IMG/VR virus record: IMGVR_UViG_3300030380_002211
Length of the DNA: 20,000 nucleotides
Strand: one strand, 5' to 3'
DNA from: an uncultured virus (IMG/VR IMGVR_UViG_3300030380_002211)
Lineage: Duplodnaviria > Heunggongvirae > Uroviricota > Caudoviricetes
Shown: one piece after another, positions 1 through 20,000 of the stretch
Numbering within the stretch: position 1 is the stretch's first letter
Layout of the letters: each line of letters opens with the position of its first letter
Notes under the pieces: generated by a model
The model's database searches: none
What the model was told of the DNA's origin: nothing
The model's input: the letters and a program-made list of their open reading frames with translations, nothing else
Program-made: the position numbers and the translations under genes

Positions 1-315
1 GACTTGTTTATATCCTGTCCAACATGCCTCTTGTTGTAACTCATCTGCCTCTTCTAAATTAATTGTTTCTTTAATATCTGCAGGTTTCATTCCATGTTTG
101 ATAACTAATTTAGAAGATGCACCAGTTGATATGAAAGGTATATCAGCATTTGCTAATTTCTTAAGCATATCTTTTGTCATCTTATCTAACATGTTACTCA
201 TTTTCTTAGCATTATCTATGGATATAGTTTTACCTCTCATAGGTTCATACTCTTTTTTAAGAGTTGCTAATTGTTGAACTGTAAATTCTTTTAATTCTTT
301 AAATGTTAATGGCAT
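1..315 (-). CDS. Partial CDS (N-terminal 105 codons, runs off the window); modular T4-like virion/internal-head-type protein
   Basis: Translated by hand from ATG at 315 (TAATG overlap with the upstream stop): MPLTFKELKEFTVQQLATLKKEY...LEEADELQQEACWTGYKQV, open to position 1. CWxGYK resembles a short module I recall from marine T4-like phage proteins. Confidence 0.7.
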   Translation of the reverse strand, partial: MPLTFKELKEFTVQQLATLKKEYEPMRGKTISIDNAKKMSNMLDKMTKDMLKKLANADIPFISTGASSKLVIKHGMKPADIKETINLEEADELQQEACWTGYKQV

Positions 316-1106
316 TATTTTAACCTCGAATAATATTTTTTGACTAAAGCATTTCTTTTTGTATAATCAGGTTCAGTTATGTGACCTCTTTGTTTATGTC
401 TTTTATCAATGTCTATCATGTCTTTGAATTCTTGAGAAGAACCAAATGCTCTTGCCAACATAATAGCATTTAAAGAATGGTCATTATCGTTTTCATTTGC
501 CTTAAAATCTGCTTTAGTGAAACCTGTTTTGTTTACTAATTTTAGTAGGTCTCTTTCTGTTAGATGATATACTTCTTCTTCTATTTCTAAACTTTCTACA
601 ACCTTTGCACTTTTGAAACCTATAAAGTTTCTGATATCTGCAACTTGTCTGTCAACGTGAACACCTCTACCATCAAGTGTGACAGAGTCGTCACTCATAT
701 TCTGTATGACATCTATTTTTGTTCCTCTACCTTTATTTTCAATGTCTATGTGCTTTTGAATTTTTTGTATTGTTTTATCAATGTTTTGTGGGTGAAGTTT
801 AATCTCTACTTTTTTCATTTCATGAAAAGTTTCTTCCCCGATGCCTATAACTGTATCACCTTTTACTTTAGAGTGAGGTCTAACTGGCACAATTTTAAGA
901 GGTTTCTTAACACCTACTTGTGTCTCTGCACCTTTCATATTGATTTGTGCATGTTTCTTTCCGTCTTGACCTTTATACAATCCTATGATTTTATTATCAC
1001 CGTCTATGATTGCATAGTCAAAATTTTCATTGATTTCGTCTTTTGGGTCCCTATATGCTCTTGCTTCAGAGAGAGCTTGGCCCATTGATTTTATTGTTTT
1101 ATACAT
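315..1106 (-). CDS. Hypothetical modular protein (263 aa), possibly an internal head protein
   Basis: Long ORF with AAGGA upstream, tightly packed in the operon. Short basic modules are separated by Glu-rich linkers (GIGEETFHE, VVESLEIEEE). No catalytic motif recognised. Confidence 0.65.
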   Translation of the reverse strand: MYKTIKSMGQALSEARAYRDPKDEINENFDYAIIDGDNKIIGLYKGQDGKKHAQINMKGAETQVGVKKPLKIVPVRPHSKVKGDTVIGIGEETFHEMKKVEIKLHPQNIDKTIQKIQKHIDIENKGRGTKIDVIQNMSDDSVTLDGRGVHVDRQVADIRNFIGFKSAKVVESLEIEEEVYHLTERDLLKLVNKTGFTKADFKANENDNDHSLNAIMLARAFGSSQEFKDMIDIDKRHKQRGHITEPDYTKRNALVKKYYSRLK

Positions 1107-1111
1107 TACAG

Positions 1112-3607
1112 TTATTCCTTGTTAAACCTTTTCTTATATTTATCTATTGTTCCACCTTCATTCTTGAATTTTTTCAAGTCCTTATAAGTTATTTTGTCAT
1201 TTGTCTTTCTAAAATTCTGAATTGGTTGGCCTGGAGTCATTTTCATTGTGTGTTGTGTATAGTCATCTGTGCCAATTTCATAACTTTCGTACTTAAATAC
1301 TTTACTTGTTGTACTAAAATTAGGTTTTCTCATGATAGTTTTATTTGTTACTTCAAACTCATTACCTTTCTTTCTGATAATAACAGGTAAATTTAAATTT
1401 GTTGACATATCTTTTAACACAGCTTCTATATCAGGATTATTTCTAATATTCGTTGCTTTATTTCTTTGTATTTTCTTAAAAAACTTTTGTAGTTCAGATA
1501 CTTTAATTGCTGGACTATTTCTAGTGTCGTTCATTCTATCTACAAAGTGTCTTGTAAACTCTATATCGACACCATACTTTTTGAGTATTCTATCTGCAAA
1601 TCTTTCTAAATCATTTATTTCTCTTTGTGATACACTTTCTTTCTGCATCTCTTTAGTTTTCTTTTTCATCTGTTCAATGTAAGCACGATAGATTGCAGCT
1701 TCTGCTTTCTTGCCCATTTCTTTTGCACGTTGTTCCATTGCAACAGCAGCTTGTATTTTGTGTGCATGAGTTTTGCCAGAGTTTTTAATCTTGGTTATAC
1801 TTGCCTTTGCAGTTGCAACATCTTTAAATCCAAGACCATGAATTGTACCTTTTGGGTTTTCATCTGTATATAAATCAGAATGTTTATCTGAACCTGCAGG
1901 TTGACCTTTCTTTCTAGGTATTCTTGGTGCTTCTTCTAATGATTTTAAATCATACAACCATGCCTTCTTAATAAGACCTTCTGTTTCATATGAAACATAA
2001 TTTGAACCTCGTCTTACAATTACACCCATTGAACCATCTACATGTTCAACTATATCACCAACATTAAATATATTTTCTTGATGATACTCTTCTCTTAAAA
2101 AGTTTGTAAAACTTTCTACATAACCTTCTCTTATACCCATGCCTTTTTTAACAGCATTAAATAATTCTTTTGTATCTCTGTCTGAAAGTCCAGTAACTCC
2201 TAATTTGAAGTTTCTGTAATCGTTGTTCTTTGCCATCTCTCTCATTTTAGAAGCTGACATTCCTGAAACACCTTCGGCATCTGGATCCCTTTCGCCTGAA
2301 GAAACTACTGTAACTTTTTTATAATTATAATCTCTACCATTGTATCTATCAGCAAGTGTTTGAAAATCTCGTATTCTATCACTACCTGCCACCATGATTA
2401 CTTCACCATACATTTTATCAAAAAATTTCAGTATCTCCATAAATGTTCTTTGTGTTCCACCAGCTGCTTTGATGTTATTTTGTGGGAACATCTTTTTTAG
2501 AAATTTAACTTTTGTATTTACATCTAATGGATTTTTTCGTTTGTCGGTTGAGGCACTAGCGTAAACAATGTGATTAGCGTTGTTCTTTCTAGCTTGTGCA
2601 ATCACCTCTTTCATCAGTTTAGCATGACCCGTAGTAGGAGGGTTAAACCTACCAAAAGCAAAAATTAATTTGGCGCTTTTATCCAATGCCTCTCCGACTG
2701 CCCTCGCTTCGCTTTGGGCATCATCAACACTTTTTAGTGAGTCTATCTCACTATCTGTTACTTTACCATCATCTAAAATCTTTTTACATTTTTTCAAGAA
2801 TGTAAGATAATGATATTTTTCTAACATTTTATAAACTACGTTTGCAGGTAATCTATTTTTAATACTATAAGTTTTAATTTCATCTGGTGTCATATCTGTA
2901 TCAAAAGCTGCTCTTCTTTCAAGGTCAACTTTGTTACCAATATCTGTTAAGTCTTGTATATCTTTTTCTATTTCACCTAGTTTATTACTAATTCTTTTTT
3001 CTAAGTCTTTAATCTCACCAGGTTTTAATTCTGTTAATTCATCATAGTCTATAATATCTCTTTTTAATTCACCCTTTAGCATATCTATTTTGTCAACTTG
3101 TTTTTGAAAGTCTTTTAGATATAAGTTAGGATTAAAATCAAATTCTTCTGGTCGTTTTACAAATGATTGACCTTTAATATCAAATACAGCATCTGCTTTT
3201 TCATTTTGTTCATCATAGGTTTTTTCGTCTGTAATAAAATAATAGTTTATAGGATGTTGAGTGCCAGGTATTAACTTACCTTGTATATTATCTGGATTAC
3301 TAGAAGCCAAATACTTTTTGGATAGTCTTAATCTTTCTTCTTCTTGTTTTTCTTCTGGCACATCAAACAAAACATTGATATCTAAATCAGCATCATTACG
3401 ATATCTTTTCGTAAGTATAGAACCTATCAAACTATACTTTAATATAGGATACTCTGATTCAAACTCTTTGAATTGTTCTGTAATTAATCTTATTACACTA
3501 TCTTTAATTTTAGGATTGCTTGTATCTTCGTCATCAAATACAGCAGGTGCATATGTACGTCTAGGTATATCAATGATTGATTCTTTAAATAGTCTAAAGC
3601 TTTTCAT
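1112..3607 (-). CDS. Multi-domain protein (831 aa): Pol-beta-type nucleotidyltransferase, helical region, HIGH-family cytidyltransferase-like domain, SH3/KOW-like domain and two further modules
   Basis: LIGS-x10-DLD (G62,S63,D74,D76) fits the Pol-beta NTase signature. FAFGRFNPPTTGH and MSASKMR are HxGH and KMSKS-like motifs. IFNVGDIVEH...KAWLYDL looks like a small beta-barrel. DLYTDENPKGTIHGLGFKD and FTRHFVDR modules lie downstream. Confidence 0.8.
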   Translation of the reverse strand: MKSFRLFKESIIDIPRRTYAPAVFDDEDTSNPKIKDSVIRLITEQFKEFESEYPILKYSLIGSILTKRYRNDADLDINVLFDVPEEKQEEERLRLSKKYLASSNPDNIQGKLIPGTQHPINYYFITDEKTYDEQNEKADAVFDIKGQSFVKRPEEFDFNPNLYLKDFQKQVDKIDMLKGELKRDIIDYDELTELKPGEIKDLEKRISNKLGEIEKDIQDLTDIGNKVDLERRAAFDTDMTPDEIKTYSIKNRLPANVVYKMLEKYHYLTFLKKCKKILDDGKVTDSEIDSLKSVDDAQSEARAVGEALDKSAKLIFAFGRFNPPTTGHAKLMKEVIAQARKNNANHIVYASASTDKRKNPLDVNTKVKFLKKMFPQNNIKAAGGTQRTFMEILKFFDKMYGEVIMVAGSDRIRDFQTLADRYNGRDYNYKKVTVVSSGERDPDAEGVSGMSASKMREMAKNNDYRNFKLGVTGLSDRDTKELFNAVKKGMGIREGYVESFTNFLREEYHQENIFNVGDIVEHVDGSMGVIVRRGSNYVSYETEGLIKKAWLYDLKSLEEAPRIPRKKGQPAGSDKHSDLYTDENPKGTIHGLGFKDVATAKASITKIKNSGKTHAHKIQAAVAMEQRAKEMGKKAEAAIYRAYIEQMKKKTKEMQKESVSQREINDLERFADRILKKYGVDIEFTRHFVDRMNDTRNSPAIKVSELQKFFKKIQRNKATNIRNNPDIEAVLKDMSTNLNLPVIIRKKGNEFEVTNKTIMRKPNFSTTSKVFKYESYEIGTDDYTQHTMKMTPGQPIQNFRKTNDKITYKDLKKFKNEGGTIDKYKKRFNKE

Positions 3608-4202
3608 TTTCTATATCCTTAATAATTTTGTTTGCAATATCTTTTGGTTCAGGACCTTCTGCCTTTATCTTTAAAAATGTTTTATTAACATCATTTGAAC
3701 TATCTTTTTCTAATTGTCTTAGAACTGGACCAGTTTCTTTTTCGTACACACCTATTCTATTTTTAATAATCTCTGGTTTATCATCTTTTCTACCACGAGC
3801 AGATAATCTTCTAATAACTTCTTTTTCTGATACATCTAAAAAGACAACATAATCATAGTTGACGTTCTCTTCTTTCATCTTGTTTAACTGTTCCATGTTT
3901 CTAGGAAAACCATCAAGTATATAACCTTTTTTTGTATCAGGTTTTTCTAGTCTATCTTTTAATGCTTTTATTACATATCTTAAAGGAACTAAATTACCAG
4001 CGTCCATTATCTTTGCAACTTCTGGATTTGTCTTTTGTAATTCTCTCATCATATCACCCATGTAGATATGAGGTATTTTAAAATGTTTATTTAAGAACTC
4101 TGAATAAGTTGATTTACCAGAACCAGGTCCACCAATCATTATGATACGAGTCATAGGCATATCAATCTCAATTGCTTCTAAAAATTGTTTTAGTGATTTC
4201 AT
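3594..4202 (-). CDS. adk: Adenylate kinase, short-LID type (about 202 aa)
   Basis: P-loop GGPGSGKST, GDMMR, GNLVP, GYILDGFPR and RLSARGRKDD. Start moved to ATG 4202 (MKSLKQFLEA), which overlaps the upstream stop (TAATG) and follows AAAGGA. Confidence 0.9.
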   Translation of the reverse strand: MKSLKQFLEAIEIDMPMTRIIMIGGPGSGKSTYSEFLNKHFKIPHIYMGDMMRELQKTNPEVAKIMDAGNLVPLRYVIKALKDRLEKPDTKKGYILDGFPRNMEQLNKMKEENVNYDYVVFLDVSEKEVIRRLSARGRKDDKPEIIKNRIGVYEKETGPVLRQLEKDSSNDVNKTFLKIKAEGPEPKDIANKIIKDIENEKL

Positions 4203-5434
4203 TATCCTTTTACCCAATCTTTGGCCATGTTAAAGTTTGCCTGACTAAATTCTAATCTATCAACTAACTTAACAGCACCACCTTTTTGTATTGCCACATA
4301 TCCTTCTGGATTTGTAACTTTGTATCCATTCTTTGTTCTTAGAAATGAACCAATACTTTGTATTGTATTTAATTTTTTTAGTAATACAGCCTTCGCTGTT
4401 TGAAATGTTATGTATGTTGCAATTGCAAAATATAGACCATCTCTATTTGGTCTTAATATTTTCATTCCTGCTTCTAGTATCTCTTCATACTTTTGTTTTG
4501 CCTTATCAGTTTTTTTACTATCAATTTCTTTTTTTAATCTGTTTCTAAAATATACTTCAAAATTATTTGCTAACTTTGATGTATTTGTAATCGCTGTACC
4601 TTGTCTTATGTAAGTATTAAAAAATGTTTTAAGTTGAACACCAAGAGATAAAGGACCAGTATCTTTTTTTAGTTTATCAATAAACGCACCTGCCTTATAA
4701 GCAGAACCCTCTGCCATTCTAATAACAGCATCAAATGATTTCTCTTCGTTAGAATTAAAAGCTGCAGTATCAGCTCTTTTGTAAGTTGCATCATCAAAGA
4801 ATACATTTTTATTCTTTTTTAAACTTCTGACGCTAGCGCCAAAAGATGCTTTTAGAGATGCCATTTTACTACCTGAGTATGATGTATGAAATATAATACC
4901 AAGTTGTGCCTTATCAATACTACTGTATAGAGAACTACCAAGTAATCCTGTTTTAACAACAGGCACAGCATATGTAATAGTGTTAGGTGTAAATACGATT
5001 GACTTTTGACCTGCGACTGTAGCAGTCTTTTTATCACCACTTGTAAATAGTAAGTCGCCTTGTAAGATTCCTGATATACCTAGAGATGGTAAAAGTTTTA
5101 AACAAATCTTTAATTTGTTCGCAAGTTCACCACTATGATTTCTACTAATATCAGCATTTGTATAGTTTATTTTAGGAGTAACATTAAATATAGATTTAGT
5201 GCCAACAAAGAACTTTTTGTTTTCTGGATTGATACCACAGAAGACTGCCGGCGCCCCGTCCCATTTTACTGAAACTGTGGATCCACCTGACCCTCCCTGT
5301 AACATTTGTTTGATAGACTTCAGAAATTCAATGGCTGTTTTAGCACCTTTGCTACCATTGTTAATTATTTCGTCTTCTAAATGCTCAAGATGTGTATTCT
5401 TATCTTCTACAAGATAATCTTGAAATTTCTGCAT
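4202..5434 (-). CDS. Conserved T4-like phage protein (410 aa) with ATP-dependent ligase / covalent nucleotidyltransferase motifs
   Basis: SVKWDGA (KxDG, K57), TKS, LQGDLLF, EGYVA and VKLV occur in the order of ligase motifs I, Ia, III, IV and V. GGAG RBS and promoters lie upstream. Confidence 0.7.
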   Translation of the reverse strand: MQKFQDYLVEDKNTHLEHLEDEIINNGSKGAKTAIEFLKSIKQMLQGGSGGSTVSVKWDGAPAVFCGINPENKKFFVGTKSIFNVTPKINYTNADISRNHSGELANKLKICLKLLPSLGISGILQGDLLFTSGDKKTATVAGQKSIVFTPNTITYAVPVVKTGLLGSSLYSSIDKAQLGIIFHTSYSGSKMASLKASFGASVRSLKKNKNVFFDDATYKRADTAAFNSNEEKSFDAVIRMAEGSAYKAGAFIDKLKKDTGPLSLGVQLKTFFNTYIRQGTAITNTSKLANNFEVYFRNRLKKEIDSKKTDKAKQKYEEILEAGMKILRPNRDGLYFAIATYITFQTAKAVLLKKLNTIQSIGSFLRTKNGYKVTNPEGYVAIQKGGAVKLVDRLEFSQANFNMAKDWVKG

Positions 5435-5467
5435 TATGCACTTTCTCCATTAATCTAATATGTATAT

Positions 5468-5496
5468 ATTATAACACAACTATTTATAAAAGTAAA
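5468..5496 (-). promoter_or_regulatory. Composite promoter: sigma70-like TTTACT-N17-TATAAT (extended -10) with a T4 late element TATAAATA inside the spacer
   Basis: Minus strand reads TTTACT TTTATAAATAGTTGTGT TATAAT. TATAAATA at 5488-5481, about 45 nt upstream of the 410-aa gene. Confidence 0.7.
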
Positions 5497-5559
5497 GTGT
5501 GTAACACTATAAAATGTCTAAAATTAGGGGGTACTATCATACACGAACAGCTCTTAACA

Positions 5560-5574
5560 CCGCCTAGCGGGCGG
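5560..5574. other. GC-rich hairpin in an intergenic region
   Basis: CCGCC-TAGCG-GGCGG inverted repeat 25 nt downstream of the 381-aa gene stop. No U-tract, so it is not a clear intrinsic terminator. Confidence 0.45.
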
Positions 5575-5599
5575 CTATGAGACGGCGATTCCATGGATA

Positions 5600-6745
5600 T
5601 TAGAATATTTTTATAAAAGGACCGTTTAAGTTACTAAATTCTTTTTTAGCCCCATAGTATAAAGTTTCTAACCACTTATCAAATTCACCCTTTTGAGATA
5701 TCGTTTGATACAAAGCAATCGTTCTTAGAGCATGTAATTTTGAGAATATTCTTCCTAATGTATTTCTGTCTCGTTCAAAGTTATTTAAACCTGTTATTAA
5801 GTTATTCTTAAAACTAGACTTTCTATCTCCGTATACTAATGGTGCATCCCAATTAACTTTTTGTCCTTCGATTTTAACATCTTTTATTTTATCGTAAAAA
5901 TTAGTCCAAAAATCTATTTGTTGTGAAGTAAATTTACCAGATGTGTTTATCATAGGGTCTTTTACTACTGAAGGAGGTAAATCTAAATTTAGTTTTTTTA
6001 GAAAAGGTCTTGTAGCTTCTACAGATGCTTTACCTAATTTTGCACCACCACTCTTTGGTGTTATATCAGTTTGAGGTCCAGTTGTTGGTTTAGAATATCT
6101 AAAACTTCTAACTTGTAAAGCATACTCTGATTCGCCTGCAAAAAATCTTAATGAAAATTCTCCTGTATCGAATAGTGGAGGTTTCTCCATATCTAAATCA
6201 CAATTCAAACTATTTGGTTTTAATTTAAATTCAATTTGTTTTTTCTTACCTAAATTAGCTTCTTCTATTTTTGCTTCTTTACTAGTTTTTGTTAAACCTT
6301 TTAGTGAGATAGGAATTAAAATTTTCTTAACTAATAATTCTTGCATAAGTAGATTTAACTTTTCTAACTTTGCCTGTTTTTCATCACTAGCATCTTTTAT
6401 TTTTTTAACTTGTTCTATGATTTTGTTTTCTTCTCGCTTTTTAACCATAACAATATCCATAGGATTCCAATTATCTTTTGTAGTAACACCCATCATTTTA
6501 GCTGCATCTTCTAAAATAGGCATGATACCATCATCTCTACTATAAGCATAATCTTTTTCATTGCCTAGATATTGTTTTAATGCTTTACCTTGTAATTGAT
6601 AATAGAAATACCATATCGCTGGCATATCTGGATATGCCTTCTGCTCTACAAATGCTATTGTAGGTTCTTTACCTTTTTCTATGAGTTCTTGAAAGAAAAC
6701 GAGTGAACCGTTTTCTTGTTTTTTTGTGTCTCTTGCATCAGCCAT
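5600..6745 (-). CDS. Hypothetical protein (381 aa), putative PD-(D/E)xK-like endonuclease
   Basis: N-terminal KKQE helix, DNWNPMDI and LIPISLK resemble the E...PxD...SxK variant of restriction-like nucleases. It is Lys-rich and has its own promoter. The CDS is solid; the function is tentative. Confidence 0.55.
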   Translation of the reverse strand: MADARDTKKQENGSLVFFQELIEKGKEPTIAFVEQKAYPDMPAIWYFYYQLQGKALKQYLGNEKDYAYSRDDGIMPILEDAAKMMGVTTKDNWNPMDIVMVKKREENKIIEQVKKIKDASDEKQAKLEKLNLLMQELLVKKILIPISLKGLTKTSKEAKIEEANLGKKKQIEFKLKPNSLNCDLDMEKPPLFDTGEFSLRFFAGESEYALQVRSFRYSKPTTGPQTDITPKSGGAKLGKASVEATRPFLKKLNLDLPPSVVKDPMINTSGKFTSQQIDFWTNFYDKIKDVKIEGQKVNWDAPLVYGDRKSSFKNNLITGLNNFERDRNTLGRIFSKLHALRTIALYQTISQKGEFDKWLETLYYGAKKEFSNLNGPFIKIF

Positions 6746-6750
6746 ACTAC

Positions 6751-6781
6751 TATTTATATACTAGCATAACTAATTTGTCAA
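6751..6781 (-). promoter_or_regulatory. Composite promoter TTGACA-N17-TATAAA overlapping T4 late consensus TATAAATA
   Basis: Minus strand reads TTGACA AATTAGTTATGCTAGTA TATAAATA GTAGT ATG. -35 at 6781-6776, TATAAATA at 6758-6751. Confidence 0.75.
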
Positions 6782-6784
6782 GCA

Positions 6785-7516
6785 TTAATTAGGGAATGCT
6801 TTGCCTTTAAATACTACTGATACATTTTCTTTATCACTTTCAACAGAACGTTGAGTGTAAGGTATTCTTGAGTCAAAGACTGTGACACGACCTTGTCTTG
6901 GCCAACATGACTTTATAATGTTTATGATTGGGTCACCATTGATGCCATAAGGTGTATTGATTGCTACTGCTTTCATTTCATCTGTAAAGTTAGGTGTCCA
7001 TAAATCTAGTGTGCCACCATCTTCTGGTTTAAAGTTTGGTGATAAGTTTACAATGACAGTATAACAATTACCTACTTTAGCAGTTTCATTAATTTCATCA
7101 TACTTTTTCTTATATATGTGAACATAAGAATCAATAAGGTCAATACCAGGATTTACTTGTTCCCAAAGGTCCTTAACCCAATCTTCGTCTAAGTAAATAT
7201 CTTGATAGTAGAGGTTCTCTGGTGTACTTACGTTAAATTTTTCTAAAGCACTATGATAATATCTTTTGATATCACTTTGAGGTATTGTATCGTCTGTATA
7301 TCGTATGACTTCACTAAAGTCACCACCTATTAAAGCATCAGCACTTACTGTATAAACTTTACCAGATTTAGTATCTGTAATTTCAAACTTACTAGGTTGT
7401 TCTGGATTACCTACTGATTCAATTGCAAACTTTTTTTCTTTTACTGCAACACCAGCATCTTCAGCTGAAGCTGTATCACCATCAGATACTCGGCCCATAT
7501 CAACTACTTTCGTCAT
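6785..7516 (-). CDS. 2OG-Fe(II) oxygenase-like protein with apparently degenerate active site (about 243 aa)
   Basis: YTVIVNL...EDGGTLDLW...PRQGRVTVFDSRIPY...SVVFK follows the pattern of phage prolyl-hydroxylase-like domains. Start moved to ATG 7516 behind GAGGAGA. Confidence 0.6.
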   Translation of the reverse strand: MTKVVDMGRVSDGDTASAEDAGVAVKEKKFAIESVGNPEQPSKFEITDTKSGKVYTVSADALIGGDFSEVIRYTDDTIPQSDIKRYYHSALEKFNVSTPENLYYQDIYLDEDWVKDLWEQVNPGIDLIDSYVHIYKKKYDEINETAKVGNCYTVIVNLSPNFKPEDGGTLDLWTPNFTDEMKAVAINTPYGINGDPIINIIKSCWPRQGRVTVFDSRIPYTQRSVESDKENVSVVFKGKAFPN

Positions 7517-7832
7517 TACCGGTCTCCTCTTCCTCTTCAAATAGTATCATAGTAATTAAACTGTAAATTGCCATGTCCATTAAGGTATCTTTAATACCTT
7601 CTTCTTTAAATTTAAATTCACCTTTCTTGATAAAGTTACTTATACGAGCATACTTATCACCCATACGAATAACAGAACCTTTCCAAGCAGAAATACCAGA
7701 TAATTCTGACAGTCGAAAGTTAGCAAAGATATCTTCGTTTGCACCATAATCATGTCTCTTCTTATCGTGCAACTCTCTTATGACATCTAAAATTTCATAA
7801 AACCTTTTACTTTGTTTATTCAAATTATCCAT
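7500..7832 (-). CDS. DUF1599 / nucleotide-modification-associated domain 1-like protein (110 aa)
   Basis: KKRHDYG...FANF...IRMGDKYARI...IKDTLMDMAIY pattern. Start moved to ATG 7832 behind AGGAG, overlapping the upstream stop (TAATG). Confidence 0.7.
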   Translation of the reverse strand: MDNLNKQSKRFYEILDVIRELHDKKRHDYGANEDIFANFRLSELSGISAWKGSVIRMGDKYARISNFIKKGEFKFKEEGIKDTLMDMAIYSLITMILFEEEEETGNDESS

Positions 7833-8059
7833 TATATTACTCCTAGTGTCAAGAAGAAAGGAATGCCACCTTGGGCAGCCCATTCTTTGTGTTCATTTTG
7901 ATGGTCACAAACTCGTTGTGCTGGACCTTTAAATTCAGATTCAACAAGAATACTGCCAGTTGGATTCTCAATGCAAAGCCAACGAGTTTTATTTGCATTA
8001 ATACTAACTCTTCTTACCTCATAAGAAAAGTTTGGTTTCTTTGCGACCTTTTTTCTCAT
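7832..8059 (-). CDS. Hypothetical protein (75 aa)
   Basis: ORF fills the gap between neighbours, with 2-nt spacing upstream and a 1-nt overlap downstream. Confidence 0.65.
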   Translation of the reverse strand: MRKKVAKKPNFSYEVRRVSINANKTRWLCIENPTGSILVESEFKGPAQRVCDHQNEHKEWAAQGGIPFFLTLGVI

Positions 8060-8061
8060 AC

Positions 8062-8313
8062 TTACTCTTCTGTTTCAGTTGATACAGGTTCTTCAGCAAC
8101 TTCTTCAGCCTTAGGTTCGTCAACTTCAGCAGAAGATGGTACATTCTCTTGAATATATTTTGCATGATGAGCAATAATAATCTTAGCATTCTGTACATCT
8201 TGCATTAGATTATTAACTTGTTTTTGGTAACTAGTTACCTGTAGTATTGCCTGTTTGACTTCAGGTGTGAATTGAGTTTCATCATACCATTTGTCGTTTA
8301 GTTTAATAGCCAT
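8062..8313 (-). CDS. Hypothetical small coiled-coil protein with acidic tail (83 aa)
   Basis: Strong RBS TAAGGAG; helical middle; C-terminus EEVAEEPVSTETEE. Confidence 0.75.
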   Translation of the reverse strand: MAIKLNDKWYDETQFTPEVKQAILQVTSYQKQVNNLMQDVQNAKIIIAHHAKYIQENVPSSAEVDEPKAEEVAEEPVSTETEE

Positions 8314-8346
8314 ATTATTTAATCTCCTTAAGGTTATGGTTTATGG

Positions 8347-9723
8347 TTATACTTTAAAATCTGAGAACTGTCCCAGTTTTTTAAACTTATCATTAGACGA
8401 TAGTGTGTCTTGCCCACTATCAACTAAATCGGTTTGTGCGTTTTGTTCTACATCATAGAAACGCATTTTAGACCTATCAACACCAAGTATAAATTTTCTA
8501 TTTACAGTTGGGTCGTTATATCTATTCTTCAATTGTTTGACCATTATCTGGTTCTTTTCTTCTAGTTCTTCACTACTAATCAAAGCAAACATAAAGTCAG
8601 CTGTTGCAGGAAGACCAAAACTTTCTGAGGTATCTTCTAGACCTACATCGCTACTTACAAAACCACCTCGTGTTGTTTGAGTAGCAGAGAAGATAGGAAT
8701 ATCATGTTCGACAGCAAGACCTCGCAATTCTTCAGCGATTGCTTTAATCATTGTATAACTATTTACATTTGAACCAGACTTAAATCTAGCCGATGTACAA
8801 ATATTTAGATAGTCAATAAACACGATATCAGGTTTAAAAGATTTCTTTAATGCCAATTCACTAATCAAGTTTTTAAAATGACCTGTGTGAGCAGTAGCAG
8901 TAGGATATTCTTTAATAATTAATTTACCTGTTGTTTTCTTTTGTAACTTATTAATCTTTGTTTCATACATTGAGTATGGTAATTCTTCTAAATCACTCAT
9001 GCCAACATTTAATAAGTTCGAATCTATTCTTTCAGCGATACGTTCTTCAGCCATTTCTAAAGTTATGTATAATACATTTTTACCTTGTAATAAAACAGAT
9101 GAAGCAAGGTGTGTCATAAACATAGTTTTACCAACACCAGTACCTGCAAGACAAATATTTAAAGTCTTACTTGGTATACCACCTCTTGTAATCTTATTAA
9201 AAAACTCTAGGTCTAATTCTAATCTTTCTTCTTTCTTTTTGTAAAAGTCAAATCGTTCTTTTGATTCTTGCAAATAATCATGACCAACTTTCTGGTCAAA
9301 AGATACTGAGAGAGCAGTCGACAATAACTCTGGAAGATATTCTGGTGTATGTTTCTTATCTTTACCATCTATAATTTGTATGCCATTTAAAATCGCATTG
9401 TGAATAGAACGGTCTTTACAAAACTTTTCTGTAGTCTCAACTAACCATTCTAGATTAACTGGTTCAGGATTTAGTGTAGATAATATATCAGTAACTTGTT
9501 TATATTCATCTTCATTAATAGATTTATTACTATTGATTTCTATTGATAAGGATTCTTTTGTAGGAAGATTATTATACTTATTAACAAACTTATATATTTC
9601 TGCAAACAATACTTTTTCTAATCTATCAGTAAAGTATTCTTCTTTAATAAAAGGTAAAACTTTTCTACAATATGCTTCATTGTGAATTAAGTTTCTAATC
9701 GCTGTTCTTTCAATTCTTTCCAT
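8347..9723 (-). CDS. 41: Replicative DnaB-like helicase, T4 gp41 homolog
   Basis: Walker A AGTGVGKT, YITLEMAEE, FIDYLNI, SATQTTR, ESFGLPATAD and KQLKNRY; T4-like synteny. Confidence 0.96.
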   Translation of the reverse strand: MERIERTAIRNLIHNEAYCRKVLPFIKEEYFTDRLEKVLFAEIYKFVNKYNNLPTKESLSIEINSNKSINEDEYKQVTDILSTLNPEPVNLEWLVETTEKFCKDRSIHNAILNGIQIIDGKDKKHTPEYLPELLSTALSVSFDQKVGHDYLQESKERFDFYKKKEERLELDLEFFNKITRGGIPSKTLNICLAGTGVGKTMFMTHLASSVLLQGKNVLYITLEMAEERIAERIDSNLLNVGMSDLEELPYSMYETKINKLQKKTTGKLIIKEYPTATAHTGHFKNLISELALKKSFKPDIVFIDYLNICTSARFKSGSNVNSYTMIKAIAEELRGLAVEHDIPIFSATQTTRGGFVSSDVGLEDTSESFGLPATADFMFALISSEELEEKNQIMVKQLKNRYNDPTVNRKFILGVDRSKMRFYDVEQNAQTDLVDSGQDTLSSNDKFKKLGQFSDFKV

Positions 9724-10070
9724 TACTTACCTTCTTTCAACTGTTCACTAAACCAACTACCTGATAATTGTTCATCAAGCAATACAACTAGAATATCACC
9801 AATATGATTTACAAACTCTTGACTTTCTGTATCAGCCATAATATTATTTTCAATAACAGTATAATCAAACACCATAGGTAAAGCACCTTCTGGTGTCTTT
9901 TCTTCTTCTGGTCTAAAACCTACGTTACCATATTTAAGAACTATACTTGCATATGGTCCACTAATTAATTTAATTGCTGTAAAGTCTTCTCCTGGCTTTT
10001 CAACAAATACATAATCTTCTCTGTGTTTAGGACTGGTCGTCTGGTGTATCGCTGGTGTCTTCGGCTTCAA
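9723..10070 (-). CDS. Conserved small protein in the T4 gp40 position (between uvsX and 41)
   Basis: TTG start behind GGAGA, overlapping the uvsX 3' end. Synteny and size match gp40-like proteins; homology was not verified. Confidence 0.6.
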
Positions 10071-11085
10071 CTATATCTCCATATTTAAATTCTTTAGTAC
10101 AAACTTCGTCTAACTGTTTAAGTATATCTGGTGTGAAATACTTTTCAGGATTATTATTAATTGTTTTACCAAATGTTTTAGTGCCATCAGGCAATTCAAC
10201 TCTTGTTGATACTGATTTAAATATACCATGTTTCAATGCTAAATCTAGCAACCCATAATATCTATCTAAACCTTTGTCGTAAGTTAATCGAACATCTACT
10301 ACTTTATTTTCTTTTGTCAATCTAGATTTATAATTTTTACAATGTATTATATTACCAATAATTTCTGTGCCATCTTTTTCTTTTCTTTTTGACAGATAGA
10401 CAATTGAACTAGCCGCATACTTCAGACCAGAACCACCACCCATTTCTTTTGTTGGGAACATACTACCGACAACATCATAAGTATGATTTGTTATGATAAG
10501 AGGAACTTTTGCCTTACCTAACTTTAATGTTAATACTCTAAATGCAGCCTTAACAATTTGTGCCCTTGTCATATCTCTAGTTTCTTTACCTGCCTGTGTA
10601 TCTTCCATTTCTTTAGTTGTTGATAACATGCCTAGAGAATCTAATACAAGTAACAATGGTTTTCGCTCAGACTTATCTTGAGCAATATATTTGTCTAATA
10701 CTGTAATCGCTTGATGTCTAAACTCTTGAACAGTAGTAACTGGCATTACAACCATACGTTGACTATCAATATCTCTTTCTTCTATAATCTCTTTTGTAAC
10801 TGCTGATTCTGATTCAAAAAATATAACACCGCCATCTGGATTCTGGTCGAGAAAGTTTTTACACATACCTAATACAAAGAAAGTTTTCCCTGTGGCACTC
10901 TCACCTGCAATAGCGGTTATCTTGTTTGATGGTAGACCTTTGTTTATACCACCACCTAGTAATGCATTGAATATATAAGAACCTGTATCAATAAAATCTG
11001 TCACATCACCTGACGCACCGTCTGATACTAAACTAGCATATTCATTGCCAGTTTCTTTAATTACGTCTTTTAAAAAATCACTCAT
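10027..11085 (-). CDS. uvsX: RecA-like recombinase UvsX
   Basis: [12 protein letters not shown], Walker [22 protein letters not shown] and [19 protein letters not shown]. Confidence 0.96.
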
Positions 11086-11117
11086 TATCTACCTCCTCTT
11101 ACATTCTTTTTGTTATT

Positions 11118-11146
11118 ATTATACAGTATGTATAATCTTTTGTCAA
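11118..11146 (-). promoter_or_regulatory. Perfect sigma70 promoter TTGACA-N17-TATAAT upstream of uvsX
   Basis: Minus strand reads TTGACA AAAGATTATACATACTG TATAAT. The -35 overlaps the methyltransferase stop codon. Confidence 0.88.
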
Positions 11147-12471
11147 GCAAAAAAATCATCTAAAGTTGCCTTTCTTGAATTTTTAAATAGGTCTGTTTCT
11201 GGACCAAAACACCAAACATTTTCTATGAACATCTTATTCATAAAGTCAGCCTTTTCTTTTTCACTTTTAAATAGTGTATCCGATTTTGGTCGTTGCATAA
11301 TTCTCATGCCAATCTGACCAAGAAATTTATCTCTAAACTTATCTACTAGTTCATCACCAGAACGATAACGAACATTATGAATTTTTGGATCCATAATATT
11401 TACAAACATAAACTTTGAAACTTCCATAGTTTTTTCTGCAACTGCTAAATAGAATTCATCACGCCATTTATCATACTCGTTAAACTTATGCCATGATTGT
11501 AATTCTTGTTTATCACCACCCTTGTTATATTGTTCGGTAGAGAAATATGGCGGACTTGTAAATGCAACATCAATCTTTGGCAACATATGATATGGTAAAT
11601 CTTCTGCACCACAATTCCATATCTGCACTTTTTTAGGTGTAGGTAAAAGTTTATTGTATGTAGCAATTTGTTCTTGATATCTTTGATATGTATTTGGGTT
11701 AGGGTCACAACCATAATATTCTTCAGCGTCTGAAGCAAAGAAACCTGCAAGTCTATCACCCCAACCACAACTTGTATCCAAAACTGTTTTAGCATTTGTA
11801 ATATCATAGATTGCTTTTGCAACAACTGGTTTAAATTGTGTTGCAATATATGTACCCAATCTAAATGCTGATATGTAACTCTTTTCATCTAATCGACCAC
11901 CTACTAATTTTTCAGTTTCAGTACCATCTAATTCTTTTATCTTTGTTAGTTTAACATCATTAATGCCTCGCCATATTGGGCCTAAACATTTCCATATAGC
12001 ATATGCATCACCATTTTCCCAAACTTCTTTAGGTGCTCTGAAGCCATAACTACTACATTCTAATCGTAAGTCTTGCATAAAATAATTACTTATGTCATTA
12101 AAGGTACTAGCACCATTTATCAAACCAAGTCCATACTTACTGTAAGGATATTTGTAATCGTCATACTTTTCAAATACTTCTTTTTCTACTTGTTCGTTAG
12201 GAATACAAATAGTACTAGTATCAAACTTTTTAAGACGACCAAAACTAAGTCTCATATCACTACTAGTTATTTCTTTAAGTGGAAACACTGGTCTTTCTGA
12301 AGCAATATAGTCTGCTAAATGTGTTCTCATCTTCTCTTTTCCGTATTCATCATTCATTTTTTCGAATACAGTAGATGTCAAGATAGGTAGTTTACCGTCT
12401 GTAGCGGCGGCTAAGAGACGGTTATATAGTTCATTGTCTCGTTCATAGTGTGTAAATGCGTTTTCTTTCAT
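11143..12471 (-). CDS. Amino (N4-C or N6-A) DNA methyltransferase (442 aa)
   Basis: SAM-binding VLDTSCGWGDRL followed by YYGCDPN and catalytic FTSPPY. Start overlaps the gp43 stop (TAATG). Confidence 0.82.
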   Translation of the reverse strand: MKENAFTHYERDNELYNRLLAAATDGKLPILTSTVFEKMNDEYGKEKMRTHLADYIASERPVFPLKEITSSDMRLSFGRLKKFDTSTICIPNEQVEKEVFEKYDDYKYPYSKYGLGLINGASTFNDISNYFMQDLRLECSSYGFRAPKEVWENGDAYAIWKCLGPIWRGINDVKLTKIKELDGTETEKLVGGRLDEKSYISAFRLGTYIATQFKPVVAKAIYDITNAKTVLDTSCGWGDRLAGFFASDAEEYYGCDPNPNTYQRYQEQIATYNKLLPTPKKVQIWNCGAEDLPYHMLPKIDVAFTSPPYFSTEQYNKGGDKQELQSWHKFNEYDKWRDEFYLAVAEKTMEVSKFMFVNIMDPKIHNVRYRSGDELVDKFRDKFLGQIGMRIMQRPKSDTLFKSEKEKADFMNKMFIENVWCFGPETDLFKNSRKATLDDFFA

Positions 12472-14966
12472 TAAAAGAAGTTGTCCAGAGTTGATTGTTT
12501 TTCAAAATTCCAGTTGATGGCGTTCACAATAAATCGTAATGGTTCTAAGAATGACTTGTCAAACTGCTCATCATGATTAATATATCCATGTAAATTAAAT
12601 TCTTGTGGCAAGTGAGTAGGGAAAGATATAACTCTTTCTCTTAACGGATTAGGTTCTTTTAAAACAATAAATTTAATCTTATCACCTTCTTGTATTTCTT
12701 CATACTTAACTAACTTGTTTTTCTTTAGTAAGTTATTATACAGTAAAGCACCTTTCACATGAATTGGTGTTGACTTTTGATATATGTCTGTTGATGAAGA
12801 ATACTTTCTAAGATTATTACAAGAACGAGGATATGCAATCTGTTCTGGTCGTAACTTTTTAAAGTGTGTTCTAAAATCATCAATAAATTCTATCAAAGCA
12901 TTTTCATCTTTAGTCATAATTACTTTCAATGCTTCTTTAATCTTAACACGACAAGGGGCAGGTGTCGAACTCTTAACTGCTTCGATACCCATAATCTTTA
13001 ACTTAGGTTCTTTTAAATCAACGCCTTCTTCATTGAAGACATTAAGAATATATCTCTTCTTGGCAGTCCATATGCCTTTGTTAGCAATTACTTCTCGTTT
13101 CATAATCATCTTTTGGTCAAATGCATTTACATATTTAGCAAGTTTGTCATAACTTTCATCAATTGCTTTTTGCAATTTCTCTTCACAAAATCTATCTAGA
13201 ACTTTTACAATCTTTCTTGTATCAGATTTATCTTTAAATATTTTATCTACAACAGCACCAAGTCTTACATAGATAGAGTCAGTATCAGAAGCCACAACAT
13301 AAGTTACATCTTTTGTTTTTAATAAATCATTTAAATACTTATTTACATCTCTTTCAATCCATCTAATTGCAAGTTGACCTGCCTTTGTAATACCTTCTGC
13401 ATGTCTTACATCAAAGTATTTAAAGTATTGATTACCGATAGCACCATAAGCACTATTCAAAGCAATCTTTCTTGCAAGTTGAATATTATGATTAGCCGCA
13501 ATGTCATTTAATAGTTTTTTATCACCAGTTTCTTGATATAACTTTTTACATTCAATCATTTTCTTTTTATAGATAACTCGTTCTTTGTATAGTTTATCCA
13601 TTAACTTAGGAAGAAAACCTTGTTTGTCTGTTCTAAACATTGCACCATTAGGTGTAATAGTAGAACCATCTAGGTGAGATAAATCAGATTCTTGATTTAA
13701 CATTTTATCTACACTTACAGAATTAGGTTCAAACCCGACCATTGTTTCAGGTGAAATATTATACTGCATAATTAAATGTGGATACAAACTGTTCAAATCA
13801 AAACTACAAATCCAGTCGTGAAAACCTACAACAGGATCCTTTACATAAGCACCTTCATAACCACCAGAGTATTCGTTTTCATTTACAGCAGGACAAACAA
13901 GTTTATTCTCTTTGAGATAATTAAATATGATAGTATCCCACATACGAACTTGACCAAACACATCTTGATAATTTACTTTGCCTTCATAAGCCATAGTCAA
14001 ATGTAAAGCAATCAACTGCATTTTATCTTCTAACTTATCGACTAACTCAACATCTTGAATATTATATTCTACAAATAATTGATAATCGTTTTGATAAAAC
14101 TCTTTGAAAGTATCATATGGATTCTCTAGTTTGTTTTCGCCTAATTCTACTTCACCAATGTAATCTAGTTTGTAACTTTCTTGTCTAATAAATGTATGTT
14201 TACGATATAGGTCAAGATAATCTAAAACTGAAACACCAAGAATATCATAATAGTTTTGTTCTCTATTGAATCCTTTAGCAGTTATCTTTGCACTATTAGA
14301 AGTTACGATACCCCAAGGACTAAATTGATTTACAAATTCATCACCCATAAGATATCTAAAACGATTCATCAAATAAGGTATGTCAAAGAACTTAACATTC
14401 CAACCTGTCACAATATCAGGATTGTAAGCAGTCCAGAACTTAGTAAACTTTTGTATCAAGTCTCTTTCAGTAGAACATTTAAAATACTTTACATCATCAC
14501 GGTCATTAACAAAGTTGCCACAACCGAAAACAATAATACTTTTTCTTGCATGGTCTTTTACAGTAATACAAATTAAAGGTTCACTTGCAACACTAGGGTC
14601 AGGGAAACCATTTTCACTTTCACACTCAATATCAATTGTGATTAATCTTATCTGTTTTAAATCCCAATCAATCTTGCCTGGAAACTTATCTGCAATATAT
14701 GGATATTGAAATCTTGTATTACCAAAATATTCAAAGTTAGTTACACCTTTGTATTCGTCAATCCACTTTCTTGCCTCATACATACTGTCGTGTTGTATCT
14801 TTGCTACATTACGACCATCTAAAGTTTTGTATCCTGTTTCTTTTTGAACAGGAGTAAACAAAGATGGTTTGTAATTTACTTTAAACTTCTTATGACTACC
14901 ATCATGGTCTATACCACGAACGAGCAGTCGACCTTTATGTGGCAGTACACTCGTATAGAACTTCAC
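12471..14966 (-). CDS. 43: Family B DNA polymerase, T4 gp43 homolog (831 aa)
   Basis: Exonuclease motifs DIECES, GWNVKFFDIPY and YNIQDV. Polymerase motifs SFDLNSLYP, KIALNSAYG and SDTDS. Clamp-binding tail TLDNFF. GTG start. Confidence 0.97.
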   Translation of the reverse strand: MKFYTSVLPHKGRLLVRGIDHDGSHKKFKVNYKPSLFTPVQKETGYKTLDGRNVAKIQHDSMYEARKWIDEYKGVTNFEYFGNTRFQYPYIADKFPGKIDWDLKQIRLITIDIECESENGFPDPSVASEPLICITVKDHARKSIIVFGCGNFVNDRDDVKYFKCSTERDLIQKFTKFWTAYNPDIVTGWNVKFFDIPYLMNRFRYLMGDEFVNQFSPWGIVTSNSAKITAKGFNREQNYYDILGVSVLDYLDLYRKHTFIRQESYKLDYIGEVELGENKLENPYDTFKEFYQNDYQLFVEYNIQDVELVDKLEDKMQLIALHLTMAYEGKVNYQDVFGQVRMWDTIIFNYLKENKLVCPAVNENEYSGGYEGAYVKDPVVGFHDWICSFDLNSLYPHLIMQYNISPETMVGFEPNSVSVDKMLNQESDLSHLDGSTITPNGAMFRTDKQGFLPKLMDKLYKERVIYKKKMIECKKLYQETGDKKLLNDIAANHNIQLARKIALNSAYGAIGNQYFKYFDVRHAEGITKAGQLAIRWIERDVNKYLNDLLKTKDVTYVVASDTDSIYVRLGAVVDKIFKDKSDTRKIVKVLDRFCEEKLQKAIDESYDKLAKYVNAFDQKMIMKREVIANKGIWTAKKRYILNVFNEEGVDLKEPKLKIMGIEAVKSSTPAPCRVKIKEALKVIMTKDENALIEFIDDFRTHFKKLRPEQIAYPRSCNNLRKYSSSTDIYQKSTPIHVKGALLYNNLLKKNKLVKYEEIQEGDKIKFIVLKEPNPLRERVISFPTHLPQEFNLHGYINHDEQFDKSFLEPLRFIVNAINWNFEKQSTLDNFF

Positions 14967-15189
14967 TATATTTGTGTATTGTTGAAGTGTTTGTTTAGTG
15001 CTGTTAGTTTTTCTTCAGCAGATGCCAACAAGTCCAGTTGTTTGTCTATCTCTTCAACAAACTGTGGGTGTTCGCCAATACCTACTGACTTATCAAAATT
15101 AGAGTAGCGTATGCGGCTGCGATATCTGCTTCGTATTTTTTAAGTAATGCCTTGAATAAGGGATTGTCTGATTGATGCGATTTTGCCAT
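14966..15189 (-). pseudogene. Frameshifted small helical protein gene (GIGEHP-type) directly upstream of gp43
   Basis: ATG 15189 behind AGAGAGG gives MAKSHQSDNPLFKALLKKYEADIAAAYATLILISQ* (stop 15084-15082). A second frame from 15097 gives FDKSVGIGEHPQFVEEIDKQLDLLASAEEKLTALNKHFNNTQI*, whose stop overlaps the gp43 GTG. The break is near 15098-15100. Confidence 0.7.
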
Positions 15190-15220
15190 TGTAATTTACC
15201 TCTCTTTCATAATTTAAATA

Positions 15221-15249
15221 ATTATAACACAAAAATGTTATGTTGTAAA
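15221..15249 (-). promoter_or_regulatory. Sigma70-like promoter TTTACA-N17-TATAAT (extended -10) upstream of the gp43 unit
   Basis: Minus strand reads TTTACA ACATAACATTTTTGTGT TATAAT. Confidence 0.82.
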
Positions 15250-15252
15250 GCA

Positions 15253-16635
15253 CTAGTCTAAACTATACTTAGTTGTAACCACATATTTTCTATCTGGATT
15301 TACCATAACATTTACTCTACTCATAAACTCTCGGTCAAATAGAATTGGCGTTCTATTTTCTCTATCATCTAAAGTAAATTCTGTTTCATATATAGTGCCT
15401 AAGAACTCGACATCTAGTTTAACAACATATCTAGTTTCATCATAGTTTCTTAAACCACCTACTGATATTTCTTCTTTGCGAATTATATCACTTGTAATTG
15501 TTTTATCACCTAATGTCCATGTAATCTTTTTATCTTTTACATTCATTTTGTCAGCATGAATAACTGACATGCCTGAATTACCAGTATCAAACTTTGCAAC
15601 AATTTCACCAAATGGTTTGATAGTTACAATCTCTTTGAATCCACATTCACTTGGTACTTTAACCCAATTATTTTTGTCAGCAAAGAATTCTATAATCTCT
15701 TTACTAATATTTTGACCACTTGCTTCTTCCATACCTTCAGTACCAGGAGATGAATTTACCTCGATAACAAATGGTGGTTCTTTTTCTCTATTCTTACTTG
15801 GTATAAAGTCAACAGCAGTCCATAATCCATTAACTGCTTTTGCAGCCTTTAAACTTTCTTCTATTTCTAATTCTGTTAGTTTTAATTTTTCTGGTTTAGA
15901 GCCTTGGGATACATTACTTCTAAAGTCGCCTTCAATTACTGGTCGCTTCATTGTCGCTAAAACTTTATTGCCTAATACTAATACTCTAACATCATAATCT
16001 GTTTTAATATATTCTTGTAAAAGTAAATCTGTATCTTCATCTTGTTTGTAAATTAATTGTACAATACTATCTAATGCTTTTTCTGATTCGATAAACAATA
16101 CACCAACACCTTTTGAGCCTCTTAAAGTTTTCATAATCACAGGCATTTGTGTATCTAGTTTATCAAATGCTAATGCTGATTTTTCTGGGTCATTTATAAG
16201 TGTAGTTTTAGGTTGTCTAATACCATAATCAGAAAGTCTTAATGCTGTTCTATACTTGTCTGTACATATACTAATACATTCTCTACTATTGATTACACAA
16301 ATACTATGTTTTTCTAATGATGATACGATATCCATCCAACTGTCTCTTCTGACAACTGAACCTCTAATAATAGTTATTGTATCAGCACTTGAAACTGCAA
16401 AACCTTTTTCGTCATCTTTATTATGTAATCTAAAAATGCCATCTTCGTATGTAGAATAACCACCAGTTAATTTATACAGATAATGTTTCCAACCTAACTT
16501 TTCTGCCTCTTCTTTTAACCTATCAGCAGTATGAAAAGTTTTTGCCTTTTCAGGCTCATCTGTAATTATAACTAATTTATATTTCTGCTCGCCATTGGCT
16601 TCAGATATAAATTCTCTAAACTTCGGTGCCTTCAT
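15253..16635 (-). CDS. RimK-family ATP-grasp ligase fused to a C-terminal retropepsin-like (RimB-like) protease (460 aa)
   Basis: ATP-grasp motifs DKY, PVIMKTLRGSKGVGV, LLQEYI, DVRVLV, FRSNVSQG and VIEVNSSPG. C-terminal region of about 130 aa has AKFDTGNS and FTLDDR...ILFDREFM. Confidence 0.85.
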   Translation of the reverse strand: MKAPKFREFISEANGEQKYKLVIITDEPEKAKTFHTADRLKEEAEKLGWKHYLYKLTGGYSTYEDGIFRLHNKDDEKGFAVSSADTITIIRGSVVRRDSWMDIVSSLEKHSICVINSRECISICTDKYRTALRLSDYGIRQPKTTLINDPEKSALAFDKLDTQMPVIMKTLRGSKGVGVLFIESEKALDSIVQLIYKQDEDTDLLLQEYIKTDYDVRVLVLGNKVLATMKRPVIEGDFRSNVSQGSKPEKLKLTELEIEESLKAAKAVNGLWTAVDFIPSKNREKEPPFVIEVNSSPGTEGMEEASGQNISKEIIEFFADKNNWVKVPSECGFKEIVTIKPFGEIVAKFDTGNSGMSVIHADKMNVKDKKITWTLGDKTITSDIIRKEEISVGGLRNYDETRYVVKLDVEFLGTIYETEFTLDDRENRTPILFDREFMSRVNVMVNPDRKYVVTTKYSLD

Positions 16636-17044
16636 CTATTTTTTTACCTATATTATATTTTGCTTGTAAGTCCCATTCATTCTTTTCTTTGAAACTTAAA
16701 ACTTTTATTTGTGATAGAGGCGCTTTCTTTTCAGCAACTGTGGCATTAACTATTGCAATTAATCCCCAATCGCCTAATAATTGAGCAATTGTATTTCTTC
16801 TTTCAATATCGTTCTCGGTTAAGTTCGCTTCTTTACCATCTAACGCAAATAGTTCTTTGAAATGCGTTATGAAATATCTACCTTGTTTGTGTAGTATGTG
16901 ACACGATTGAAATAATTTTTTATCTTTTCTAGAGGCAACACCAATTCTAGTTAGTGTTTCACGAACCTTTAAAAAATCGTCTGGTTCTTTCAATTGGACT
17001 TCCAGCATATTACCTGGGTCCCAACTATTATCTAATTCATTCAT
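16616..17044 (-). CDS. regA: Translational repressor RegA
   Basis: DDFLKVRETLTRIGVA, QSCHILHKQGRYFITHFKELFALDG; follows gp62. Confidence 0.96.
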   Translation of the reverse strand: MNELDNSWDPGNMLEVQLKEPDDFLKVRETLTRIGVASRKDKKLFQSCHILHKQGRYFITHFKELFALDGKEANLTENDIERRNTIAQLLGDWGLIAIVNATVAEKKAPLSQIKVLSFKEKNEWDLQAKYNIGKKIDEGTEV

Positions 17045-17430
17045 TTTATCCCACCTTTATATAATTTTTCCTTGATAAGGTTTATCTCATCTTTGGTGAG
17101 TATATCAAGAGCGGACTTTGCTTTATCATTACTATATCCATAATACTCTTTTACACACTCAATCTCTTTTAGTTTACTCGCCCTTAGAAACGGACTATAG
17201 CGTTTCTTAGTTCTAATACTATTTAGTAGAAATTGAAATTGCATATCTTTGTCTATGAAATGATTTCTATTCATCTCATTTACAAGCATGATAGTATCTG
17301 AAAAAGCAGATAACATTTTATTTACAATGAAAGGTGGATACTTCTTCTTCCATAAATCATCTTCAGACTTCATTAAGTCTTTCTTTGTAAAATTTATAGC
17401 GTTTAAGTATTCTTTAAGGTCATAACTCAT
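17041..17430 (-). CDS. 62: Clamp loader small subunit, gp62 homolog
   Basis: YLNAIN...YPPFIVN...NEMN...KEYYGYSNDKA; ATGA-coupled between 44 and regA. Confidence 0.92.
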   Translation of the reverse strand: MSYDLKEYLNAINFTKKDLMKSEDDLWKKKYPPFIVNKMLSAFSDTIMLVNEMNRNHFIDKDMQFQFLLNSIRTKKRYSPFLRASKLKEIECVKEYYGYSNDKAKSALDILTKDEINLIKEKLYKGGIK

Positions 17431-18365
17431 TTGAATTTAACCTGTGACATTAATTCAGTTAAACACGCCACCAAGTTAATTTCTTGGTCTGCAACGAAGG
17501 CAGACTTGTACTGATAATCAGCAATAATTAAAACAGCATGAGGTATAGTTTCTGGTTGTAAACTATCATACATGTTGTCATAAATTTTTCTAAAGATTTT
17601 AACCGGGTCATTATCAAGATTATTGACAACCCATTTTCTCATATCACTAAACTCTTTACCTTTAAGGTGAGTTACAAGTGTCTTTAAGTTTTCATCTGAT
17701 ACATTAACAAGTATACCAGCATCAATAGTACCACTTACAGAATATCTTTGTAATTCATTAATAAGTTTTCTAAAGTCTGGGAAATGTTTCTTGATTAATT
17801 CAGCAAGTACCTTTTCTTCAAAGTCAACATTTTGTTCTTTAAGAATATAAGTTGCTCTTGAAAACAATTGACTTGCTAATTTAGGTTTATCTTTTGGATT
17901 GATTCTAAATTCAATATTAGAAAATCTACTATGCAAAGGTTCTATAATTCTATTCTTAAAATTACAAGTAAGAATAAATCTACAGTTCTTATGAAACTCT
18001 TCTATGAAGCCACGCAATGCAGGTTGTGTAGATTGTGGATTTAGATAATCTGCCTCGTCAAGTATAACTACTTTTTTACCACCAGATAGTGATACAGTAG
18101 ATGCAAAGTTTTTAATCTTATTTCTTAATACATCAATACCACCTTCTTCAGAACCGTTAATCATAATCCAGTCACAATCTAATTCTTCACATAATGCTTT
18201 TGCAACTGTGGTCTTACCTATGCCTGGTGTACCAGAAAATAATAGATTAGATAATTCGCCTTTCTTAATAAAGGACTTAAATAGTGTTTTTAATGATGGC
18301 GGTAATATGCAATCATCAATCTTGGTTGGTCTATATTCTTCGACCCATAAAAAGTCTGTATTCAT
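17427..18365 (-). CDS. 44: Clamp loader AAA+ subunit, gp44 homolog
   Basis: LWVEEYRP, GTPGIGKT, ILDEAD, FILTCN and PLHSR. Confidence 0.96.
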   Translation of the reverse strand: MNTDFLWVEEYRPTKIDDCILPPSLKTLFKSFIKKGELSNLLFSGTPGIGKTTVAKALCEELDCDWIMINGSEEGGIDVLRNKIKNFASTVSLSGGKKVVILDEADYLNPQSTQPALRGFIEEFHKNCRFILTCNFKNRIIEPLHSRFSNIEFRINPKDKPKLASQLFSRATYILKEQNVDFEEKVLAELIKKHFPDFRKLINELQRYSVSGTIDAGILVNVSDENLKTLVTHLKGKEFSDMRKWVVNNLDNDPVKIFRKIYDNMYDSLQPETIPHAVLIIADYQYKSAFVADQEINLVACLTELMSQVKFK

Positions 18366-18397
18366 TCTTCACTCCATTCATAATAATATATTTTAAA

Positions 18398-19072
18398 TTA
18401 CTTAGTAATTGTGCTATCTGGTTCAAGAGCAATCCAGTATTCAATAGGTAGTTTTTTGTTTTTAAAATGAGATATAGACTTTGAAGATACTGAAACATCA
18501 TAATCACCAGATAACATTTTCAGATTCTCTACTTTAAAATAGAAAGTATAATCTGCTGTAGCACCTTCGCCCACAACAATATCAAAGTTGTTAGATGTAT
18601 CGTTCTTTTTATCACACACTTTTAATACAATATCACCACCTTTTGTTCCTACTAATGCAAGGTCAGGTGTCTTCAGAATTGCAGCCATCTTTTTTAGTTC
18701 TGTAAGATGTGATTCTGATAAACTAAAAGTAACATCTGCCTCTGGCATGTTTACTTCTTTAGTTGGTGATACTAAAACTGATGGGTCTGAATAAAAGTAT
18801 TTTGCTTTTGACTTACTACCTTCAGCAGAGATAGTCATAAACTTATCTTGCAAAGATAATTCAGGTTTGTTTAGTCCAGACATTACTGCAAGAAACTCAT
18901 TAAGGTCATAGATGCCAAACTCAGTATCAAATGACTCGTCAATATCTGCCTTAGCAAATATGTTTCTCATAGTAGAAATTGTGTTTAATTGTTTTCCTGG
19001 TTTGATTAATATGTTAGTATTAATCTCAGAAAAGTTTTTTAGGATGTTTTGGGTGTTTTGATTTAGTTTCAT
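18398..19072 (-). CDS. 45: Sliding clamp, gp45 homolog (about 224 aa)
   Basis: ILKNFSEIN, FGIYDLNEFL, FKVENLKM and YWIALEPDS. Start moved to ATG 19072 because ATG 19105 lies only 2 nt below the -10 box, upstream of the expected transcription start. Confidence 0.94.
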   Translation of the reverse strand: MKLNQNTQNILKNFSEINTNILIKPGKQLNTISTMRNIFAKADIDESFDTEFGIYDLNEFLAVMSGLNKPELSLQDKFMTISAEGSKSKAKYFYSDPSVLVSPTKEVNMPEADVTFSLSESHLTELKKMAAILKTPDLALVGTKGGDIVLKVCDKKNDTSNNFDIVVGEGATADYTFYFKVENLKMLSGDYDVSVSSKSISHFKNKKLPIEYWIALEPDSTITK

Positions 19073-19107
19073 AATATTAATATATACCTTCTCGTTTAGT
19101 TTCATTT

Positions 19108-19136
19108 ATTATATCAAAGATAAAGAGACCTGTCAA
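19108..19136 (-). promoter_or_regulatory. Perfect sigma70 promoter TTGACA-N17-TATAAT upstream of gp45
   Basis: Minus strand reads TTGACA GGTCTCTTTATCTTTGA TATAAT. Confidence 0.88.
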
Positions 19137-19146
19137 GCAGGTCTCT
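19115..19146 (-). terminator. Probable intrinsic terminator after pqqA
   Basis: 9-bp stem AGAGACCTG / CAGGTCTCT (19146-19138 with 19132-19124), 5-nt loop, followed by TTATCTTT on the minus strand. Confidence 0.7.
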
Positions 19147-19164
19147 CTAAAATAAAACAAATAA

Positions 19165-19236
19165 TTATTTGTTCATTACATACATTGTTACTTCAAAACC
19201 GAAACGCATTTCAGTCGCTTGAGGTTTAGTCCACAT
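19165..19236 (-). CDS. pqqA: Pyrroloquinoline quinone precursor peptide PqqA (23 aa)
   Basis: Hand translation gives MWTKPQATEMRFGFEVTMYVMNK*, with the W-x-K-P leader and GFEVTMY (E-x3-Y) core. AGGAGA RBS lies 6 nt upstream and a terminator lies downstream. Confidence 0.95.
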   Translation of the reverse strand: MWTKPQATEMRFGFEVTMYVMNK

Positions 19237-19328
19237 AGTATTTCTCCTGTCGTTTATGGTTAATAAAATTAATCACAAACCAGTTCGTTGAAGATGTATT
19301 GCTACAAGGTTCAACTTGAGATTTATTA

Positions 19329-19766
19329 TTACTTGATGTCAATAGTTCGAGGTTTCTTTTCCTCTGGTACAACCTTTTCTAACTCGACTAAAAGCATTCC
19401 GTCTTTTAATTTAGCACCATTTACAACTACATCATCTGCTAATGTAAATGTTCTACTAAATTTTCTTTTCGAAATACCTCTATGAATTGTTTCCTTTTCG
19501 TCTTTATCATCATTCTCAACTGACTTAATTGTCAATTGATTAAGAGCAGATTGAACTTCAATATCTTTTTTATTAAAACCAGCAAGTGCCATTTCAATCT
19601 GAAAATTGAAATCATCTACTTTATTAATGTTGTAAGGTGGATATGATGTCGGTTGTTTAACTGTGTACTCTAATGTATTATTAAAGTGGTCAAATAGGTC
19701 ATCAAATCCTACTGAAAATGGACGCAAATCGTTCCATATATTACTTGGTATAGATAGTCTTGTCAT
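19329..19766 (-). CDS. hsp20: Small heat shock protein Hsp20 (IbpA-like, about 145 aa)
   Basis: SVGFDDLF, YPPYNI, IEMALAGF, HRGISKRKFSRTFTL, LKDGML and VPEEKKPRTI. Start moved to ATG 19766 behind AGGAGA. Confidence 0.95.
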   Translation of the reverse strand: MTRLSIPSNIWNDLRPFSVGFDDLFDHFNNTLEYTVKQPTSYPPYNINKVDDFNFQIEMALAGFNKKDIEVQSALNQLTIKSVENDDKDEKETIHRGISKRKFSRTFTLADDVVVNGAKLKDGMLLVELEKVVPEEKKPRTIDIK

Positions 19767-19830
19767 ATTTTTTCTCCTTTTATTAAGCAAGTTTATCATA
19801 ACGATACCTCTTAATTGAGCGTATCATAAT

Positions 19831-19838
19831 TATTTATA
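19831..19838 (-). promoter_or_regulatory. T4 late promoter consensus TATAAATA upstream of hsp20
   Basis: Exact match in an intergenic region about 65 nt above the hsp20 start. The AT-rich background lowers specificity. Confidence 0.65.
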
Positions 19839-19864
19839 TAACTTATTAGTACAATAATAAAAAA

Positions 19865-19997
19865 TTATTGGTAGAGGTAGGCCTCACCCTCTTTATACTA
19901 ACGACTCTTATGTCGCCTATCACTTTCGTGCTACGGAGGCCAATGAACCAATAAAGACGTTGTTTTTTTGCTTCGGGTGAAGCGGGAGAAAACAACG
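19865..19997 (-). ncRNA. Candidate structured RNA: multi-stem junction with pseudoknot, plus an upstream hairpin (may extend beyond the window)
   Basis: Closing stem 19954-19947 / 19872-19865 (8 bp). Hairpins CAC-GAAA-GTG (19930-19921), CGAC/GTCG (19915-19902) and AGAGG/CCTCT (19892-19873). Loop GAGGCC is complementary to GGCCTC at 19941-19936. A separate hairpin spans 19997-19958. Confidence 0.65.
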
Positions 19998-20000
19998 AAA

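What the first reader, a model, noticed from the sequence alone, without database searches (positions are those of the whole stretch)
19165..19248. Phage-encoded PQQ precursor peptide (pqqA) hidden between hsp20 and gp45
Seen: a 72-nt ORF, MWTKPQATEMRFGFEVTMYVMNK, with strong RBS and terminator, too short for the ORF track; no pqqB-E in the window. Established: the Glu and Tyr of PqqA E-x3-Y are cross-linked by PqqE/PqqD and excised, giving one PQQ per peptide; PQQ is the cofactor of methanol dehydrogenases (XoxF/MxaF). From memory the sequence is very close to Methylophilaceae PqqA. Inference: a minimal auxiliary metabolic gene supplying the stoichiometric substrate to host Pqq enzymes to sustain methanol oxidation late in infection, implying an OM43/Methylopumilus-like host. 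Viral pqqA may have been noted in metagenomes before, so novelty needs a literature check.
Basis: partly seen in the sequence, partly recalled or inferred. Interest (0 to 1): 0.9.

Follow-up and report, generated by a model that had tools for sequence, protein, structure and literature searches.

The report
Phage-borne PQQ precursor gene pqqA
A marine T4-like phage carries an intact 23-codon copy of pqqA, the small peptide that methanol-eating bacteria use up to make the cofactor PQQ; it was copied from an OM43-type host, but such viral copies were already reported in 2020.

Summary
Window 19165-19236 (- strand) is a 23-codon ORF that passes both curated PqqA models at about twice their cut-offs. 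It has an AGGAG ribosome-binding site and lies between hsp20 and the gp45 clamp of a T4-like replication module.

Added here:
- The gene is a ~170-nt cassette (structured leader plus ORF). It sits between the hsp20 stop codon and a terminator/promoter element that relatives without pqqA also have.
- Only 10 of 71 judgeable close relatives in IMG/VR carry it.
- A sister phage contig matches a chromosomal pqqA locus of a 1.2-Mb Methylophilales genome at 98/98 leader bases and 69/72 ORF bases. The flanks are unrelated.
- All runs holding the stretch are marine. The host is therefore an OM43-type methylotroph.

Solo pqqA is also in every Methylophilales phage record my searches returned and in at least 120 IMG/VR contigs. 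All are intact and under purifying selection.

The function, supplying the precursor to host PqqBCDE, is inferred and was not tested. Viral pqqA is in print (Coutinho 2020, PMC7678222). This scan has also found phage pqqA on other genomes several times. Verdict: a new member of a known kind, of moderate interest.

The parts
19165..19236 (-). pqqA ORF, 23 codons plus stop; the Glu15-x3-Tyr19 cross-link pair is present
19244..19248 (-). ribosome-binding site AGGAG, 7 nt before the ATG
   Evidence: read from the sequence; conserved in sister phage and host copies
19237..19325 (-). captured host leader. It is homologous to the sequence upstream of the first copy of a tandem chromosomal pqqA pair in four 1.2-Mb Methylophilales genomes. 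Homology starts at AAATCTCAAG.
19287..19315 (-). leader hairpin 1: constant outer stem GTTGAA/TTCAAC, and an apical stem whose sequence varies while pairing is kept
19252..19280 (-). leader hairpin 2, just upstream of the ribosome-binding site (core coordinates, approximate)
19121..19149 (-). terminator hairpin shared by hsp20 and pqqA. It is older than the pqqA insertion, because relatives without pqqA have the same element.
19108..19136 (-). sigma-70-like promoter for gp45 (TTGACA, 17 nt, TATAAT, with TG). Its -35 box lies in the terminator loop.
19329..19799 (-). hsp20. The likely true start is the ATG at 19766, behind AAGGAG. pqqA lies in its 3' untranslated region.
18398..19105 (-). gp45 sliding clamp. 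The likely true start is the ATG at 19072, downstream of the promoter.
19831..19838 (-). TATAAATA, a T4 late-promoter-like motif 72 nt upstream of the hsp20 start; conserved in the sister contig
   Evidence: motif match only

Best explanation
This is a genuine, selected, phage-borne pqqA.

Origin and layout. A T4-like marine myophage picked up a ~170-nt cassette from the chromosome of an OM43-type Methylophilales host. The cassette is a two-hairpin leader, a ribosome-binding site and the 23-codon ORF. It sits in the 3' untranslated region of hsp20, upstream of the existing hsp20 terminator. It is therefore transcribed with hsp20 and ends at that terminator.

Proposed mechanism (inferred). In the infected cell the peptide is bound by host PqqD. 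Host PqqE cross-links Glu15 to Tyr19. Host PqqF/G, PqqB and PqqC then trim and mature it into one PQQ per peptide. PqqA is consumed one-for-one and these hosts keep 3-12 gene copies of it. The phage copy would keep PQQ supply, and so XoxF-type methanol oxidation, going while host transcription fails.

Shown: identity, intactness, purifying selection, host origin, insertion anatomy, and presence of the hsp20-pqqA stretch in an RNA library.
Inferred: translation, processing to PQQ, and benefit to the phage.
For: (1) Family membership. PF08042 scores 43.6 against a cut-off of 21.1 bits and TIGR02107 scores 39.3 against 20 bits. The columns invariant across eight copies include Glu15 and Tyr19.

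(2) Recurrence in phages.
- tblastn against 50,697 phage records hit 12 records. Nine are Methylophilales or Methylophilaceae phages (Venkman, MEP301, P19250A, MEP401, MEP402, four Melnitz). One is a freshwater uncultured phage. Two are mislabelled bacterial pqqABCDE DNA.
All 120 hold an intact 23-25-codon ORF. None of the 120 has pqqB-E within the flank held: 80 loci with up to 3 kb, 40 with about 300 nt.

(3) Selection. Across seven phage copies the pooled pN/pS is 0.16. Window against the others gives pS 0.61-0.86 and pN 0.05-0.13.

(4) Host machinery. Five of five Methylophilaceae genomes tested have 3-6 pqqA hits, one pqqE and one pqqC. Four of the five have a PQQ alcohol dehydrogenase over the cut-off. 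Beck et al. 2014 report 3-12 pqqA copies against single pqqBCDEFG (PMC4109929, passages read).

(5) Host origin.
- The window ORF is 70/72 nt identical to a chromosomal copy in L130.
- Sister phage L214 against L130 is 98/98 in the leader and 69/72 in the ORF. The flanks are at random level, 11/30 and 11/25.
- L130 lies among housekeeping genes (SHMT, NrdR, phosphoglucomutase).

(6) Anatomy. Eight of eight inspected relatives without pqqA have the same terminator with CTTGAC in its loop directly after hsp20.

(7) RNA. In a metatranscriptome run, a 218-nt contig with one mismatch spans 19163-19373, that is pqqA, the leader and the hsp20 3' end. Its depth is 13.3, against 7.7-14.8 for hsp20 contigs of the same run (records 11-15).
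Against: - No experiment shows that the peptide is made or converted to PQQ.
- Only 10 of 71 judgeable close relatives (gp45 79-100% identical) carry the cassette. It is dispensable for this phage lineage and may be recent.
- PQQ is a cofactor, not a consumable. The need for new synthesis during one infection cycle is an assumption.
- The RNA evidence comes from assembled contigs. These cannot give level, strand or ends, and DNA carry-over in the library cannot be excluded.
- The very high RNA depth over the ORF (1649 in X17) cannot be assigned to the phage. One such contig carries a different C-terminal tail, and another has a leader type that is identical in host and phage. It is probably host mRNA.
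- No sigma-70 consensus promoter was found in the leader, and timing is unknown.
Confidence: 0.72

Rival explanations
1. Recent, neutral passenger. The cassette is a piece of host DNA caught in a variable junction of the phage genome, and it has no selected role there.
For: Only 10 of 71 judgeable close relatives have it. The hsp20|gp45 junction holds nothing, the pqqA cassette, or inserts of about 1.2 kb in different relatives. The 98/98 leader identity with a host genome implies a recent exchange.
Against: The same solo gene sits at different places in unrelated phage types: siphovirus-like Venkman and P19250A, MEP301, the Zobellviridae phage MEP402, the myovirus Melnitz, and this lineage. 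All 120 IMG/VR copies are intact. Pooled pN/pS is 0.16. Within this lineage all 11 copies are intact while differing at synonymous sites.
Confidence: 0.12
2. The selected feature is the nucleic acid, not the peptide. The stretch would act as a homology patch for recombination with the host chromosome, or the structured leader RNA would act on its own, for example by titrating a host regulator of pqqA.
For: Phage leader variants are interleaved with host variants. L214 is identical to host L130 (98/98), and L211 is closest to host L205 (93/101), closer than to any other phage variant. This suggests repeated phage-host exchange. The leader keeps two hairpins in 10 of 10 sequences, with 7 different apical stems.
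Against: Purifying selection acts on the amino-acid sequence. Other phage groups carry pqqA with unrelated leaders: the leader motif is in 0 of 5 GenBank phage copies and in only 1 of 111 other IMG/VR copies, and that one belongs to this same lineage. What is shared across phages is the ORF.
Confidence: 0.08
3. Decoy or inhibitor. The phage peptide occupies PqqD/PqqE unproductively in order to shut down host PQQ synthesis.
For: None directly. It remains possible only because processing was not tested.
Against: The ORF is 70/72 nt identical to a host chromosomal copy. It keeps every invariant column, including Glu15 and Tyr19. Nothing distinguishes it from a normal substrate.
Confidence: 0.03
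4. Assembly chimera or host contamination of a viral contig.
For: pqqA is a host-type gene, and it is 97% identical at the DNA level to a bacterial locus.
Against: Ten IMG/VR contigs share the same hsp20-pqqA-gp45 junctions. A sister contig is 93% identical over 2.4 kb with the same order. A virome contig from another study bridges 19053-19533 with one mismatch. Phage genes lie on both sides, and homology to the host stops sharply at the cassette ends.
Confidence: 0.01

Closest known systems
Virus-encoded PqqA of Lake Baikal methylotroph phages (population VP_266; Coutinho et al. 2020, Microbiome 8:163, PMC7678222; passages read)
   Same: A stand-alone PqqA precursor gene on a virus predicted to infect Methylophilaceae. 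It was interpreted as an auxiliary metabolic gene that supports methanol dehydrogenase.
   Different: That virus is from fresh water and was described beside a viral methanol dehydrogenase. Here the phage is a marine lineage, with no other methylotrophy gene in the 20 kb seen. I could not compare the sequences, because the Baikal contigs are not in the tools.
Unannotated solo pqqA of cultured Methylophilales phages (Venkman, MEP301, P19250A, MEP401/402, Melnitz)
   Same: A 23-24-codon ORF, 77-96% identical in peptide, with its own ribosome-binding site and no pqqB-E.
   Different: The genomic positions and leaders differ. In Melnitz, also T4-like, the gene sits by tRNA-Leu upstream of the baseplate hub. 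The leader motif of this lineage is absent from all 5 GenBank copies tested. The four isolate papers held do not mention the gene (find on the full text). The P19250A paper is not in the library.
Orphan chromosomal pqqA copies of Methylophilaceae, in particular the first copy of a tandem pair in 1.2-Mb Methylophilales genomes (L129, L130, L180, L205)
   Same: Leader, ribosome-binding site and ORF are homologous. The window ORF is 70/72 identical to L130, and the sister phage leader is 98/98. The copies are orphans: only 11 of 79 bacterial loci have pqqB next to pqqA.
   Different: The host locus is a two-gene unit with one visible terminator-like hairpin plus T-run, lying after the second copy (read from the sequence; the terminator scan, called no site there). 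The phage took only the first copy and uses the phage hsp20 terminator.
Cyanophage psbA (D1 protein), recalled from the literature and not searched here
   Same: Host-phage allele exchange has been reported for psbA, as recalled.
   Different: psbA encodes a full membrane protein with experimental evidence of expression during infection. pqqA encodes a 23-residue peptide that is destroyed to make a cofactor, and no such evidence exists for it.

Membership tests
PqqA (PF08042 / TIGR02107) | Score above the curated cut-off of the family model over its full length | tested here: met
   PF08042: 43.6 bits against 21.1, profile 1-19/19. TIGR02107 equivalog: 39.3 bits against 20, profile 1-21/21.
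PqqA (PF08042 / TIGR02107) | Conserved Glu-x3-Tyr pair that is cross-linked to form PQQ | tested here: met
   E15-V-T-M-Y19. Both residues are invariant in the 8-sequence alignment. The role of the pair is established knowledge, also cited in PMC7678222 references 50-51.
PqqA (PF08042 / TIGR02107) | Short stand-alone peptide gene with its own translation signals | tested here: met
   23 codons, with AGGAG 7 nt upstream.
PqqA (PF08042 / TIGR02107) | Lies beside pqqBCDE | tested here: not met
   No pqqB-E family match among the 21 window ORFs scanned. This is not disqualifying. Only 11 of 79 Methylophilaceae loci have pqqB next to pqqA, and orphan copies are the published norm (PMC4109929).
PqqA (PF08042 / TIGR02107) | Peptide is bound by PqqD, cross-linked by PqqE and converted to PQQ | not testable with these tools
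   At 23 residues the peptide is below the chain length that complex prediction accepts. This needs biochemistry.
Viral auxiliary metabolic gene | Host-type metabolic gene inside a bona fide viral genome, with viral genes on both sides | tested here: met
   The gene is flanked by hsp20 and gp45/gp44/gp62/regA/gp43. The same junctions occur in 10 IMG/VR contigs.
Viral auxiliary metabolic gene | Kept by selection in viruses | tested here: met
   120 of 120 IMG/VR copies are intact. Pooled pN/pS is 0.16 among 7 phage copies. Caveat: these copies were found by similarity searches, which favours conserved ones.
Viral auxiliary metabolic gene | Expressed during infection | tested here: inconclusive
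   One RNA-library contig spans pqqA plus the hsp20 3' end with one mismatch (record 11). Contigs cannot show level or strand, and DNA carry-over is not excluded.

The most novel reading that the evidence does not exclude
The pqqA cassette would not be a one-off capture. It would be exchanged again and again by homologous recombination between OM43-type chromosomes and the T4-like phages that infect them. Phage leader alleles would then track the alleles of their current hosts and give a strain-level record of who infects whom. Its conserved two-hairpin leader, absent from Rfam, would be an undescribed cis-acting RNA element that sets the stability or translation of the pqqA message, and so PQQ supply, in streamlined marine methylotrophs.
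Probability: 0.3. Interest if true: 0.6.

Novelty: new member of a known kind. Interest (0 to 1): 0.4.

Why it matters
OM43-type methylotrophs oxidise methanol released by phytoplankton and are a sizeable carbon sink in coastal seas.

- A phage gene that feeds their cofactor pathway suggests that PQQ supply limits energy metabolism during infection.
- It is an unusual auxiliary gene, because it encodes a consumable substrate peptide and not an enzyme.
- Practically, the 72-nt gene is a cheap host marker for uncultured viral contigs. Here it assigns a T4-like lineage to a host group. Many IMG/VR contigs belong to that lineage (165 gp45 relatives), and its DNA polymerase is at most 54% identical to that of any phage in the GenBank collection.
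- The gene is left out, or overwritten by an opposite-strand 'hypothetical' CDS, in all 10 GenBank phage records that hold a solo copy (feature column; six of them looked at in detail). A likely reason is that it is shorter than the minimum gene length of common gene callers. That reason is recalled and was not tested.
- The host-identical leader gives a direct, testable phage-host link.

Tried and rejected
- The window's own assembly is not held. The nearest record, G001, does not cover this region, so the rest of the phage genome could not be checked for other pqq or xoxF genes.
- Rfam and tRNA. At gathering thresholds the window has no Rfam match and no tRNA. In E-value mode, the pqqA region of the window and of host L130 gave only weak terminator-like hits far below the cut-offs.
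- Promoters. No sigma-70 consensus promoter was found in the leader of the phage or of the host locus. Where the pqqA transcript starts stays open.
- Clustering the 80 long IMG/VR loci by shared flanking proteins, to count independent acquisitions, failed. Single linkage merged 79 sequences into one component, so I make no count of acquisitions.
- RNA depth. I first read the peak over the ORF in two RNA runs (1649 and 74.6, against flanks of 37 or less) as strong phage expression. I withdrew that reading. The depths sum all contigs at least 90% alike. One contig has a different C-terminal tail. The main one has a leader type that is identical in host and phage.
- Joints in DNA runs that skip 19082-19327 (table 5) fit the relatives without pqqA seen in IMG/VR. 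Their sides are short (21-43 nt), so I use them only as a weak hint.
- RNAalifold on the MAFFT alignment recovered the outer stem and hairpin 2 but not the variable apical stem. That stem rests on single-sequence folds and shuffles.
- Complex prediction was not used, because the peptide is shorter than the 30 residues it needs.
- An att-site or integration role was considered and dropped. The whole ORF with start codon and ribosome-binding site is kept in lytic T4-like phages, and copies differ mostly at synonymous sites.

Full report
**1. The observation**

AGGAG lies 7 nt before the ATG.

The peptide scores 43.6 bits against Pfam PqqA (cut-off 21.1, E 2.7e-11, full profile). It scores 39.3 bits against the NCBIfam equivalog TIGR02107 (cut-off 20). 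The cross-link residues Glu15 and Tyr19 are present, and they are invariant in an alignment with seven other copies.

Downstream lies a 12-bp hairpin followed by a T-rich tail at 19149-19121.

The neighbours are hsp20 and the gp45 clamp. The window as a whole is a T4-like replication module on one strand: gp43, uvsX, gp41, regA, gp62, gp44, gp45. None of the 21 ORFs I scanned matches a pqqB-E or methanol-dehydrogenase family; the other ORFs of 60 aa or more, mostly + strand frames overlapping the gene row, were not scanned. G+C is 30-33%.

The DNA polymerase is at most 53.8% identical to that of any phage in the GenBank collection. This is an uncultured lineage.

**2. It is not an artefact**

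The window's own assembly is not held. Three results support the arrangement:
- An IMG/VR contig (G002) is 93% identical over 2.4 kb and has the same gene order.
- Ten IMG/VR contigs carry hsp20-pqqA-gp45.
- A 481-nt contig from a virome run of another study spans 19053-19533 with one mismatch (record 30).

**3. How the gene sits in the phage**

A search with gp45 found 165 relatives in IMG/VR, and the best 80 (79-100% identical) were kept. Nine of the 80 have too little upstream sequence to judge. Of the other 71:
- 10 carry pqqA. All ten have gp45 at least 97% identical.
- 61 do not carry it.
- 24 loci have hsp20 ending 61-101 nt before gp45 with nothing between (23 of the 61, plus L264, whose 241 nt upstream are too few to count as judgeable but reach the end of hsp20).
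- Others have roughly 0.6-1.7 kb there, most about 1.2 kb.

In eight of eight inspected spacers without pqqA, the hsp20 stop is followed by a hairpin. Its stem differs from phage to phage, but its loop always reads CTTGAC. A TATAAT-like box and the gp45 ribosome-binding site follow. The window has the same element: a perfect TTGACA-17-TATAAT with its -35 box in the terminator loop.

The terminator-promoter element is therefore older than pqqA. The cassette was inserted between the hsp20 stop and that terminator, so pqqA lies in the hsp20 transcription unit. DNA-run contigs that skip 19082-19327 fit the variants without pqqA, but their sides are short.

**4. Where the cassette came from**

The best 79 bacterial loci from a scan of 185,579 species genomes break down as follows, by my count of the titles:
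- 67 are named as Methylophilaceae genera, or as the family or order.
- 10 carry only higher-rank labels.
- 2 belong to one MAG labelled Acidovorax caeni.

At the DNA level the window ORF is 70/72 identical to a copy in L130 and 67/72 to one in L180. The similarity runs upstream through a ~98-nt leader and stops sharply:
- Sister phage L214 against L130 is 98/98 in the leader and 69/72 in the ORF.
- The flanks are 11/30 before and 11/25 after.

L130 lies among housekeeping genes. There the leader precedes the first of two tandem pqqA copies, and a terminator-like hairpin with a T-run follows the second copy (read from the sequence; the scan called no terminator).

The leader motif occurs in 4 of 82 bacterial copies, namely L129, L130, L180 and L205, each from a 1.2-Mb genome. 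It occurs in 11 of 11 copies of this phage lineage. It occurs in 1 of 111 other IMG/VR copies, and that one is on the same contig as L214. It occurs in 0 of 5 GenBank phage copies.

All 20 rows of runs holding the stretch, from 12 studies, are labelled marine, seawater or viral metagenome, apart from one coded organism. The host is therefore a streamlined marine Methylophilales of OM43 type. The tools give no genus for these genomes.

**5. Leader structure and exchange**

All 10 leaders (6 phage, 4 host) fold into the same two hairpins. The first has a constant outer stem and an apical stem that comes in 7 different sequences. Each of those folds better than shuffles of its variable part, with 2 to 79 of 1000 shuffles doing as well. 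RNAalifold recovers the outer stem and hairpin 2. Rfam has no such family.

Phage and host leader alleles are interleaved. L214 equals host L130. L211 is closest to host L205 (93/101), closer than to any other phage allele. All phage copies share one insertion site, so one insertion followed by repeated recombination with host alleles is the simplest reading. With four host genomes this is a lead and not a result.

**6. Other phages**

A tblastn search of 50,697 phage records returned 12 records:
- Nine are Methylophilales or Methylophilaceae phages.
- One is a freshwater uncultured phage.
- Two are contigs labelled Acinetobacter phage that are bacterial pqqABCDE DNA.

In the six records inspected, the gene is unannotated or overlaid by an opposite-strand 'hypothetical' CDS. 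It sits at different places in each.

An IMG/VR pattern scan stopped at 120 loci. All 120 hold intact ORFs, none has pqqB-E within the flank held, and ten have T4-like neighbours. Seven phage copies give a pooled pN/pS of 0.16. These copies were found by similarity, and the pattern fixes 11 residues, so this is a biased sample.

**7. Mechanism**

Five of five Methylophilaceae genomes tested have 3-6 pqqA hits but one pqqE and one pqqC. Four of the five have a PQQ alcohol dehydrogenase over the cut-off. Beck et al. 2014 report 3-12 pqqA copies against single pqqBCDEFG (PMC4109929, passages read). It is established that PqqA is consumed one per PQQ.

I infer that the phage copy keeps precursor supply going while host expression fails. 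Neither processing of the peptide nor a benefit to the phage has been shown.

RNA evidence is limited. One contig of a metatranscriptome run spans pqqA, the leader and the hsp20 3' end with one mismatch, at a depth like that of hsp20. The much higher summed depth over the ORF in RNA runs is probably host pqqA message.

Timing is open. A TATAAATA motif lies upstream of hsp20. It is one of three on the coding strand, all intergenic, but 4.6 are expected from base composition alone.

**8. What is already known**

Coutinho et al. 2020 reported PqqA on a Lake Baikal virus of methylotrophs and proposed the same role (PMC7678222, passages read). A 2026 reservoir study lists viral pqqA, pqqD and pqqE (PMC13188868, passages read).

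Full-text searches for pqqA with phage, viral or OM43 terms found no other report. The Venkman, MEP301, Melnitz and MEP401/402 papers do not mention the gene. The P19250A paper is not held, and no supplements were read.

Earlier notes of this scan describe the same gene on other phage genomes.

What I add is the insertion anatomy, the patchy presence within the lineage, the host-identical structured leader, and the marine host assignment.

**9. Verdict**

The gene is real and conserved, it came from the host, and it most likely acts as a substrate-supply auxiliary gene. It is a new member of a known kind, of moderate interest.

Noticed in passing
window 19108-19149 (-); L219, L222, L236, L239, L244, L246, L247, L248 (spacers printed): The hsp20|gp45 spacer of this phage group holds a combined element: a terminator hairpin whose loop is the -35 box (CTTGAC) of the gp45 promoter. 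The stems differ between phages but stay paired, while the loop is constant in 9 of 9 sequences.
   Followed up: partly
L208-L287: The hsp20|gp45 junction is a variable site. Close relatives have no insert (24 loci), the ~0.27-kb pqqA cassette (10 loci), or other inserts, most about 1.2 kb. What those other inserts encode was not examined.
   Followed up: partly
L130 5001-5310; also L180, L205, L129: Streamlined 1.2-Mb Methylophilales genomes carry a tandem pair of pqqA genes about 110 nt apart. A structured leader precedes the first copy only, and the only terminator-like hairpin with a T-run that I saw follows the second (read; the scan called none).
   Followed up: partly
hsp20 3' end in L219/L222/L236 and pqqA 3' end in L130 5066-5079: The last codons and stop of hsp20 in relatives without pqqA, and of the host pqqA, share the string CAAGTAATTG (13 of 14 bases with the next four). 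This could have been the crossover point of the capture. It was seen after the fact and not tested against chance.
   Followed up: no
run X17, window 19082-19349 (tables 2, 4, 7): RNA-library contigs of pqqA type reach summed depths of 478-1649, where flanking phage genes reach 37 or less. One contig has a different C-terminal tail, and the main one a leader type shared by host and phage. This is probably very abundant host pqqA message in situ.
   Followed up: partly
MZ577097.1 76100-76195 (L001) and MW202481.1 2067-2195 (L006): In these GenBank records an opposite-strand 'hypothetical protein' CDS is annotated over pqqA. In Venkman, MEP301, P19250A and MEP402 the gene lies in an unannotated gap.
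   Followed up: yes
CAKLQF020000010.1 104210-112263 (L007): A record labelled Acinetobacter phage MD-2021a holds a bacterial pqqABCDE operon next to ppk and a 5'-nucleotidase. It looks like chromosomal DNA filed as phage.
   Followed up: partly
window 15253-16635 (-): A 460-aa ORF between gp43 and regA combines a RimK-like ATP-grasp domain (135.6 bits) with a putative zinc-protease domain (35.5 bits).
   Followed up: no
window 1112-5434 (-): A run of accessory genes: an 831-aa protein with cytidylyltransferase-like and nucleotidyltransferase domains, an adenylate kinase (123.8 bits) and a DUF6267 protein (407.6 bits).
   Followed up: no
window 19072 and 19766 (-): The longest ORFs of gp45 and hsp20 start 33 nt upstream of the likely true ATGs. 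For gp45 the longer start would lie within about 5 nt of the -10 box. Relatives align from the downstream ATG.
   Followed up: partly
window 19838, 6758, 5488 (-): TATAAATA (T4 late-promoter-like) occurs three times on the coding strand, each 13-72 nt upstream of a gene start, and never on the other strand. Base composition alone predicts 4.6 per strand.
   Followed up: partly

Follow-up and report, generated by a model that had tools for sequence, protein, structure and literature searches.

Genes and features around hsp20

The DNA analysed here, called the window, is a stretch of 20,000 nucleotides from an uncultured virus of the Caudoviricetes (IMG/VR record IMGVR_UViG_3300030380_002211). 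The gene order on the minus strand of its right end is regA, gp62, the gp44 clamp loader, the gp45 clamp, a 23-aa PqqA-family ORF and hsp20. The best named relatives of the window are the Pelagibacter myophages HTVC008M and Mosig, with a similarity that is confined to hsp20. The features that concern us here are the following:

19329..19766, minus strand: hsp20, small heat-shock gene
19761..19828, minus strand: 5' leader of hsp20, weakly like the ROSE_3 RNA thermometer (26.8 bits, E = 0.001)
19831..19838, minus strand: TATAAATA box, a T4-type late-promoter consensus, between the RNA module and hsp20
19865-19954, minus strand: the RNA module described below
19958..20000, minus strand: H3, the terminal hairpin of a core small RNA, with 9-bp and 5-bp stems (19958-19997) and a CTCCC internal loop

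The hsp20 leader at 19761-19828 scores below the gathering threshold of the ROSE-like thermometer RF02523 (26.8 bits vs 43). TATAAATA is the T4-type late-promoter consensus that has been applied to the related phages Melnitz and Mosig (PMC9004378). It is matched three times in the window, compared with 4.4 matches expected by chance, and the position of the box at 19831-19838 is kept in the alignment of relatives. The original prediction had placed the folded element upstream of an hsp20 late promoter, and this box does separate the module from hsp20.

The sequence past the end of the window was read from a viral contig (L001) that encodes a 100% identical Hsp20 and contains the last 151 nt of the window exactly. 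The upstream gene is a 116-aa ORF (ORF116) without Pfam family, preceded by genes for S21 and a CobS-like AAA ATPase. ORF116 stops at L001 position 2681, 85 nt before the position equivalent to window base 20000, which excludes the possibility, raised with the original prediction, that the region is the coding end of an upstream gene. Directly after this stop codon comes another TATAAATA box and then a conserved RNA-like stretch with the hairpins H1 and H2, the last hairpin of which is the one at 19958-20000 of the window.

A conserved RNA fold with a pseudoknot

The module occupies positions 19865-19954 of the minus strand and consists of a closing helix (P1), three hairpins (P2, P3 and P4) and a pseudoknot, with a T-run next to it. 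Its parts, in 5' to 3' order, are:

19954-19947, minus strand: P1, 5' strand, TTATTGGT, of an 8-bp closing helix
19941-19936, minus strand: pseudoknot, 5' strand, GGCCTC, which pairs with GAGGCC
19930-19921, minus strand: P2 hairpin, CAC-GAAA-GTG, a variable and dispensable arm
19916-19901, minus strand: P3 hairpin, GCGAC-ATAAGA-GTCGT, with a GNRA-type loop in most relatives
19892-19873, minus strand: P4 hairpin, AGAGG-GTGAGGCCTA-CCTCT, with the 10-nt loop GTGAGGCCTA
19885-19880, minus strand: pseudoknot, 3' strand, GAGGCC, inside the P4 loop
19872-19865, minus strand: P1, 3' strand, ACCAATAA, continuous with P4, with no linker between them
19864-19859, minus strand: T-run, TTTTTT, directly 3' of P1, likely the 3' end of the RNA

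All the structural elements proposed from the letters of the window were found on the minus strand. Three hairpins, one of them with a GAAA loop, lie inside the 8-bp closing helix; the 6-nt complementarity between GGCCTC and the P4 loop is present; and the preceding hairpin, with its 9-bp and 5-bp stems and its CTCCC internal loop, is located at 19958-19997/20000. P1 (8 bp) and P4 (5 bp) amount to 13 stacked pairs in the window. The arm P2 is missing in compact forms and reaches ~60 nt in others. The compact modules, which lack P2, measure ~70 nt, and the largest reach ~130 nt, their P2-P3 arm being long or duplicated.

The folding energy of the 151-nt stretch is -40.6 kcal/mol (z = -3.22), a value matched by 1 of 200 shuffled sequences. 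In the minimum-free-energy fold, GGCCUC:GAGGCC forms a nested helix that replaces P4. Unlike this fold, the comparative data favour the coexistence of P4 and the pseudoknot.

For the comparative analysis we gathered 96 distinct homologues with a pattern that fixes the blocks ATTGGYCT and GGTGAGRCCTACC and leaves their Y and R positions free. Because the collecting pattern fixes both blocks, their invariance is partly by construction. In a model-fitted alignment of the 96 homologues, which is biased towards its own structure, 96.4% of the cells are paired, compared with 75.3% in the shuffled and 36-53% in the slid controls. Of the 25 pairs, 17 are compensatory, having changed on both sides, and none of 500 shuffles reached the observed covariation score. 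Without any fitting to a structure, an alignment of 23 sequences by MAFFT gave 87.4% paired cells (33-53% in slid controls), with 13 of 27 pairs compensatory. From a plain MAFFT alignment, RNAalifold predicted P2, P3 and P4 de novo, with compensatory changes in 11 of 18 pairs; it missed P1, a helix with a register that varies among subtypes in that alignment.

Each part of the fold was also considered separately in the 96 sequences. P1 is 91.7% paired and all six of its counted pairs change on both sides; on the MAFFT alignment, which is independent of structure, 4 of its 8 pairs do so. P3 is 97.4% paired with 4 of 5 pairs compensatory, and P4 is 96.9% paired with 3 of 5. The pseudoknot is 100% paired, with four of its six pairs invariant, an invariance partly forced by the search pattern. 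Both positions of the third pseudoknot pair are free in the pattern; 84 sequences have U-A here, 12 have C-G, and none has U-G or C-A. As judged by eye, several subtypes with different P1, P2 and P4 contain the C-G form. G-U is kept at pseudoknot pair 6 in 94 of the 96 sequences and at the first P3 pair in 70, which identifies the minus strand as the functional one. The unpaired nucleotides of the module are very highly conserved. Taken together, covariation among homologues, the check put forward with the original prediction, confirms that positions 19865-19954 form an RNA fold, pseudoknot included, that evolution has conserved.

The module is an optional insertion in a core small RNA

The first ~130 nt of the intergenic region recur in 41 of the 80 loci selected by hsp20, with one further, truncated copy. 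The core RNA is ~115 nt long and starts ~69 nt past the end of the window, behind the TATAAATA box; the part of it that lies beyond the window (H1 and H2), together with this box, is found at L001 2690-2766. The exact core-RNA motif is present in 88 viral contig stretches, and TATAAATA is located 32-35 nt upstream of the motif in all 60 of 60 distinct contexts. Hairpins H1, H2 and H3, compared in 50 distinct sequences, are 97.9% paired, with 11 of 24 pairs compensatory and a score that none of 500 shuffles reached; within the H3 stem, 6 of 8 pairs change on both sides in the 50 relatives. Relatives that have no module carry a T-run (T7) directly 3' of H3. The conserved hairpins H1 to H3, the fixed TATAAATA box and the T-run after H3 lead us to read the core as a late small RNA of ~115 nt, which would be transcribed late from the upstream TATAAATA box.

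Of 67 distinct core-RNA contexts, 30 contain the module, which lies between H3 and the T-run and splits this T-run. A decayed mini form that retains P1, one hairpin and the T-run occurs in two further rows. One locus (L004) encodes an Hsp20 that is 96% identical, yet is without the module. In the window the composite RNA would comprise ~210 nt, with P1 and six U at its end. The three-hairpin element is an optional module inserted in the T-run of the terminal hairpin of the core RNA. The idea of a single compact RNA unit, which was part of the original prediction, therefore has to be given up: the first hairpin is the end of a separate and more widely conserved RNA, to which the three-hairpin element is an optional add-on.

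A phage-only family with one copy per genome

Viral contigs were scanned with a pattern built from the two most conserved blocks of the module. This pattern matched in at least 120 viral contigs, giving 103 distinct module contexts among the matches listed, of which 83 lack the exact core-RNA motif. We also built a covariance model from 24 sequences (R1) and a second one from all 100 R1 matches (R2). R1 found exactly one match per source in 100 of the 100 sources given to it, and exactly one copy per phage record in all five records searched whole (48-141 kb). Applied to the 80 hsp20-selected loci, the same model locates the module in 12, and it also detects the copies of Mosig and Kolga. The covariance models did not find it in HTVC008M, R2 found no further homologues in 81 other sources, and neither R1 nor R2 found any in 38 more distant hsp20 loci (L043-L080) or in the module-less relatives searched.

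In prokaryotes, represented by one genome per species for 185,579 species, the pattern gave 31 matches, one of which is real. The contig that bears this sole real copy is 3.9 kb long and was binned with a Rhodobacteraceae MAG. The other 30 matches were rejected as chance: 12 fall in a cyanobacterial coding sequence, and 18 of the 30, searched with R2, score at most 20 bits.

Three cultured phages, all isolated on Pelagibacter, carry the module: Mosig, of the Kyanoviridae, and the unclassified Caudoviricetes Kolga and Aegir. BLAST against 50,697 phage records returned only Kolga and Aegir, and Mosig was detected solely by the covariance model. Two genes annotated as hypothetical proteins, Mosig_00014 and Mosig_00015, overlie the module. 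The module is thus a phage-only RNA family with one copy per genome.

Genomic contexts of the module

The 3' contexts of the module were sorted into classes by regular expressions for 96 distinct sequences among the matches listed. Among these matches, the module is followed by another conserved RNA-like stretch (Mosig type) in 20-21 of 96, by CAAGC heptad repeats and then a TTGACA...TATAGGAT promoter-like box in ~15, by a TATAAATA box that abuts P1, with no T-run, in 13, by a T-run in 12, by a Shine-Dalgarno sequence (SD) and ATG within 15-23 nt in ~11, and by Flavobacterium-1 RNA or a look-alike in 4, while 22 of the 96 are unclassified. A promoter-like box, a T-run or another RNA is far commoner downstream of the module than an ORF among the matches listed. 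The genes that come after it are unrelated among themselves and include hsp20, a 391-aa ORF, a SNF2-type helicase and small ORFs; hsp20 is downstream in 42 loci. On the 5' side there is often a hairpin, and in Kolga-type phages the stop codon of a small ORF lies 0-8 nt before the module.

A linkage to S21 was considered and rejected. Among the 64 loci whose upstream sequence extends to 700 nt or more, S21 lies upstream in 37, of which 36 belong to the myophage synteny group and one is of Kolga type; since S21 is found upstream almost solely within the myophage synteny group, this is a lineage effect and not a general link.

Part of the stretch is contained in 20 listed runs, 14 of which are on record as RNA. 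Marine RNA-library contigs from four runs of four studies cover the locus and traverse the module uncut, and one contig of 795 nt spans ORF116 through the T-run into hsp20. Because these sequences are assembled contigs, they speak for presence in RNA libraries only and not for transcription, strand or ends.

Comparison with known RNAs

Rfam 15 gave no match in the window at the gathering score and, at E <= 10, nothing meaningful on the strand of the module. It likewise gave nothing on the module in 20 related loci, no match at E <= 10 on a compact copy, and on the Mosig locus two matches that are both at chance level. A known identity among the glutamine, manA and wcaG riboswitches or the ribozymes had been contemplated, and no family of Rfam matched, the models of these RNAs included. 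ARAGORN found no tRNA or tmRNA genes in the window and none on the module in 12 + 60 loci, and the tRNA model RF00005 is not among the E <= 10 matches of the window. A two-piece tmRNA has been reported in Melnitz and Mosig (PMC9004378); reading the module as a tmRNA was rejected, as ARAGORN finds none at these loci.

In the literature on pelagiphage, cyanophage and marine phage RNA motifs we found no description of the module. Comparative screening of over 5 million sequences from viruses yielded 10,006 candidate RNAs (Fremin, Bhatt and Kyrpides, 2023; PMC10690425). File 5 of its supplement holds 20 candidates located at most 25 bp upstream of HSP20 genes, its main text has no occurrence of hsp20, and the module motif was not found in its six searchable supplement files. 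This 2023 catalogue of viral RNAs may already include the module. The module is an RNA family absent from Rfam.

The C4-family small RNAs of phages (the C4 antisense RNA of P1/P7 and the CI RNA of P4) are cloverleaf-like and are processed by RNase P. Like the module, they are single-copy, phage-encoded RNAs of ~80-100 nt in which a closing helix surrounds hairpins within a longer transcript. Unlike them, the module has no Rfam match at E <= 10, has its last loop tied to the 5' junction by a pseudoknot, and has no identified complementary target sites.

tRNA-like structures can serve as processing handles, as does mascRNA at the 3' end of MALAT1, and are also known from viruses. The module resembles them in that P1 passes directly into P4 on the 3' strand, and the pairing of the P4 loop with the strand after P1 is topologically similar to the contact between the D-loop and the T-loop of tRNA. 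It is also found, as such handles are, at the boundaries of RNA segments. In contrast to tRNA, its loop has 10 nt (7 in the T-loop) and forms six pairs, it has neither a CCA end nor an anticodon arm, and both ARAGORN and the tRNA model are blind to it. An association with tRNA clusters was tried and rejected: only two of 60 loci have a tRNA, which in neither lies closer than 700 nt.

Marine phage riboswitches (glutamine RF01739, manA and wcaG) are, like the module, phage-borne compact junctions with a pseudoknot. Glutamine riboswitches were found in the same phage group (L186, L244), which is also described as carrying them (PMC9004378). The module differs from these riboswitches in having no model match, no consistent downstream gene and no host copies, and in that a box, a T-run or an RNA usually lies between it and the next gene. 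Flavobacterium-1 RNA (RF02976) is located directly 3' of the module in one locus (L173, 97.9 bits). Both are orphan small-RNA motifs and here they are neighbouring RNA units, but Flavobacterium-1 RNA has another sequence and fold and is absent from the window.

Possible functions of the module

We tentatively propose, with somewhat less than even confidence, that the module is a portable unit acting at the RNA level in end formation, processing or stability, and that it is read by a host or phage factor. Positions 19865-19954 constitute an autonomously folding domain, a P1-closed junction of hairpins in which the P4 loop pairs back just after P1. In this phage, which is of pelagimyophage type, the domain is placed in the U-tract of the terminal hairpin of the core RNA between the S21/ORF116 genes and hsp20, and it would mark or protect an RNA boundary. 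P1 stacked on P4, together with the U-run, may form the 3' end of the RNA in the window, and the closing helix and U-run would substitute for the core RNA's own terminator both in the window and in the mini variant. The conserved junction and the pseudoknot would be recognised by a putative processing or stability factor in the way of a tRNA-like handle. What we have observed is the fold with its conservation, distribution and contexts; the transcription from the upstream box, the RNA end at the U-run and everything said of the reading factor we infer.

The small share of contexts that look like a 5' UTR, the unrelated genes, the placement at boundaries and the tRNA-like topology are the reasons for which we favour end formation, processing or stability. 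Among these roles, end formation is not a general one for the family, given that a T-run follows P1 in only 12 of the 96 contexts among the matches listed and in none of the 13 with an abutting box. A simple terminator scan called no terminator at P1 and TTTTTT, because the ~74 nt enclosed by this helix are beyond the loop rule of the scan. This null result speaks against a boundary unit, as does the RNA-library contig that crosses the T-run into hsp20. So does the lack of anything tRNA-like by ARAGORN or Rfam, with a P4 loop of 10 nt vs 7 nt in a T-loop. The ~11 of 96 contexts, among the matches listed, that resemble a 5' leader before an ORF also run counter to it and would fit a cis-regulator.

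Such a cis-acting leader or riboswitch, which we consider rather unlikely, would comprise the core and the module as one long leader of hsp20 or another next gene. By sensing temperature, a ligand or a protein, the module would set read-through at P1 and the U-run, or translation. Its conserved junction nucleotides and loop-to-strand pseudoknot are typical of aptamers, and P1 followed by U6 could serve as a ligand-stabilised terminator. An SD and ATG within 15-23 nt in ~11 of the 96 contexts (among the matches listed), the position of hsp20 downstream in 42 loci with the ROSE-like leader next, and the glutamine riboswitches in phages of the group (L186, L244; PMC9004378) point in the same direction. 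However, the module and the next gene are in most contexts kept apart by a structured RNA, a T-run, or a box of the TATAAATA or sigma-70-like type. Where a riboswitch class would occupy the 5' UTRs of related genes, an ORF starts within 15-23 nt of the module in only ~11 of 96 contexts and the genes that follow are mutually unrelated. The module is moreover optional among very close relatives (L004, with a 96% identical Hsp20, has none), copies in host genomes were not found in the 185,579-species set, and no consistent alternative pairing with the SD or a terminator was seen by eye. The heterogeneous contexts thus make a classical hsp20 riboswitch unlikely, and the module does not look like a metabolite-sensing switch for hsp20.

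The module could instead be a trans-acting RNA directed at a host factor (a decoy, inhibitor or regulator, for example a counter-defence or take-over RNA) and exchanged horizontally among phages of SAR11 hosts, an explanation that we also rate as improbable. The family is phage-only and single-copy, and it is common to a T4-like Kyanoviridae phage and to unclassified Caudoviricetes with differing gene contexts, Pelagibacter being the host of every cultured carrier. Its patchy presence and absence among near-identical relatives and its very highly conserved unpaired nucleotides agree with a target in trans. Hosts are, however, established for cultured carriers only, and the conservation of the blocks is partly forced by the search pattern. 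In most contexts a dedicated pair of promoter and terminator is not seen, and the module is often fused to other RNAs or located directly after a stop codon.

It is quite unlikely, in our view, that the module is a new type of self-cleaving ribozyme, one that would cut phage transcripts made of several parts at its own position. A compact (~70-130 nt), pseudoknotted fold with invariant junction nucleotides, borne by phages between RNA or mRNA segments and inconsistent in its gene association, would suit a ribozyme. Known small ribozymes are often multi-copy, unlike the single-copy module. No Rfam ribozyme model matched at E <= 10, and the RNA-library contigs pass through the module uncut, which is a weak argument against cleavage.

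An explanation other than RNA, namely a small protein-coding ORF (the 72-aa frame at L001 2703-2921 or one on the opposite strand) or an inverted-repeat site acting at the DNA level, is highly improbable, even though the frame 19846-19998 is open up to the end of the window and 39 of 96 modules have a frame free of stops on their own strand and 65 of 96 have one on the other (among the matches listed), a count that is uninformative at the length of the module. The spacing of the invariant blocks falls into all three classes modulo 3 (33, 39 and 24 of 96 among the matches listed), so there is no conserved reading frame; the variation is compensatory in stems and neither synonymous nor concentrated at third codon positions; the core has 1-nt indels; the codon taken as a putative GTG start reads GTA in 10 of 50 relatives; and the conserved G-U pairs would turn into A-C mismatches if the opposite strand were the RNA.

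Implications for the phages of SAR11

No bacterial clade of the ocean is more abundant than SAR11, and to our knowledge almost nothing is known about control at the RNA level in its phages. The module is a delimited, covarying fold that is phage-specific, single-copy and modular, and it is carried by cultured phages for which hosts in culture allow growth; its function is therefore directly testable.

Beyond the boundary unit that we favour, it is possible, if on balance doubtful, that the module represents a new portable RNA class exchanged among unrelated SAR11 phages, either as a ribozyme or processing handle that punctuates transcripts or as a decoy for a host factor. A decoy might be aimed at an RNase, a ribosome-associated factor or a defence nuclease, and the patchy, single-copy and phage-only distribution would then reflect a function in an arms race. 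Should the module be merely a structured terminator or stabiliser, the annotation at Mosig_00014 and Mosig_00015 would still be corrected. Proof that it works as a ribozyme, as a handle for processing or as a decoy for a host factor would establish a new class of phage RNA tool.

A conserved small RNA precedes the module

Extending the sequence past the window end with the related viral contig L001 places a second conserved RNA of about 115 nt, the core RNA, next to the three-hairpin pseudoknotted module (window 19865-19954, minus strand), with two protein-coding genes upstream of the RNA locus:

L001 724-1932, CobS/MoxR-like AAA ATPase
L001 2039-2245, phage-encoded S21 ribosomal protein (62.4 bits in Pfam)
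L001 2690-2809, conserved core small RNA preceded by a TATAAATA box, its last hairpin at window 19958-20000

S21 is also found upstream of the module in the cultured Pelagibacter phage Kolga, at a distance of ~260 nt. Within the core RNA, hairpin H1, capped by a GUAA tetraloop, is followed by an invariant, single-stranded Shine-Dalgarno (SD)-like AGAGGUAGAG, then by H2 and H3. The H3 loop, as judged by eye, is complementary to an upstream GGG(U), a pairing that would give an H-type pseudoknot. The Pelagibacter myophage HTVC008M carries a divergent version of the core RNA with two CUCGUAAAU loops.

Module variants and 3' neighbors

The module itself occurs as natural variants (L013-L015, L098 and L126): a mini form retains just the closing helix P1, a single hairpin and the T-run, and another variant carries the P2-P3 arm in duplicate. 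Compact modules can be followed on the 3' side by three to six copies of a CAAGCNN heptad repeat (for example in L185, L192, L206 and L273) and then by a conserved promoter-like box, TTGACA and TATAGGAT separated by ~17-19 nt. Other contigs have a TTAGAATGATTCTAA palindrome at this position instead.

Known RNA families are found nearby as well. In the Kolga-like contigs L173, L211, L176 and L183, a Flavobacterium-1 RNA (RF02976; 97.9 bits at L173 1292-1407) or a look-alike lies ~10-20 nt 3' of the module. Two module-bearing myophage contigs have a glutamine riboswitch aptamer just 3' of the small heat-shock gene hsp20 (L186 1869-1917, 53.0 bits; L244 1878-1931, 49.8 bits). Glutamine riboswitches adjoin the two-piece tmRNA in Melnitz and Mosig, according to PMC9004378.

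Surroundings of hsp20 and annotation in Mosig

The hsp20 5' leader (window 19761-19828, minus strand) matches the ROSE_3 thermometer at a sub-threshold 26.8 bits (gathering score 43), and an alignment of relatives shows that the SD region and both hairpins of the leader are kept. A 23-aa ORF (window 19168-19236, minus strand) separates hsp20 from the gp45 clamp gene and encodes a PqqA-family peptide (PF08042, 43.6 bits; cut-off 21.1). Such a PQQ-precursor-like peptide is unexpected in a SAR11-type myophage.

In the cultured Pelagibacter phage Mosig, two annotated 'hypothetical proteins', Mosig_00014 and Mosig_00015 (~9619-9867 of MT647606.1, our L293), overlie the core RNA and the module together with another conserved RNA-like stretch, ~110 nt in length. 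These two annotations are probably not genes.
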